Notes under the pieces: generated by a model | What the model was told of the DNA's origin: nothing | The model's input: the letters and a program-made list of their open reading frames with translations, nothing else | Databases searched by the model: none | Shown here: one piece after another, positions 1-64,000 of the stretch | Numbering within the stretch: the stretch's first letter is position 1 | How the letters are laid out: every line of letters starts with the position of its first letter | NCBI GenBank assembly: GCA_046350615.1 | Contig: JAXMAA010000002.1 | Coordinates: 85,204 to 149,203 of the forward strand | Source of the DNA: Candidatus Saccharimonadales bacterium | GTDB lineage: Bacteria > Patescibacteriota > Saccharimonadia > Saccharimonadales > UBA7683 | Length of the DNA stretch: 64,000 nt | Direction of reading: 5' to 3' | Position numbers and translations under genes: made by a program

Positions 1-118
1 GGGCGCGCAACGTTCGTATATTAGAAATACCAACTACTGCAATTGCTGTGATCACAATAATAAACACCAGCAGCTCGATAATAGTAAAACCCTGAGAATC
101 TAAAGTATGCTTTTTCAT
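1..118 (-). CDS. prepilin-type N-terminal domain protein, 5' part only (gene continues past left edge)
   Basis: The reverse complement from the ATG at 118 reads MKKHTLDSQGFTIIELLVFIIVITAIAVVGISN. This contains the class III signal motif G|FTxxE followed by a hydrophobic helix. The ORF track misses it because no stop codon lies within the window. Confidence 0.6.
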   Translation of the reverse strand, partial: MKKHTLDSQGFTIIELLVFIIVITAIAVVGISNIRTLRA

Positions 119-212
119 ATCTAGAACCATTGTAGCAAATTAGAGTGCTATTTTTTAGCGCAACTCCTATATAATGGAAGGCAGCTGGGTGGATAAACGA
201 AAGTGAGGGGAT

Positions 213-1253
213 ATGCCAAAGGCTGATAAGGGTACGAAAGTAAAAGACGCAGGGAGTAGCGACGCATCTGGGAGAGATAAAGCTCTCGGGCTTGCTATGG
301 AGCAGATCACCAAACAATTTGGCGATGGTGCCATTATGAAGCTCGGGGAATCACATAAAAGCGATGTTGATCTGTTTGGTTCAGGAGCGCTTTCAATTGA
401 TCTTGCACTCGGCGGTGGCTTTCCAAAGGGTCGCATCATCGAAATTTATGGGCCGGAAAGCTCTGGTAAGACCACGTTGACACTTCATGCTATAGCTGAA
501 ATTCAAAAACAAGGCGGCACAGCAGCATTTATTGATGCCGAACACGCATTGGACCCGCAATATGCCAAACGGCTCGGTGTTGATACTGAAAACCTCTTTA
601 TCTCACAGCCAGATAACGGCGAACAAGCCCTCGAAATCTGTGAAACTTTGGTCCGATCTAACGCCGTAGATATTGTGGTAGTCGACTCCGTTGCTGCGCT
701 GGTTCCACAGGCCGAAATTGAAGGGGATATGGGTGATAGCCACATGGGCTTGCAGGCTCGACTGATGAGCCAGGCACTCCGTAAGCTCACCGGTATTATT
801 AATAAAAGCAAGTGTACCGTGATCTTTATCAACCAGATTCGCATGAAGATTGGTGTCATGTTTGGTAATCCGGAAACTACAACCGGTGGTAACGCGCTAA
901 AGTTCTACGCTTCGGTTCGTTTAGATATTCGCCGCATCGGTCAGATTAAAGAAGGTGAGAACATTATCGGTAACCGCACCAAGGTGAAGGTAGTAAAGAA
1001 TAAGATCGCTCCCCCATTCCGTACGGCTGAGTTCGATATTATGTACAACGAAGGTATTTCGGCACCGGGCGACGCAGTAGATCTAGGCGTGCAATACGGC
1101 ATAGTTGGCAAAGCCGGTGCCTGGTTTGATTATAACGACGCTAAAATTGGCCAGGGCCGTGAGGCCGCCAAAAAGTATCTCAAAGAAAACCCAAAGGTGC
1201 TGGAAGAAATCATCAAAAAGGTAAAAGCTGAAGCCGCCAAAACTGAGGAATAA
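213..1253 (+). CDS. recA: recombinase RecA
   Basis: 346 aa. Walker A motif GPESSGKTT is present, along with the conserved stretches [19 protein letters not shown] and [35 protein letters not shown]. Confidence 0.97.
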
Positions 1254-1255
1254 TC

Positions 1256-1582
1256 ATGAGCGAGCTTGATTATCTTTCAAAAGATGCATCACTTGCTGAA
1301 ATTCAAGCCTATGTAAAAAAAGTTCTTGATCAACGTGGCCTTAATAGCCATACTAGCGCAGAACGAATAATGCTTCTCACTGAGGAGCTAGGTGAGCTGG
1401 CTCGGGGTGTCCGTAAACATACGCTAGTCAAAACAAGCGCTACTACATCGTCAAGTAATGTAGCCGAAGAGGCAGCAGATGTTCTCATCCTGCTTTTAGA
1501 TCTGTGCAACCATCTTGAAGTTAATCTCTACGAAGCGTTTATCCATAAAGAAAAGATTAATCAGACGAGAACATGGAGCTAA
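1256..1582 (+). CDS. MazG-like nucleotide pyrophosphohydrolase
   Basis: 108 aa. The motifs EELGELARGV and EEAADVLILLLDLCNHL are typical of the all-alpha NTP-PPase (MazG) fold. Confidence 0.6.
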   Translation: MSELDYLSKDASLAEIQAYVKKVLDQRGLNSHTSAERIMLLTEELGELARGVRKHTLVKTSATTSSSNVAEEAADVLILLLDLCNHLEVNLYEAFIHKEKINQTRTWS

Positions 1583-1587
1583 GCTAA

Positions 1588-2160
1588 GTGAAGCACGCAG
1601 TTATTTTACATGCTATGGAACAGACTTCACGAGGGCATTGGTATCAGTGGCTGAAATCTGAGTTAGAGGAGCGTGGCTATGCTGTCTGGGTGCCAAACTT
1701 GCCTCATTCTGACCATCCAGACACAGAAGAGATGACAGAGTTTCTACTTGCAAACAAAGATTGGGATTTTAACGATAATTTGTTAATCGGGCATTCATCC
1801 GGTTCGGTTGAAGTATTGTATCTGTTGCAAGCCTTGCCGCCAGCAACTAAAGTTCAAGCAGCGGTTATGGTTAGCTCGTTTGACCGTATCGTTCCAGGTA
1901 TGGAGGCGCAGCACGATAGGATGTTCACGCAAGATTTTGATTTTGCAAAGATAAAAAATAGCTGCAAAGAAAAGCTCGTATTTGTGCATGGCAGCGACGA
2001 TCCATGGTGCCCACTTAAGGGTCCAGAAGTTCTCTCGCAGGAGGTTGACGGTGAGCTGGTAGTTGTGGATGGTGGTGGCCATTTTTCAACCACGCTCGAT
2101 CCGAAATACAACAAATTCCCCAAGCTTGTTAAAATCTTAGAAGAGCGGAGTTTGCTATGA
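1588..2160 (+). CDS. alpha/beta serine hydrolase (YdeN/RBBP9-like)
   Basis: 190 aa with a GTG start. It carries the nucleophile elbow GHSSG, plus VHGSDDPWCP and a C-terminal GGGHF. Confidence 0.6.
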   Translation: MKHAVILHAMEQTSRGHWYQWLKSELEERGYAVWVPNLPHSDHPDTEEMTEFLLANKDWDFNDNLLIGHSSGSVEVLYLLQALPPATKVQAAVMVSSFDRIVPGMEAQHDRMFTQDFDFAKIKNSCKEKLVFVHGSDDPWCPLKGPEVLSQEVDGELVVVDGGGHFSTTLDPKYNKFPKLVKILEERSLL

Positions 2161-2753
2161 CAAAATATGTTCTTAATTCTGGAGGGTTAAGGAATAACAT
2201 TCCAGGGGCCAAAAAATTTGTGGCAGAACTAGTAAAAGGTTTTGGCAATAACCCAAAGGTCCTTTTTTGTTTCTTTGCACAGCTACGAGAGGTTTGGGAG
2301 GAAAAGCACAAAGAATTTCAAATTGGGTTTTCAGAGTGGCTACCACACGGTGTTTCAGTGACGTTTGATTTAGCCTTTCCCGCTACGTTTGAGCAGCAGA
2401 TTACTAAAAGCGATGTGCTGTACATTCACGGTGGTGACGACCATCTTGTACAATATTGGTTGAGACAGTATGACCTTCCGAGAATATGGGTGGGCAAAGT
2501 GGTCGGTACTAATTCTGCGAGCACACAGGTGCTCTCGCAATCGTATTGGACGTGTGACTGGCGACAATGTGGTGATGGCATCGGACTACTTCCGATCAAA
2601 ACCATGGCCCATTTTAATTCTAACTACGGCAATAATGATCCACGTGGACCAATAAACTGGGAGAAGGCAAAATCTGAGTTGGCAGCGTATGGCGATACAA
2701 GCTTGCCAATTTACGCGCTTGAAGAAGGCGAGTTTGAAGTTTTTGAGGCATAG
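2157..2753 (+). CDS. S51 peptidase / class I glutamine amidotransferase-like protein
   Basis: 198 aa. The start overlaps the upstream stop codon. YIHGGD and GTNSAST resemble the GGNT and GxSAG motifs of dipeptidase E relatives. Confidence 0.4.
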   Translation: MTKYVLNSGGLRNNIPGAKKFVAELVKGFGNNPKVLFCFFAQLREVWEEKHKEFQIGFSEWLPHGVSVTFDLAFPATFEQQITKSDVLYIHGGDDHLVQYWLRQYDLPRIWVGKVVGTNSASTQVLSQSYWTCDWRQCGDGIGLLPIKTMAHFNSNYGNNDPRGPINWEKAKSELAAYGDTSLPIYALEEGEFEVFEA

Positions 2754-2756
2754 CTT

Positions 2757-3497
2757 GTGATTTTACGTCCCGTTTCTTCATCTGCTGAAGACCACAATAA
2801 AGGTCAACTTGATGCTCAAAATCTAAAAATTACCAAGATTGCTAAGCAGCAGAAGCGACCGGATCGGTACTCGATCTATATTGATGAAAAGTACAGTTTT
2901 TCATTGAGCGAGTATCAGTTGGCGGGCGCAAAGTTGTTTATTGGGAAGCAGTTTACGCAGGGAGAGTTGACGAGCTTTATTGATGAATCTGCATTTGGTA
3001 AGGCGTACGAACGAGCGCTAAACTACGTAATGATTCGACCACGAAGCAAGCAAGAGATTCAAGATTATCTTAAGCGGACGTTTCTGTATCCAAAACCCAA
3101 AAACTATGTAGATAAAGCGGGCGTTCGGCAGCTTGTGAAGCGTGAGGTCGATAAAGAAAAGGTTGAAAGTATGATTGAGCGGGTGATGGCACGGCTTGAT
3201 GAAAAAGGCTATATAAATGATATGGCGTTTGCTCGGGCTTGGGTTAACTCACGCCAGCTCACAAAAAAATCGAGCAAACGTAAGTTAGAACAAGAATTAC
3301 GAGCCAAATTTATTGACCAAGAAATTATTGCGACAGTATTGCAAAATCAAAACGACACCGAAGTAGGGAATCTTAAAGAGGTAATCATCAAAAAAAGAAG
3401 ATTGTCAAAATATCAAGATGATGTAAAATTAACTCAATACCTACTCCGCCAAGGATTCAACTATGATGATATCAAAGAACAGATTGAATATGTATGA
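2757..3497 (+). CDS. recX: recombination regulator RecX
   Basis: 246 aa with a GTG start. It shows the repeated three-helix pattern: RALNYVMIRPRSKQEIQDYLKR, YINDMAFARAWVNSR and YLLRQGFNYDDI. Confidence 0.7.
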   Translation: MILRPVSSSAEDHNKGQLDAQNLKITKIAKQQKRPDRYSIYIDEKYSFSLSEYQLAGAKLFIGKQFTQGELTSFIDESAFGKAYERALNYVMIRPRSKQEIQDYLKRTFLYPKPKNYVDKAGVRQLVKREVDKEKVESMIERVMARLDEKGYINDMAFARAWVNSRQLTKKSSKRKLEQELRAKFIDQEIIATVLQNQNDTEVGNLKEVIIKKRRLSKYQDDVKLTQYLLRQGFNYDDIKEQIEYV

Positions 3498-3898
3498 CCA
3501 ATGAAGTCATAGGGTATCCGAGTGGAACCCAATCTCCGGGTGGGCCCAATCAAGGGTTCGATGATGCCAAGGAAGTGTTTTTGCAACACCTGTCTTTAAT
3601 GGCACTCGATAGTTTTAAGGAGCAAATTACAATATCTCGTTGGAGGTTGTTTGCGCGAAGAAGGATAGCAGCAAGTATGGGCGCAATATATCAGGCACAG
3701 GCGATGATTCAGAATGCATCGGCGAAAGATCTCAACAGCTTAGTCAAAGAACATGACAGGCTAATGGCTAAGATGGGGCTGGTCCCCACGGGGCAACACT
3801 CGATTCGGGCGTCATCTGAGCTTGGATATTCTTCCGGAATGGGTTTAGCACCTGTGCCAGGCCAACCTGCTCCTTTACCGAGCCAGACCGAACGATAA
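3494..3898 (+). CDS. hypothetical protein
   Basis: 134 aa with an ATGA overlap with the recX stop, which suggests translational coupling. I recognise no motif. The 3' 131 nt overlap the convergent PRC-barrel gene. Confidence 0.3.
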   Translation: MTNEVIGYPSGTQSPGGPNQGFDDAKEVFLQHLSLMALDSFKEQITISRWRLFARRRIAASMGAIYQAQAMIQNASAKDLNSLVKEHDRLMAKMGLVPTGQHSIRASSELGYSSGMGLAPVPGQPAPLPSQTER

Positions 3899-4361
3899 TT
3901 TTGTTATCAGTAATTTCAATTATCTGTGAACGATGAATCAGAAGATTGGCTGAACGCAGATTTTTAACAACTGATTGGCTCACATGTAATTTCTGTACAA
4001 AGAATCCGTCACTCTCCAGAGTGTATTCGGTAATCTTGCCAAGCCGTTTTTTATTTTCATCAAATACTGCTTTGCCTATTAAGCTAAAACTTAAGCTGAT
4101 GACATCTTGTAGGCGAACTAAATCTTCATCAAGAGTTATGATGGTATCGGCATTGTCAACAATAAGACCAAGCGGCCCAATTTCTCGGATATCACTTGTG
4201 TAGAGAACACTTGGCTCTTGAATGCGAGGTCCGATAACATGATATGCAATAATCTGAAGTTTTCGTGGATCAATAATTGGGTCGGCGGTAATTCCAAGCG
4301 AAGTGCCACTCTGTAGGCTCATAACTGAGACATCTTTTAGTTGCGAATCAAGAAGAAGCAT
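3768..4361 (-). CDS. PRC-barrel domain protein (two repeats)
   Basis: 197 aa. It contains two similar halves (VMSLQSGTSLGI...DPRKLQIIAYHV and GKAVFDENKKRLGKITEY...FFVQKLHV), typical of PRC-barrel modules. Confidence 0.5.
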   Translation of the reverse strand: MLLLDSQLKDVSVMSLQSGTSLGITADPIIDPRKLQIIAYHVIGPRIQEPSVLYTSDIREIGPLGLIVDNADTIITLDEDLVRLQDVISLSFSLIGKAVFDENKKRLGKITEYTLESDGFFVQKLHVSQSVVKNLRSANLLIHRSQIIEITDNKIIVRSGSVKEQVGLAQVLNPFRKNIQAQMTPESSVAPWGPAPS

Positions 4362-4483
4362 AAATATAGTTTACTGTATATAACTCAGAGTTGACAGTGA
4401 TGTGCGTTCGCATACTTTCTGCTTTGGTTATAGCCCGCTATTCTCACTGATATTGCTTGATTTTGCTATACTGAAACATAAGC

Positions 4484-6265
4484 ATGAAAATATCTGATAA
4501 AACCGTCAGGAAGCTATTGGAAGGTCGCAAAAAGCTTGCAGAAGTTGAGCTTGCAAAACTGGAGCAAGCCGCAGCCAAACAAAAGAAGCCGCTTCAAGAG
4601 GTTGTCTTGAAGAAGGGCGTTGTAAGCGACGAAGAGCTAGCGCAGTGGTATGCTGAAGAATCAGGCATTCCCTTTGTGCAGCTTGACCCAAAAAAGATTG
4701 ATCTCACTCTGCTTAATCTAATTCCAGAACGAATCGCTCGGAGATATAACGCAGTTGTTTTTGGGGAGGAGGGTGACATTAAACAGCTCGCCATGGAGGA
4801 CCCCGATGACCTACAGGCAGTTGATTCATTACAGAAGCAGTTAGGTTCTCAGCCTGCGCTCTATCTTGCGACACACCAAAATATCGTTACCGCACTTGAT
4901 CTCTATCGTGGTGAAATGAGCAGCGAACTGACAAAAGTAATTGCCGAAGATACCGAAGCCGAAAGCGAGGTAATTGATGTGAGCGAGGCGGATTTGGCCG
5001 AAGATTCACCAATTGCACAAACGGTTACATTGCTCATAGAGTTTGCTATTAAATCTGGCGCCTCGGATATTCATATTGAACCGCGTGAAGATTTTGTTCA
5101 GGTTCGGTATCGGGTTGACGGTGTTCTCCGTGAGGCAGATAGATTGCCCAAAAAGGTGCAAGCAGCTTTAGTTAGTCGTGTGAAAATTCTGGCCAACTTG
5201 AAGATAGATGAGCGCCGCATACCACAAGATGGACGTTTTAAGATAGTCAAGGCTGGCAAGATGTACGCACTGCGTGTTTCAACATTACCAATTGCTGATG
5301 GCGAAAAGGTGGTACTTCGTATTCTGGATGAATCGAACAAAGCTCAGAGCATGCAAGAGTTGGGATTCTGGGGTAGTGCGCTAAAAACCATCAATGCAGC
5401 GATTATTGAGCCGCATGGGATGATATTGGTAACTGGCCCAACAGGTTCAGGAAAATCGACCACGCTATTTAGTGTGCTCTCGCTTCTTAATGATCACACG
5501 GTGAATATCTCGACAGTCGAGGATCCCATTGAGTACAAAATTACCGGTGCTAACCAAACTCAGGTGAATCCGGTGGCGGGGATGACGTTTGCCTCCGGCC
5601 TCCGTGCACTACTCCGCCAAGACCCAAATATAATCATGGTGGGTGAAATTCGTGATGGTGAAACGGCTGATATGGGTGTGCAAGCAGCTTTAACGGGTCA
5701 CCTGGTTTTTTCAACTCTGCACACAAACAACGCTGCAACATGTCTGCCTCGTTTGCTGGATATGGGTATTGAACCTTTTTTGATTGCCTCAACAGTTCGT
5801 GCTGTTCTTGGTCAGCGACTGGTCCGCCGAGTATGCCAGGAGTGTCGTATATCTTATAAGCTTGCAGATAATGAGCTTGATGAAATCAAGAAGATGTTTG
5901 GCATTAAAACGGCAGAAGATTTTAAGAAAATAAATGATTTAGAGAAGTTGGCTTTATCGGAATCTATTGGTGCAGAGAGTGCCGATTCTTCAACCGATAC
6001 GAAGCACATTATACGGTTATGGAAGGCAAATGAAGCGGGTTGCGATGCATGTGGGGGTGTTGGGTATAAGGGTCGCTTTGGTATCTACGAGGTGCTTGAA
6101 AATTCAAACAAAATTCAACATTTAATTATGAATAATGAGACGAGCGAGATTATTCAAGACGCAGCCATTAAATCTGGTATGGTAACGATGCAGGTGGATG
6201 GATTTGTGAAAGCCCTGCGCGGCCTTACAACAATTGAAGAAATTTTACGGGTAACAAGGGAGTAG
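4484..6265 (+). CDS. pilB: type IV pilus assembly ATPase PilB (GspE family)
   Basis: 593 aa. It has an N-terminal T2SSE_N-like region, Walker A GPTGSGKST, the Asp box VEDPIEY, Walker B IIMVGEIRD, the His box LTGHLVFSTLHTN and a tetracysteine CxxC...CxxC. Confidence 0.92.
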   Translation: MKISDKTVRKLLEGRKKLAEVELAKLEQAAAKQKKPLQEVVLKKGVVSDEELAQWYAEESGIPFVQLDPKKIDLTLLNLIPERIARRYNAVVFGEEGDIKQLAMEDPDDLQAVDSLQKQLGSQPALYLATHQNIVTALDLYRGEMSSELTKVIAEDTEAESEVIDVSEADLAEDSPIAQTVTLLIEFAIKSGASDIHIEPREDFVQVRYRVDGVLREADRLPKKVQAALVSRVKILANLKIDERRIPQDGRFKIVKAGKMYALRVSTLPIADGEKVVLRILDESNKAQSMQELGFWGSALKTINAAIIEPHGMILVTGPTGSGKSTTLFSVLSLLNDHTVNISTVEDPIEYKITGANQTQVNPVAGMTFASGLRALLRQDPNIIMVGEIRDGETADMGVQAALTGHLVFSTLHTNNAATCLPRLLDMGIEPFLIASTVRAVLGQRLVRRVCQECRISYKLADNELDEIKKMFGIKTAEDFKKINDLEKLALSESIGAESADSSTDTKHIIRLWKANEAGCDACGGVGYKGRFGIYEVLENSNKIQHLIMNNETSEIIQDAAIKSGMVTMQVDGFVKALRGLTTIEEILRVTRE

Positions 6266-6269
6266 TGTT

Positions 6270-7493
6270 ATGCCACGTTTTCAGTATGTAGCTCTTGGCC
6301 AATCAGGAAAAACAATCAAGTCCATCGTAGAAGCAGAGGATAAACAGTCGGCGCTTGAAAGTTTAAAAAAGCAGGGCCTTAAAGTTTTGAGTGTACAGCC
6401 CGCTGGTAAGGCTGTGGGTATACTGCAATTTTCGATTGGCGGCAAGGTGAAGCCTAAAGATCTGGTTATTTTCACTCGTCAACTGGCGACACTTGTGAAT
6501 GCAGGCGTACCACTTGTTCGGAGCTTGAGTACCTTACAAATTCAAACTGACAGTAAGCTGCTCAAAACGCAACTCGCAGCAGTTATTAAAAAGGTTGAAG
6601 GAGGATCATCGCTTGCCGACGCACTAGCTCAGCATAAAAAGACCTTCTCACAGATCTATGTCAACATGGTTCGAGCTGGTGAGGAGGGGGGTATTTTGGA
6701 TGAAGTGCTCAAGCGTTTGGCCGTTCAGCAAGAAAAAGATGCTGCCATAAAGGGCAAGATAAAAAGTGCTATGGCGTATCCAACGGTGATTTCGTTTATA
6801 ACGTTTGTTGCGTTCTTCTTTTTGATGACCACAATTGTACCTAAAATAGGTGATATTATTTTAAGCCTGGGAGGCGAAGGGGCTACGTTGCCGATATACA
6901 CACGAGCATTGCTGAAGGTTAGTAATGTTATGAAATCACCACCTTTTCTTGTTGCCGCACTTCTTATAACACCAATTTTCATTGTACTGTTTCGACGTTA
7001 TATAAAAACCGCAAAAGGTCGGCTCTTGTGGCACGGGGCGTTGCTGAAGTTGCCAGTAGTGAAGACGCTCATTACTAAGGTTGCAATTGCTCGCTTTGCT
7101 CGAACGTTCTCGTCACTTATGGGAGCGGGTGTTTCAATTGTGGATTCAATTAATACAACGGCTGGGTCTATTGGCAACGCTGTGATAGAAAAAGAGTTAT
7201 TAAATAGCGCGCAGGCTGTGCAAGCTGGTGAGCCGCTCTCGGCTAAGCTCGAAAAGAGCAAGCACTTTCCGCCGCTTGTGGCGCAGATGTTAGCAGTGGG
7301 TGAGGAGACCGGCCAAATAGATCAAATTTTACTCAAAATAGCCGAGTTTTACGAAGAGGAGGTTGACGCTTTTGTTGCGGCGCTTTCTTCAATTATTGAG
7401 CCATTAATGATCGTCGTACTTGGTTCAATTGTTGGCGTAATTGCAGCGAGCGTCTTTGGGCCAATTAGTAGTATCTCGACGAATATTAAGTAG
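6270..7493 (+). CDS. pilC: type IV pilus platform protein PilC (GspF family)
   Basis: 407 aa. It contains two GspF repeats (FTRQLATLVNAGVPL and FARTFSSLMGAGVSIV) and three hydrophobic segments. Confidence 0.9.
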   Translation: MPRFQYVALGQSGKTIKSIVEAEDKQSALESLKKQGLKVLSVQPAGKAVGILQFSIGGKVKPKDLVIFTRQLATLVNAGVPLVRSLSTLQIQTDSKLLKTQLAAVIKKVEGGSSLADALAQHKKTFSQIYVNMVRAGEEGGILDEVLKRLAVQQEKDAAIKGKIKSAMAYPTVISFITFVAFFFLMTTIVPKIGDIILSLGGEGATLPIYTRALLKVSNVMKSPPFLVAALLITPIFIVLFRRYIKTAKGRLLWHGALLKLPVVKTLITKVAIARFARTFSSLMGAGVSIVDSINTTAGSIGNAVIEKELLNSAQAVQAGEPLSAKLEKSKHFPPLVAQMLAVGEETGQIDQILLKIAEFYEEEVDAFVAALSSIIEPLMIVVLGSIVGVIAASVFGPISSISTNIK

Positions 7494-7852
7494 ATGGCAG
7501 ATATTAGATAACAGCAAAGAGAAGGTCTAAACCCTACCAACTATCTGTTATCTCGTTTTTCCCATAGCGAGCAAAGCAATAAATCAAGTATAGCAATAAA
7601 CATAAGCTTTGTCAAGTCTTCCGCGCCCAACTCCCAAAACCTTCCTACGTCATCCCCAAATCGATTGGGGATCCGGTTATTCGCTAGACTCTCAGTCAAG
7701 CTGAAAATGACAAACCCGAGGTTTTGAGACTGAGGCTCTTTCCTCTTGACAGTAGAATAAGCATAAGCAATAATGGCGCACAGGAAGAGTAGTACCTTTT
7801 TGAAGTTACTCTCCACCACAAAATTACTAACACTCTAAGGAGGGTGGGCAAT

Positions 7853-8269
7853 ATGAGAAAAGTAAGTTTAAGCCAAAAAGGTTTTACGATTGTCGAACTT
7901 TTGATCGTAATCGTTATCATCGGTATTTTGGCAACTATCGGATTTGTTGCGTTCTCTGGTGCGCAAAACAAAGCCAATAAGAGCAAGGCTGAGTCAACAC
8001 TGAGCCAAGTAAAATCGAAGCTTGGTGAATACTATGCTACAAATAATACATACCCAGCCGACAAGGCAGCGGTAAAAACATTCCTTGAGAGTGATGAGGG
8101 TGGAAACAATGACTCACTTTCAACCACGATTGGTCCTGCAACAGGTACTGGTTCTGATAAGTATGTATATGCTTGTGATGAAGATGGTTGTGATGCTGGA
8201 TTCTCACTCACTGCTGATGACTCACTCTGGGGAGCAAAACCTGCTGGTGACGTTGTAGTAACTAACTAG
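7853..8269 (+). CDS. pilA: type IV major pilin candidate
   Basis: The ATG at 7853 lies about 10 nt after the AAGGAGG ribosome-binding site. The N-terminus MRKVSLSQKG|FTIVELLIVIVIIGILA is a classic prepilin leader. An intrinsic terminator follows the gene. Confidence 0.8.
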   Translation: MRKVSLSQKGFTIVELLIVIVIIGILATIGFVAFSGAQNKANKSKAESTLSQVKSKLGEYYATNNTYPADKAAVKTFLESDEGGNNDSLSTTIGPATGTGSDKYVYACDEDGCDAGFSLTADDSLWGAKPAGDVVVTN

Positions 8270-8292
8270 TTCTACCTTGGCATCAAAAATTA

Positions 8293-8320
8293 AGAGCCGG
8301 TTTATCCGGCTCTATTTTTT
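8293..8320 (+). terminator. intrinsic terminator after pilA
   Basis: AGAGCCGG-TTTAT-CCGGCTCT forms a hairpin, followed by ATTTTTT. Confidence 0.7.
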
Positions 8321-8356
8321 ACACGCAAGTAGATGGTATTATGAAGCATAAGCATT

Positions 8357-8770
8357 ATGATTGATGGTATTGATAAAAAAATAAGCAGACAGGCCGGGTT
8401 TACACTTGTTGAGCTGCTGATTTCAATTGCCGTTATCGGCATTGTTGGTGTGGGGATAGCGGCACTATTCTATACAGTTCAATACACACAGAGGCGGGCA
8501 CTCTATCACGATACGGCGACACGAGCAGTTCAGCGCGAAATTGAGGTACTGCGAAACAGTAGCTACAATAGCCTACCGAATGGACAAGACATTATATTCA
8601 CCAATGATCTACCGGATATCTTGCCCGGAAACAAGAGCGGTCGAGTTCGGGTCAGTGAACCAACACCAGGAATTAAACGTGTCGATGTGGTAGTTATCTA
8701 TTATGATAATGGTCAGAAACAAGAGGTAAACATGAGCTCGCTCATTGGTGTGATTGGAATTGCACAGTGA
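8357..8770 (+). CDS. prepilin-type minor pilin
   Basis: 137 aa. The N-terminus carries QAG|FTLVELLISIAVIGIVG. Confidence 0.7.
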   Translation: MIDGIDKKISRQAGFTLVELLISIAVIGIVGVGIAALFYTVQYTQRRALYHDTATRAVQREIEVLRNSSYNSLPNGQDIIFTNDLPDILPGNKSGRVRVSEPTPGIKRVDVVVIYYDNGQKQEVNMSSLIGVIGIAQ

Positions 8771-9435
8771 AGAAGTTGAACCAACAAGGTGTGACGCTTG
8801 TGGAAGTAATTATCTCAATAACTATTATCAGTGTTCTTTCGCTTGTACTGATGAATTTCATGGTGAACTGGCTTCAGCAACATCTCATTACGCAAACGCG
8901 ATCTGCGCTACTAACCCAAGCCCAGGACACACTTGACCAGGTAACAAATGATATCAGGCTCGCCTCGGGCGCAGATGCACAGAACCGCATACTTGATGAT
9001 AACGCTCCAAATGCTCCAACAAATCGGCAGAGTTGGCGTTCGGGAAATGCAGTCTTGATACTTGCGACTGCTGCCGAGGACAAAAATAGGAATATAATTT
9101 TTAGTGACCCAGTACAGTATATTAGCGAGAAGAACAATGTTATTTATTTTGTTAACAATGCCACGCTTTATCGTCGAGTACTTGCGGCTTCGGTTGCGGA
9201 TAACCGAGAGAGAACTACGTGCCCTCTGAGTGCAGCAAACAATATATGCTCATCTGATCGGAAGATGGCAGAATACGTCACTGAATTTAGGGTACGTTAC
9301 TTTAATGCAGAGAATCAAGAGGTCCAGCCTGAAGACGCTCGTTCAGTGCAACTTGAAATTAAGCTTCGTAAAAAAGCCTTTGGTCAAACTATTGAGTCAA
9401 CTGACAGAACAAGGATGGTATTTAGAAATGGTTAA
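8767..9435 (+). CDS. prepilin-type minor pilin / pseudopilin
   Basis: 222 aa with a GTG start overlapping the upstream stop. The N-terminus reads QQG|VTLVEVIISITIISVL. Confidence 0.65.
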   Translation: MKKLNQQGVTLVEVIISITIISVLSLVLMNFMVNWLQQHLITQTRSALLTQAQDTLDQVTNDIRLASGADAQNRILDDNAPNAPTNRQSWRSGNAVLILATAAEDKNRNIIFSDPVQYISEKNNVIYFVNNATLYRRVLAASVADNRERTTCPLSAANNICSSDRKMAEYVTEFRVRYFNAENQEVQPEDARSVQLEIKLRKKAFGQTIESTDRTRMVFRNG

Positions 9436-10867
9436 TGTGATAGCCCACACCAAAAAAAGCATTCCGCTAAGAGATACAAACGGCTCATTTTTGGCAGCTG
9501 CACTTATTATTATGATCGTACTGACTGCTATTGGCATATCGCTTGCAGGAATGGTTGTTGCTCAGTATTCTAAAACACAACGTATAACATACAGTACCGG
9601 CGCCTTGTATACAGCCGAGGCTGGTATAGAGCAGACACTCTACCAGCTGAATCAGAACGATTCTTTTGCTGGATTTCCAACAGAGCAAGTGTTCTCTAAC
9701 TCTAACGAGTTTGGCCGGGCAGTATATACGAGCAGTATCAAGAATCTTGCGGGTGGCAATGCTAAAACCATTACTACAACTGCAAAGACCTATAATTATA
9801 ACAACGCATCAAAACCGGTCAGTACTCGGAAAATAAGAGTTACTGTGGTGGGTACAGGATCAGAAGGTTACTCGGTTCACACCGGGCCCGGTGGTTTGAT
9901 ATTAGGCGGAAGTGCTAATATTACTAATTCTGATGTATTCGTGAACGGCAGAATAACCATGAGCGGTGCCGCCAGAATTGGCACGAATGCACAACCTGTT
10001 AAAGTTGATGTGGCAAACCAAGCCTGCCCTATGGTGAGCAATCCTGGTGCGAGTTACCCTCAGGTGTGCGAATCGGGCCAACCTATTGATTTACAGTGGA
10101 GTACCTACATATATGGCTCAGTGTGCGCCACTGGTCAAACCTCGTATGGGCCAAATCCCAGTAAAAATATTTTGCCTGGCTCTGGGGGGCTTGGTCTGCA
10201 GCTTGGATGCACAGCTGCACCGGTGAGTTCTCTAAGCTATGACCGCCCGGCACATATTGCACGCATGTCAACAACGGGTTCCATGAGCAACAGCAACTAC
10301 AATTGCAGCCAATGGCGCAACCCCGATGCATTTACCAGAACATGGCCAGCTAACTTAACGATGACCGGCAATGTGGACCTTTCAAGTAGTTGCGACCTAA
10401 CTATTACCGGCGATGTGTATATTACGGGAAACCTTAATATTGGTGGTGCTGCAAAGATTCGTGTTGCCGATAGTGTTGGCACGCATCGACCAGTGATTGT
10501 GGTTGATGGTAGCGTCACGGTCGGTGGCTCGGCGCAGATGTTGGCGAATACCTCAGGGACGGGTATGCATTTCATTAGCTTTAAATCGAATGCCCCATGC
10601 AATCCAAGTTGCACAACGATAACCGGTACGGCACTTAAAAATACGCAAAATCTTGAAACAGTGAGTGTTGGTGGTGCAGGTAACCTTCCGGGCATGGTAT
10701 TCCAGGCCTACTGGAGCAAGATAAAGGTAGACGGGAGTGGTAATGTTGGTTCGGCGGTTGGCCAAACGGTTGATTTGAGCGGAGCTGGGACAATTACATT
10801 TGGCACAAAGCTTTCATCGGGTGCAAAGACCTGGACGATCACAAGCTACCAGCAGGTATTTGAATAG
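9428..10867 (+). CDS. large pilus-associated protein (PilX-N-like anchor plus repetitive, probably beta-helical C-terminal region)
   Basis: The ATG at 9428 overlaps the upstream stop (ATGGTTAA); the track's 9230 start is only an in-frame upstream extension. The hydrophobic anchor FLAAALIIMIVLTAIGISLAGMVV is followed by AEAGIEQTLYQL. Repeated motifs include VFVNGRITMSGAARIG, ITGDVYITGNLNIGGAAKIRV and VVDGSVTVGGSAQM. Confidence 0.55.
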   Translation: MVNVIAHTKKSIPLRDTNGSFLAAALIIMIVLTAIGISLAGMVVAQYSKTQRITYSTGALYTAEAGIEQTLYQLNQNDSFAGFPTEQVFSNSNEFGRAVYTSSIKNLAGGNAKTITTTAKTYNYNNASKPVSTRKIRVTVVGTGSEGYSVHTGPGGLILGGSANITNSDVFVNGRITMSGAARIGTNAQPVKVDVANQACPMVSNPGASYPQVCESGQPIDLQWSTYIYGSVCATGQTSYGPNPSKNILPGSGGLGLQLGCTAAPVSSLSYDRPAHIARMSTTGSMSNSNYNCSQWRNPDAFTRTWPANLTMTGNVDLSSSCDLTITGDVYITGNLNIGGAAKIRVADSVGTHRPVIVVDGSVTVGGSAQMLANTSGTGMHFISFKSNAPCNPSCTTITGTALKNTQNLETVSVGGAGNLPGMVFQAYWSKIKVDGSGNVGSAVGQTVDLSGAGTITFGTKLSSGAKTWTITSYQQVFE

Positions 10868-11983
10868 TTGCGGTTCGATCTAAAAACAGTTATGCTTAAA
10901 AAAATGAAAGATCCGCTTTTTTATCATAAACGGCCGCTGTTTGGGCTAGATGTTGGTTCACAGACTGTTAAATTCCTACAACTCGAGCATCACGGTAAGC
11001 ACAGCGCCACGGTGAAGGCCTTCGGTAGTATTGTTACTGATGAAAAGATTATGAACTCAGGCGCAATCACTAATATTCCAAAAGCCGCAAAGCTTATTGA
11101 TACGCTGCTAGACGAACATGTAACTGGTGCTCTTACCACCAATCGCACCGCTATGAGCGTGCCTGTATCGCGCGCATTTACACGTGTAGTTATGTTGCCG
11201 CACATGTCGCCGAAAGAGTTACGAAGCGCTGTACAGCTAGAGGTTGAACAATCGATTCCATTACCGAGCAAAGATCTTTATTTTGATTATGAAACAGCTG
11301 ATATAGATGACCCTGAAAACCACCTTGTTTCAATTGTTGCGGTACCACGCGCAATTATCGATTCATATGTTGGTGTCTGTGATCTTCTTGGTCTTGAGCT
11401 GGTGTTAGCGCAAACAAACATCAGTGCCGATGGGCAGTTGTGTCGTATGTTTGAGGGGGTTGACCAAGATAGCCCGCACATTATTGTTGATGTTGGTGGT
11501 GATTCAATCGATATCGGGATTCTTGATAGCACAGTACGTGTAACAGCTACGGTAGATGAGGGTGGCAATAGTCTGACAAAGTCCATCGCAGCTGCACAAC
11601 GAATTTCGTATACAAAAGCGAATGCCTTAAAAGTAGAAGAAGGTATCGCCTCTGGGAAAAATCAGATGAAGATTAAAAAAGCTGTAACACCAATACTCAA
11701 TAAAGTAGTGCATGAAATTATTCGTATGCAGAAGTTCTATCAAGAACGAGTGCACGAAGACGGTGAGATTCTGCAAATACTCATAGTTGGTGGCGGTGCA
11801 AATATGCCTGGCCTTGGGGACTATCTTACCGATGCGACACATATTCCCTCTCGTGTTTCGTCGCCATGGAGCAACAATATTCATTTCGGTAGGCTTGAGC
11901 CGCCTGAATTTGCTGATTTACCGAGATTTCTTACGTGTGCCGGATTGGCACTTGCGCAAGAAGACGAGGTGTTTGAGCGATGA
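10868..11983 (+). CDS. pilM: type IV pilus assembly protein PilM (actin-like ATPase)
   Basis: 371 aa. Motifs are GLDVGSQTVKFLQL, IVDVGGDSIDIGIL and ILIVGGGANMPGL. The start is uncertain: TTG at 10868 or ATG at 10891. Confidence 0.8.
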   Translation: MRFDLKTVMLKKMKDPLFYHKRPLFGLDVGSQTVKFLQLEHHGKHSATVKAFGSIVTDEKIMNSGAITNIPKAAKLIDTLLDEHVTGALTTNRTAMSVPVSRAFTRVVMLPHMSPKELRSAVQLEVEQSIPLPSKDLYFDYETADIDDPENHLVSIVAVPRAIIDSYVGVCDLLGLELVLAQTNISADGQLCRMFEGVDQDSPHIIVDVGGDSIDIGILDSTVRVTATVDEGGNSLTKSIAAAQRISYTKANALKVEEGIASGKNQMKIKKAVTPILNKVVHEIIRMQKFYQERVHEDGEILQILIVGGGANMPGLGDYLTDATHIPSRVSSPWSNNIHFGRLEPPEFADLPRFLTCAGLALAQEDEVFER

Positions 11984-12615
11984 TCAACCTTATACCTCCA
12001 AAGCGACTTGTTGATATACGTATAGCGCACTCCAACACTATTCTCTTACGCTATGTACAGCTATTAGTAGTCAGTTTATTTGTTGTGCTTAGTGCTCTGG
12101 CGGTGTCGTACTACTTTCTACACAGGAGACAACAAGATGTTCAAGCCATACTGACTGTTGAGCAAAAGAAGGTGCAGCAATTAGAGTTGGTGCAAAAAGA
12201 TGCAGAACAGCTTTCGGCAACAATTAATACAATTGCCGGTCTGCAGTCAAGGAACTTAAAATTTTCAGAAATGCTTACCAAAATTGGTAGCGCAATGCCC
12301 GATGGCACCGTTTTAACAGGACTTCAGTTTTCGCTTGAGAACGCTGATGCACCGTTTGTTATCAGTGCCGAGGCCGAAAACGAGAGATTAGCAGCAGTGC
12401 TCCGTAACAATCTCCTTGCGATAGGCCTTTTTAAGACAGCAACGATCAAGAATATCACACTTCTCGAAGATCCAGAGGAGACACCCCAGCAGCCCGTAGA
12501 TAAAGAACCTGCCACAACAGGTGAGCCCGCCGCTCAAGCACAAGAAGAGCCAAAACCATATCGGTATAGCACAACTATCGATACCTATTTTAAAGATATG
12601 GTGGTGTCAAAATGA
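11980..12615 (+). CDS. pilN: PilN-like pilus assembly protein
   Basis: 211 aa. It begins with the MINLIPP motif, followed by a single TM segment and a coiled coil. The start overlaps the pilM stop. Confidence 0.65.
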   Translation: MINLIPPKRLVDIRIAHSNTILLRYVQLLVVSLFVVLSALAVSYYFLHRRQQDVQAILTVEQKKVQQLELVQKDAEQLSATINTIAGLQSRNLKFSEMLTKIGSAMPDGTVLTGLQFSLENADAPFVISAEAENERLAAVLRNNLLAIGLFKTATIKNITLLEDPEETPQQPVDKEPATTGEPAAQAQEEPKPYRYSTTIDTYFKDMVVSK

Positions 12616-13199
12616 ACCCTCGCCGCATGCAGTATCTGCTTGTACTATGTATCGTAGGTATTATTTTTATTGCTGGAGCGGCAGTATATATTGCTAACGG
12701 AAAACTGACCAAGATCGCTCTTGATACGAGTAGGCTTTCGGCGGATATTGAAGTAAACAGAAAGAAAATTCAGACCTATAGCATTACACAGTCACAAGTA
12801 GAATCGCTTGGATATGTCGAGGATTTGGCGGCAAAAGTCTTGCCCGATGATCAAGAGCAGTCGGCTGTTGTTACTGAGATTTCAAACTTTGCGCTCCGGT
12901 CTAAACTAACACTCGCTGGCATTGATTTTGTTGAGATGGATGCTGCTGCAAAAAGCAAGAATACGAAGACAAAGACGGCTGTGCCGAAGGGTGTTGCTGT
13001 TGTTCCTGTCGTGGTGACGTTTAAGGAGGCGAGCTATAGTGGTTTGTTGGATTTTCTGCGCACGGTCGAAACAACACAACGCAAGGCACAGGTGAGTAGT
13101 ATCAATCTTACGCCTGATGCTAAAAACCGGGCAGTACTGAGTGAGGTTGCCGTGGCTATCAATCTCTACACAAAAAAACCGGCGGGGAATGCAAAATGA
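12612..13199 (+). CDS. pilO: PilO-like pilus assembly protein
   Basis: 195 aa with an N-terminal TM segment, a coiled coil and an alpha/beta C-terminal region. It is translationally coupled within the pilMNO series. Confidence 0.55.
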   Translation: MNPRRMQYLLVLCIVGIIFIAGAAVYIANGKLTKIALDTSRLSADIEVNRKKIQTYSITQSQVESLGYVEDLAAKVLPDDQEQSAVVTEISNFALRSKLTLAGIDFVEMDAAAKSKNTKTKTAVPKGVAVVPVVVTFKEASYSGLLDFLRTVETTQRKAQVSSINLTPDAKNRAVLSEVAVAINLYTKKPAGNAK

Positions 13200-13486
13200 A
13201 ATCACTAGCACGTCATTGGTATCAACTGGGTAAGGTTATGCGCACGCATCAAACGTTTGTTGTGCTCGTGGTGGTGTTGTTGGTATTGCTTGCAGTTTTT
13301 ATTCGTATTAATGAATTAGGCAGCATGCCGTTGGACCAAGCGTATCTTCAGCAAGAAGGTGAAAAAATTAAATCAGTCAAGTTCAATGAAGAAGCTATAG
13401 AGCAAATCAAAGCTCTGAACGAGAGTAATGTAAATGATCCAGGAACACGCCTGCCGACAGATCGTCAAAACCCCTTTAGTGAATAG
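13196..13486 (+). CDS. small single-pass membrane protein, last gene of the pil operon
   Basis: 96 aa. The start overlaps the pilO stop, and there is a TM segment FVVLVVVLLVLLAVFI. No family was recognised. Confidence 0.4.
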   Translation: MKSLARHWYQLGKVMRTHQTFVVLVVVLLVLLAVFIRINELGSMPLDQAYLQQEGEKIKSVKFNEEAIEQIKALNESNVNDPGTRLPTDRQNPFSE

Positions 13487-13525
13487 CACGGTTTCCGTAT
13501 ACAAAATGGGGTATAGTTAAAGAGT

Positions 13526-13999
13526 ATGTTAGAAAAAACATTTAGAACGGTAAGTTCTGATGAGACTCAGGCTCTTGGTAATCAAATAGGTGCTCAACTT
13601 TGTGGTGGCGAAGTGATAGAGTTCAGCAGTGATCTGGGTGGCGGTAAAACTACGTTTGTTCGTGGACTTGCACAGGGTTTCGGTTCGCTTGATGTAGTTG
13701 CTAGTCCGAGTTTCACCATAAGTTATGTCTATACTCGGGCCGACGGTAAGGCATTGTACCATTTTGATTTTTACCGGCTTAATGACCCTGGGATAGTCGC
13801 AAATGAGTTGGCAGAAGTTGAAGGGGATAAAGATGTAGTTGTGGCGATCGAATGGGGCGAGCAAGTGCATAATGTTTTACCTGCAGAGCGTATCCACATA
13901 CAGATTAAGGCTCTAAGTGATAACGAACGTGAGATTTGTATTAAAGCCCCTCCCGCATATGCATATTTATTTGATAACCTTCAAGAGGCCAGGGCATGA
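13526..13999 (+). CDS. tsaE: tRNA t6A37 biosynthesis ATPase TsaE
   Basis: 157 aa. It has the P-loop GDLGGGKTTFVRGLAQG-type sequence (SSDLGGGKTTFVRGLAQGFG), followed by SPSFTI and HFDFYRL. Confidence 0.85.
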   Translation: MLEKTFRTVSSDETQALGNQIGAQLCGGEVIEFSSDLGGGKTTFVRGLAQGFGSLDVVASPSFTISYVYTRADGKALYHFDFYRLNDPGIVANELAEVEGDKDVVVAIEWGEQVHNVLPAERIHIQIKALSDNEREICIKAPPAYAYLFDNLQEARA

Positions 14000-14388
14000 T
14001 CTTAGCGCTCAGAACAGATAAGCCCGAGGCAGAGCTATATGTATTAGATAGTAACGGTCGGGTAGTCGCTTCAGACAAATGGCAGGCACACCGCGAGCTT
14101 TCAGATACCCTCTTGAATCATATCGAGGTGCTTCTCCACTCATCACAAGTGGATCTTAGCTCTCTTACGCATATTGTGGTGTATCAAGGTCCCGGCTCTT
14201 TCACCGGTTTGAGAATCGGCATTACTGTGGCTAATACGCTTGCCTACAGCCTGGGTATTCCGGTAGTTGGCATAAGTGGTGGTTCATGGCTTAACGATAT
14301 TCACAGTAGCCTGATTTTATCCTCAGCGGGAACATTTGTGGTCCCAAAATATGGCGCGAAAGTGCATATCACGAAACCACGGAAGTAA
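13996..14388 (+). CDS. tsaB: TsaB-like t6A protein, short form (N-terminal domain only)
   Basis: 130 aa, overlapping the tsaE stop. It carries the motif GPGSFTGLRIGITVANTLAYSLGIPVVGIS. Confidence 0.7.
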   Translation: MILALRTDKPEAELYVLDSNGRVVASDKWQAHRELSDTLLNHIEVLLHSSQVDLSSLTHIVVYQGPGSFTGLRIGITVANTLAYSLGIPVVGISGGSWLNDIHSSLILSSAGTFVVPKYGAKVHITKPRK

Positions 14389-14768
14389 CCAGAGCATGAG
14401 CGGTTTGCAAACTCTATACAGAATATGATAACCTGAAGTTGACAAAGCAAAATAAAAAAGGAAAATAAGATGAAATCTCTAAAAGGTCATATCTCTAAGC
14501 TGGGGCTGCTCATTGTAATAGCGAGTGCCGGCCTATTTTTGTTTAACGGTAAAGCTGCATTTGCCGCCACAAAAACCTGGACCGGTTCCGGTGGCAACAG
14601 TAACCTCGCCACAGCAGGTAACTGGCAAGGTGGTGTGGCACCCGTTGATGGTGATAGTCTCGCTTTTGGAAGCGGCTCATCGTTGACGCTGAATAATGAC
14701 CTTAGTTCTTCCATTGTAGTAGATGGCTTTGATACAGGGAGAACGGTTTCTATTCCAGGCGCACAGTA

Positions 14769-14789
14769 CCCCGACCGTAAGGTCGTGGG
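14769..14789 (+). repeat. IS left-end subterminal hairpin
   Basis: CCCCGACC-GTAA-GGTCGTGGG forms a stem with a bulged T, 15 nt inside the proposed left junction. Confidence 0.7.
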
Positions 14790-14854
14790 CAGTATGCCCT
14801 AACCCACTAGCTTGTTTGCCGCTTTCGGCCTGCACCGACTATCATGAGTAGGTA

Positions 14855-15292
14855 ATGCCAACGCTCTATCGTCATAAATCCCACTGTGTATTCCTCTGTG
14901 ACTACCATATAGTGTTTCCGACCAAATACCGACGCAGTATCATCAACGAAGGCGTTAAGGCCTTCATTACATCTCGTATCAAAGAAATCCAGGACCACTA
15001 CCCTGAAGTCATCTTCAAAACTGCCAATACCGACAAAGACCACATACACATGCTCGTTTCCATTCCACCAACGTGGTCCGTAGGTAAGGTGGTGGGTATA
15101 ATTAAGGCAAACACTGCAAGAGGCATGAAGGCCGAGCTACCATTTCTAAAAAAGATCTACTGGGGCACAGACAGTATTTGGTCGGAAGGCTACTTTGTTA
15201 GCACAGTTGGCATAAACGAAAGCACTATACGAAGCTACATAGAAAACCAAGGCAAACAGGATAGTGGGCAAACTAACCTTCGGTTAGTTTGA
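14855..15292 (+). CDS. tnpA: IS200/IS605 family Y1 transposase TnpA
   Basis: 145 aa. It has the HUH region DHIHMLVSIPP, a CDYHIVFPTKYRR N-terminus and the catalytic Tyr region SEGYFVSTVG. Confidence 0.9.
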   Translation: MPTLYRHKSHCVFLCDYHIVFPTKYRRSIINEGVKAFITSRIKEIQDHYPEVIFKTANTDKDHIHMLVSIPPTWSVGKVVGIIKANTARGMKAELPFLKKIYWGTDSIWSEGYFVSTVGINESTIRSYIENQGKQDSGQTNLRLV

Positions 15293-15303
15293 AGGAGCCA
15301 ATA

Positions 15304-15324
15304 CCCCGACCGTGAGGTCGTGGG
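15304..15324 (+). repeat. IS right-end subterminal hairpin
   Basis: CCCCGACC-GTGA-GGTCGTGGG forms a hairpin ending 9 nt before the proposed right junction. Confidence 0.7.
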
Positions 15325-16641
15325 AAGTTTATTAATGGCGCAGAACTTAAAGTAAAAGGGAACTTCACCTCTAGCCAAGATGGTAGCTTCACTTTCAATA
15401 ATACTCTTAATGTGACAGATGACGTCATTATATCAGCAAGGTTTGTTAATTTTGGTGGCGACTTAATTGGTAATGGCGATATAACACAAGGCTACACCGG
15501 ACAATACAAAGGCACGTTGTTACTGGGAGACCCTGATGGTAATGGCAATGGCTCTTTTGGTGGTGGGATCTCTGTAGATAATGTAGATCTCTGTGTAGAA
15601 ACAGGTCCTACGATTTTTGGATCATCCGCAAAAGGCACAAGCATAATAAACGGAGGACTGTATCTAGAATCAATCAGTCAGAGCGTGACGATCAGTGAGC
15701 CATTTAACTTGAATAACGCCAGGATCGATGCGTGGGCTGGTAGGTGCAATATGGGCGGAGGTGGCAATGAGCAAAAATTACCATATATCGTTACTTTGTC
15801 TGGGGCAATCTCCGCGAGCAACGGGGTAACCTATGGTGGCACGGTAGACGCTCTTTTGAGTGGGGTCGTTAATGGGGCAATAAGCCTAAGGCAGGGTTCT
15901 CTCGGTAACCTAACAATCGGAAGCTCCACACAGGTTTCGGGAGAGGTGACGGTACCCATTGAGGAATCCGACGACTGCGAAAGTAGTTTCGCAGTCGGCA
16001 AAAATTACAAATATATTGTAAGTGCATCCTGCACAAACACTACGGCATATATTGCGGGCATCCTTATGGGGAGCGGAGCTCTGGGTAACACCAATGTAGA
16101 ATCCGGGGGCAAAATCGCTCCTGGTAATAGTCCTGGCGTACTTTCAACTGGTAATCTTGCATTCGAAGAAGGAGGCATATACGATTTTGAGATCGCTGGC
16201 GATGAGGCTGGTCAATACGATCAGATTAATGTAACTGGAACTGTGAATCTGGGCAATGGAATCCTGAGTATCAGTCAGCTTGATGGCTTCAAACCGAGTG
16301 CTGGAAAGTCGTTTGTGATTATTGCTAATGATGGTGATGACGTTGTTGAGGGTACGTTTAAAGATTTGCCACAGGGTGCAACCATTACTGTTGATGGTGC
16401 AGCCTATACCATTAGCTATACGGGAGGTGACGGGAATGATGTTGAACTCACAGCGATTCCAAGTGGATCAAACACTGGCAATCCTAAGAACTCCACGCCT
16501 GTCGCTTATATCGTTGGTGCAGGGTTGATTAGTGCCGCAATAGTAGTTAAAAAATTAAAGAAGTTACAGCGAAGAAGATAATTGACTAAAGCGTCACTCA
16601 TCTGTATCATAATAAGCATAAGAAAAAAGGAACCACCACCT

Positions 16642-16941
16642 ATGAAAAAAATTGCAAGTATACTTTCATCAATCATAACTGTTGCTGCACTGACTTTTGT
16701 GCCAGCCGTAGTCCACGCCCAGAGTACTATTGATATAGGCGATTCAACTTCTGGCACAACTGACCCTACCACCCCGCTGCCATCAACTGGAGGAACTGAT
16801 ACTCCTGCAACACCTGATACGGGTATTGCTCCAAGCGAAAACAAAGTGGTTGCAAATTCACTTGTCTTTGTTGGCGGAGCCGCACTTGGTGCTGCCCTCG
16901 GTTACGGATTCCTATCGTACCGAAAACGTCAACAAAACTAG
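16642..16941 (+). CDS. small secreted, C-terminally anchored protein with an LPSTG motif
   Basis: The ATG at 16642 gives a signal peptide MKKIASILSSIITVAALTFVPAVVHA. This is followed by a Thr/Pro-rich stretch containing LPSTGG and PDTGI, a TM segment LVFVGGAALGAALGYGFL and the tail YRKRQQN. Confidence 0.5.
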   Translation: MKKIASILSSIITVAALTFVPAVVHAQSTIDIGDSTSGTTDPTTPLPSTGGTDTPATPDTGIAPSENKVVANSLVFVGGAALGAALGYGFLSYRKRQQN

Positions 16942-16956
16942 CCTACGTTTTAAATC

Positions 16957-16988
16957 AGGGCCCGACAATATACGTATAGGGCCCTTTT
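16957..16988 (+). terminator. intrinsic terminator candidate
   Basis: An AGGGCCC...GGGCCCT stem with a 15-nt loop, followed by TTTTG. Confidence 0.45.
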
Positions 16989-17159
16989 GTATTCAAAAAT
17001 ACGTGCGAATAGAGTACACTTTTATAAGTGCTACGTTCAAAATAGGACAGTGTAGCCTTGATGTACTGACTAATGAGTGAAATACAAGCCGCTTGAGCCG
17101 CACCGAAGACCCTAGGTTTATTCAAACGTAGCCACGCGTCTTGTGAGGAAAGGATAGTT

Positions 17160-18677
17160 ATGATGATATTTGTTGTCTTAGCAGCAATTGCTGGCGTTGC
17201 TGCTGGCTTTGGTGGAGCAACTGCCACAACTAAGAAGAAGATTGGTTCAGCAGCTGCTAATGCCGAAAAAGAGCTTGTAAAAGCTAAAAAAGAATCAGAT
17301 CTCTTGGTGATTGAAGCCAAAAAAGAAGCGGTTCGTGTAGCCGAAGAAGCCAAGAAAGAGGAAGAAAAGAGACGTCGTGAATTAAAAGAAACTGAATCGC
17401 GCCTACTTACACGCGAGGAAGCGCTTGATAAAAAACTTGACGAGCTCGATAAACGGAGTGAGAAGTTACGTAGCAACGAGGACGAGCTCGAAAAACTAAA
17501 AGACGAAGTGCGTTCCATCCGCACAACTGCGCAGGAAAAGCTCGAGAAGATTGCTAAGCTCACAAAAACCGAAGCAGCTGAAAAGCTCATGCAAATGACG
17601 GAGCGCGACATCAAAAAAGATCTTGAAGGACTGATAGCTAAGCTACAGCATGATGCAACGGAAGATGCTGAAGAGCGAGCTCAGCTTGTGATCACCCAGG
17701 CAATGGAGCGTATGGCAAGCGATGTGACAACGGAAAAAACTGTTACCGCCGTAAAGCTTACTGACGACGAAATGAAGGGCCGTATTATCGGTAAAGAAGG
17801 CCGCAACATACAGGCAATTCAACGTGCTACCGGTGTTGATATTCTTGTAGATGATACCCCGGGCATGGTAATTATGAGTAGTTTCGACCCAATTCGCCGC
17901 CAAGTCGCGCGTTTGACACTTGAGATGCTCATGAAAGATGGGCGTATTCACCCTGGTCGCATTGAAGAGGTGGTCGAAAAAGCCCAAAAGCAAATTGATA
18001 AAGACATTGACCGTGCAGGTGAAGATGCGGTGCGTGAAGTTGGCGTGGTTGGGCTAGTACCAAAAGAGATGGTTCGTTTACTTGGTGAGCTTAAGTTTCG
18101 TACTAGCTATGGGCAGAATGTCCTTAAACACAGTACCGAAATGGCTCATATTGCAGCGGTTATTGCTGAGGAAATCGGGGTTGATGCAAAAACCGTAAAG
18201 GTTGCGGCACTTCTTCATGACGTTGGCAAGGCACTCACGCACAAAGTGGAGGGCAAGCATCATCATATTAGTGCAGAGATGGCTCGAAAGTACGGCATGA
18301 GTGAACCAATCGTGCATGCAATTGAGGCTCATCACGACGACATTGATGCTACTACTCCAGAGGCGGTAGTGGTACGCGTAGTAGATGCGCTTTCAGCTGC
18401 ACGTCCCGGAGCTCGTAATATATCTGCAGAAAACTTTGCCGAACGTATGCGCGAGCTTGAGAACGTCGCTAACAGCTTCCCGGGAATTGATAAGAGCTAT
18501 GCCATCTCTGCCGGCCGCGAGGTGCGCGTGATTGTAAAGCCCGAGAAGGTCGATGATCTTACCGCTATCAAGTTGGCACGGGATATCGCTAACAAAATCG
18601 AAAGCACTATGCAGTATCCAGGTACAATTAAGGTGAATGTACTGCGAGAAACCCGAGCCACCGAATACGCTAAGTAA
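17160..18677 (+). CDS. rny: ribonuclease Y
   Basis: 505 aa. It has an N-terminal TM segment, a Lys/Glu-rich coiled coil, a KH domain (GRIIGKEGRNIQAIQRATGVDILVDD) and an HD domain (LLHDVGKA...HH). Confidence 0.93.
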   Translation: MMIFVVLAAIAGVAAGFGGATATTKKKIGSAAANAEKELVKAKKESDLLVIEAKKEAVRVAEEAKKEEEKRRRELKETESRLLTREEALDKKLDELDKRSEKLRSNEDELEKLKDEVRSIRTTAQEKLEKIAKLTKTEAAEKLMQMTERDIKKDLEGLIAKLQHDATEDAEERAQLVITQAMERMASDVTTEKTVTAVKLTDDEMKGRIIGKEGRNIQAIQRATGVDILVDDTPGMVIMSSFDPIRRQVARLTLEMLMKDGRIHPGRIEEVVEKAQKQIDKDIDRAGEDAVREVGVVGLVPKEMVRLLGELKFRTSYGQNVLKHSTEMAHIAAVIAEEIGVDAKTVKVAALLHDVGKALTHKVEGKHHHISAEMARKYGMSEPIVHAIEAHHDDIDATTPEAVVVRVVDALSAARPGARNISAENFAERMRELENVANSFPGIDKSYAISAGREVRVIVKPEKVDDLTAIKLARDIANKIESTMQYPGTIKVNVLRETRATEYAK

Positions 18678-18727
18678 TCCTGTAAGCATAAACAAATTGA
18701 CAATTATCTCGTATATTTGGTACTGTT

Positions 18728-19480
18728 TTGGTAATGAAGAATTTTCTGCTGCGAAAAGTAAGACTTAGCTGGTATTTTATTTTCTTTCTCGCAACCTACT
18801 TTTTATTGCTTGGTATTATTCCACGAGTTACTTTTACGAGTGCTGCGCTCACCCTATTCTCTGTAAACTCATTTCTCTACGGTTTCTATATAGCGCCTGT
18901 ACTGTCTGCACAAAAAGCTCGTATAGACGAACTCCATAAAGTGGTACGTGCGGAAGCCAACGCAATCTTCACAATGGTGCTCTATATAAAGAAATTTCCG
19001 AGGTCACTACGAACTCGTTTTCAAGAACAATTTGACCAGTATCTTTTGTCCTGCACGACAAATAAATTGAAACGGGCCGAACAAATTTACGAGGATCTTA
19101 TAACACATTGCATAACCTACAAAGGAAACTCCAAGGCTGAAATCGATACGCTTCTTGGCTATTTGGTTGCTAACCAACAAAATCGAACAAACTTCTACCT
19201 TCAAATGGGAAACAAAGTGTATAGCAACGAATGGATGATTATGGGGGTGCTGTTTTCAATTACCCTGATATTTATACTTTTGATTGATGCAGGTGATATG
19301 ATTAGCATCCGTGTTGTTACGGCACTCCTCTGTGCAGGCATCAGTATGTTGATGTTGAGCCTGGTCAAACTAAATAGCCTTACGCATAAAAAGGCAAAAC
19401 TCATCTGGACTCCATTCAAAACGTTGACAGAAACCAGATATTACCGCATCGATGATCAGGAAGACCAAATTGATGGTTAA
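18728..19480 (+). CDS. multi-pass membrane protein, unknown function
   Basis: 250 aa with four hydrophobic segments. No diagnostic motif was recognised. Confidence 0.45.
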   Translation: MVMKNFLLRKVRLSWYFIFFLATYFLLLGIIPRVTFTSAALTLFSVNSFLYGFYIAPVLSAQKARIDELHKVVRAEANAIFTMVLYIKKFPRSLRTRFQEQFDQYLLSCTTNKLKRAEQIYEDLITHCITYKGNSKAEIDTLLGYLVANQQNRTNFYLQMGNKVYSNEWMIMGVLFSITLIFILLIDAGDMISIRVVTALLCAGISMLMLSLVKLNSLTHKKAKLIWTPFKTLTETRYYRIDDQEDQIDG

Positions 19481-19544
19481 GCATAATAACTTTTGCTATA
19501 CTTAAGTGCAGTATTGATGAAGCAAAATCCTAAGGAGTAATTTT

Positions 19545-20468
19545 ATGGATCTAAATGGTGGGAATAATCCATCCAGCCCCAGGCTCGATTCTAACCCGGT
19601 TCCACAGCAGTCGGCTGCACAAGCACCCAGCCAGCAGGTTTTTGCACCGCAGCCAGCGGTTACAGCACCTGTTATACAAACACCCGTAATGCCGCCTCAG
19701 CCTGCTACACAAACTCAGGCACAACAACAGCCGTCGGCAGCACCAGATTTACTCGCCGATTCTGGAATCACCCTTTCATCTGATCCGAGTGGTCCGGTTG
19801 CCGGGAAGGGGAAGACGATTATATTAATTGCCGTTGGGAGCGTGCTTGTTTTGGCGCTTGTGGCAGGGGCATTCTTTGTTGGCAATGTGAGTGGTAAATC
19901 AGCTGGTCGCAAGATAGCGGATGCAGAATATCAAAAGAAAGAAGCGGATCGTCAGCGTCAAGAGGCGGAAAAAGACGCCGAGCAAGAGAAAGACGCTGAG
20001 CTTGATTTGGGGACAGAACTCGTTGAGCCAAAGTACGCAGATGAGAACGTTGAAGGAGATATTGGTAAGCAGCTAACTGCAAGTGATGGACTGGTTTTAA
20101 AAGTTACAAACATTGAGCGTAACTTTAAGACAGATGATCCAAACTACAAGTTGGATCCCACTAAAGAACTGGTAAAGGTTAATTTTTTAATGGGTAATAT
20201 CGCGAAAGATAAAGCAAAGGATATCACAAACTTTGCCTTCTATCTTGAAGATTCAGGTAATGCAAGATTAACTCCACAAACGATTGCAAGTTATACAGAC
20301 AAGTTTGATACCATCAAGCTTGATCCGGGTGCACAGGCAAAAGGTTCCATCGTTTACCTAGTTAATAAAGACGAAGTGCCCCTTAAGTTTGTTCGCGAGC
20401 AGCGATATCGCTTTGCTGGTGAAAACCGTGAAGTTACCACTAAAACAATCATTAACGTTGCTGAATAA
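19545..20468 (+). CDS. membrane-anchored extracellular protein, DUF4352-like C-terminal domain
   Basis: 307 aa. It has a Pro/Gln-rich N-terminus, a TM segment IILIAVGSVLVLALVAGAFFV, a charged linker and a beta-rich C-terminal region (LVLKVTNIERNF...GAQAKGSIVYLV). Confidence 0.5.
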   Translation: MDLNGGNNPSSPRLDSNPVPQQSAAQAPSQQVFAPQPAVTAPVIQTPVMPPQPATQTQAQQQPSAAPDLLADSGITLSSDPSGPVAGKGKTIILIAVGSVLVLALVAGAFFVGNVSGKSAGRKIADAEYQKKEADRQRQEAEKDAEQEKDAELDLGTELVEPKYADENVEGDIGKQLTASDGLVLKVTNIERNFKTDDPNYKLDPTKELVKVNFLMGNIAKDKAKDITNFAFYLEDSGNARLTPQTIASYTDKFDTIKLDPGAQAKGSIVYLVNKDEVPLKFVREQRYRFAGENREVTTKTIINVAE

Positions 20469-20478
20469 CTAGATATCG

Positions 20479-20517
20479 GCAAATGGATATAAGATAACAG
20501 TTCTTATATCCATTTGC
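20479..20517 (+). terminator. perfect 16-bp stem hairpin downstream of 19545..20468
   Basis: GCAAATGGATATAAGA-TAACAGT-TCTTATATCCATTTGC. No T-tract follows, so terminator function is uncertain. Confidence 0.4.
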
Positions 20518-20530
20518 TCCCGTGAGTTGT

Positions 20531-20625
20531 CGTCATCCTGAACTTGTTTCAGGATCCAGTCTTTATAATCGCTGGCGATGCAGCCTCACACTCAGAATAG
20601 ATCTCTCTATAAAGTCGAGATGACG
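20531..20625 (+). repeat. palindrome-ended intergenic repeat (CGTCATC...GATGACG) with an internal CCTGAA..TTCAGG hairpin
   Basis: It has terminal inverted 7-mers and the core GTCATCCTGAACTTGTTTCAGGATCC. It is related in its ends to the elements at 32022 and 37431. Confidence 0.5.
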
Positions 20626-20668
20626 GCTTTCTGCGCTTCTCTCTAAGATTTAAGAAACCACCCGCCGG

Positions 20669-20857
20669 CTAAACTTCTTGCCCGCCGCGGAAGCCCAGCA
20701 AAGCCACTACACAGCTTGCCGCCATATTTATGATGACCACATTTATTGGGTCAAGATCACGGTTAATCGCAAGGAGTAATGCCGTACCCAGCCACATCGT
20801 GGCAATAACACCAGCGGTGTACGGATACTTTACAAATAAGATTACATCTTTAAACAT
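20669..20857 (-). CDS. small two-TM membrane protein
   Basis: 62 aa with two hydrophobic helices. No family was recognised. Confidence 0.35.
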   Translation of the reverse strand: MFKDVILFVKYPYTAGVIATMWLGTALLLAINRDLDPINVVIINMAASCVVALLGFRGGQEV

Positions 20858-20925
20858 GCTATCCTTTAATTATATCATATTTTGTCAAGTATTGCTATAA
20901 GCACAGGCCAAACTTCTCGCTTGTT

Positions 20926-20987
20926 ATTCCCGCGTAGGCGGGAATCCAGTTGAAATACTAGATCTCGGATCAAGTCTGGTATGACAA
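20926..20987 (-). repeat. palindromic intergenic repeat (TTCCCGC-GTAG-GCGGGAA hairpin ... TGTCAT end)
   Basis: On the minus strand it reads TTGTCATACCAGAC...GGATTCCCGCCTACGCGGGAAT. This is the kind of element that produces spurious VIPDLIRDL...SRLRGN ORFs. Confidence 0.45.
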
Positions 20988-21117
20988 ACGATGGGCTTGC
21001 TGGCGTGTGTCGAGATCTATGTCCGGTGCACGCTGTGATAAATTTGAGAACATAACGATTATCCTTGCAATCAACGGAGATGAATGCCAAAATGTTGCTA
21101 AATAAATCGGAGTTTCT

Positions 21118-21480
21118 ATGCATAACGCAAACGTAGTGATATTTGAAGATACGGGAACGTGGCAAGAGTTATTTGGTGAAATGATTTAAGATGGCGGCCA
21201 CAGGGTTTCGGCTCGAGCGACTGATATGCATCAGGTGCGCGAGGTGATAAATACTCTCGAGGGTGGTGATGCAGATGTTGCCCTGGTAGATGGCAATCTT
21301 TCTAATCGAGTCACGGGTGAAGATGGCGTGGAAATCACTCGACTTCTCCGAGCAAAGTTTGGAGAATCAGTCGTTGTTATAGGGGTCTCCGGTGATCATG
21401 AGATTGATGGCGCTGACCATAATGTATCAAAAACAGATGATACGGAAGCCAGATTGCTTGAAATCATAGCTGCGCTCTAG
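21118..21480 (+). pseudogene. CheY-like receiver domain gene with an in-frame TAA at codon 24
   Basis: The ATG at 21118 reads MHNANVVIFEDTGTWQELFGEMI, then TAA at 21187-21189, then continues in the same frame as DGGHRVSARATD...DADVALVDGNLS...VVVIGVSGD. That is a typical receiver layout. Confidence 0.5.
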
Positions 21481-21537
21481 CAGCGGCAGACTAAACTATT
21501 GTATTTGCACATATTTCTTAGGAAATATTCGTAATTG

Positions 21538-23190
21538 TTATTGGTTACTTTTTTCTTCAACGTCCGACTTCTTGGACGGTTCTTTTTTTGGTTCGGATTT
21601 TTTTACTGACTTCTCAGTTGCCTGTTTTGGTGGTTTGGCAGTTGCTTCGGCTGCTTTGATTTTGTTAACAAAAGTCTTGAATAGGGCGGGATCACGGTTG
21701 GCGACTCGTTCGAGCCATTTACTAATTACTTCCATCGCACGGTTGGCACTCATAGTTACTTCACCCTCTTTTGTATAATCTGGGCGCTCTTTGGCAACGT
21801 ACTCAAGACCTTCCTTAAATGCTCGGGGTAGCACACTGCCCTTGAGGCCGAAGGAATCTACAAGGGTGATGTAGCTTTGAGCGGCTCTGAGCATTTCGGT
21901 ATCATCGAGTTTCACAATAATACCAAAGCGGTTACCACTGTTCACCACCTGATTAATAGTGCCAAGGATATTCCCACTTTGAATGGAACCCTCAAGCTCT
22001 TCTTCGCCCATCTCTTTTTGAAAATTTGCTTCGGCAATTAAGCCCATTTGCCGTGTTAGGTCGTTGGTTTTATCGTTAGCTGGTAGGAGGCTGGTGACTT
22101 TTTTCATGGCTTTATAAAGATCACTCACAAAAAAGCGCAAGAACTGGCCAAGCATCATTGGAATATCAATTTTGCCACTCAGCATACGCTGATATTCTCG
22201 TAGCACACCGTAAAAAGCGGCTTTTTCTCGTGGGCTCCGAGCGGAAATGCCAAAATCTATTAGCGCAACACGGTTGTTATCGAGTAGCTTCACGTTACCC
22301 GGGTGAGGGTCGCCTTGTACTCGTGGGAGCAGGAATATCCCACGGATATATTCAAAACCGAGTAATTCCATCTGCGTACTTAAATCTGAGCCAAGCTGCT
22401 GTTTGACGTATTCCGCAGGGTCAATGCCTTGTTCTTTCAGGCGTAGCAACTGAGCGCCTGAAATACCACCAACGTACTCTTGCACAATAATGTTCTCGGT
22501 GGAAAGTTCAAGGTAGGTTCTAGGAATAATAAATTGTGGATTATCTTTGTACGCCTGCCACAGTTCGTTGCCAAATCGCGCCTCTTCAATGTAGTCGGTC
22601 TCACGCATAGTAGCTCGCTTAAACTCATCAATGGCGGTTACGACATTCATGTCAATATTTCGTGAAAGTTTATTAACAAATGCGCGTGTGAAGAAGCCGA
22701 TGAGCTTAAGGTCGTAGGCTAGAGTTTCGCGAATCATTGGTCGGAGTAGTTTGATGATGATCTGTGTGCCATCCTGAAGGTTTCCAAAATAAACCTGACC
22801 AAAGCTTCCGGCTGCAAATGGGGTGGGGCTGATGCTGGTGATTTTTTGTAGTTGTGCGGTGGGAAACTCTTGCTGCAATATGGATTGAATATCAAGTGGT
22901 TCACTCTCAAGATTTTCAAAAATCTTGAGGCGATCACTACTCTGCCAGTCTCGCATGAGACTGCTTCTTAGCAGCACACCTTGTAAAAATTTTACATAGA
23001 CACCACCGAGTTTGGTGAACTCCTCGCAGATCAAATTGTTCATTTCAGGGTGAAGCCCTTTACGATGCAGAAGGTAGGCGTCTTTCACTAACTTAGTAAG
23101 TACGTGACGTCGATGCTTTTTTAATTGCTTAACCTGTTTTTCCTGCAGGGTTCGTGCGCTCACGCCAAGGCTCCTATTTGTTCTTGCCAA
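21538..23190 (-). CDS. ABC1/UbiB-family atypical protein kinase
   Basis: 550 aa. Motifs are AAGSFGQVYFG, IIKLLRP, GDPHPGNVKLL and ALIDFG. Confidence 0.8.
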   Translation of the reverse strand: MARTNRSLGVSARTLQEKQVKQLKKHRRHVLTKLVKDAYLLHRKGLHPEMNNLICEEFTKLGGVYVKFLQGVLLRSSLMRDWQSSDRLKIFENLESEPLDIQSILQQEFPTAQLQKITSISPTPFAAGSFGQVYFGNLQDGTQIIIKLLRPMIRETLAYDLKLIGFFTRAFVNKLSRNIDMNVVTAIDEFKRATMRETDYIEEARFGNELWQAYKDNPQFIIPRTYLELSTENIIVQEYVGGISGAQLLRLKEQGIDPAEYVKQQLGSDLSTQMELLGFEYIRGIFLLPRVQGDPHPGNVKLLDNNRVALIDFGISARSPREKAAFYGVLREYQRMLSGKIDIPMMLGQFLRFFVSDLYKAMKKVTSLLPANDKTNDLTRQMGLIAEANFQKEMGEEELEGSIQSGNILGTINQVVNSGNRFGIIVKLDDTEMLRAAQSYITLVDSFGLKGSVLPRAFKEGLEYVAKERPDYTKEGEVTMSANRAMEVISKWLERVANRDPALFKTFVNKIKAAEATAKPPKQATEKSVKKSEPKKEPSKKSDVEEKSNQ

Positions 23191-23335
23191 AACCGATAAT
23201 AAAGAGGGTGAGGGTGAAGATGATCAGCGCAATGTACAGCTTAAACATGTCTCCAGGACTGTGCACTACAAATGCCATCAGAATCACAGCGACCCATACC
23301 AGGAGTATTGTTATAAAAATTGATGCGTACTTCAT
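23174..23335 (-). CDS. small two-TM membrane protein (below the ORF-track size cut-off)
   Basis: Hand translation gives MKYASIFITILLVWVAVILMAFVVHSPGDMFKLYIALIIFTLTLFIIGFGKNK (53 aa). Its 3' end overlaps the start of the kinase gene by 17 nt. Confidence 0.35.
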   Translation of the reverse strand: MKYASIFITILLVWVAVILMAFVVHSPGDMFKLYIALIIFTLTLFIIGFGKNK

Positions 23336-23432
23336 GAAATTTTACATCCGTCACTATTCATTTCGCACTATTATATCAAAAATTACACAATCTGTCCATG
23401 TTTTCAGCAGTAACGTGTGATATTACTGAAGA

Positions 23433-24032
23433 TCAATCAGTATATTTGGTCTGCCATCCAACCTGAGTTCCAAGCAACAAGCTCCTGACTAAATCGGCTT
23501 CCTGTTGAGACGTAACAATATCCTCACCCAGCCTAACCGCTTCCTCATACCTTTCGCGCATAATCTCAGAAGTGCCAAAGCCAGAAACTGCCAAACCATC
23601 TGCCTGGTAATCGTCGTAAAAACAGGTATCTAATTTGCCGGTCGGCACATGGTAGAAGAATAATCTGTAAGGCTCTGCTCCTGTAGGGTCGTCCAGACTA
23701 ATGTGTGCCACTGAGATTGTGCGTATTGATTGTCGTGGTCTATGCGGGTTGAGTAGAGAGTTGACAATACGACCACGGTCGATATAGGTGATGGCTACGT
23801 CTACTAATTGATTGTTCTCAACATCGTGATACCCACCCATCATCCTAAGCTTCTGTACTCCCAAGAATCGTTTTCCAACTGGCTGAACAGCATCTGGAAG
23901 CTTGGAAAGCATGACTAGTGCTTCTTCCATAGCCGCTTTCACTTCGGGGCTGGGTTTATACTCTTCTGGGGTGCCATAAGGGCATTCATACGATGCTTTG
24001 CACATAGTTTTCTCCTTGCTTAGTACAGTCAA
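23433..24032 (-). CDS. hypothetical protein
   Basis: 199-aa ORF that is clean on its strand. No recognisable motif. Confidence 0.45.
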   Translation of the reverse strand: MTVLSKEKTMCKASYECPYGTPEEYKPSPEVKAAMEEALVMLSKLPDAVQPVGKRFLGVQKLRMMGGYHDVENNQLVDVAITYIDRGRIVNSLLNPHRPRQSIRTISVAHISLDDPTGAEPYRLFFYHVPTGKLDTCFYDDYQADGLAVSGFGTSEIMRERYEEAVRLGEDIVTSQQEADLVRSLLLGTQVGWQTKYTD

Positions 24033-24115
24033 AAGAATATAGGCGATGTTATCTTTTGTGAAATTTTTCAGTATATTGTATAAAATAGATAAATAATGTA
24101 TAATTTAATACAATT

Positions 24116-24769
24116 ATGTTAAAAATATCAGATGCTGTGAGTGATATCGTTTCTTCCTCCGAGTTTGCGGTAGAGGGCTTGGCAAGTGGCTGCCTGAATA
24201 TGTCCGCATATGCAAAACAAATCTTACCCCTAGTAAAAGAACGCACTAAGAAACCCGTGCGACAGGGTGCAATTGTTGCAGCATTAACCAGATATGCAAA
24301 AACACAAGAAAAGAATGCTCCTTTTATACCTAAAATTGAAGCACATAATCTTCTGAGTCGTTCCGGACTTGCGGAGATCACCTACACTAAAACACCAGAT
24401 AATCAACGGCTTGTGGGTAAACTCTATAACGATTCAAAGTTTACAGGATCTCAGTTTTTTGTTGTGACGGTAGGTATTGGGGAGATATCGATCATAACAA
24501 CCGAAGATCTGGCTCTTGAAATTAAAACGTTTTTTGCACCCTAGCAACCAACATTATTCCTTAAGGGTTTGGCCAGCTTAAGTATGCAAACGACAGAAAG
24601 TGGCATAGATACACCTAATCAGTTCTATACAATCATTAAACAATTTGCCATTCGTCGAATAAATATCGTCGAGTTTGTAACTACCTTTACGGAGCTAAGC
24701 TTCATTTTAAATGAAAAGGATCTCAAGCAAGCCTTTAACACACTGCACGATGCATTCTTTTCAAAGTAA
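24116..24769 (+). pseudogene. ACT-domain-like protein interrupted by an in-frame TAG
   Basis: A 142-aa ORF ends at the TAG at 24542-24544. The same frame then continues QPTLFLKGLASLSMQTTESGIDTPNQFYTIIKQFAIRRINIVEFVTTFTELSFILNEKDLKQAFNTLHDAF, which has an ACT-like beta-alpha-beta-beta-alpha-beta pattern. Confidence 0.45.
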
Positions 24770-24943
24770 AACACCGTACCGAAAGGACGGTGTTTGAACG
24801 TAAGCCTTCTAATTGAGAGAAACGGCTGCTCCTCGAACTCTTTGAATGGATAGCGAACGAATCCACTGCCTCAGTCATGTTGTTGGATAAACTTAATCTT
24901 AGTAATCAATGATCGAAACTAAGAGAGGTCGAGACTAGTTTAT

Positions 24944-25597
24944 TTAAGCGGGGATTGAAGTTCGGCGGCTGAAGCTAATAACTTGGAGGTCAAGTCCGGG
25001 CAAGGGCTTGGTTGAGATAACTTCATGATGGGGGTTGTAGCCGTGGCGTTCACCTGCACCCTCAAGCCATGTTCTTGCCTCGTCTGGTGTCCACTCAAAA
25101 TGATGGTCATGTCGTCGCTTGGGGCGTGTACGTACATCAAGACCGTCCACTGGTACTGCTGATGGCGTCGTAAAGACCACCACGTCTGGTTGAAGTCGTT
25201 CGAAGATGACACGTTCAACCTCTGGTAGATCATCTAGTCTAAAATGCTCTATAACTTCTATCATTGTAACTGCCTCGTGTCTCGGCAGAGCTAATGAAGC
25301 AGTCAGAAGCGAGCCTGCGTGATAGGCGATTGTTAAGTCGTCACGACTCTCCTCTATTGGATCTGAAAATTCTGCAGCAACCCGTAACGAGTCTATGCTT
25401 TCATCAACTCCTGTCAGTACGGAAAATTGATGATCTGCAGCCAGTCGTTCTATAAACTGACCGTCACCACATCCCAAATCAAGTACCGATGAAGCTCCAC
25501 TTTCAGTAAGAATTGCGTGGGCTGCTCGATGCCGCATTTCGTGGCGAGCAAGTTGATGTGGCGCGAAACCAGTTCTCATAATAAAAAATAATACCAC
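24944..25597 (-). CDS. Hen1-like RNA 3'-terminal 2'-O-methyltransferase domain protein (stand-alone)
   Basis: 217 aa. It has the SAM motif VLDLGCGDGQF, followed by MIEVIEHF, VVVFTTPS and RHDHHFEWTPDEARTWLE. These match the bacterial Hen1 C-terminal domain signature (DHRFEWTR). Confidence 0.6.
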   Translation of the reverse strand: MVLFFIMRTGFAPHQLARHEMRHRAAHAILTESGASSVLDLGCGDGQFIERLAADHQFSVLTGVDESIDSLRVAAEFSDPIEESRDDLTIAYHAGSLLTASLALPRHEAVTMIEVIEHFRLDDLPEVERVIFERLQPDVVVFTTPSAVPVDGLDVRTRPKRRHDHHFEWTPDEARTWLEGAGERHGYNPHHEVISTKPLPGLDLQVISFSRRTSIPA

Positions 25598-25618
25598 TTT
25601 TATGGTATTAAATCAATG

Positions 25619-25694
25619 TGGTCGGGGTGAAAGGACTCAAACCTTCGACCTCTCGGTCCCAAACCGAGCGCGCTATCAACTGCGCCACACCCCG
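25619..25694 (-). tRNA. tRNA-Pro(TGG)
   Basis: The manual cloverleaf is CGGGGTG TG GCGC AGTTGATA GCGC G CTCGG TTTGGGA CCGAG AGGTC GAAGG TTTGAGT CCTTT CACCCCG A CCA. The CCA is encoded. The T-loop is TTTGAGT, which is non-canonical. Confidence 0.85.
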
Positions 25695-25806
25695 AAGTGT
25701 GAACCAGATCATTATACCACTTATCTGTTGATTTGCTACAGAAACCTCACAAGTACTTGCTGGATACTGGCTGCCAATTCATCGTTCAATCTGATACAAT
25801 ACGCTT

Positions 25807-26187
25807 ATGTTGTTTGTAGACTTGCTAGGCTGGTGGTATTCACGTGGCTGGGGATGGATTGCTGAGCGGCTTTTTGTAGTGCAAACTGGTCGGTTGGCTC
25901 GATTCTTCTCGATGGGCGATCTTCTAAAAACCCTTTTCTCTCCGTTTCGGCAAGATGTAGTCGATACAAAGCGCGCTCCGATGGGAGTGAAGCTGCAGGC
26001 ATTTGGCGGTAACATTATCTCGCGTATGTTTGGCCTCATTATTCGCTCAACGCTCATTGTGCTTGGCTTCATTTCGATAGCCTGCAATGGAGTAGTGGCG
26101 ATAGCAATGGTACTTCTGTGGCCACTGCTCCCGCTGATGCCGATCGTTTCATTGGCATTGCTTCTTATGGAGATGAGCGGCGTATGA
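25807..26187 (+). CDS. membrane protein, unknown function
   Basis: 126 aa with hydrophobic segments at both ends. Its stop overlaps the next gene's start (ATGA). Confidence 0.45.
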   Translation: MLFVDLLGWWYSRGWGWIAERLFVVQTGRLARFFSMGDLLKTLFSPFRQDVVDTKRAPMGVKLQAFGGNIISRMFGLIIRSTLIVLGFISIACNGVVAIAMVLLWPLLPLMPIVSLALLLMEMSGV

Positions 26188-28604
26188 GTGCCCGACTAAA
26201 CCTTCATAGCCCGCGTGCCCGTAAGGCTCGAATGAGTCTGTTGTTTGATAGTAAGCCGCTGAGAGTTGCCTGCCTGGTGATTGCATTCAGCTCATTGGCT
26301 GGGTGGCTCTACAGCGCTATTTTCATGCATATGCCTTTGGCGCACCTTCTGCTTTGTGTTGCGGCTTCTACACTCATTCCGGTTCTTTGGTATCACGGTG
26401 AGCTGAAATTACTTCCACCTATAGCCGATCTTGGCTCTGAGGCGCCGTTTGAACAATTACTAGAGCGCAAGTTGCTTGGCTCACTTTCTGGATCTGTTAC
26501 CGCTGCACAATTGGCGGAGAAGGTAAATAAAATAGCTGGCGGCCGCTTCTTCGCAAGCCGCTACGCAATTGATTTTGAGTTTTTAAAGAAGATGCTCGAA
26601 GGACAGCCGGATGTCGACATGGTGCTGGAATCTGCTCGCCAGCTGGCAGCGGGTATTGAACATGAAACTGAGATTTCAGCCGCGGCAGTGAGTGCAGCGT
26701 TAATCTTTAGCTTGCCAGAATACCAGTTTTATCTTGCCCAGCTTCAACTCGATAAAGAAGACATTCTCGCAGGGATCAACTGGCAGGCACATATCACAGG
26801 CGTGTTTAAGCGGATTTCCGAGCATCAAAGCGCCGGAGGATTGGGCCGTGATTTGAGTTTTGGCTGGGCACCACTTCTTAATCGGGTCGGTATCAATATC
26901 AGCGAAGGCGTAAGCCGAGGTGGTATTTTGCATCGCGAACTGGAGGGTCATGAAGATGCGATAAAACAAATGGTGCATCTGTTGGCGCAACCCGGGCGAC
27001 GCAATGCAGCCTTGGTGGGGCAGGTCGGCGTTGGTAAAACCACACTGGTATATGCGTTGGCCCAGCGACTGTTAGCAGCACCCAAAGCCGTTGATCCGCA
27101 ACTACGTTATCGTCAAATTATTGAGCTTGATGCATCAAGCCTTATTTCACGCGCTAAGGGCCGCGGAGAACTTGAGAATCTTTTAATACGGCTTTTTAAC
27201 GAGGCTATTCATGCGAATAATATCATTATTTTTCTTGATGAAGCACAGCTCTTTTTGCAAGATGGAACTGGTTCGGTGGATCTTTCCAGCATTCTTTTGC
27301 CAGTGCTGGAAGGCGGCCGTTTGCAGATTATTCTGGCGATGGACGATCAACAATGGTTGCGTCTCAGCCAGGTAAGTCCGGGCCTCGCGCAGCTTATGAA
27401 TAGGGTGGTTGTCAGTCCGCTCGATCAGACTGACACAATGCGGGTGATGGAAGACCAGATACTGCTTTTGGAGGGCAAAAATCCAGTTGTGTATATGCAC
27501 CAAGGCCTTAAAGAAGCCTATAAACTTGCTGAACGATTTATTCGTGATCAAGCGTTTCCAGGAAAGGCTATTCGCTTGCTTGAGGCAGCTGCAGGTTTTG
27601 CTGAGCAAGAACACTTCATTACCGAAAAGTCAGTTCAACAAGCAGTAGAAAAAAGCTTTGATGTAAAGGTGCAAACAGCCAGTAGTAGCGAAGAGCGAGA
27701 TACGCTGCTTAATCTTGAGGGTCGTATTCATGAGCGCATGATTAATCAAACAAGAGCTGTGCAGGTGGTGAGTGATGCGCTGCGCCGGGCTCGGGCCGGT
27801 GTGCGCAATCAAAATAAGCCCATAGGTACCTTTCTATTTCTTGGTCCTACTGGTGTGGGTAAAACGGAGCTTTCCAAGAGCCTTGCAGCAGTGTACTTTG
27901 GCGGCGAAGACCGTCTTATTCGGGTTGATCTCAATGAGTACTCGCAGGCCTCCGATGTTTCAAGATTGTTAGAAGTAGGTTCGGCCAATAGCGGCAGCCT
28001 CACGGCACAAATTGCCAAGCAGCCGTTCTCGGTGGTGCTTCTGGACGAAATTGAAAAAGCACACCCCAACGTGCTCAATGTCTTGCTGCAGCTACTGGAT
28101 GAAGGCATGTTGCGTGATAGCCAGAACAAACCAGTCAGCTTTCGTGATGCTATTGTTATTGCTACCAGTAATGCCGGAGCTGATAAAATCCGCCAGCATA
28201 TTCAAGCGGGCGAGCAGTTAGAACAGTTTGAAGATCAATTCATTGACGAGCTGATAGATTCCAACATCTTCCGCCCGGAATTTCTTAACCGCTTTGACGA
28301 AACCGTGCTGTTTAGGCCTCTGACAGTTGAAGAGCTCACACAAGTTGTCGATTTGATCGTTCTTGGCATTAACAAAACTCTTGCAGCGCAAAAGGTGTCA
28401 GTAAAACTAACAGATCAAGCAAAGCGTTTCCTGGCAGAAGCCGGCTACGACCCACGCCTTGGCGCTCGCCCTTTGCGCCGCGTGACCCAGCGCTCAATCG
28501 AAAATATCTTGGCCCAAAAACTCCTTTCAAACCAAGCAATGCCCGGCACCACCATCGAACTCGATGCTCCAGAGCTGCAAGCCGCACTTAGCCAAAGAAC
28601 GTAA
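26184..28604 (+). CDS. membrane-anchored two-ring AAA+ ATPase of the ClpA/ClpB family
   Basis: The start is taken at the ATG at 26184 (ATGA overlap). There are N-terminal TM segments. D1 has GQVGVGKTT and IIIFLDEAQ; D2 has GPTGVGKTE, VVLLDEIEKAH and GARPLRR. Confidence 0.8.
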   Translation: MSARLNLHSPRARKARMSLLFDSKPLRVACLVIAFSSLAGWLYSAIFMHMPLAHLLLCVAASTLIPVLWYHGELKLLPPIADLGSEAPFEQLLERKLLGSLSGSVTAAQLAEKVNKIAGGRFFASRYAIDFEFLKKMLEGQPDVDMVLESARQLAAGIEHETEISAAAVSAALIFSLPEYQFYLAQLQLDKEDILAGINWQAHITGVFKRISEHQSAGGLGRDLSFGWAPLLNRVGINISEGVSRGGILHRELEGHEDAIKQMVHLLAQPGRRNAALVGQVGVGKTTLVYALAQRLLAAPKAVDPQLRYRQIIELDASSLISRAKGRGELENLLIRLFNEAIHANNIIIFLDEAQLFLQDGTGSVDLSSILLPVLEGGRLQIILAMDDQQWLRLSQVSPGLAQLMNRVVVSPLDQTDTMRVMEDQILLLEGKNPVVYMHQGLKEAYKLAERFIRDQAFPGKAIRLLEAAAGFAEQEHFITEKSVQQAVEKSFDVKVQTASSSEERDTLLNLEGRIHERMINQTRAVQVVSDALRRARAGVRNQNKPIGTFLFLGPTGVGKTELSKSLAAVYFGGEDRLIRVDLNEYSQASDVSRLLEVGSANSGSLTAQIAKQPFSVVLLDEIEKAHPNVLNVLLQLLDEGMLRDSQNKPVSFRDAIVIATSNAGADKIRQHIQAGEQLEQFEDQFIDELIDSNIFRPEFLNRFDETVLFRPLTVEELTQVVDLIVLGINKTLAAQKVSVKLTDQAKRFLAEAGYDPRLGARPLRRVTQRSIENILAQKLLSNQAMPGTTIELDAPELQAALSQRT

Positions 28605-28609
28605 GTTGG

Positions 28610-29014
28610 CTAAATTTTCAGCAGAGCTGTTTTTAGATCCTCGGTGGTCCGCCATTGCTGATAATTATGCACCAGACGTGGCAAATAGGTAGAGCCTTCT
28701 GCCGAGATGTGCTCCAATAAATAAACTGGCTTTGATTGGCTCAGTGCGACGCCGATCTCCATTATCTGGCCAATGCTACGGTTGGGCGAAGCTATGACTG
28801 CAACAACGGCTTCACTTTGCTGAATGTTTTTAAAAGCTTCTTGAAAAATACCTTTGATATCGTTGGCAGCCTGTAGCTCATCAACAATCGGATCGAAACG
28901 GTTGCAGTAAGCCGTGTGTCCATTACTCTCTAGTGTATCGACTACCAAACGCATGCGCTCGGTAAGCACAGCTATGTCTTCGCCAGTAAACGCATATGCA
29001 CAAAAAAGTTTCAT
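28610..29014 (-). CDS. nucleoside 2-deoxyribosyltransferase-like protein
   Basis: 134 aa. It has an MKLFCAYAF N-terminus and AVVAVIASPNRSIGQIMEIGVALSQSKPVYLL, resembling the family's conserved Glu-containing helix. Confidence 0.45.
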   Translation of the reverse strand: MKLFCAYAFTGEDIAVLTERMRLVVDTLESNGHTAYCNRFDPIVDELQAANDIKGIFQEAFKNIQQSEAVVAVIASPNRSIGQIMEIGVALSQSKPVYLLEHISAEGSTYLPRLVHNYQQWRTTEDLKTALLKI

Positions 29015-29050
29015 AATCTCTATGGTACAGCATTATTGCACAGGCTAGAA

Positions 29051-29542
29051 TTACTTCGTACCTCGAGCCTTTAGTTTGAAAGCAGTGAGGACCTTTCTTT
29101 GCTGCCAGTCTCCGTTTGGGAACATATCAATAAGCGCAAGATTATCAATTAGTATTTCATCTTTAATATTGAGACGCGCTGTTTTCTGAGTGGTACAGTG
29201 AGGTAGAAAACCTTCTCTTGTAAACTCTGGAACATTAAATTGCGCTCCATTCGTTTCAAGCAGGTCAATTAAGGCTGTATGAAGCTTTCGTAGGCTAGTG
29301 GTGTTATCTAACAGGGTTACCTTTGTAGTTCCTAGTACCGTCTCTTTGTTTGCAAAAGTCTTAAGTGCTGGCTGCTTCTCAAGCAATTCTTTTAACTTGG
29401 CTTGTATGTCTAGGCTATTTCTCTCGATAGAGAACACGTCAGCTAATGTAACATGCAGTGGCCAGCCTTCCACTGAAAATTCTGTGTTAACTTCGATAGG
29501 ATCAATGAATGAGACTAAGCAGTATTTCTGAGAGTATTGCAT
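29051..29542 (-). CDS. 2H phosphoesterase superfamily protein (LigT / 2'-5' RNA ligase-like)
   Basis: 163 aa with two HxT/S motifs (HVTL and HCTT) at the expected spacing. Confidence 0.55.
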   Translation of the reverse strand: MQYSQKYCLVSFIDPIEVNTEFSVEGWPLHVTLADVFSIERNSLDIQAKLKELLEKQPALKTFANKETVLGTTKVTLLDNTTSLRKLHTALIDLLETNGAQFNVPEFTREGFLPHCTTQKTARLNIKDEILIDNLALIDMFPNGDWQQRKVLTAFKLKARGTK

Positions 29543-29600
29543 AGAAGTATATTAGCGAACAAAAAGAATTCTGATACAAGGTCTTTAAGCATAAGCAATT

Positions 29601-29677
29601 TGGTACCTCGGGCAGGATTCGAACCTGCGACACGCGGGATAGAAGCCCGCTGCTCTAATCCACTGAGCTACCGAGGC
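29601..29677 (-). tRNA. tRNA-Arg(TCT)
   Basis: The cloverleaf is GCCTCGG TA GCTC AGTGGATTA GAGC A GCGGG CTTCTAT CCCGC GTGTC GCAGG TTCGAAT CCTGC CCGAGGT A CCA. It has a G1-U72 wobble pair. Confidence 0.9.
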
Positions 29678-29728
29678 GCGTAGTTTTAACTGTTAATGAT
29701 AGAAGTAAGTTCTGTGCGAGCGGCTAAT

Positions 29729-29802
29729 CTCAGTAGTCTGGTGGATTAGAGCAGCTCTATTTTATTCTATCGGCTTCGCCTAGGCACTGAGCTACCGAGG
29801 CG
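29729..29802. repeat. tRNA-Arg-derived fragments (one inverted, one direct)
   Basis: 29785-29802 (CACTGAGCTACCGAGGCG) is an exact copy of 29661-29678. 29741-29755 (GTGGATTAGAGCAGC) is the exact reverse complement of 29649-29663. CTCAGT lies at 29729-29734. Confidence 0.8.
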
Positions 29803-29889
29803 TGATGTCAGAGAAATACTCTCAACAGAAGTTATTGTAGCATGTTCATATATATTGAACCAACATGCATCATTTGTTAGACTTATATA

Positions 29890-30549
29890 GTGAATATGAA
29901 AAAAGCTGATGCGATAGCGCTGAGAGATGCTGGTTATTCGTACTCAATCATTTCAAAACGATTGAATATTGCTAAGAGCACCTTGAGCAGCTGGTTTAGA
30001 GATCGCCCATTTACGCCAAATGAAGAAACGCTCGCAAGTGCTCGTTCAGGACGCTTGTCTTACGGTTTACTCAAGAAGCAACAGCGAGAAGATGAGACAA
30101 AGCGGCTGATTGAAAAGGGCAGAGAGGAGGTAGGTACTATATTAAAACGTGATCTTTGGATGGCGGGGCTGGGTTTGTGGCTTGGCGAAGGGGCTAAGAC
30201 CAACGAACAGTTGCGTCTTGCCAACTCCGACCCACGGATTATCCAGTTGTGGATGCGTTGGTTACGTGAAGTATGTGATTTAAATGACCAGAACATCACT
30301 GTTCGCATGCACTTGTACAGCGACAGTGACCAAAGTGAGTGCCAAGATTTCTGGAGTTCAGTGACTGGTTTAGGTGAGCGCTCTTTTAGAAAAACGCAAA
30401 TCGATACACGGCTTCAGAAGGTGAAGGGTAAAAAAGGGAATTTGCCATACGGGACGTTGCACGTAAGCGTAGTGGGCAATGGAAACCCTGACTTTGGCGT
30501 TCGATTGTTTCGTAAAATGAACGGATGGTTATCTGCTATACTGGCATAA
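29890..30549 (+). CDS. HTH plus LAGLIDADG-like putative homing endonuclease
   Basis: 219 aa. It has an N-terminal HTH (GYSYSIISKRLNIAKSTLSSWF) and LWMAGLGLWLGEGAK, which resembles a single LAGLIDADG motif. The assignment is tentative. Confidence 0.4.
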   Translation: MNMKKADAIALRDAGYSYSIISKRLNIAKSTLSSWFRDRPFTPNEETLASARSGRLSYGLLKKQQREDETKRLIEKGREEVGTILKRDLWMAGLGLWLGEGAKTNEQLRLANSDPRIIQLWMRWLREVCDLNDQNITVRMHLYSDSDQSECQDFWSSVTGLGERSFRKTQIDTRLQKVKGKKGNLPYGTLHVSVVGNGNPDFGVRLFRKMNGWLSAILA

Positions 30550-30558
30550 GGCCGTTAT

Positions 30559-30633
30559 GCGGGTGTGGTATAACGTTTATTACTCCTGCCTTCCAAGCAG
30601 GCAACGCGAGTTAGACTCTCGCCACCCGCACCA
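30559..30633 (+). tRNA. tRNA-Gly(TCC) with atypical D- and T-loops
   Basis: The cloverleaf is GCGGGTG TG GTAT AACGTTTA TTAC T CCTGC CTTCCAA GCAGG CAAC GCGAG TTAGACT CTCGC CACCCGC A CCA. The D-loop has no GG, and the T-loop is TTA instead of TTC. Confidence 0.8.
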
Positions 30634-30683
30634 GGTTTAATGTATAAGACTACACGCTCCAATAAGGACTACACTTTACTACT

Positions 30684-31328
30684 ATGCGTTTTAGGCACAA
30701 AAAAGGCAGTTCACTTACAAGCGGTTCGCATAGGGCGAGTCGAGGTGTACTGCTTATTGTTTCAATTGCTGCCTTTGCAGCAGGCATATATTTACTTATC
30801 CTTGTGCTTACGCCAAATATTCCGTTTCTCTTTCCGGTTGAAGAGATTAACGCTAAGCAGCTTCCAAAACCAGCTGAAAATAGAGTATATATTCCAAAAA
30901 TTGGCGTCAATGTACCGCTGTTGACTGGTGGTGCCGAGGCGCTTGAAAAAGGATCTTGGCATCGGTTCCCGGAGCGTGGTGATCCTGTTGAGGGTGGTAA
31001 CTTTATTGTCAGCGCCCATCGGTTTAGTCTCGGCGCGACTCCCGGCAAAACGCGCCAAAAATCACCGTTTTACCACATTGATAAGCTTGATGTGGGTGAT
31101 CAGATTATCGTCGATTTTGATGGAAAACGATATGGCTATGAGATCACTACGCACGAAGAGGTAAAGCCGACACAGGTAGAGATTGAGGCTCAGATTACAT
31201 CTAGCCAGCCAGTGCGACTAACGCTTTACACCTGCACACTCAAGGGCGAAACCGATGGCCGGGAAGTCTTTTTTGCCAAACCACTGGGTGAAGTTGATGA
31301 AAATGGCAATGTTGCCAGAACAGATTGA
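30684..31328 (+). CDS. sortase (transpeptidase), probably class E-like
   Basis: 214 aa. It has an N-terminal TM anchor, the catalytic His in VSAHR and the catalytic Cys in LTLYTCT. The class assignment is inferred from the LAGTG substrate in this window. Confidence 0.8.
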   Translation: MRFRHKKGSSLTSGSHRASRGVLLIVSIAAFAAGIYLLILVLTPNIPFLFPVEEINAKQLPKPAENRVYIPKIGVNVPLLTGGAEALEKGSWHRFPERGDPVEGGNFIVSAHRFSLGATPGKTRQKSPFYHIDKLDVGDQIIVDFDGKRYGYEITTHEEVKPTQVEIEAQITSSQPVRLTLYTCTLKGETDGREVFFAKPLGEVDENGNVARTD

Positions 31329-31389
31329 ATTTCATAATTTGCACCCGCTAAATGCTTATGCTACACTCCATCTAAGGAATGCATCAAAG

Positions 31390-31998
31390 ATGAAAACACA
31401 TGAAAAAGTAAAGAATTATCTGCATGCGTTATTGCCAAGTAGTGCTTGGCTTGCAGGAGTTGCTGGTGTAGTGGTGCTGCTAATCGCGTACTTTTTTGTA
31501 GCACAGTACTCCGATGTATTTATAGAACGAGAGGGTATTGGTGCTTTTGAGACTGCGGGTCAAAACCCATTAGCAAGATTTCTTTTTTATACACCATGGG
31601 CAATGTGGGTAGATCGAGCGCTCGACTTCTTGTTTTGGGGAGTAATTGCGGCAATTGTTATTGTACTTGCTTGGGCGGTGGGAGCTTCAAAGACAAGCTT
31701 CGCAAACCATAAACTGGTAGAGAAGTTTCAAAATTTTAATGCCGATGCCCGTCAGTGGAACCAAAGCTTTATGGTTGCAGTTATCTTAAGAGTGCTTTTG
31801 GCCTTCATCGGGCTCTATCTGCTGGGTGCGGTAATTACACGATTTGTGCCGAATCTTTCGTTAGCAGTAGACACCATTTTATATAAGAGAACACTCGGCA
31901 ACATTTTGGACGGTTTCCTAAAAGCATTCTTTTTGTGGCTTGCAGTGGCTGCAATTATCAGCTGCATAAAAATCTTCCGCCATATCGAAATAGACTAA
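31390..31998 (+). CDS. multi-pass membrane protein
   Basis: The start is taken at the ATG at 31390 (MKTHEKV...), downstream of the sortase stop. There are four hydrophobic segments. Confidence 0.45.
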   Translation: MKTHEKVKNYLHALLPSSAWLAGVAGVVVLLIAYFFVAQYSDVFIEREGIGAFETAGQNPLARFLFYTPWAMWVDRALDFLFWGVIAAIVIVLAWAVGASKTSFANHKLVEKFQNFNADARQWNQSFMVAVILRVLLAFIGLYLLGAVITRFVPNLSLAVDTILYKRTLGNILDGFLKAFFLWLAVAAIISCIKIFRHIEID

Positions 31999-32021
31999 CT
32001 CCAATCACAAAATAGCCACCC

Positions 32022-32103
32022 CCGTCACCCCGGCCGAAGCGAAGGGATCTAGTAAACTCCATAGCAGATTAAGGTAGATCTTTCTACTGCGCTCAAGATG
32101 ACA
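32022..32103 (+). repeat. CGTCAyCC...AAGATGACA intergenic repeat, short copy
   Basis: It aligns with 37431-37538. Shared blocks are CCGAAG, GATCTAGTAAAC, ATCTTTCT and ACTGCGC-CAAGATGACA. Confidence 0.65.
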
Positions 32104-32229
32104 AACTATGGATATCTGTTTTGTAATTCGGGTAGACTAAGCTGATAATATATTCGAAAAAAGCATTGTATTTTCTATAACGCTTGTGGTACTATCAACT
32201 CAGAAATCTAAAAACAAACAGGAAGCCCC

Positions 32230-33924
32230 ATGAAAATAGATCTCTCTGAAGTCAATAAGAAACCGGCTAAGTCTTCAAAAGAAATGGAGAATAGGCTCAC
32301 AAAAGCACTGCACGCAAAATTCAAGAAGCATTTGAACAAACAAAAAGGTCCAGCTCGTGATACAGAAGGTAAGTTTACTTCTGGTTCAGGTGGTCTCAAG
32401 ATTGCTAAGAAACTGAATAACAAGCGAGCCCTATCAGTGATCGTCGTAGTTTCGCTAATTGGTGGTTTGTTTGTTTTCCAGAGCTTTGCTGCATCAAGTG
32501 CGAATAAAGCTAAGGTTGTATCATGGTACCGCACGTGTCTTAACCGTGAGCCCGAATCTCAAAGTGCTGTTGATACTTGGGCTGGCCAGCTAGACAAATA
32601 CCCAAAGAGCGAGTGGACTATCGCTGCTGATTTTATGAAAAGAGCCGGTGTTACATCTTGCAACTATCCTAATACCTCAAAGGCTCCTGTGGCTACCAGT
32701 ACTACAGCACAGAAACCCGCGGCGACCTCAGGATCTAGCTCTAATCAGGTGCCAGCTGCAACATCGGGTTCAAGCAACTCGACTAGTCCAAATGCCCAGG
32801 GTGCTAGCATGACTTCCGCACAGGTCGTCGCTTTGTATAAAGAGATTCTGGGCCGAGACCCAAGCCAATCCGAGATCAATTCTTGGGTAGAAAGAAGCAA
32901 AACCTGGACCCCTGCTCAAATTAAGGCCCACCTTCAGCAAAGCAGTGAAGGCTTTAAAACAAACATTGCGGCCAAACTTCAAGAAGCCCAGGCGTGGAAG
33001 ACTTTAGCCGACGCCCATGTAACCAACGCCAAGACCTACAATGACCAAACCTACAAGCTCTCTACCCAGACTGTCGTTTCCAAAGAAAACCTCGATACTA
33101 TCTCCCAGCGTGTTGGCTCTGTCCGTAGCGCTATCGGTCAGGTTAACAGCGGCCTCAGTACTATCAATGACAGCTCTCAGAAGGCTGCTGCCATTGGCGC
33201 AGCCGAAACCTCTCAGTTCCAAACCATTGCTAGGTCTCTTGCTAGCAGCCTCCAGCAACTGAGCGGCTACCTGAAGAACATTGAGAATGACTATGCCCGT
33301 GCAGAGAAGACTTATAAGGCTAACCTCGGGTTTTTCGAACAACTCCTTGAGCGTCAACGAAAAGAGCAAGATTGTCGATCTAAGGGCGGTACGCCAACCT
33401 GGAATGGCGGATGTGATATACCTCCTGCTATCGTGCCGGTTAACCCAGGCCGTGGGCCAGGATCTGGAGGTTCAAGTACCTCATCTGGCAACTCTAGCAT
33501 TGCGGCACCAAGCGATAATGGAGGCGGACAGGTTGGAGACTCAAGCACGGCAGATTCAGCAAACACAAGCAACAACACCCAGAGCTGCTATTTATTAGGC
33601 CACAGAGATGGGGTCGAGTACTACGCCGATGCTACGACCAAATATCAGCGAACATACAGCTGGATTAAAAATTCCAGCGGCAGGTGTGTGAAGCGACATA
33701 GCGCATGGGTGGTCATGGCGACAGCTCGGCCCAGAAGAAATTGTCCAGCCAGGGAGTACGACACGAGAACTACTACTAAGTATTGGCCAAATATTTTTGG
33801 AACCACAGTTTACCAACTAAGACAACGCTCGAATGATTGGGATGGATTTAGGGAAAAGTGTACCCATGGTAATTGGTCGAAATGGAAAGATGTGGATAAG
33901 ACAACCTACGACAGATACAACTAA
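32230..33924 (+). CDS. secreted or anchored protein with two DUF4214-like repeats, a Ser/Thr-rich linker and a coiled-coil region
   Basis: 564 aa. It has an N-terminal TM/signal segment. VVSWYRTCLNREPESQSAVDTWAGQL and VVALYKEILGRDPSQSEINSWVER match the DUF4214 pattern. Confidence 0.5.
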   Translation: MKIDLSEVNKKPAKSSKEMENRLTKALHAKFKKHLNKQKGPARDTEGKFTSGSGGLKIAKKLNNKRALSVIVVVSLIGGLFVFQSFAASSANKAKVVSWYRTCLNREPESQSAVDTWAGQLDKYPKSEWTIAADFMKRAGVTSCNYPNTSKAPVATSTTAQKPAATSGSSSNQVPAATSGSSNSTSPNAQGASMTSAQVVALYKEILGRDPSQSEINSWVERSKTWTPAQIKAHLQQSSEGFKTNIAAKLQEAQAWKTLADAHVTNAKTYNDQTYKLSTQTVVSKENLDTISQRVGSVRSAIGQVNSGLSTINDSSQKAAAIGAAETSQFQTIARSLASSLQQLSGYLKNIENDYARAEKTYKANLGFFEQLLERQRKEQDCRSKGGTPTWNGGCDIPPAIVPVNPGRGPGSGGSSTSSGNSSIAAPSDNGGGQVGDSSTADSANTSNNTQSCYLLGHRDGVEYYADATTKYQRTYSWIKNSSGRCVKRHSAWVVMATARPRRNCPAREYDTRTTTKYWPNIFGTTVYQLRQRSNDWDGFREKCTHGNWSKWKDVDKTTYDRYN

Positions 33925-33995
33925 CCTTCCTTAGAAGCAGTCATCCGACACCTCCTCAAAGAAATACACATTTTGGTAAACAGGATTGAGTGACT

Positions 33996-35513
33996 TTATA
34001 TATCTCGCAGAACAGTTATGTGGGCGCCGAGGGAGTTGAGGCGCTCGGCGAAGTCTTCGTAGCCCCGGGTGATAGAGTAGATGTTTCTGAGAATGCTGGT
34101 GCCAGGAGCGGCGAGCATGGTGATGAGAATGATGACTGCGGGCCTTAGGGCTGCTGGGGCGTTGATGTCGGCTGGCTCAAATTTGCTTGGGCCACTGATA
34201 TAGGCACGGTGAGGATCTGCAAGGCGAACATCTACCCCGAGTTTTCGTAGTTCGGTTAAATAAATTGCCCGATCCTCGTAGCTCCAGTCATGAATAAGTG
34301 TGGTACCTCTGGATCTTGCTACAATTGGAGCGAAGAAGGGGAGGTTATCCATATTGATACCCGGGTGGGTCAGTGCGTGGATTTTATCTTCAGGAGCTTT
34401 TAAGCTATCTGCCTCAAGGTTGGTGATATCTACTAAGAGGGTGCGTTTATTTTCTGCCACGTAAGGTTTGCTAATACGGAATTTACAACCCATTCTTTCA
34501 AGCCGAAGCAATTCTACTCGCAGAAAATCGATAGGGCAGCGTCGAATGGTGAGGTGCGAGTTGGTGGTGATGGCAGCTGCAAGAAAACTAAAGGCTTCAA
34601 TCGGGTCCTCGCTTGGGGCGTAGGTAATATCTTTATCTATATCTTTCACACCGTGAACAATGAGTGTATTTGTGCCAATACCTTCAATTTTGACGCCGCA
34701 AACTTCTAAAAAGAAACACATATCTTGCACCATGTAATTACTGCTGATATTGCGAATGGTTGTGCTGCCTTCGGTAAGGGCGGCGGCCATAAGCACATTC
34801 TCGCTAACGGTATCACCCATTTCGTAGAGCGTTACTTCGCGTGCAGCCCGCTTTTTGATGGTAGCTTGGTAATAGTTATTCTTTGTGACTACTTGAACGC
34901 CAAATTCTTCTAAAGCATACAGATGCGGTGCGACAGTTCGTTTACCAAGCTTGCAGCCACCGGCATACGGTAGCCTGAATTCTTTATAGCGGTGCATGAG
35001 TGCCCCAAGGTACATAATAACGCTACGGGTACGGCGAGCAGCTTTCACATCCATCTTATCTAGAACCAGCTTTTTTGGTGGCCTAATCTCTAAATCACCA
35101 TTATCGTGCCAAGTGATCTTCACACCAATGCTTTGCAGGACTTCAAGTAAGCGAAAAACCTCTTCAATCTTCGGTGCCTTTTTAAGTGTCGTTGTACCTT
35201 TATTGAGCAGTGCTGCGCAGAGGAGGCCTACCGTAGCATTCTTGCTTACTTTAATATCAACTACACCGCGGAGCTTGTGACCACCTTCAATTTTCAGATT
35301 GAGCGAGTTACCGCCAAGCGAAATAAGTTCTTTATTAAGCACATCACTTATTCTAGCAAGCATTTCAAGGGTGACATTTTGTTTCCCAGCCTCTATTCGG
35401 TTAATAGCACTTTGAGAAGTACTCAGTTTATCTGCCAACTCCTTTTGAGTTAGACCGCGCTGGTTGCGAACTCGTGCGATCAATTCACCAATTTTTTGCT
35501 GATATTCTTGCAT
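33996..35513 (-). CDS. murA: UDP-N-acetylglucosamine 1-carboxyvinyltransferase (MurA) with an N-terminal XRE-type HTH domain
   Basis: 505 aa. Residues about 1-65 are GLTQKELADKLSTSQSAINRIEAGKQNVTLEML (HTH_3-like). The remainder is MurA-like, including the active-site loop YAGGCKLGKRTVAPH. Confidence 0.85.
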   Translation of the reverse strand: MQEYQQKIGELIARVRNQRGLTQKELADKLSTSQSAINRIEAGKQNVTLEMLARISDVLNKELISLGGNSLNLKIEGGHKLRGVVDIKVSKNATVGLLCAALLNKGTTTLKKAPKIEEVFRLLEVLQSIGVKITWHDNGDLEIRPPKKLVLDKMDVKAARRTRSVIMYLGALMHRYKEFRLPYAGGCKLGKRTVAPHLYALEEFGVQVVTKNNYYQATIKKRAAREVTLYEMGDTVSENVLMAAALTEGSTTIRNISSNYMVQDMCFFLEVCGVKIEGIGTNTLIVHGVKDIDKDITYAPSEDPIEAFSFLAAAITTNSHLTIRRCPIDFLRVELLRLERMGCKFRISKPYVAENKRTLLVDITNLEADSLKAPEDKIHALTHPGINMDNLPFFAPIVARSRGTTLIHDWSYEDRAIYLTELRKLGVDVRLADPHRAYISGPSKFEPADINAPAALRPAVIILITMLAAPGTSILRNIYSITRGYEDFAERLNSLGAHITVLRDI

Positions 35514-35551
35514 ATGTTACATCATAACATATCACATGTGATATACAATAC

Positions 35552-36016
35552 TTACACTGATCGGGCTTTTTCAAGAGCCTTCTGGGCATAAAAGAATGTA
35601 TGGTCACTGATATTATATTGAGGCTCGCGAAGTTCTTGGGTGGTGAACCACTTCAAGGCAGTATGCTCATCTGATTTTTGAAAGTCATCGCTAGTAGCAA
35701 TGACAAAATAAACAAAAGCATGATGTTTATGTGGTGGATTTGCCTCATGTATATCAACATAATCAGGAGTTATGAGTGGCTTTACCCCCTTAGATGTATA
35801 ATTTGGCTTTCCTCCGAGTGGGTGAAAACTTAATCCGGTTTCTTCAGCAATTTCTTTCGAGAGGGTTATATCCGCATCATCTTCAAGCTCAATGTGCACG
35901 CCAATTGGTATCCACATTTGGTAGCGTGGATGATTGGCGAGAAGCACCTTCTTTTTATCAGGATTGACAATAATAGCGGTGATTACAAAATCAATATGTT
36001 CATGAATATGCGCCAT
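35552..36016 (-). CDS. NUDIX hydrolase
   Basis: 154 aa with the Nudix box GVHIELEDDADITLSKEIAEETGL. Confidence 0.7.
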   Translation of the reverse strand: MAHIHEHIDFVITAIIVNPDKKKVLLANHPRYQMWIPIGVHIELEDDADITLSKEIAEETGLSFHPLGGKPNYTSKGVKPLITPDYVDIHEANPPHKHHAFVYFVIATSDDFQKSDEHTALKWFTTQELREPQYNISDHTFFYAQKALEKARSV

Positions 36017-36113
36017 AGCAAAAGTATAGCATGCTACAATAGCTGTATGATCTAACTACTTCCTCTTATTACAGATATGTGCGGCAGTAGTTAATGTAGT
36101 TTTAGGAGGAATT

Positions 36114-37392
36114 ATGGTAGTACAAAATGATGATGAAATTCGTGATTTAATTCAGGCTGAGCATGATCGGCAAACTTCGGGGTTAGAGATGATTCCAAGT
36201 GAAAATCACACATCAGCAAATGTTATGGCAGCACTTGGCTCGTGTTTGACCGACAAATACTCCGAGGGATATCCCGGTCAGCGCTATTACGGCGGGTGCG
36301 AATTTGTTGATAAGGTAGAAAATTTGGCTCGCGATAGGGCTAAGGCACTGTTTGGTGCTACGCATGCCAACGTTCAGGCGCATTCTGTTGTCCGGCTAAC
36401 CTGGTTGCATACTACGCATTGCTGGACACGAGCGATACCGTTATGGGCCTTGTCTGACACACGGCGGCCATATGACACACGGCTTGAAGCTGAACTTTTC
36501 CAGCACATTTTATAACAGTGTGCAGTATCACGCGCGCCCTGATGGTTACATTGATATTGATGAAATGTACAAATTGGCCAAAGAGCATAAGCCAAAGCTA
36601 ATTATTGGCGGCGGCAGCGCATACCCACGTTTTTACGAGTGGGAAAAATACAAAGAGGTGGCTGATAGCGTCGGGGCATACTTCTTGGCTGATATGAGCC
36701 ATGTGGCGGGCCTTGTGGCCGCTGGCGTGTACCCAACTCCAGTTGGCGTTGCTGATGTGGTAACTACAACAACACACAAGACTTTGCGTGGGCCGCGTGG
36801 TGCCCTTATTTTGGCCAACGGGCTGCCTTCTAACCCACTTAAGAAAGTTGAAAGAACTCGCGAGAACATTCCATCTTTGATTGATCGGGCACTAATTCCC
36901 GGCTTGCAAGGCGGGCCGCATAATCATCAGACTGCCGCTATTGCAGTAGCATTGAAAGAGGCCTCTACGCCTGAGTTTAAGGCGTATGGCGCTCAGGTGC
37001 TGACCAACGCTCAAATACTCGCAACAGCGTTGCTAGAAAAAGGCTATCAGCTTGTCACGGGTGGTACCGATAGTCATCTGTTATTGATAGATCTTACGAA
37101 TAAAAATATCAGTGGTAAGCAGGCTGAGGCGGCGCTAGGCAAAGCTGGTATAACCGTAAACAAAAACACAATACCATTTGATCCACGTTCACCGTTTGAC
37201 CCATCTGGAATTCGCCTTGGTACGCCAGCGCTCACTAGTCGTGGAATGAAGGATGCTGAGATGTCCCAGGTCGCTGGTTGGATAGATCAAGCCCTGACGC
37301 AGCACGAAGATGAAGCGCACCTTTCTAAGATACACCAGGCGATTACCGAATTTTGCAAGCAGTTCCCACTGCCGAGCGATGTGGGAAGATAA
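36114..37392 (+). pseudogene. glyA: serine hydroxymethyltransferase carrying two -1 frameshifts
   Basis: Frame 0 reads [11 protein letters not shown]...[18 protein letters not shown]...ANVQAHS. Near 36388 the SHMT sequence continues in another frame ([20 protein letters not shown]). Near 36455 it shifts again ([10 protein letters not shown]...TTTTHKTLRGPRG). Confidence 0.85.
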
Positions 37393-37430
37393 CGGATAGC
37401 AGCAAATAGATAGTCAGTAGACGTAAAAGC

Positions 37431-37538
37431 CGTCATCCCAACCGAAGTGGAGTGATCTAGTAAACCCCGGCAAATAGGCTGTATCTTTCTTCCTTCGCTG
37501 GAGCTACGGTGGACAGGTCGACTGCGCCCAAGATGACA
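37431..37538 (+). repeat. CGTCAyCC...AAGATGACA intergenic repeat, long copy
   Basis: It is homologous to 32022-32103, with an extra internal block (TCCTTCGCTGGAGCTACGGTGGACAGGTCG). Confidence 0.65.
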
Positions 37539-37592
37539 CCCCACACCCTACAGATAAGTTAATTTTTGATCGGGGTTGTTTATATTGGAATA

Positions 37593-38252
37593 CTAGGTAA
37601 GAAGTTGAATAATCATCTGCTGCGCCCCGCGAATGAACGGACTAATGAGCGGAAAGCCAACAAACATAAAAAGAAGAATGGCTGAAAAGCCCATTCGCTC
37701 AATCTGCATCATTACTTTCTGGATGGGTTCAGGGGCGAGTGCGTAAAGTATGCGTGAGCCATCAAGCGGCGGGAAGGGGATCATATTAAATACGAACAAA
37801 CCAATATTTAAGAGGATGCTATAGCTCAGAAAGCCGACTATATACGAGCCACTTACAATAATATTGCCATCAGCCAGAGCACTCAGTGCGGCTGGTTCGA
37901 TGATTCTTAAAATGCCGATAAAGATAATTGCAAGCAGTAAGTTAGTAAGCGGTCCGGCCAAGCCCACGAGTGCCATGCCAAACTCTTGAAATTTCAAACG
38001 GTACATATTAATAGGCACCGGTTTGGCAGCTGCAAAAGGTGGAAGACCAAAAAGCACTAATATCAAGGGTAGTGCAACTGTAGTAAGCGGGTCGATGTGC
38101 CTAAGTGGATTAAAGCTGATTCTGCCGTGTGCATGAGCGGTATCATCCCCAAGCCAAAAACCGGTAACCGCATGCATCATTTCATGAAGAGAGATCGCTA
38201 CAACAAGGGCTGGAATAGCGTACAAAAGAAGTGTCAAAGTATCGGATTGCAT
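37593..38252 (-). CDS. M50-family (site-2 protease-like) membrane metalloprotease
   Basis: 219 aa. It has the HExxH motif in SLHEMMHAV and multiple TM segments. Confidence 0.7.
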   Translation of the reverse strand: MQSDTLTLLLYAIPALVVAISLHEMMHAVTGFWLGDDTAHAHGRISFNPLRHIDPLTTVALPLILVLFGLPPFAAAKPVPINMYRLKFQEFGMALVGLAGPLTNLLLAIIFIGILRIIEPAALSALADGNIIVSGSYIVGFLSYSILLNIGLFVFNMIPFPPLDGSRILYALAPEPIQKVMMQIERMGFSAILLFMFVGFPLISPFIRGAQQMIIQLLT

Positions 38253-38259
38253 ATATCTC

Positions 38260-39345
38260 CTATTTTACACTATCAAATTGTCCAATAAACGTAACCTCAG
38301 GTTCAAGCACAATTGTAAGTTCTTCCTTCACACGCTGTATAATGCGTTGCGCAACGTTATAGATTTCTTGTGCTTTGGCGTTGCCGATATTCTCAATTTT
38401 CAATATATGGTCAGGATGCAACCGAACAGCACCCCAGGTTTGGCCTCTTTTGAAGCCAGCCGCTAACAAAACGTGGGCAGCAGAAGATCTACTTATACTC
38501 CCGCCATGAATTCTATTCTGTGCCAACAAACGTTCTAGCGATTTACCTGTTTCATCGTACTTTGCAATCTCTTCCGCTTGTGCTTGGGTAACCAACGGGT
38601 TTTTAAAGAATGAGCCAGCTGTGTGTTGGGCATTTGCGTCATTAGGGTCCCACAAAGAGCCTGCTTGGCGTCGTGCTTCAAGAATGATCAACCTCCGGTT
38701 ATTCAGGCTCTCTGTATCAAGGCCAAGCTTTTCAGCTGCTGATTGCGCGCTTGCATAGGCTAGGTGAGTAGTACTTTGCGGAGAGAGACGAAATGCAGCT
38801 CGCAGAATTACAATATTTGGCTGCTTATGTAGCGAGCTTGACCGGTAATTAAAGGTAATCTCGTCTGCTGATAGTTTCTGCACCCGTGTGGTGTCACGAT
38901 TAAATACTTCGATCCAAGCTAATGTGTCGCTGACTTGTTGACCGTATGCAGCGATATTCCCCATGACAGCACCGCCAACGCTACTCGGTATGCCACTCAT
39001 CAGTTCAATGCCCCAAAGATCCTTTTCGATTGAAAGTTGTACCAAATCACCCCACCAGGCTCCAGCATCAGCGACCAAGAGATCGTCTTGAAAAGAAATA
39101 TCACCACCGTGTGTAATGATAGTTGTGCCGGCTAAGCCGTAGTCTGAAATTAGCGAGTTAGTTCCATATCCTAACATGCTTAGAGGGCCACCTTTGGCTG
39201 TACGCAGTCCTTCAAGCAACTCTTCTGTGCTGGATGTGGTTATAAGTACTTCCGCCGGCCCTCCGCACCTAAGAGAAGTGAATGGTCCAAGTAGTGTGTT
39301 ATGTTGAACGTTCATATTAAATCTAGTATACCAGTCGTCATTCAT
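38260..39345 (-). CDS. murB: UDP-N-acetylenolpyruvoylglucosamine reductase MurB
   Basis: The start is taken at the ATG at 39345 (MNDDWY...) or possibly 39315. The track's longer ORF runs through a tRNA gene. Motifs are LRCGGPAE, GYGTNSLISD and a C-terminal MurB domain. Confidence 0.8.
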   Translation of the reverse strand: MNDDWYTRFNMNVQHNTLLGPFTSLRCGGPAEVLITTSSTEELLEGLRTAKGGPLSMLGYGTNSLISDYGLAGTTIITHGGDISFQDDLLVADAGAWWGDLVQLSIEKDLWGIELMSGIPSSVGGAVMGNIAAYGQQVSDTLAWIEVFNRDTTRVQKLSADEITFNYRSSSLHKQPNIVILRAAFRLSPQSTTHLAYASAQSAAEKLGLDTESLNNRRLIILEARRQAGSLWDPNDANAQHTAGSFFKNPLVTQAQAEEIAKYDETGKSLERLLAQNRIHGGSISRSSAAHVLLAAGFKRGQTWGAVRLHPDHILKIENIGNAKAQEIYNVAQRIIQRVKEELTIVLEPEVTFIGQFDSVK

Positions 39346-39366
39346 ATCTGTTATAATAACCGACGC

Positions 39367-39443
39367 GCACGCGTAGCTCAGTGGATTAGAGCATCTGTCT
39401 TCGGAACAGAGGGTCGTAGGTTCGAATCCTACCGCGTGTACCA
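39367..39443 (+). tRNA. tRNA-Arg(TCG)
   Basis: The cloverleaf is GCACGCG TA GCTC AGTGGATTA GAGC A TCTGT CTTCGGA ACAGA GGGTC GTAGG TTCGAAT CCTAC CGCGTGT A CCA. Confidence 0.9.
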
Positions 39444-39485
39444 TTGAAAACAGGGGTGATATTTGATATGATCGCCTTTGTATTC

Positions 39486-39562
39486 GGGCCAGTAGCTCAG
39501 CTGGTTAGAGCACCTGCCTCTTAAGCAGGGTGTCGAGGGTTCAAGTCCCTCCTGGCCCTCCA
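39486..39562 (+). tRNA. tRNA-Lys(CTT)
   Basis: The cloverleaf is GGGCCAG TA GCTC AGCTGGTTA GAGC A CCTGC CTCTTAA GCAGG GTGTC GAGGG TTCAAGT CCCTC CTGGCCC T CCA. Confidence 0.92.
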
Positions 39563-39647
39563 TTCTGAATAACAGATACAGTTTCAACCAAGTTAATGCT
39601 TCTCAATTTTGAGGGGCATTTTCAATCTGTTAAAAAGTTCTAGTCTC
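39553..39647 (+). repeat. cassette-array repeat R1 (starts inside the tRNA-Lys 3' end)
   Basis: The sequence is TGGCCCTCCATTCTGAATAACAGATAC...AATGCTTCTCAATTTTGAGGGGCATTTTCAATCTGTTAAAAAGTTCTAGTCTC. About nine in ten positions match R2 and R3 by manual alignment. Confidence 0.85.
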
Positions 39648-39655
39648 TGATGCTC

Positions 39656-39684
39656 TAAGCAAACTGTGTCGGCTTTGCTATAGT
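39656..39684 (+). promoter_or_regulatory. predicted promoter of cassette 1 (TAAGCA-17 nt-TGcTATAGT)
   Basis: The extended -10 ends 6 nt before the ATG at 39691. The same architecture recurs at 40697-40725 and 41517-41545. Confidence 0.5.
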
Positions 39685-39690
39685 AGAATC

Positions 39691-40569
39691 ATGAGTGAGC
39701 AAAATAACCAGATAGAATTAAGTAAGCCAACTATTGCAGAGCTACCGGTGACCGTACAGGCCTTATGTGACTGGCAACAAGACGGTGATATCGTACAGCT
39801 ACACCCAGGTGACTTGGGCTGGTACGGTAGGATGGGTACCGAAGACACAATTGAGGCTATTAGAACATGGAAGCGCAATGACCAGACGGTAGCAATCGGA
39901 CTGCTTGATGGTAGGGATTTGTTACGAATTGCAATAGACCCCACTGTGACTGAAGACCCAGCTCTTGCAGATAGAATGGCAGAAGATTCAACAAATCCTG
40001 AAAATGGAGTTCTTCCTGAAGGTGCAGCAACGGTTGAAGCTCGGTCAGGCAGCTTGCTAAAAGACAGGCTTATCGCCCATGGTTGGGAAAAGGGTGAGCC
40101 GTGGACTTCGTTAAAGCGTGACCTATCTGAACCGGTTGAAGATAGCGGGCTAAGAATAGAAGTTGTTACTTCTGACCAAACACAAGACCGTGTGGCCGTT
40201 CAGCAAGCCTCCTTTGATAATTCTACATTCACAGAAGAGAAATGGCACGCAATGGCAGCTGGATTGCCATACAAAGAAGCGAGATGTTTAGTAGGATACG
40301 ACGAGGATAATCCAGTGGCGATTGCAACAGTTTGGTCTGCTGGAGTAGGTAAGCCAGGGCTTATTGAGCCACTAGGAGTTGATAATAATCATCGTCGTAA
40401 AGGCTATGGCAGAGCAATAACTTTAGCTGCTGCAGGTGCGTTGCGGGAAATGGGCTCATCAAGCGCAACTGTTTGTACAGATAGTGTAAATGTTGGGGCA
40501 GTCGCTACTTACAAATCTGCAGGTTTTGAAGAGCTACCAGATATTGAAGATTTAACCCGTAGACGTTAA
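39691..40569 (+). CDS. two-domain GNAT family N-acetyltransferase
   Basis: 292 aa. The C-terminal acetyl-CoA motif is LGVDNNHRRKGYGRAITLAAAGAL. The N-terminal half is a degenerate GNAT-like domain. Confidence 0.7.
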   Translation: MSEQNNQIELSKPTIAELPVTVQALCDWQQDGDIVQLHPGDLGWYGRMGTEDTIEAIRTWKRNDQTVAIGLLDGRDLLRIAIDPTVTEDPALADRMAEDSTNPENGVLPEGAATVEARSGSLLKDRLIAHGWEKGEPWTSLKRDLSEPVEDSGLRIEVVTSDQTQDRVAVQQASFDNSTFTEEKWHAMAAGLPYKEARCLVGYDEDNPVAIATVWSAGVGKPGLIEPLGVDNNHRRKGYGRAITLAAAGALREMGSSSATVCTDSVNVGAVATYKSAGFEELPDIEDLTRRR

Positions 40570-40577
40570 CCTCGGCC

Positions 40578-40688
40578 GCTATAACGTCGACAATGGCCCT
40601 CCAATTTGAATAACAGATACAATTTTAGTCAAGTTAATGCTTCCCAATTTCGAGAAGCATTTTCAATCTGTTAAAAAGTTCTAGTCTC
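40578..40688 (+). repeat. cassette-array repeat R2
   Basis: It consists of GCTATAACGTCGACAATGGCCCTCCA followed by the AATTTGAATAACAGATAC...GTTCTAGTCTC module. Confidence 0.85.
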
Positions 40689-40732
40689 ACTTGCCCTAAG
40701 TAATTCCTGTGCATTTTGCTAAAATGTATTCA

Positions 40733-41395
40733 ATGAATAAAAACGCAGATGACCTAGCTCAAACTATCTGGGATTACATGTTAATGAACCAGTCTATAGA
40801 AAAGGCTGATATCATTATTGGTTTTGGAAGCCACGATAAGCGCACTGCAAAGTGGGTGGCACAACTTTACTTAGATGGCTATGCGCCAACTATATTATTC
40901 TGCGGAAATGAAGGTCATGGAAGAAAAATAAGCGGCTTTGATGGTATCCCTGAAGCGGAAACATATAAAGCTGAGGCTATAAGACTTGGCGTACCTGAGT
41001 CGGATATCAAGACTGAAAGCAAGTCCACTAATACAGGCGAGAACATACAGTTTGCCGCCCAGTTCATAGATGAGACTAAAATTGAAGTAAAAAAGGCCAT
41101 CATTGTTCACAAGCCCTACATGGAGCGTCGTACATACGCAACTATAAAAGCTCAGTGGCCTGCGCCACAGCCAGAATTTATTATGAGTTCTGTGCCTATT
41201 ACATACGAGGAATATATAACCGACCCATTATACCCAAGAGATTACATGATGAATGTCATGGTAGGAGATTTGCAGAGAATCATTGAATACCCCAAGCTGG
41301 GCTTTCAGGTAAGCCAACAAGTTCCCGATAATATCGTTGCTGCAATGAATGAGCTAATCAAACTTGGATACGATAAAAATCTGATTGAATCATAG
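40733..41395 (+). CDS. DUF218 (YdcF/ElyC-like) domain protein
   Basis: The start is chosen at the ATG at 40733, by analogy with the other cassettes. Motifs are DIIIGFGSHD, YAPTILFCG, EAETYKAEAIRLGVPESDI and ESKSTNTGENI. Confidence 0.6.
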   Translation: MNKNADDLAQTIWDYMLMNQSIEKADIIIGFGSHDKRTAKWVAQLYLDGYAPTILFCGNEGHGRKISGFDGIPEAETYKAEAIRLGVPESDIKTESKSTNTGENIQFAAQFIDETKIEVKKAIIVHKPYMERRTYATIKAQWPAPQPEFIMSSVPITYEEYITDPLYPRDYMMNVMVGDLQRIIEYPKLGFQVSQQVPDNIVAAMNELIKLGYDKNLIES

Positions 41396-41397
41396 AC

Positions 41398-41508
41398 GCT
41401 ATAACGTCGACAATGGACCTCCAATCTGAATAACAGATACGATTTCAGTCAAGTTAATGCTCTTCAATTTTGAGGGGCATTTTCAATCTGTAAAATAGTT
41501 CTAGTCTC
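41398..41508 (+). repeat. cassette-array repeat R3
   Basis: It consists of GCTATAACGTCGACAATGGACCTCCA followed by the AATCTGAATAACAGATAC...GTTCTAGTCTC module. Confidence 0.85.
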
Positions 41509-41552
41509 ACATGCTATAAGCAATTCGCCTCTGTTTTGATATTATGTAAATC

Positions 41553-42200
41553 ATGAAACTATATTTATCATAATACGGAATAGGTAATTATCCTGAAAAA
41601 CTCAAAGAGCTTGTAGGTAAGGAGGGTGCAAAGGTTGCGGTTAGCGTGAATGCTCTCGATTTCTCAATTGATTTGCCGAGAGTCGCTCAAAGACTGGAAG
41701 ACGAGATTAAGGGGCTTGCTGCACTTGGCTTTATGGCTGAGCAACTGGACTTGCGGAATTATTTTGATAACGGTAATCTAGCAGAAGTTCTAAAGAATTA
41801 TGACATGGTCTGGATTACGGGTGGAAATACGTTTATTTTAGCCAAGGCATTTAGGCAAAGTGGTTTTGACAAAGTTTTTGAAGACCTCGTTGCGTCTGGG
41901 CAACTTGTATATGGTGGATATAGTGCGGCATTTTGTGTATTAGCAAAATCACTTCACGGCATCGAGCTTGTCGATGATAAGGATGCGGAAGTTGAGAGTT
42001 ATGAGTCGGGCGAGGTTTGGGAGGGGCTGGGTGTCATAGATTTTCACCCTATAGTTCATTTCAGGTCTAATCATCATGAATCCGACGATGTTGAAAAAGA
42101 GTACGAATATGTCGTTAAAAATAAGATTCCTCACAAAACATTTAAGGACGGAGATGTTTATCTAGTAAATGGTGACCAGAAGACTGTGCTATCAGAGTAG
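41553..42200 (+). pseudogene. S51 peptidase (dipeptidase E-like) gene with an in-frame TAA at codon 7
   Basis: The ATG at 41553 reads MKLYLS, then TAA at 41571-41573, then continues in the same frame as YGIGNYPEKLKELVG... into the track ORF 41646-42200. That ORF contains ITGGNTF and GGYSAAF. Confidence 0.55.
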
Positions 42201-42225
42201 CTATAATATAGACAACGGACTTCCA
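42200..42225 (+). repeat. cassette-array terminal repeat R4 (degenerate 26-mer only)
   Basis: GCTATAATATAGACAACGGACTTCCA has 6 mismatches to the R2 26-mer. It is not followed by the conserved module. Confidence 0.6.
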
Positions 42226-42247
42226 TACAAGAACTAAAGACAAATTA

Positions 42248-42275
42248 AAACCCCTCTGCACCTAGAGGGGTTTCT
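42248..42275. terminator. bidirectional terminator hairpin between convergent genes
   Basis: AAAACCCCTCT-GCACCT-AGAGGGGTTTCT. Confidence 0.55.
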
Positions 42276-42291
42276 GCTGATGGGGGTGTAT

Positions 42292-42888
42292 CTAAAAGTT
42301 ATACTCGTAGTCGCTGTTGTAATCATAGTCAAATTTAGTATCTGACTGTAGTGAGTTGCTGGAACTTCCGCTATCACGGACAGCTTTTTTAAATAAACTT
42401 TCTCCAGTAAGAGCTAGGACTATACCCCCAATTATCACAATTGTAGACATAACGACCGTGACTATAAAGATGGTTTTTGCCCATTTTGAATCACGAGCGG
42501 TTCTGGTGAGCGGCTGTCCTTCGGCATCTGTTTTTACAGAAAGATACACAACGAAGAAGTCAACAAGCGACCAAATGTAAGCAATGAGCAATAACACGCT
42601 TCCTAGGAGACCGACAACCGCAGATTTGGTAAAAATACCGAGAATTATTAACAGAAAATATCCTAAGAATAAACCAAGCCTTACAAAGCCAAGCGCTTTT
42701 TGGCCTAGGTAAAAGTTTCGAAGTCCTAGTATCCCACCATATGATGCAAGCAAGAAGGTTGCTAAAAAGTTTCGAGGCTCAGAAACTCCGCCTGGTGTGA
42801 CGTTCGTTGTGGGATAGGCTGTTGGTGCTGGAGCCGGTGTCACTAGCAGCGGCGATTCGGTTGGTTGTGGTCTTTGGATATCATCCAT
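42292..42888 (-). CDS. TM2 domain-containing membrane protein
   Basis: 198 aa. It has a Pro-rich N-terminus and a TM2-like core FLLASYGGILGLRNFYLGQKALGFVRLGLF. Confidence 0.6.
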   Translation of the reverse strand: MDDIQRPQPTESPLLVTPAPAPTAYPTTNVTPGGVSEPRNFLATFLLASYGGILGLRNFYLGQKALGFVRLGLFLGYFLLIILGIFTKSAVVGLLGSVLLLIAYIWSLVDFFVVYLSVKTDAEGQPLTRTARDSKWAKTIFIVTVVMSTIVIIGGIVLALTGESLFKKAVRDSGSSSNSLQSDTKFDYDYNSDYEYNF

Positions 42889-43019
42889 AAAATTCCTCTC
42901 AGTTTAACTTAAGGGGAATTATAGCATAAGTGGCATGAAAGCAATGTGATTATTGAAGCCTAGTATCTCATAATGTTTTCGAAGTTGTGGCAGAGTGGGC
43001 TAGCGAGTACAATAAAACT

Positions 43020-43364
43020 ATGAGTCTCGTTGATGAATATCTAGCCACACTCGAGCCACCACAGCAAGCGGAGCTAAAGCGAATTAAATCGTTAGTTACT
43101 CAACTGGTGCCAGAGGTTGAGGAAGTTATTGGCTACGGCATACCAACGTTTAAGTTTAAAGGCAAGAACCTTCTTCATTTTGCTGCGTATAAAGACCACC
43201 TGAGTTTATTCCCCGGTCCTGCGCCGATTAAGGAGTTCGAGAAAGAGCTTGCTGGTTATACGCTCTCAAAAGGTACTATTCAGTTTACAGTAGAAAAACC
43301 ACTTGCCAGAGAGCTCCTTATAAAAATCATCATGAGTTGCCGGAATCGTATCGAACAAGTTTAG
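43020..43364 (+). CDS. DUF1801 (YdhG-like) domain protein
   Basis: The start is taken at the ATG at 43020 (MSLVDEYL). The key stretch is GYGIPTFKFKGKNLLHFAAYKDHLSLFPG. Confidence 0.55.
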   Translation: MSLVDEYLATLEPPQQAELKRIKSLVTQLVPEVEEVIGYGIPTFKFKGKNLLHFAAYKDHLSLFPGPAPIKEFEKELAGYTLSKGTIQFTVEKPLARELLIKIIMSCRNRIEQV

Positions 43365-43411
43365 GCCCTGCTGGTTTAATTTTTACTCTACCTCTGTTAC
43401 ACTGAAGGGTA

Positions 43412-44230
43412 ATGAAAGAATTAAACGGTTCCGAACTAGCCGGTTTTATCAAAGAGCGTCAAGCGAAGGCGGTGCGCGGCTTACGTCAAGCCTATAACTT
43501 CCAGCCGAAACTTGCGATTGTAGTAACGGTTGAAAAGCCTGTAATCGAGATTTATATGCGCCTGAAAAAGCGCTATGGTGCCGATATCCTGATTGATGTC
43601 GACATCCATAGAGTTGAGCAATCCGAAGCACTGGCCGCTATCAAAAAGCTCAATCAAGATGCTGCCACACATGGCATTATTGTTCAATTACCGCTTGAAG
43701 ATCCGTCGCAGACTGATGAAATTGTGAATGCGGTTGCGCCTGAAAAAGACGTGGACGCGCTTGGCCAGGAGGCTATGTTTGATCCGGCCACGCCAACCGC
43801 AATTTTGTGGCTGCTTGCCGGATACGGCGTTGAGCTACGAGGGCGAAAAATTACCATTGTCGGTAGGGGCAAATTGGTTGGTGAACCGCTTGAGCGGATG
43901 CTGCGTGCCTCTCAAATTGATGCAACGGCCTATAATGAGTCTGATACGATTGAGGCCGCGGTAAGTAGCTCAGATATTATTATTACTGCCACAGGTTCAC
44001 CAGGTGTTATTACCAGCGAGATGATTCCCTTGAATGCCGTTGTGGTGGACGCTGGAGTGGCGGTTGAGGCTGGCAAGGCAGTAGGTGATTTAGCCGAGGA
44101 TGTGTACGAACGAGATGATCTTAAAATTACTCCCAAAAAAGGTGGCGTTGGCCCACTCACCGTCTGCGCATTATTTGAGAATGTCATTAAAGCCGCCAAG
44201 ATTTCCGCAGGAATAGATCTTAGAGCTTAG
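43412..44230 (+). CDS. folD: bifunctional methylenetetrahydrofolate dehydrogenase/cyclohydrolase FolD
   Basis: 272 aa. Motifs are GIIVQLPL, VVGRGKLVGEPL and KKGGVGPLTVCALFENV. Confidence 0.9.
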   Translation: MKELNGSELAGFIKERQAKAVRGLRQAYNFQPKLAIVVTVEKPVIEIYMRLKKRYGADILIDVDIHRVEQSEALAAIKKLNQDAATHGIIVQLPLEDPSQTDEIVNAVAPEKDVDALGQEAMFDPATPTAILWLLAGYGVELRGRKITIVGRGKLVGEPLERMLRASQIDATAYNESDTIEAAVSSSDIIITATGSPGVITSEMIPLNAVVVDAGVAVEAGKAVGDLAEDVYERDDLKITPKKGGVGPLTVCALFENVIKAAKISAGIDLRA

Positions 44231-44410
44231 TTCTTGGATGAAGAGTAGAGCTCTGATTTCGGTAATCTCGAGATTACTCCGTGCACATCCTCGGTTAGCT
44301 TCATAGCTCTTTGCCAAACAACCGGATCTTTAAACTATGCGTTGCCATACAGTGCTCCTGTAATCGTTAACTGTTTTTCTTCTAAGATCTAAGAATTAAG
44401 ATCTGCTATC

Positions 44411-44785
44411 TCAAGAATTAAGCGCAAGCTTAACCCTTTCCGCCACCTGTCGGGGTGTCATCTCGGCTTTGACAATAAATGAATGTACATTCAATCCCTT
44501 GAGTGATTTTGGGGCCTCTTCTTCACCCATATTTGTCAGAATAATCACTGTTACGTCCTTGCCCCAAGGTTTTTTACGAAGCTCGGCTAGCATCTCGTCC
44601 CCAGTCATCTCGGGCATCATAAGGTCAAGCAGGATTATGTCAGGCTTGAACTCTTCAGCCAGCTCTAGCCCCAGCCGACCGTTATCGGCTGTTTGCACCT
44701 CATAACCTTCTGTCTCAAACTTCAATCGATACATCTGGCTAATAGCCATGTCATCTTCTACAATCGCTACTTTTGCGGCGGCCAT
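44411..44785 (-). CDS. single-domain response regulator (CheY-like)
   Basis: 124 aa. Motifs are VAIVEDD, DIILLDLMMPEMTGDEML and VIILTN. Confidence 0.85.
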   Translation of the reverse strand: MAAAKVAIVEDDMAISQMYRLKFETEGYEVQTADNGRLGLELAEEFKPDIILLDLMMPEMTGDEMLAELRKKPWGKDVTVIILTNMGEEEAPKSLKGLNVHSFIVKAEMTPRQVAERVKLALNS

Positions 44786-44890
44786 TACGTTACCCTCTTT
44801 TAACTACTGTCTCTATGCTAGTTAAAAACAGCGTATGAATCAATAGCGTCAAGGGTTATAACGTACCGTATTGGTGTAGTATAGCTTTTA

Positions 44891-45709
44891 GTGAGTGATG
44901 CTATTCCCAAAAATATCAATCAACTGGCAGAAAAGAACACCGCTTTTCTAGCGCGGATGAATTTTACCCCGGGCAAAGATGACCCAGCCGAATTATGTAA
45001 TCCAGCTGAATATCGAAAAACAGGATTATTTGAAGATAACGTAGTGGATACCATTTTTAATGGTGGCTCGCCCGAAGAACAGGGTCATGTTAAATGGGTG
45101 GCAAGTAACCTAGCAATGGTACTTGTGAGGCCTGACATGCTTCATATTGCCCCAGCCATTGAAGCGTTTCTTGCAGAGCGATACAACTTAGTTTATACAG
45201 AAGATGTTGAAATGGATCCAACGAAGTATTGGAATATATATAAACACGATCTTTACAGGATTGAAACCATGCACACAAGGTTGACGCGAGCTGCAATGTA
45301 CATTGGTTCAACCTGCCGTCTAGTGGTTTTTAGTACAAACAATTACACGAGGGTATTAGCTAACGATATCTATTCTAAGCTCAAGGGAAACCAGGGTGTA
45401 TACACCGGAGGCACGCTCAGGGGGGATTTAGTATATAGGGAAGGCTTAAGACTCGGGCTTGATAGACTTGACGAAAAAGACCTAGATCCGCGTGTAGCCG
45501 TAGCGACTGACATGTTTGGAGCTTACCGAGCAAGTGCCCTACTGCCTACTGGCCCCCATATAGGGTTGGCTCGGCCACTACTATTTTACACAGGGGTAGG
45601 TGTACATATTCCTAATGGTACTGAGGTGCACGGTGACCTCGCGCAGTTTCTTGGCCCGGATGACTTTCTTCAACAAGCTGAAGATATGCCGGAAGTGCGA
45701 GACCACTAA
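44891..45709 (+). CDS. hypothetical protein with a weak nucleoside-diphosphate-kinase-like pattern
   Basis: 272 aa with a GTG start. MVLVRPD, LKGNQGVYTGGTLRGDL and GVHIPNGTEVHGD loosely recall the NDK fold. The call is tentative. Confidence 0.35.
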   Translation: MSDAIPKNINQLAEKNTAFLARMNFTPGKDDPAELCNPAEYRKTGLFEDNVVDTIFNGGSPEEQGHVKWVASNLAMVLVRPDMLHIAPAIEAFLAERYNLVYTEDVEMDPTKYWNIYKHDLYRIETMHTRLTRAAMYIGSTCRLVVFSTNNYTRVLANDIYSKLKGNQGVYTGGTLRGDLVYREGLRLGLDRLDEKDLDPRVAVATDMFGAYRASALLPTGPHIGLARPLLFYTGVGVHIPNGTEVHGDLAQFLGPDDFLQQAEDMPEVRDH

Positions 45710-46496
45710 TATGTCGAGCCAATTCAGATGGCAGTCGTGAGACATCAAGCTCTCCTCGTGCATTAGAAGATACGCCGCTGCTGCTGGCTACATCACATGT
45801 CCATGCGCTTTGTAGGGTTTCATCGGGCTTTCCGATATTAATAACGTTTAAAAAATCGCTGCCCCAGCCTGATATCATTGCTGGGCTATATTCAAGTACC
45901 ACTCTTTGGCAGACCATACGGAGTATTAGCTCTGGGTTACGGGTAAATACATCACCATCAATCACGGTGGTTGGCGCTTCACCCTTTAAGCTAAAGTGTT
46001 CCAGCATTGCTTTCCAGCCTGTTTTAGAAAAGTCCTTAGATCTCGGACTGTCTACTAATATTTCAACTACTCGATCCAAGTAAGGGTATATGTCATCCTG
46101 CTGAAGTTGACTTGATCCTGGAAATATCTCACTATCGTTAACGAGGCGAGTGAGCAGGGAGCCTATTTGTACTAAAGGGTTACGTATAGTGAAAATGGTA
46201 TGCGTGGCAATCTCGTTAAGCGCAGTAAAGTCGCCCGCACTTAAATACGAGGCCATATTCTTGACTATAACTAGATGTGGTTCCTGCACCTGCTCTAGCA
46301 CTGCAAGTATTGATTCAGCCGCAGTGTCAAGGTCTGCATTTTCTCTATTGAACGGTTCGTTTACAAAAATACTTGGGGTTGAAGATTCGTTTAGCGCTCG
46401 ACAAAATGCAGTCGAAATTGAACGTGGAACCCCCACTACATTTATAAAGCCCGGGCTTTCGTCAATGTACTCACCTAATTCTTCAAAGCCACTCAT
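45612..46496 (-). CDS. P-loop sulfotransferase-like protein
   Basis: 294 aa. INVVGVPRSISTAF resembles the PAPS-binding PxxSGST loop. The 3' end overlaps the convergent gene by 98 nt. Confidence 0.4.
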   Translation of the reverse strand: MSGFEELGEYIDESPGFINVVGVPRSISTAFCRALNESSTPSIFVNEPFNRENADLDTAAESILAVLEQVQEPHLVIVKNMASYLSAGDFTALNEIATHTIFTIRNPLVQIGSLLTRLVNDSEIFPGSSQLQQDDIYPYLDRVVEILVDSPRSKDFSKTGWKAMLEHFSLKGEAPTTVIDGDVFTRNPELILRMVCQRVVLEYSPAMISGWGSDFLNVINIGKPDETLQSAWTCDVASSSGVSSNARGELDVSRLPSELARHISGLALPAYLQLVEESHPGQETARGHRAPQYH

Positions 46497-46571
46497 AAAG
46501 ATATACTATCAACAATAGCAATCTTATACACAAGCGAGATTGACCGATTTTGTATATGATACAGTTGGGGC

Positions 46572-47123
46572 ATGAGTAAACCAAAGCCATGGAAAAAAAT
46601 CTCCAGTAAACAAATACTTGACGACCCCCAACTTTCTATAAACGAAGATATTGTAGAGTTGCCAAATGGTAAACGCTCACGTTACGTGCTGCACGCGCAT
46701 ACAGATCTTCATTCCGTGCTCATAATAGCCCAGAACTCGGAGGGTAAGTTTCTTGTACAGAGAGAGTATAGCTACCCACCCAACGAGGTTATGTGGCAAT
46801 TACCGGGGGGTGCTATGGAACTTGGCGAGACAGTTAAGGACGCGGCTCTTCGGGAGCTTGCAGAAGAGTGCGGCTACAGTTCTAAAAATGTTATTGATCT
46901 CGGATACTTTTATGTTCAGAACCGCAAATCAAACCGAAAGCAATATGTAGTCATCTGCTCCGATCTATTCGAACATGTGCTTGAAGGTGATCCGGATGAA
47001 TTTATAGAGTTGCACTGGCTCACATTAAAAGAAATACACGAAAAGGTCTCAAGAGGAGAAATCGTAAATATTAACTTTTTAGCGGCTTTGTCGCTTATGC
47101 ACCACAACGGAGTAAAAGCATGA
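46572..47123 (+). CDS. NUDIX hydrolase (ADP-ribose pyrophosphatase-like)
   Basis: 183 aa with the Nudix box GGAMELGETVKDAALRELAEECGY. Confidence 0.75.
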   Translation: MSKPKPWKKISSKQILDDPQLSINEDIVELPNGKRSRYVLHAHTDLHSVLIIAQNSEGKFLVQREYSYPPNEVMWQLPGGAMELGETVKDAALRELAEECGYSSKNVIDLGYFYVQNRKSNRKQYVVICSDLFEHVLEGDPDEFIELHWLTLKEIHEKVSRGEIVNINFLAALSLMHHNGVKA

Positions 47124-48259
47124 AGGTTCTAGTAGTTTCACCAAAGTTTCACCCGATTATAGGTGGCGGTGAGACATTTGTAATAAATTCAGTCGAACGG
47201 CTTATTAAGCTCGGTCACGATGTTCAGGTCGCGGTTGAGCCAAATCAGAATCGAAGAATCTCTGAATACAAATATCCCGTACATGAAGTTAATGGTTTGT
47301 GTGATTTACCCTTAGACCCTCTTGCCGCAACGGACGGTTTATTTGTGCTTCTTGAAGATTTCAGGCCGGATATTATTCATGTCCATGGTTACTTTGCGCT
47401 CTTGGCAACGTATCTTGCAAATAAAGCTAATATTCCTGTGTTGGCATCGATTCACAGTACCCCTGTCTGGGGCGAAAGAATTGTCGGGGGTATGTCTGGG
47501 TTTGAGCAGGAGCGATTATTCGCTGAAAAAATTCTTAAGGCCACACTACCTAAAGCTGTTACTGCGGCAAATGAAGTGTACGCTGTAGCAGCACGCAAGT
47601 TAGCTAAAGACGTCGTTCCAGTTATTGAATTCCCGTACCCAATTCTTTCGGAGTTCTATCAACAGCAAGACAAAAATTATTATCGTAAACAATTCCGATT
47701 ACTAGACAAGGATATATTGTTAATGGTTCCATCAAGAATTATTGAGCGTAAAGGAATTCGTGAGGCAGTTTACGCTCTTAGCAAATTGCCCGAACACTTC
47801 TACCTATGCTTGCCTTGTGCAGGGACTCCAAACGATCTACTCTATTGGAACAATATTGAAAGTTCTGAGCAGTTTAAATCTGTATCAGAGCGGATAATTA
47901 TCCCAAATACTCGTATATTGCCAGAAGAAATGCCCAGTCTATATGCAGCGAGTAATATAATATTAATGCCCTCATATTATGAGGGTGCCCCTGTAGCAAC
48001 CGTAGAAGCCATGGCTACCAAGACTCCATTTATTGGCGCGGACTCACAAGGTATCAACGGTTTTATTAGACATTTAGAAAACGGTTTACTTGTACCTCAA
48101 AAGGATCCAGATGCATTGGCAGAAGCGATCACTTTGGTCGCATCGGATAAAGTATTGGCCAAGAGTATGGCTGAACAGGCAGGTGATGATGTCCTGCATC
48201 TTTCTTGGGATCATCAACAACACAATCTTGTTGAGCTATACAAATCTTTATTCAAGTAA
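47120..48259 (+). CDS. GT4-family glycosyltransferase
   Basis: 379 aa, overlapping the upstream stop. It has an N-terminal GGGE motif and the C-terminal EGAPVATVEAMATKTPFIGADSQG. Confidence 0.8.
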   Translation: MKVLVVSPKFHPIIGGGETFVINSVERLIKLGHDVQVAVEPNQNRRISEYKYPVHEVNGLCDLPLDPLAATDGLFVLLEDFRPDIIHVHGYFALLATYLANKANIPVLASIHSTPVWGERIVGGMSGFEQERLFAEKILKATLPKAVTAANEVYAVAARKLAKDVVPVIEFPYPILSEFYQQQDKNYYRKQFRLLDKDILLMVPSRIIERKGIREAVYALSKLPEHFYLCLPCAGTPNDLLYWNNIESSEQFKSVSERIIIPNTRILPEEMPSLYAASNIILMPSYYEGAPVATVEAMATKTPFIGADSQGINGFIRHLENGLLVPQKDPDALAEAITLVASDKVLAKSMAEQAGDDVLHLSWDHQQHNLVELYKSLFK

Positions 48260-48263
48260 AGAT

Positions 48264-48641
48264 TTACGTATCTAAACTGGATAAAACTTTTTCAACGTGT
48301 TCAAGTATTTTTTGTGGGGTGGAATTTGCTTTAATAATAAAGTCGCTGATTCCAAGATGCCAGAGCGTACGAGGGGCCTCGTCTTTGCTGATATTAGTGA
48401 GAATAATTACTGGGATATTCTCGCCCCAATCAGTACTTCGCAGTTCTCTCAGCATCTCATCACCAGTCATTTTGGGCATCATCAAGTCCAGCAAAATCAA
48501 GTCTGGCTGCTCTTTTTCCACCATCGCCAAGCCCTCGACGCCATCGCTAGCCTCAATAACGCTAAAATTAGAAAACTGCAACTTCAGCGCATACATCCGC
48601 CGAATAGCCACCTCATCCTCAATAATCGCGATTTTATACAT
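48264..48641 (-). CDS. single-domain response regulator (CheY-like), paralog of 44411..44785
   Basis: 125 aa. Motifs are IAIIEDE, DLILLDLMMPKMTGDEML and VIILTN. Confidence 0.85.
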   Translation of the reverse strand: MYKIAIIEDEVAIRRMYALKLQFSNFSVIEASDGVEGLAMVEKEQPDLILLDLMMPKMTGDEMLRELRSTDWGENIPVIILTNISKDEAPRTLWHLGISDFIIKANSTPQKILEHVEKVLSSLDT

Positions 48642-48779
48642 ACTTTCTACTTCCTAAATAAAAAAAGAAGCCCCCTCAACGGATGACTTCGCTCTTTATA
48701 TAAATGTTCTAATCTAAGCTAACTATATACTAACTGGTGCTATACGTACAAGCGAATCCCACCGTCTTTACAAAAACTG

Positions 48780-48808
48780 TTGACAAATTAAGACAGCTGT
48801 AGTATAAT
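48780..48808 (+). promoter_or_regulatory. consensus sigma-70-type promoter
   Basis: TTGACA, an exactly 17-nt spacer, then TATAAT. It lies about 90 nt upstream of the decarboxylase ATG. Confidence 0.7.
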
Positions 48809-48837
48809 TTGACTTAGTTTCGATAATATTTACAAAT

Positions 48838-48886
48838 AGACGTAAGCAAGACTAGTTTAATCAAACTGGTTTTGCCCGTCTTTTTT
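48838..48886 (+). terminator. terminator-like hairpin inside the 5' leader (possible attenuator)
   Basis: AGACG...ACTAGTTT-AATC-AAACTGGT...CGTCT is followed by TTTTTT and ends 14 nt before the ATG at 48900. Confidence 0.45.
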
Positions 48887-48899
48887 AATAAGAAAATAT

Positions 48900-50066
48900 A
48901 TGAATATTACTACGCAAAAATATTGGATTAAGCAAGCAGCAAAGCTGGATGCTTCTGAAACCCCGCTCTTTGTAACCGATCTCGAAATTATTAGAAAGAA
49001 GATACACGAGTTTAAGACAGCTCTTCCTCGAGTAAATCTTATGTATGCTATCAAGGCACTTTCTTCAAAGGAAGTAATAGAGGACATTCAAGACCTTGTA
49101 GATGGGTTTGACATCGCATCTTTCGGTGAGTTCCAGCACTTACAAAAGATTGTAGGTGATAAAAGGAATCTCGGGAAAAAGATACTCTATAGTAATCCTG
49201 TAAAAATACCACGTCACATAGAAGGGGCGTACAAGGCTGGTGTAAGAAGATTCGCATTCGATTCCGCAAGTGAACTACAAAAAATTGCACAGTATGCACC
49301 TGGATCAGAGGTATACCTTAGAATAAGAGTTTCCGATAGAGGCAGTTCGTTTCCCCTTTCAAAAAAGTTTGGTGCTGACACTACGCACGCTGTCGCATTG
49401 TTTGGAACGGCTAAAGACCTGGGGTTAAATCCAATAGGTCTTACCTTTCATGTTGGGTCCCAGTCTGAAAATCTCATTGTCTGGGAATGGGCACTTGAAA
49501 AGTGTGGCGAGGTTATTAGGCGACTGACTGAAAGTGGATTTAGAGTAACGATGATCAATATCGGCGGAGGCTTCCCCGCGAGATATGTAGAAGGAGTTCC
49601 TCCAATAAAGAAAGTAGCTAAAGTTATCAATAAAGCATTAGATACACATATTTCTCGTGACGTCGAGGTTTATGCAGAGCCTGGAAGATACGTTGTCGCC
49701 GAATCGAGTATCATTCTCAGTACTGTTATAGGGAGAGAGCATAGATCGGGTCAGGAATGGCTCTATCTTGATATGGGCGTTTTCCAAGGTCTCATGGAGT
49801 GTCTTGAAATGGATGACTGGAAGTATCCCGTATTTACGGAAACGACTCACAAGAGTTCTGCATTGCCGTATAGCTTTACTCTAACCGGTCCTACCTGTGA
49901 TGCATACGATACGATAGGGTTTGATATCCCTTTACCCTCAAGCACTACTATTGGTGATAGGGTTATCATCGGAAGTGTTGGCGCCTACTCAGTAGTCTAT
50001 GGTTCAAACTTTAATGGGTTTGAAATGCCCGAGTATGTATTTATCAATCAAAAGAAGAGGAAGTAG
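48900..50066 (+). CDS. PLP-dependent group IV decarboxylase (ornithine/lysine/diaminopimelate decarboxylase family)
   Basis: 388 aa. Motifs are YAIKA (PLP Lys), HVGSQ, GGGFP, EPGRYVV and GPTCDAYD. Confidence 0.8.
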   Translation: MNITTQKYWIKQAAKLDASETPLFVTDLEIIRKKIHEFKTALPRVNLMYAIKALSSKEVIEDIQDLVDGFDIASFGEFQHLQKIVGDKRNLGKKILYSNPVKIPRHIEGAYKAGVRRFAFDSASELQKIAQYAPGSEVYLRIRVSDRGSSFPLSKKFGADTTHAVALFGTAKDLGLNPIGLTFHVGSQSENLIVWEWALEKCGEVIRRLTESGFRVTMINIGGGFPARYVEGVPPIKKVAKVINKALDTHISRDVEVYAEPGRYVVAESSIILSTVIGREHRSGQEWLYLDMGVFQGLMECLEMDDWKYPVFTETTHKSSALPYSFTLTGPTCDAYDTIGFDIPLPSSTTIGDRVIIGSVGAYSVVYGSNFNGFEMPEYVFINQKKRK

Positions 50067-50068
50067 AT

Positions 50069-50773
50069 ATGGTAAAAACACCAGAAGATATTCAGGCTAC
50101 CCCGGATCAGCGGGAAGTAGAAAGTATGGGTCCACAGGTTTTAATAATTGGGCCCGAAAGCCCATTCTGGCCGTTGGCCCAAGAAATCGAGGCAGAGGTT
50201 TTTGTTGATGCGGGTTACGTAGAAGATGCACAGGAGCTTGCGGAAGAATATAAACCGTACGACAGTATCTTTTTTACGATGGTTGAGGGTGGTCAAATAA
50301 GGGGTGTTCTGAGGATTATTAGACATAGCGACTCGGGTTTTAAGACGCTCGAGGATGCCAAGACGGGAAAATTGAATATTGATAATGAATGGATGCAGCG
50401 GTTTACGCATGAAGCTCAAAAGCAAATCTTTGAAGTCGGGACAATAGGCGTCCCCAAAGCCTATCGAACCAAAGATGCAGGAAGAGCATCAATATGGCTA
50501 TACGGTGCAGTACTCGGGTATAGCAGAAGAGAGGGCCTGCCTCATGCTGTCGCCAGTTTCGATGCTGAATATTTTGAGGGATTCAAGGGTCTGTTTGGTG
50601 ATGGTCTGCAGCAAATGGGTCCAGTTGTTGATTATATGGGCTCAGATACGGTGCCCGTCTATATGACCGAATCTACCGCTTATGCTAGTATATGTTCTGT
50701 AGACCCTACAGAGCGAGCTAAAGCGAACGCTCGATCTAGGTGCTCAGCAGATCATAAATGCCTGATTCAATAG
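50069..50773 (+). CDS. GNAT-fold protein resembling N-acyl amino acid / autoinducer synthases
   Basis: 234 aa, starting 2 nt after the decarboxylase stop. The pattern EIEAEVFVDAGYV...EYKPYDSIFFTMVEGGQIRGVLRII...FEVGTIGVPKAYR recalls LuxI/FeeM-like acyltransferases. The call is tentative. Confidence 0.35.
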   Translation: MVKTPEDIQATPDQREVESMGPQVLIIGPESPFWPLAQEIEAEVFVDAGYVEDAQELAEEYKPYDSIFFTMVEGGQIRGVLRIIRHSDSGFKTLEDAKTGKLNIDNEWMQRFTHEAQKQIFEVGTIGVPKAYRTKDAGRASIWLYGAVLGYSRREGLPHAVASFDAEYFEGFKGLFGDGLQQMGPVVDYMGSDTVPVYMTESTAYASICSVDPTERAKANARSRCSADHKCLIQ

Positions 50774-59314: not shown

Positions 59315-60529
59315 ATGAACAAGAGTTATCACTTCCCGAAAAAAACTATCCGGGATATTGCTGTGCATGGCAAGCGAATTTTGGTAAGGGCAGATTTCAA
59401 CGTGCCACTTACGGAAGATGGTAAGATCGCCAGCGATTATCGTATCACTCAAACATTGCCAACACTTCAATATCTACTCGAACGTGGCTGTAGTGTGGTC
59501 GTGATTGCCCATCTTGGTCGACCAGAGGGTCTTGCGAACAAAAAGTACACGCTGGAACCTATTGCAGAGCGTCTTCAGGAGCTTTTACCTACCGTTGAGG
59601 TTCAGTTTGAGGCTTCGCTTATTGATGATAAAGCCCGTCAAGCTTGTAAAGCACTTAAGCCTGGCGAGCTGCTGTTATTGGAAAACTTACGGTTTGACCC
59701 ACGTGAAGAAGCAAATGATTCGGAATTTGCACAGGCAATCAAGATGGTTTCCGGAGCTGCTTATTTTGTCCAAGATGGTTTTGGTGTTGTGCACCGTGCG
59801 CATGCAAGTACCGAGGCAATTACACACCTTCTGCCTTCAGTCGCAGGATTGCTGTTAGAAAAAGAGGTGAGTACACTTGAAAAAGCGATGCAGCATCCCC
59901 AGCATCCAGTTGTTGCTGTGGTGGGCGGAGCCAAAATATCAGATAAAATCGAGTTTATCGAGAGGCTACTTTCCATAGCAGACAAAGTTCTCATCGGTGG
60001 CGCGATGGCAAATACTTTTCTGAAACAGCAGGGCCATCCGATTGGTAGCAGTGTGTATGAAGAGGGTCAAGAAGAAGAAATTGCGACAATATTGCAAAAA
60101 TCTCAATCTGATCAACTGGTGATGCCGGTGGATGTGGCAGTGAGTACAGAAATTGCGAAAAAATCGCAAAAAACTATATGTAACCTAGATGATGTTAAGT
60201 CCGGTGAATATGTTCTTGATCTTGGTCCTAAAACAGTAGAATTATTCCAAAAAGAGGTGGACAAGGCCGCCACTATCATCTGGAATGGCACACTTGGCTA
60301 TGCTGAGTTACCGCAATTTGCAGAAAGCTCAGCAGCTTTAGCTGATGTAATAAGTCGGCAACACGGCGCCACGAGTATTATTGGCGGCGGTGATACGGCC
60401 GATTTTGTATTAGATTGGCAAGCCGCACATCCAAAAGCTGAGTTTACCCACGTCTCAACTGGTGGCGGTGCCAGCTTGGAGCTCATGAGTGGGCTAAAAC
60501 TTCCCGGTCTTGAAGCGCTCATTTCTTGA
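59315..60529 (+). CDS. pgk: phosphoglycerate kinase
   Basis: 404 aa. Motifs are VRADFNVP, IAHLGRP, VVGGAKISDKI and GGGDT. Confidence 0.93.
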   Translation: MNKSYHFPKKTIRDIAVHGKRILVRADFNVPLTEDGKIASDYRITQTLPTLQYLLERGCSVVVIAHLGRPEGLANKKYTLEPIAERLQELLPTVEVQFEASLIDDKARQACKALKPGELLLLENLRFDPREEANDSEFAQAIKMVSGAAYFVQDGFGVVHRAHASTEAITHLLPSVAGLLLEKEVSTLEKAMQHPQHPVVAVVGGAKISDKIEFIERLLSIADKVLIGGAMANTFLKQQGHPIGSSVYEEGQEEEIATILQKSQSDQLVMPVDVAVSTEIAKKSQKTICNLDDVKSGEYVLDLGPKTVELFQKEVDKAATIIWNGTLGYAELPQFAESSAALADVISRQHGATSIIGGGDTADFVLDWQAAHPKAEFTHVSTGGGASLELMSGLKLPGLEALIS

Positions 60530-60616
60530 CCCCCCATCCCTCTTAAGCTAAACTAAACCTAATCACCACATCAACTCCCCATATCAGTAATTTTTCATAA
60601 TGAACGAGGGGGACCA

Positions 60617-62894
60617 ATGAAACAATCAATCAAACGCTTACTCTGGCTGCCTGGTGGTAGCTCTTTTGCTCATCGTACTTCTCGGTATGCCGTCAAAGCA
60701 TTTGTCTCCTCGGCTCTATTCCTGCTTGTAATCCTTGTTGTCGGTATCCTTAAGACTCCCGTCGACACACTTCCCGTTCACGCCCAAGACACCGACTTCT
60801 CCAACGGCATTACTGTAGATTCTACTCTCGATACTCCAGACTCTAACGTTGGGGATGGCATCTGTAACGATGGCTCAGGCAATTGTACGCTTCGTGCGGC
60901 TATCCAGGAAGCCAACTCTAACCCAGACGCCTCTACCATCAACTTCAACATCACTGGAACCCCAGACTTCACCAACAACTCTGAAGACGGCTACACAATA
61001 GCTCCAACTTCTTCCCTTCCTAGCATCACCGAACAACTCACCATCAATGGTTACTCTCAACCAGGAGCCCAAGCAAACACAGCTCCAGCCCCGCAACCGC
61101 TTAATGGTACTTTGCTTATTGAGTTGGATGGGGGAGGGTTGCCTAATGCTAATAACGGCATACTACACTTTCAAGATGATAGTGATGACAGTATCATCAA
61201 GGGCTTGGCTCTGAACGACAATGCTGACAAAGGTGACGGCATACAGCTATTAGCGGATATGATCGCATTAAGATCCAAGGCAACTACATAGGAACAAACC
61301 CTATGGGAAGTGCTGCAGAATCTAATACCGTGGGCATAAATACGTTTAACAGTAATCCAGACCGAGCAACCGATGTCCTCGTTGGCGGCCTTAACCCGGA
61401 AGACCGTAACCTTATTTCCGGTAACACTTCCACTACCCAGACTACTGCAACCGCCTCTTATCCAGGCCCTGGTTGGATAATCCAAGGCAACTACATTGGC
61501 GTAGGTGCTGATGGTCTTACCGGTATAGCTAATAGTGTGATTGACGGTAGTGGTACATTATCTATAGATAATGTACCAGACGTAATTGTTGGCGGCCCCC
61601 AACCTACAGCCATTAACGTTATTGGATCCAGTTTGGGCCACGGAATAGCCCCTCACAACTCCGACAACCTTCTCATCGAAAATAACTACATCGGCCTTGG
61701 CTATGACGGTACTACTATCCTGGGGAGCGGTAACACAGGTATTGGTACCGGCATAACCTTAACATCCTCACATAACGTAACTATTAAGAACAATCGTGTA
61801 GCAGGCTGGGATCAAGGCGGAATGGACATAAATTCCGACAACAGTGATCTGTCAATCGAGAACAACATAATTCATGACAACGAAGCTAACGGCATAGAAA
61901 TAAGCGCTTCTGAAAATATTCAGGTTGTAGGTAATACTATATACAACAACCAAGACGTCAGTATTAGCGTATTTGGCATGTCTCTTTTTGGTATCGTCAC
62001 AGACGATGTGTCCATCACTGGCAACAAGGTGGGTCTAGACATAAACGGGACACCGACTCCAAATAACCCCGTAGGCATAAATGTATTTGGCGACCCCACT
62101 AACGTCATTATTGGAGGCACTTCTCCAGCAGACGCCAACCATATAGCATCTTCAACTGGCTCCGGAATTACAACAATGGGCTTCGATGTTCCAGCTATGT
62201 CTCTCTCAGGTTCACCTCAAAAAGTCTCCATCCTCGGCAACTCCATCTACGACACTTCTCCAGCCTCAGACCCTAGCACTGGCGCTGGCCTCGGTATAGA
62301 CCTTATGGTTGGCATAGAGACCGATTCAATACCAGATGGCATTCCCAACACCTACACCTCCTCCGGCCCCACCCCTAACGACCCCACCGACTCCGACACC
62401 GGCCCCAACAACTACATTAACTTCCCAACCCTAAACTCTGTCACTCAAGATGGTACTACCGCCACCATTAACTTCAACCTTGATGCTGCAGATAGCCCAA
62501 CTGACCAATACCGAGTAGAGTTCTTCGCTAACGACCAAGCAGACCCTTCCGGTTACGGAGAAGGCCAAACCTTCTTAGGCTTTGCCACCGTTTCCAACGG
62601 AATAACCAACAAACCAGCTTCACGCTTCCAAACAACATCAACCTAACCGGTAAATCTATCTCCGCTACGACTACCGCCATAGATAGCACTACTAACTCTG
62701 GCTTTGGTTCCACCAGCGAGTTCAGTCAAATACGTTTAGCAAGTGTAGTAACCGAGCCAGGAACGAGCCAGGACGAGGGCTTGGCTGGGACGGGGGAGAA
62801 CGTTCGAATGATTTTAATATTCGCTATTACTCTATTGACTGTAGGCGTAGTGGCTGTGGCGGGCTTTAGGAAGAAAGCCGGTAGTTCGCGATAG
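60617..62894 (+). pseudogene. large parallel beta-helix surface protein with an LAGTG sorting signal, broken by two frameshifts
   Basis: The N-terminus has a signal anchor and the CTLRAAIQEAN motif. The frame changes near 61250 (…GDGIQL / SGYDRIKIQGNYIGTNP…) and near 62618 (…NGITNKPAS / FTLPNNINLTGKS…). The last frame ends LAGTGENVRMILIFAITLLTVGVVAVAGFRKKAGSSR. Confidence 0.65.
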
Positions 62895-62921
62895 TCTTGT
62901 GTTAGAATAAACGTAAGATAA

Positions 62922-63740
62922 ATGGTGGATCTTATGAGTGGGCGACGCAAAATAATCATTGGTAACTGGAAGATGCACTTTACTGTCAAGCAGGCGGTGA
63001 GCTTTGCTGGCAAGCTTGCGGCTAAGCAGATCCCAGAAGGTGTAATAGTGGGCATTGCTCCTCATAACTTAGCTCTTTCAGAAATTGCGACAATATTGCA
63101 AAAAACAGGTATTAAAATAGCCGCTCAAAATGCTTATTTTCAAGATGAAGGCGCTTTCACTGGAGAGGTTAGCATGCCAATGCTTCGAGGTTTAGCACAT
63201 TATGTACTCATTGGCCATTCTGAGCGGCGACATGTGTTCCACGAATCAAACGATTTAATAAGAAATAAAGTAGCGGCTGCGGTTCGAAGTGGCATAACGC
63301 CAGTGCTCTGTGTTGGCGAAACGCTGGTAGAACGAGAACACTATCATACAAGGCAGGTTATCTCTGACCAAGTTTGTTCTGGTGTAGCAAACCTGACAGC
63401 AGAAGAAGTCAAAAAAGTGGTCATTGCTTACGAGCCAGTTTGGGCGCTCAGTAATGGTACTGACTTTGCCAATCACAAAACACCACTACCTGAAGATGTA
63501 CAAAAAGCCTGCCAGATAATCCGTGCAAATATTGGTGAGCTGTATGGCAAAGAGGTGGCCGAAAAGGTTAAAGTGTTGTATGGGGGCAGTGCAAATAAAG
63601 ACAACGCACTTAGCTATCTCAGAACTGAAGGGGTGGATGGTCTTCTGCCTGGCGGGGCAAGCCTGAGCGTGGCAACATTTTGGCCGATTGTAGAGGCGGC
63701 TAGCCAGGCTGTTCCGATGAAGATTGAGGTTAAGGCGTGA
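62922..63740 (+). CDS. tpiA: triosephosphate isomerase
   Basis: 272 aa (the start may be the ATG at 62934). Motifs are GNWKMH, IGHSERR, AYEPVWA and YGGS. Confidence 0.9.
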   Translation: MVDLMSGRRKIIIGNWKMHFTVKQAVSFAGKLAAKQIPEGVIVGIAPHNLALSEIATILQKTGIKIAAQNAYFQDEGAFTGEVSMPMLRGLAHYVLIGHSERRHVFHESNDLIRNKVAAAVRSGITPVLCVGETLVEREHYHTRQVISDQVCSGVANLTAEEVKKVVIAYEPVWALSNGTDFANHKTPLPEDVQKACQIIRANIGELYGKEVAEKVKVLYGGSANKDNALSYLRTEGVDGLLPGGASLSVATFWPIVEAASQAVPMKIEVKA

Positions 63741-64000
63741 AGCAAACGATAAAAAAGCACAAAGCAAAGCCAGTTGAGAAGGATTTTTCAGCACTAGATA
63801 GCGCGGTAGAGGAGTTGGCTCGCCATAATGCAATGCTCCAAAGTGAAATTGATGGGCATCCGCGCCCTCAAATGCCAAAACGAAAAGTGGTGAAACCACT
63901 CAAGGCGGGTCGTAGTTTTGACATCGTTCACCCAAATAGCCGGCCACGAAAACTAGCGCCCAAAAAGATTGCTCCAGCACAACCAGATTCCGCAGATATG
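63737..64000 (+). CDS. hypothetical protein, 5' part only (runs off right edge)
   Basis: The GTG at 63737 overlaps the tpiA stop (GTGA). The frame stays open to the window end (VKQTIKKHKAKPVEKDF...). Confidence 0.35.
   Translation, partial: MKQTIKKHKAKPVEKDFSALDSAVEELARHNAMLQSEIDGHPRPQMPKRKVVKPLKAGRSFDIVHPNSRPRKLAPKKIAPAQPDSADM

Follow-up and report, generated by a model that had tools for sequence, protein, structure and literature searches.

The question raised by this locus is how three unrelated genes have come to stand in single file directly 3′ of a tRNA-Lys(CTT) gene in a Saccharimonadales MAG, each followed by a short copy of the end of that tRNA. The whole stretch of DNA analyzed, 64 kb in length, is referred to here as the window. 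An earlier reading of it, made from the sequence only, had described the three genes and proposed an integron-like cassette platform; ARAGORN and Rfam place the tRNA as described, and Pfam assigns the genes to GNAT, DUF218, and Peptidase_S51, giving three co-oriented single-gene units with the following surroundings:

39367-39443, + strand: tRNA-Arg(TCG) (ARAGORN, Rfam), context only
39486-39562, + strand: tRNA-Lys(CTT), attI-like anchor of the array (ARAGORN, Rfam), 3′ end TGGCCCTCCA
39563-39690, + strand: leader of cassette 1, leader class C (alignment, fold)
39691-40569, + strand: cargo of cassette 1, GNAT N-acetyltransferase, 292 aa (Pfam)
40570-40603, + strand: site closing cassette 1, with GCTATAACGTCGACAA at 40578-40593 and then the core TGGCCCTCCA at 40594-40603; 37.9 bits (position matrix)
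40604-40732, + strand: leader of cassette 2, composite module as in cassette 1
40733-41395, + strand: cargo of cassette 2, DUF218/YdcF-like protein, 220 aa (Pfam)
41398-41423, + strand: site closing cassette 2, core TGGACCTCCA with one mismatch; 31.3 bits (position matrix)
41424-41552, + strand: leader of cassette 3, module as in cassettes 1 and 2
41553-42200, + strand: cargo of cassette 3, disrupted S51 peptidase-like gene (Pfam, Peptidase_S51; homologue alignment)
42200-42225, + strand: decayed terminal site GCTATAATATAGACAACGGACTTCCA
42247-42274, no strand assigned: bidirectional terminator-like hairpin between the array end and the convergent gene
42292-42888, − strand: membrane-protein gene, convergent to the array

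The GNAT of cassette 1 is 57–61% identical to actinobacterial GNATs; its homologues at 84% and 73% identity lie in arrays elsewhere, beside different neighbors, and those at about 70% occur in unrelated contexts without sites. The DUF218/YdcF-like protein had no match in NCBIfam. The family assigned earlier to the third gene stands, but its intactness does not: an in-frame TAA at codon 7 (41571-41573) sets MKLYLS*YGIG opposite MKLFLSSLGIS in an intact homologue, so that the gene is either a pseudogene or the product of a sequencing error. Intact cassette-borne S51 homologues were aligned from three other arrays (L025, L039, and L050).

The units of the window end in GCTATAACGTCGACAATGG[C/A]CCTCCA, a local variant of a family site, and the stop codons lie 8, 2, and −1 nt from their sites. 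The final 10 nt of tRNA-Lys (39553-39562) are the core common to the tRNA and the sites, which is found at every unit boundary as a direct repeat of only 10–11 nt. The 26-mer is exact at 40578-40603 and carries a single mismatch, in the core, at 41398-41423; no further copies were found elsewhere in the 64 kb, and none are expected from shuffled sequences. The fourth copy said to close the array is present, with 20/26 matches to the local consensus, but it is weak, scoring 1.9 bits on the family-wide matrix.

A generalized site pattern, GCKATARNNNNNACNNTGGCCCTCCA, was used to scan GTDB stretches and JGI contigs. It matched 99 GTDB stretches, nearly all from Saccharibacteria, where chance would account for about 17 in the entire collection. 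Among JGI contigs it matched at least 120 with the same architecture, which is present in at least 200 related contigs from both sources, again nearly all saccharibacterial. With a position matrix, 579 sites were recovered from 222 loci, against zero from shuffled sequence. The family site spans about 36 bp, A-n4-AGTTGCGATAG-n5-AC-nn-TGGCCCTCCA-A, and its 3′-most 10–11 nt are the tRNA-Lys 3′ end, whereas the conserved 26-nt arm 5′ of the core derives from neither the tRNA nor its trailer and is kept across hundreds of cassettes with differing leaders. Conservation resides in position-specific sequence and not in structure: neither strand folds as single-stranded DNA (z-scores −0.23 to +0.65), and the dyad symmetry typical of tyrosine recombinase core sites was not found in the site.

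Orientation is equally constrained. Not one opposite-strand site occurs within a locus among the 579 sites; all 93 tRNA-Lys genes lie on the site strand (93/93), and in 88/90 loci containing tRNA-Lys this gene stands 5′ of the sites and in their orientation. Cassettes have a median length of 704 bp; in 85% of them the main ORF and the site share a strand, and across the family the stop codons fall at a fixed offset to the site. Strict single orientation and the fixed stop-to-site offset point to a directional, site-specific process. The cargo is diverse (328 cassette ORFs fall into 245 clusters) and includes toxin-antitoxin pairs (YoeB/YefM and PIN), NUDIX, HAD, methyltransferase, GNAT, YcaO, and radical SAM proteins, and resistance-like genes such as APH, AadA-like nucleotidyltransferase, MFS, VanZ, and Ddl.

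The sequence-only reading would have given up its platform if the repeated module lay upstream of many conserved genes away from tRNA-Lys, if the genes were syntenic and invariant among relatives, or if homologous arrays did not share the match to the tRNA end. In the window, module and site are restricted to this one locus, and in the 222 loci to co-oriented arrays that lie 3′ of a tRNA-Lys gene; the genes are neither syntenic nor invariant, as seen from the GNAT homologues; and the tRNA-end match is the best-conserved portion of 292 distinct sites. The proposal is thus supported.

The leader modules (39553-39647, 40594-40688, and 41414-41508) are identical pairwise at 83–85 of 95 positions (87–89%), bearing out the earlier estimate of roughly nine in ten, and a weaker similarity (repeat family D1) extends from them to each ATG. 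The module is composite: an invariant inverted repeat, ACAGAT...ATCTGT, flanks a terminator-like hairpin, 3′ of which come a decayed copy of the final 24 nt of tRNA-Lys and then an extended −10 box, 6–7 nt 5′ of the ATG:

39572 (ACAGAT) and 39625 (ATCTGT), + strand: inverted repeat of cassette 1, with a hairpin (39595-39620) and T-run inside
39637-39660, + strand: decayed tRNA-Lys 3′ 24-mer of cassette 1, GTTCTAGTCTCTGATGCTCTAAGC
39676-39684, + strand: predicted extended −10 box of cassette 1, TGCTATAGT, 6 nt 5′ of ATG
40613-40671, + strand: inverted repeat of cassette 2 around the hairpin, with a tRNA-end remnant 3′ of the hairpin
40717-40725, + strand: predicted extended −10 box of cassette 2, TGCTAAAAT, 7 nt 5′ of ATG
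41433-41491, + strand: inverted repeat of cassette 3
41537-41545, + strand: predicted extended −10 box of cassette 3, TGATATTAT, 7 nt 5′ of ATG

A leader shared by all units, as reported earlier, holds for the three units of the window but is not general in the family, where this module is one of several classes (class C). The motif TGnTAtnnT lies at −15..−7 relative to the ATG in most of 163 cassettes, and a Shine-Dalgarno-like sequence precedes only 14/163; a hairpin with T-run follows 176/338 anchors, versus 38 in shuffles, mostly 13–15 nt past the core, and these left-end hairpins vary in sequence. Most cassettes are predicted from such motifs to bring a terminator of their own, together with an extended −10 promoter positioned for a leaderless mRNA. 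Terminator-like and promoter-like elements would also be expected if the repeats were duplicated terminator-plus-promoter (or 3′-UTR) modules only, with no role in recombination and with the tRNA-end match as a by-product of trailer copying, and one leader class, CGCTTATGCTTAAA plus hairpin, is indeed a generic tRNA trailer, found also 3′ of tRNA-Arg(TCT) and, in a related form, after tRNA-Glu in the window. Nevertheless, such an origin is scarcely credible, given that the 26 nt conserved 5′ of the core belong to neither tRNA nor trailer and persist whatever the leader, and it is contradicted by the junction data, in which blocks the size of a cassette have passed from genome to genome, breaking at the core.

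These junctions come from the comparison of relatives that had been suggested as a check, and the outcome was as predicted. The same cassettes recur at 97.6–100% identity (mostly at least 99%) in different arrays with different neighbors, for example in L018, L140, and L230, at rank 5 of L147 and rank 1 of L192, or immediately 3′ of the tRNA in L042 and after ordinary sites in L017, L222, and L233. L222 and L230 have two cassettes in common in changed order, and the similarity between L147 and L208, with a flank of 2.7 kb at 98.4% identity, ends exactly at the last core. Near-identical cassettes, changed neighbors, and similarity that ends at the core together indicate site-specific cassette exchange, and the crossover is confined to the core, since the variable middle of the site stays with the upstream cassette in 12/12 informative pairs. 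L220 and L222, on the other hand, part inside a leader, at the second inverted-repeat arm and not at the core, so other events (homologous or illegitimate recombination) shape the arrays too.

The latter break would suit exchange without any dedicated recombinase, in which RecA recombines imported DNA in naturally competent Saccharibacteria and the 36-bp sites and tRNA-Lys serve as portable homology arms; the lack of a linked recombinase in all arrays (0/222), the RecA and type IV pilus/competence-type genes encoded in the window, and the conservation of the site in sequence and not in structure would suit it as well. However, one and the same cassette can stand immediately 3′ of the tRNA in one array and behind an ordinary site in another (L042 versus L017/L222/L233; L192 versus L147), although tRNA and site are identical over just 10–11 nt, too short for RecA. 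In every informative pair, moreover, the crossover falls 3′ of the variable middle; it never falls in the left block AGTTGCGATA, which is conserved over an equal length and in which about as many homologous exchanges would be expected. The core crossovers therefore count against RecA, and this explanation is considered unlikely. The nearest parallel to it, the minimal mobile elements of Neisseria, are cassettes taken up by transformation and swapped through homologous recombination in their conserved flanks; they resemble the present arrays in the alternative cassettes at one chromosomal site, the naturally competent host, and the absence of an element-borne recombinase, but their flanking genes measure hundreds of bp, in contrast to 36-bp sites with the crossover in a 10-nt core shared with the tRNA.

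The earlier statement that the window holds no recombinase is correct for tyrosine and serine recombinases, none of which appeared in the 64 kb by Pfam census (no Phage_integrase) or targeted scans, but the window does contain a transposase gene:

14855-15292: IS200-type Y1 transposase (TnpA), unrelated to the array

This gene has its own hairpin ends (14764-14793 and 15299-15328), unlike the cassette ends. A recombinase motif regex over 703 ORFs gave zero matches; a phmmer search with XerD, covering every six-frame ORF in the 222 loci and the window, gave nothing at E ≤ 10; neither the 449 cassettes nor the DNA flanking them showed an integrase or a fragment of one; the 222 loci (about 1.4 Mb) yielded no recombinase of the tyrosine, serine, or linked HUH kinds; and no other array locus contains a TnpA homologue. 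With no recombinase in the window, bar the IS200 TnpA, or in the related loci, the enzymatic step lacks a candidate, and serial site-specific integration is inferred from the junctions and not enzymatically.

The TnpA gene calls for a movement of the cassettes as single-stranded DNA by an IS200/IS605-type HUH/Y1 transposase to be weighed, with insertion 3′ of TGGCCCTCCA and a new target brought at the right end. The strict single orientation, the insertion 3′ of a short fixed sequence with which the unit also ends, and the hairpin a few nt inside the left end are compatible with it, but IS200/IS605 ends require conserved hairpins, whereas the left-end hairpins here differ in sequence and the conserved right-end site has no fold; as the only TnpA lies in the window, with unrelated ends of its own, this route is highly improbable. 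On the same four features (unfolded right-end site, variable left hairpins, differing TnpA ends, and TnpA absent elsewhere) the cassettes were rejected as non-autonomous IS200/IS605 elements (PATEs), which have conserved subterminal hairpins at both ends recognized by Y1 TnpA.

The tRNA 3′-end repeats between cargo genes, the longer decayed tRNA-Lys fragments of one array (L080), and the 24-nt tRNA-end remnant of class C leaders could alternatively be left from larger integrase-carrying tRNA-Lys islands, tycheposon- or satellite-like, reduced to gene plus att scar and immobile as cassettes; the tycheposons of Prochlorococcus, kb-scale elements with their own tyrosine recombinase that leave partial tRNAs of about 40 nt, are a documented case of tandem accretion at tRNAs (bioRxiv 10.1101/2020.12.28.424599). 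The likeness is real in that both are tRNA-anchored, with units separated by tRNA 3′ copies, newcomers displacing older units (probably so in the present arrays), and decaying remnants. Nevertheless, the units here are uniformly small and compact (about 0.7 kb, one gene) without integrases or fragments of them in any of the 222 loci, and the repeat joins 10–11 nt of tRNA to a precisely conserved 26-nt arm of non-tRNA origin; moreover, cassettes at least 99% identical in different arrays and ranks show that the small units themselves moved recently, which makes relic islands very unlikely.

The reading preferred here is that the locus is probably a gene-cassette array in the chromosome, of a kind found widely among Saccharibacteria, integron-like in operation and with an unlinked recombinase. 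A dedicated enzyme encoded elsewhere, probably of the tyrosine type and acting in trans, would exchange strands within the short core, between a cassette site and the tRNA-Lys end or between two cassette sites, so that units of leader, gene, and site would be inserted, excised (presumably as circular intermediates), and reshuffled. New units would enter mostly beside the tRNA, displacing older ones distally, where they would decay. Each unit may be self-contained, its 5′ intrinsic terminator stopping transcription of the upstream tRNA or gene and its extended −10 promoter placed for a transcription start at the ATG, hence a leaderless mRNA. Weighing against this reading are the failure to detect a recombinase in the window or the related loci, a site shape atypical for tyrosine recombinases, an identity with the tRNA of no more than 10–11 nt, and the L220/L222 break inside a leader.

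Sedentary chromosomal integrons and CALINs, which are attC clusters without integrase, share with these arrays the co-oriented, mostly single-gene cassettes (0/579 sites on the opposite strand here), a privileged entry site at the array head (putative here), and a recombination site at the cassette 3′ end with a fixed crossover point (12/12 pairs here). Common to both are also very diverse, mostly unique cargo with recurring toxin-antitoxin cassettes, a minority of inverted cassettes, identical cassettes in different arrays, and distal decay. The differences are as marked. Integrons have beside the array IntI, a tyrosine recombinase with an IntI-specific insertion, against none in the 222 loci; their attC sites are imperfect palindromes of 57–141 nt that fold single-stranded (R''-L''/L'-R') and whose structure, not their sequence, is conserved, against sites of about 36 bp that are asymmetric, non-folding, and sequence-conserved; entry is at attI instead of a tRNA gene 3′ end; their promoterless cassettes are driven by Pc, while those described here are predicted to have a promoter and terminator of their own and leaderless mRNAs; and the host here belongs to a CPR phylum.

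Xer-dependent modules (IMEX and the pdif modules of Acinetobacter plasmids) likewise carry small cargo bounded by short conserved sites of about 28 bp and rely on a recombinase encoded elsewhere in the genome, as is inferred for the cassettes. The pdif modules, however, have inversely oriented XerC/D and XerD/C sites, where all sites here are direct, and the anchor here is a tRNA and not dif. The Xer/dif site is a 28-bp sequence resembling the dif of the host, in which XerC and XerD arms flank a 6-bp spacer; the cassette site agrees at 12/28 positions, by eye, with dif of E. coli, which may differ from that of the host lineage, and contains no recognizable XerD-arm or XerC-arm half-sites. The sites are not convincingly dif-like.

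To our knowledge, integrons are the only system for capturing cassettes whose site and platform are defined, and no integron has been reported from the candidate phyla radiation; the literature searched likewise contained no such report, no other such system, and no prior description of this array type. There is somewhat more to be said for than against a second, independently evolved integron-type capture platform specific to Saccharibacteria (CPR), with tRNA-Lys 3′ entry, 36-bp asymmetric sites, an unlinked recombinase (a co-opted housekeeping enzyme or an unrecognized family), and ready-to-express accessory genes, some of them common to actinobacterial hosts. An analogue spread across the phylum and assembled from other components (a tRNA as anchor, sites that are short and sequence-specific, units predicted to be self-expressed and leaderless, and no linked integrase) would mean that cassette arrays evolved more than once. 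Saccharibacteria are tiny parasites with reduced genomes, epibiotic on Actinobacteria, in which gene gain is hard to explain; if the reading holds, the arrays would offer a concrete mechanism for their accessory-gene turnover. The GNAT cassette, as noted, is 57–61% identical to proteins of Actinobacteria. The 36-bp site is also a simple marker for mining cassettes in metagenomes and tracking strain-level variation, site and tRNA together might serve as a landing pad when genetic tools are developed for the newly tractable Saccharibacteria, and the search for the missing recombinase has become a well-posed problem.

Site quality drops with rank from the tRNA, a trend affected by the choice of loci (ascertainment bias). 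The distal unit of the window, with its disrupted S51 gene and degenerate site, fits decay with distance from the tRNA. The tRNA-Arg(TCG) gene is frequently found upstream of tRNA-Lys in related loci as well.

The tRNA-Lys(CTT) gene of the window is directly followed by three co-oriented genes, and in this respect the description given in the sequence-only reading agrees with the sequence, with the ARAGORN and Rfam calls for the tRNAs and with the Pfam assignments of the genes:

39367-39443, + strand: tRNA-Arg(TCG) (ARAGORN, Rfam)
39486-39562, + strand: tRNA-Lys(CTT), 3' end CTGGCCCTCCA (ARAGORN, Rfam)
39691-40569, + strand: GNAT gene (Pfam)
40578-40603, + strand: 26-mer GCTATAACGTCGACAATGGCCCTCCA (sequence match)
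40733-41395, + strand: DUF218 gene (Pfam)
41398-41423, + strand: copy of GCTATAACGTCGACAATGGCCCTCCA with one mismatch (sequence match)
41553-42200, + strand: S51 peptidase-like gene, pseudogene (Pfam)
42200-42225, + strand: relic of the 26-mer, matching at 20/26 positions (sequence match)

The repeats bearing the tRNA end were correctly recognized, with one exact and one single-mismatch copy of the 26-mer at the array, where none is expected by chance, and none in the rest of the 64 kb; the proposed degenerate copy closing the array is a relic, and the module identity estimated at roughly nine in ten positions was measured as 87-89% across 95 nt. The third gene is S51-like as assigned, but in the alignment a TAA stands where intact homologues have serine as codon 7, so that this distal cassette, which adjoins the most decayed site of the array, is a pseudogene. 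The Rfam search of the locus returned nothing beyond the two tRNAs, and the site was thus rejected as a known RNA.

The two closest homologues of the GNAT gene lie in the same tRNA-Lys/site architecture: in locus L014 (84% identity) it comes immediately after the tRNA-Lys 3' end and before GTTGCGATAGCGACGACCGTGGCCCTCCA, and in locus L015 (73% identity) it belongs to a series of at least four units (NUDIX, GNAT, two small ORFs) with (TAG)TTGCGATAGCnnCnACnnTGGCCCTCCA between them. Homologues at about 70% identity (loci L001-L013) are found without sites in varied and unrelated contexts; the GNAT gene is therefore not syntenic across relatives, and the invariant synteny that would have spoken against cassettes is not what these loci display. 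The nearest named relatives of the protein outside Saccharibacteria (P0035-P0120) come from Actinomycetota (Streptomyces, Micromonospora, Saccharothrix, Kribbellaceae), and are 57-61% identical to it across 95-99% of the length; Actinomycetota is the host phylum of Saccharibacteria, and the protein similarity suggests gene exchange with it.

The search among relatives that had been proposed for the 26-mer and the leader module gave different results depending on the version of the query. The leader module of the window (TTTCAATCTGTNNNNNAGTTCTAGTC) had 0 matches in GTDB genomes and is thus lineage-specific, and the window's 26-mer had 0 matches in JGI metagenomes, this variant being rare. The only pattern yielding matches was a generalised site derived from L014 and L015, GCKATARNNNNNACNNTGGCCCTCCA, which matched 99 stretches in GTDB species representatives, against about 17 chance matches expected in the whole collection, nearly all of them Saccharibacteria, Saccharimonadales or Patescibacteria MAGs, together with at least 120 contigs in JGI metagenomes. 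The finding is real and generalises across a phylum, and the element conserved between related arrays is the site, not the leader of the window. As the generalised site had 0 matches in IMG/VR viral contigs, there is no sign in that collection of a phage vehicle for the cassettes. Single matches outside Saccharibacteria, without tRNA-Lys or array (L087, Ktedonospora formicarum; L089, Dehalococcoidia; L107), fit in number the roughly 17 expected by chance. Three further loci, L021, L042 and L043, carry typical tRNA-Lys arrays under the labels Magnetospirillaceae, Polynucleobacter and Nevskiaceae, and are probably misbinned Saccharibacteria contigs.

A position matrix built on the exact pattern matches identified 579 sites in 222 loci among the matches listed; shuffled sequence gave no site. 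Over 292 distinct sites the consensus, A(-8) nnnn AGTTGCGATAG nnnnn AC nn TGGCCCTCCA A, contains the blocks AGTTGCGATA and AC besides the core, that is, the last 10-11 nt equal to the tRNA-Lys 3' end; its middle is variable and dyad symmetry is absent, mutual information reveals no long-range covariation, and an attC-like structure was rejected, since single-strand folding yields no hairpin. Site direction is uniform within every one of the 222 loci, all 93 tRNA-Lys genes (77 CTT, 16 TTT) lie on the site strand, 5' of the first site in 88 of the 90 loci having one, and the longest array holds 13 sites in 12.9 kb (L183). A role as uptake signal sequence was rejected, as the site is restricted to one locus and one strand, and so was a tRNA-primer-binding site, as the copy present in cassette mRNA is the sense one and not the complement. 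A second complete tRNA-Lys (TTT or CTT) with its own cassette run occurs mid-array in L016, L066, L229 and L233, and a decayed tRNA-Lys 3' half lies inside the array of L080 (4750-4812), which suggests that two anchors stand in tandem or that the tRNA was duplicated along with its first cassette. In L027, at about 2537-2600, a 29-nt insertion (CCTGCCCACCGAAGCTATTGCAAAGGAGG) splits a site between ...ACGATG and GCCCTCCA and may be the footprint of an aberrant recombination event.

The comparison of related strains, also proposed in the sequence-only reading, revealed the same cassettes in different arrays and orders, with breaks at the core. Blocks the size of a cassette are found again, at 97.6-100% nucleotide identity (mostly at least 99%), in other arrays with unrelated neighbours on both sides: an LMW phosphatase-like cassette (467-bp body) directly follows tRNA-Lys in L042 and three different sites in L017, L222 and L233, a cassette with a 659-bp body is common to L018, L140 and L230, another ranks fifth in L147 and first in L192, and two cassettes shared by L222 and L230 differ in order. 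In L147 and L208, 2.7 kb of downstream flank are alike at 98.4%, with no similarity 5' of the final TGGCCCTCCA. In each of the 12 informative pairs (12/12) the variable middle of the site remains linked to the cassette 5' of it, and the upstream anchor (the tRNA-Lys end or preceding site) is a different one, which places the exchange point within the 10-11-nt core and not within the equally long conserved left block, as judged from these junctions; by the same evidence the tRNA-Lys end can apparently replace a site as exchange partner. Homology-driven exchange would spread along the site, so that the junction behaviour is that of site-specific recombination, by analogy with attI x attC and attC x attC. 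Site quality falls with rank from tRNA-Lys, a trend open to ascertainment effects, in agreement with the decayed distal unit of the window.

These junctions point to an integron-like cassette array, in which an unlinked site-specific recombinase would exchange cassettes at the tRNA-Lys-derived core; this reading fits all junction data and is considered probable. Plain duplication of a regulatory module is contradicted by the junctions and is hardly credible. Transformation followed by RecA-mediated exchange, with the sites serving as homology, would account for the missing enzyme, but leaves unexplained the tRNA-to-site moves with 10-nt identity as well as the crossovers, all 12 of which fall in the core, and is regarded as unlikely.

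Regarding that enzyme, the claim that the window holds no recombinase stands for tyrosine and serine recombinases, according to Pfam scans and phmmer, and fails for transposases, as one IS200-type gene is present, the only transposase of the window:

14764-14793 and 15299-15328: hairpin ends of the IS200/IS605-type element, 30-nt repeats
14855-15292: IS200-type Y1 transposase (TnpA) gene

This element was rejected as the driver of the array, having its own hairpin ends and being absent from the other loci. After its TnpA gene, in the position expected for TnpB, lies a 389-aa ORF (15412-16581) with no Pfam match. Searched by phmmer for XerD, gamma-delta resolvase and the TnpA of the window, the 222 loci (about 1.4 Mb) gave no XerD-like, resolvase-like or TnpA-like match, even at E<=10. 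Pfam analysis of 40 large or recurrent ORFs in or beside arrays returned ordinary cargo or housekeeping functions and no array-linked recombinase, and a census of 122 cassette proteins, together with a regex search, found nothing recombinase-like linked to arrays. Next to the arrays, the conserved genes are of housekeeping type (FolD, DHFR, FolC-like, GlyA, MurB, M50 peptidase, response regulator), largely of folate and cell-wall metabolism. With no recombinase found in the window or the 222 loci, either the enzyme is encoded elsewhere in the genome and acts in trans, or host functions must do the exchange. Descent of the units from larger integrase-bearing islands, as relics, is improbable, given that small units in different arrays are nearly identical and that integrase fragments are wholly absent from the 222 loci; HUH single-strand transposition, which lacks both conserved end hairpins and a co-occurring TnpA, is more improbable still.

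The cassettes have a median length of 704 bp and carry the main ORF on the site strand in 85% of cases (240 cassettes, first set), and stop codons often lie within the site, in the single fixed frame TAA-TTT-TAG-TTG-CGA-TAG. Clustering of 328 cargo ORFs gave 245 clusters, 208 of them singletons. Toxin-antitoxin pairs of two genes, of the YoeB/YefM type and others, recur most often as cargo, and NUDIX hydrolases come next; HAD hydrolases, methyltransferases, GNATs, S51 peptidases, APH kinases, an AadA-like nucleotidyltransferase, MFS and ABC transporters, Ddl, VanZ, YcaO, radical SAM, ResIII helicase and CHAP amidase also occur. Among 163 start codons, TGnTAtnnT is position-specific at -15..-7, Shine-Dalgarno-like motifs are rare (14/163) and the core lies a median of 59 nt from ATG; a terminator-like hairpin is present after 176 of 338 anchors, mostly 13-15 nt 3' of the core, against 38 in shuffles. 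From the upstream -10 signal, the rarity of Shine-Dalgarno motifs and the hairpin after the core, each cassette is predicted to be an insulated, self-expressed, leaderless gene.

In a unit of the window, the core is followed by about 10 nt, an invariant ACAGAT, a hairpin with a T-run, ATCTGT, a tRNA-Lys remnant and an extended -10 box. Differences between copies of the hairpin preserve pairing through G-U/G-C/A-U changes, and the remnant corresponds to the decayed last 24 nt of the tRNA (GTTCTAGTCTC..TGC.CTAAG vs GTTCAAGTCCCTCCTGGCCCTCCA). The extended -10 boxes (TGCTATAGT, TGCTAAAAT or TGATATTAT) lie 6-7 nt 5' of ATG, a spacing that would imply leaderless transcripts. These leaders (39572-39660, 40613-40701, 41433-41521) belong to a recurrent class, C, also present in L015, L018, L029, L038, L085, L090, L095, L096, L105, L136, L143, L184, L210, L222, L229 and L230, and defined by the invariant inverted repeat ACAGAT/ATCTGT around about 50 nt of variable hairpin and, 64-80 nt (mostly 74-80) downstream of the core, the decayed last 24 nt of tRNA-Lys. 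The inverted repeat directly follows the anchor in 24/27 cases, and its second arm is the breakpoint in the strain pair L220/L222. RNAalifold on class C leaders found both arms invariant, with no covariation supporting an RNA helix, and the repeat therefore looks more like a protein-binding or relic recombination element.

Functionally, sedentary chromosomal integrons and CALINs are closest to the Saccharibacteria arrays, with differences in three defining features of integrons: an adjacent IntI is absent from the window and the 222 loci, the sites do not fold as attC sites do, and the cassettes, with predicted -10 signals upstream of ATG, are not promoterless. Tycheposon-type tandem islands (10.1101/2020.12.28.424599) share the tRNA anchor and the distal displacement of older units, whereas the present arrays lack integrases and their tRNA repeat measures merely 10-11 nt. 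All sites are direct, so the arrays are unlike pdif, and the resemblance of the site to dif is weak. The arrays are classified as site-specific gene-cassette arrays and appear to be undescribed: in agreement with the earlier remark that no such architecture was known, the literature searched, including by site sequence, contained no description of this array system, and GTTGCGATAGCG and GCGATAGCGTCTAC occurred in no paper found. Should the recombinase prove novel or co-opted, the arrays would deserve the name of a new system.

Other features of the window were recorded in passing. On the minus strand, at 28610-29677, a generic tRNA trailer (AATTGCTTATGCTTAAA...) and a 2H-phosphoesterase-like gene of leaderless appearance (29542-29051) come after tRNA-Arg(TCT). 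By eye this gene resembles the cargo of the L018/L140/L230 cassette, and it ends near GCTGTACCA, similar to the 3' end of the tRNA-Arg, GAGGTACCA; another small gene (29014-28610) begins 9 nt beyond the GCTGTACCA region, and tRNA-Arg may be the anchor of a small array here. Between tRNA-Arg(TCT) and tRNA-Gly, a 219-aa ORF (29890-30549) combines an N-terminal HTH_23/HTH_7 match with a LAGLIDADG-like motif (AGLGLWLGEGAK); the tRNA cluster may contain, in this ORF, a homing-endonuclease-like gene. The glyA (SHMT) gene at 36114-37392 is split by a frameshift, through pseudogenization or assembly error, into overlapping ORFs, 36472-37392 spanning SHMT profile positions 125-399 and 36114-36515 also matching SHMT, presumably as the N-terminal part. 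Four copies of a palindromic 25-nt repeat, AGAAATTGCGACAATATTGCAAAAA, are present (3323-3347, 60076-60100, 60148-60172, 63080-63104), three of them within or beside the PGK and TIM genes; the repeat resembles an operator to which a regulator of glycolytic genes would bind. A 39-nt repeat, CCGTCACCCCGGCCGAAGCGAAGGGATCTAGTAAACTCC, is present at 32022-32060 and 37430-37468, in copies 82% identical.

Follow-up and report, generated by a model that had tools for sequence, protein, structure and literature searches.

A conserved hairpin module at the boundaries of tandem one-gene cassettes anchored at a tRNA-Lys gene in Saccharimonadales, a probable insulating terminator

The window analysed here, a 64,000-nucleotide (64-kb) stretch of a metagenome-assembled genome (MAG) of Saccharimonadales, carries three tandem one-gene cassettes at the 3' end of a tRNA-Lys(ctt) gene, with 85-nt repeats as their boundaries. 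Positions refer to the window, and the array features given below are on the + strand. The tRNA-Lys gene (39486-39562; ARAGORN, Rfam 72.1 bits), whose 3' end is the anchor of the array and its attB-like side, lies downstream of a tRNA-Arg(tcg) gene (39367-39443; ARAGORN, Rfam tRNA 71.1 bits); murB, tRNA-Arg, a TM2-like ORF, a DUF1801 gene and FolD are the neighbours of the array. The last nine nucleotides of the tRNA-Lys gene, GGCCCTCCA (39554-39562), comprise the acceptor 3' strand with CCA and form the first copy of a core identified from the sequence, the junction list and breakpoint mapping. This 9-bp core is present at every junction, as the variant GGACCTCCA at 41415 and in the degenerate form GGACTTCCA at 42217. 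Sequence and alignment give the order tRNA-core-module...arm-core-module...arm-core-module...arm-degenerate core-chromosomal flank. Three circular units inserted site-specifically and in tandem would be expected to leave this arrangement, which suggests that the array arose in this way. In the alignment, a shared arm, GCTATAACGTCGACAAT, precedes core copies 2-4 and is absent from copy 1, and the module follows core copies 1-3 and is absent after copy 4. A repeat search returned a longer family than the 85-nt module, of 161 nt, which starts inside tRNA-Lys(ctt) and recurs at spacings of 1041 and 820 nt with 73-82% identity.

The first module, R1 (39563-39647; sequence, alignment and folding, with a covariance model match of 27.1 bits), begins directly at the tRNA end and includes the conserved motif AGTTCTAG at 39636-39643. 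It is followed by the gene of cassette 1 (39691-40569), which encodes a 292-aa GNAT acetyltransferase (Pfam Acetyltransf_1, 3.4e-10). Junction 2 (40578-40603) consists of the left arm GCTATAACGTCGACAAT (40578-40594) and the core GGCCCTCCA (40595-40603), and is homologous to TAGTTGCGATAGCGTCTACGGT+GGCCCTCCA in 74 junctions. Module R2 (40604-40688) then leads to the gene of cassette 2 (40733-41395), a DUF218 protein (Pfam DUF218, 2.2e-15) with its likely start at ATG 40733 and a further in-frame ATG upstream at 40724. Junction 3 (41398-41423; sequence, alignment), with the left arm GCTATAACGTCGACAAT at 41398-41414 and the core variant GGACCTCCA at 41415-41423, precedes module R3 (41424-41508) and the gene of cassette 3 (41553-42200), a Peptidase S51 (Pfam Peptidase_S51, 1.3e-15). 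The last junction (42200-42225), assigned from alignment and sequence as attR-like and degenerate, has the left arm GCTATAATATAGACAAC and the core GGACTTCCA, with no module after it. Past the array, a terminator scan called a bidirectional terminator-like hairpin in the chromosomal flank (42247-42274).

It should be mentioned that the Peptidase S51 gene has an in-frame TAA (41571-41573) as its codon 7 (MKLYLS*YGIGNYPEKL...). A Peptidase S51 gene with a similar N-terminus, which occupies a cassette position upstream of the first junction in a related contig (L109), reads MKLYLSSYFLGN here. The window copy is either a pseudogene or restarts further downstream.

Each gene of the array is preceded by an extended −10 box at a very short distance from its ATG: TGCTATAGT (39676-39684), 6 nt before ATG 39691; TGCTAAAAT (40717-40725), 7 nt before ATG 40733; and TGATATTAT (41537-41545), 7 nt before ATG 41553. 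A leaderless start is predicted from this geometry. Among 61 cassettes, counted with those of the related arrays described below, a TGnTAnnnT box lies ~6 nt before the ATG in 39, and a Shine-Dalgarno-like motif was found in only four. Beyond the array, 6 nt likewise separate an extended −10 box, TGTTACACT, from the ATG of the FolD gene (43390-43414). Since FolD has the same geometry, leaderless starts seem to be general in this genome or lineage and not specific to the cassettes.

A preliminary description of this DNA had reported the three modules as nested hairpins, with an outer stem ACAGAT/ATCTGT around an inner stem of 12 bp. The three copies and their hairpins are confirmed in the sequence, and the outer arms are found in all three (39572-39577 and 39625-39630 in R1). 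The inner stem is present too, with 11 bp in R1, where AATGCTTCTCA (39595-39605) pairs with TGAGGGGCATT (39610-39620) around a 4-nt loop (39606-39609); the supposed 12th pair would leave a loop of 2 nt. The inner hairpin is formed by 40636-40646 with 40651-40661 in R2 and by 41456-41466 with 41471-41481 in R3. There are two T·G wobbles in each of R1 and R3. As had been described, the T·G positions of R1 are T-A pairs in R2, and where C and T are swapped between R1 and R3 a G is still faced.

The further claim, that pairing is preserved on the + strand only, holds for R1 and R3 and fails for R2. On the + strand the two private substitutions of R2 create mismatches, C·A and A·C, and leave eight contiguous pairs; on the − strand they become G·U, giving 11 pairs. 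Folding of both strands agrees with this. R1, R2 and R3 have RNA minimum free energies of −18.7, −14.2 and −19.0 kcal/mol when the + strand is folded; the − strand gives −15.0, −18.2 and −11.1 kcal/mol, so that the + fold is the more stable for R1 and R3 and the − fold for R2. With DNA folding parameters the ordering is the same. Within the three window copies, ~4 substitution events favour the + strand and two the − strand. The folding z-scores on the + strand are modest (−2.0 to −2.9), and the outer stem is absent from the minimum-energy fold of R3. A consensus scan called none of the window hairpins as a terminator. The inner stem is followed by the tail TTCAATCT, and the outer stem by the A-rich TAAAAAG.

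An exact scan for the window's own hairpin (TTAATGC...GCATTTTCAATCTGT) gave no match in genome contigs or metagenome contigs, and none was obtained in the viral contigs scanned. Related arrays were reached by way of a GNAT homologue in a 3.6-kb metagenome contig (L084) with six junctions, each composed of a stop codon, TAGTTGCGATAnCGTCTACGAT and GGCCCTCCA. Two of the six continue with a module that has the frame ACAGATA...TATCTGTTATTTAGTTCTAG and an inner hairpin different from that of the window. A pattern built from this frame, which fixes the stem base and AGTTCTAG, was used to scan metagenomes. Of the 32 loci obtained, 29 are true homologues, and every one of these is an array in which the same arm, core and module recur. 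Wherever the contig includes the start of the array, that start is a real tRNA-Lys gene, mostly with anticodon ctt and with ttt in L102 and L110; tRNA-Lys(ctt), as in the window, is the anchor in L091, L096, L098, L100, L103, L114, L115, L119, L122 and the four loci L123-L126. The distance from junction to junction has a median of 681 bp (range 171-2533; 66 intervals), and 72 of 89 ORFs are co-oriented with the array. The cargo includes Peptidase S51, NUDIX, DUF1801, APH, zeta-like kinases, several toxin-antitoxin pairs and many proteins of unknown function. A full-text search of the literature found no published description of such tRNA-anchored cassette arrays, with the reservation that absence from the searched literature is not proof.

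Several variants were seen among these loci. L110 has a separate family of left arms (TTCGTACTTAATTCTACGGT). In L120 (2847-3014) a nested module follows a tRNA-Ala(ggc) gene ending ...GCTCCACCA, which takes the place of tRNA-Lys. Units of ~110-190 nt with no ORF recur within arrays. They combine the core with a canonical terminator and with a degenerate copy of the tRNA-Lys 3' half that ends in GGCCCTCCA; ARAGORN calls none of them a tRNA. With the module on the + strand, they are located at L094 1839-2026, L100 2759-2872, L105 2709-2895 and 3528-3718, L115 82-253 and L119 837-1024.

The GNAT protein of cassette 1 is 73% identical to its homologue in the L084 array and ~58-61% identical to proteins of Streptomyces and other actinomycetes; its closest relatives, at 70-84% identity, are in metagenome contigs. 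The likeness to actinomycete genes suggests gene exchange with actinomycetes, which include known hosts of Saccharibacteria. No junction repeat accompanies the GNAT homologues of L081/L082 and L085-L090, which lie in other contexts. In L081 (4000-20888) and L082, the homologue (71%) belongs to another type of island, devoid of arm-core repeats, that also carries APH kinases, an ABC-F protein, nucleotidyltransferases, a T4SS coupling protein, a relaxase and a resolvase.

Two other features of the window are noted. An IS200-type Y1 transposase gene (14855-15292, + strand; Pfam Y1_Tnp, 7e-32) lies within an element at 14768-15330, 25 kb from the array, which appears to be inserted between the halves of one ORF (14470-14802 and 15412-16581); its flanking hairpins, CCCGACCGTAAGGTCGTGGG and CCCGACCGTGAGGTCGTGGG, are unrelated to the cassette module. 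At 29890-30549, between tRNA-Arg(tct) and tRNA-Gly(tcc), a 219-aa protein with an N-terminal resolvase-type HTH (HTH_23/HTH_7, weak) is encoded. The cassettes were also considered as single-strand transposons of the IS200/IS605 type, and this was rejected: the cassette 3' arm has no hairpin, and the hairpins of the window Y1 transposase, of the form CCCGACCGT(A/G)AGGTCGTGGG, are of unrelated sequence.

Identical cassettes recur among the arrays with other neighbours, which allowed their boundaries to be mapped. All junction pairs were compared, with a cassette counted as shared at 88% identity or more. In 14 junction pairs with a common upstream cassette and different downstream cassettes, divergence sets in directly after GGCCCTCCA; in six pairs in which only the downstream cassette is common, identity begins at GGCCCTCCA. 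The breakpoints in these 20 pairs point to a crossover within the 9-bp core. Consequently the hairpin moves together with the downstream gene and is not itself the crossover point; by this assignment the left arm goes with the upstream gene, whereas hairpin and promoter are part of the downstream cassette. Conservation around the core, over 74 distinct junctions, is confined to positions −26 to +10 (aTAGTTGCgATAg...AC..TGGCCCTCCAa), and the right-hand side of the junctions falls into several families.

The preliminary view of cassettes separated by a recombination-associated module is borne out by these data. Its proposal that the hairpin serves as an attC-like site is not: breakpoints at GGCCCTCCA, upstream of the hairpin, reject an attC-type crossover inside the hairpin or at its 3' end, many cassettes carry unrelated hairpins, and the integron integrase IntI was not found among the array neighbours or in ten further ORFs of the window. 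Two other candidate structures were discarded. A tRNA-like minihelix made of left arm and core would require a complementary 5' strand that is not conserved between R2 and R3. In the case of a dif/Xer-like site, the resemblance of TTGCGATAG and TTATGCTTAAA to Xer arms is offset by the distance between them, ~20 nt instead of 6.

A candidate enzyme was found in a related locus. L114 encodes a large serine recombinase of 555 aa, in which Resolvase, Recombinase and zinc-ribbon domains are all present; its family numbers 556 proteins at E ≤ 1e-20. Looking up three homologues led to four more loci (L123-L126), and in all five loci examined the 3' end of the recombinase gene adjoins the tRNA-Lys(ctt) core GGCCCTCCA. 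In L114 the 6-kb recombinase element has arm and core at its end, and the cassette that comes next contains the nested module; in L124 the element likewise ends with arm and core, followed by four arm-core junctions, one of which has the nested module. The chromosomal neighbourhood of the recombinase loci (FolD, response regulator) is shared with the window. From this association, the large serine recombinase family is likely the enzyme for the cassettes. Known large serine recombinases recombine attP with attB; for the hybrid sites that array building would involve, the closest precedent is offered by the Ccr enzymes of SCC elements. It is noted that the recombinase ORF in L114 (5165-6832), L123, L124 and L126 extends across the att core and on into the tRNA gene. 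The end of the protein (...WRARRD...) is therefore encoded by the reverse complement of GGCCCTCCA and by tRNA sequence, and the C-terminus would differ between the integrated and the excised state.

Within the 64-kb window, tblastn found no homologue of this recombinase. No tyrosine recombinase was found among the array neighbours or in ten further ORFs of the window, and crude regex screens for recombinase motifs gave no match. In the window the cassettes would then move in trans, or the array may be frozen.

The common form of the module is longer than that of the window. It measures 94 nt and is present in 26 copies that are ~87% identical across cassettes with unrelated genes. Its predicted fold has a 16-bp outer stem, ACAGATACcAgTTAGT with ACTAATTtGTATCTGT, and an inner stem of ~9 bp; the hexamer AGATAC occurs in it twice in direct and once in inverted orientation. 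In a MAFFT alignment of 22 sequences, 93.2% of the cells are paired, as compared with 28-45% when the partner strand is slid, and seven pairs have changed on both sides, a value reached in two of 500 shuffles. The first seven pairs of this stem were fixed by the search pattern and carry no information, and the sequences are interrelated, so that counts of cells overstate the number of independent events. A search of Rfam with E values of up to 1 assigned the module to no family.

The window module is a shorter form that is common to its closest relatives, L095, L097 and L108. In these three contigs the inner hairpin, AAAGACTCTCAA/TTGGGAGTCTTT, is followed by TTTTTAT and has the form of a textbook intrinsic terminator; in full, the homologue of these contigs reads AAAGACTCTCAATTTTGGGAGTCTTTTTAT. 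Four of 11 inner pairs differ on both sides between the window form and L095 and L108, including U-A to A-U and C-G to A-U. When these are aligned, 96.7% of the cells are paired. For the inner stem the figure is 96.4%, with R2 alone contributing unpaired cells, two in all. Additional homologous copies keep the stem paired, through compensatory changes. This retention of the hairpin in homologous modules of 29 other contigs is stronger evidence against a chance palindrome than the z-scores of the window copies.

Most sibling cassettes carry, at the equivalent position, a canonical stem followed by a T-run, and in many junctions this is of unrelated sequence, e.g. AAAACAGAGG...CCTCTGTTTTT, AAAACAGAGGtattatgCCTCTGTTTTT and AAACTCCTCtgtttGAGGAGTTTTTT. 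A crude terminator finder called 50 of 80 junctions on the + strand and 23 of 80 on the − strand; a stricter scan called two, both in L107. The + fold is the more stable in 42 of the 54 plain junction hairpins and the − fold in 11 (p = 1.6e-5). For the nested modules (n=26) the corresponding figures are 15 and 11 (p = 0.085), and for random control segments (n=92) 45 and 45 (p = 0.415). The paired cells of the nested module contain 47 G·U and 14 A·C. The strand specificity that had been proposed is therefore clear for junction hairpins as a class, and amounts to a trend for this module, with R2 contradicting it.

We propose, with a probability of roughly 0.6, that the hairpin is an insulating terminator, acting as + strand RNA, at the front of a mobile one-gene cassette that recombines at the tRNA-Lys core. 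This is the option of the preliminary description that now has the best support, from the canonical terminators of the siblings, the T-run in L095, L097 and L108 and the + fold bias of 42 against 11. In the proposed scheme a cassette would be composed, in order, of the core, the hairpin, an extended −10 promoter, a leaderless ORF with its stop codon, and the left arm, ~17-25 nt of conserved sequence beginning at the stop codon or a few bases past it. Recombination would occur at the 9-bp core GGCCCTCCA, with a large serine recombinase moving the cassettes, probably in trans. The hairpin, as + strand RNA, would end transcripts coming from the tRNA or from the preceding cassette, and each cassette would thereby be insulated and expressed from its own promoter. 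The ACAGAT/ATCTGT pairing of the window modules would be what remains of the 16-bp outer stem of the common form, namely its base. Some observations count against a terminator. A module identity of ~87% is more than a terminator alone would need, and a further role is possible for AGTTCTAG and for the stem base; it should be mentioned that the invariance of the stem base is partly forced by the search pattern. The tail in the window is poor and receives no call in the scan, R2 prefers the − strand, and the strand asymmetry of nested modules is weak.

A broader reading, held tentatively and in our judgement more probably wrong than right, sees in the arrays an integron-like gene capture by Saccharimonadales, a CPR lineage, based on a chemistry other than that of integrons, in which a large serine recombinase would insert and reshuffle self-contained cassettes at the CCA end of tRNA-Lys. 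The 94-nt nested-hairpin module would then do more than terminate: it would belong to the site, for example by contributing a B'-like half-site so that the tRNA-proximal junction stays open to further insertion.

The hairpin itself could be a DNA-level part of the recombination site, i.e. a palindromic or folded single-strand (attC-like) binding site, in the right att arm, for the recombinase or for an accessory or directionality factor. The module starts directly at the core, is ~87% identical across cassettes with unrelated genes, and in the common form contains AGATAC twice direct and once inverted. In about 12 of 32 cases it follows a tRNA or tRNA-like 3' end, once that of tRNA-Ala, and G·T wobbles are tolerated in top-strand single-stranded DNA as well. 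However, the breakpoints map to the core, which precedes the hairpin by at least 10-13 nt, conservation over the 74 junctions extends only from −26 to +10, in most cassettes unrelated plain terminator hairpins occupy the same place, and the sequence of the inner hairpin is interchangeable. Inspection by eye shows no attC R/L box pattern, the array neighbours and further ORFs yielded no integron integrase, and the window IS200-type transposase has unrelated hairpins of its own. On this balance we consider a DNA-level role unlikely.

Less probable again is an RNA element other than a terminator, either a 3' stabilising or processing hairpin (e.g. an RNase III or 3'-exonuclease barrier) or else a structured small RNA that would be freed from the transcript of the tRNA or of a cassette. 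The conserved hairpin with compensatory changes and the G·U trend on the + strand would suit such an element, as would the weak U-tract of the window and common forms, and a module located 10-11 nt past the tRNA CCA would be co-transcribed with the tRNA. This reading is opposed by the lack of a match in Rfam, by the canonical terminators at the equivalent position of sibling cassettes, and by the perfect T-run of the closest homologue. Finally, a functionless palindrome copied passively within a duplicated inter-cassette repeat is highly improbable: the window copies are closely related and could have inherited their shared pairing, and R2 has its two + strand mismatches, but distant copies keep their pairing through changes on both sides, and the inner hairpin has been swapped for other sequences that still form hairpins.

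If the arrays were built in the way set out for the insulating terminator, episymbionts with reduced genomes would own a compact cassette system that parallels the integron, with a tRNA anchor, probably a serine recombinase, and a terminator and promoter supplied by each cassette. Such a system would provide a mechanism by which tiny genomes sample accessory genes, such as the actinomycete-like GNAT gene, and its naturally insulated, portable expression units and short-att recombinase might serve as tools.

The arrays can be compared with several known systems. They are like integron arrays (attI/attC with IntI, e.g. the Vibrio chromosomal integron with its VCR repeats) in their tandem, mostly one-gene cassettes in one orientation next to a fixed anchor, in the conserved repeat of ~35-130 nt between genes, in the occurrence of the same cassettes in varied orders, and in a cargo where acetyltransferases, toxin-antitoxin pairs, NUDIX proteins and uncharacterised small proteins abound. 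They differ in being anchored at the end of a tRNA gene (3' side) instead of at attI beside intI, and in that the crossover maps to a 9-bp core outside the hairpin, with the hairpin on the 5' side of the cassette. The cassettes here have their own predicted terminator and promoter, whereas integron cassettes are mostly promoterless, and the associated enzyme is a large serine recombinase, with no IntI found among the ORFs examined. When the modules were checked by eye for attC boxes (R''-L''/L'-R', RYYYAAC...GTTRRRY, with extrahelical bases), AAC...GTT was present at the ends of the outer stem (AACAGAT...ATCTGTT), in the wrong position and polarity for R boxes.

The SCC elements of staphylococci (SCCmec, composite and pseudo-SCC) are similar in being cassettes associated with large serine recombinases at the 3' end of a conserved gene, in forming tandem arrays with short direct repeats between the units, and in that some units have no recombinase of their own. 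A three-domain recombinase adjoining att, which an SCC-like element would be expected to have, is seen in the related loci L114 and L123-L126 (domains checked in L114) and has no homologue in the 64-kb window; the NCBIfam models CcrB and CcrC match the recombinase weakly, with 60-65 bits against a cut-off of 900. SCC units measure 3-60 kb and are inserted in rlmH, in contrast to the units in tRNA-Lys described here, which have a median size of ~0.7 kb, usually a single gene, and a uniform layout of terminator, promoter and ORF.

In tandem tRNA-gene islands, such as the tycheposons of Prochlorococcus and other tRNA-targeting integrative elements, repeated tRNA 3' ends also mark successive insertions. 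Those islands are multi-gene, typically use tyrosine recombinases and carry a longer copy of the tRNA, whereas the core here is only 9-10 bp and is joined by a conserved non-tRNA arm and single-gene units. Intrinsic terminators, for their part, share with the junction hairpins a stem-loop with T-rich sequence between co-directional units and, for the junction class, a + strand folding bias. The window copies deviate from them in a poor U-tract, where at least 5 U in 8 directly after the stem would be expected, failure in the consensus scan, the extra outer pairing and the conserved flanking motifs. The hairpin alone is an ordinary kind of element, a terminator-like insulator, and the system as a whole, on the sequence comparisons made here, resembles an integron or a composite SCC island while having the defining features of neither.
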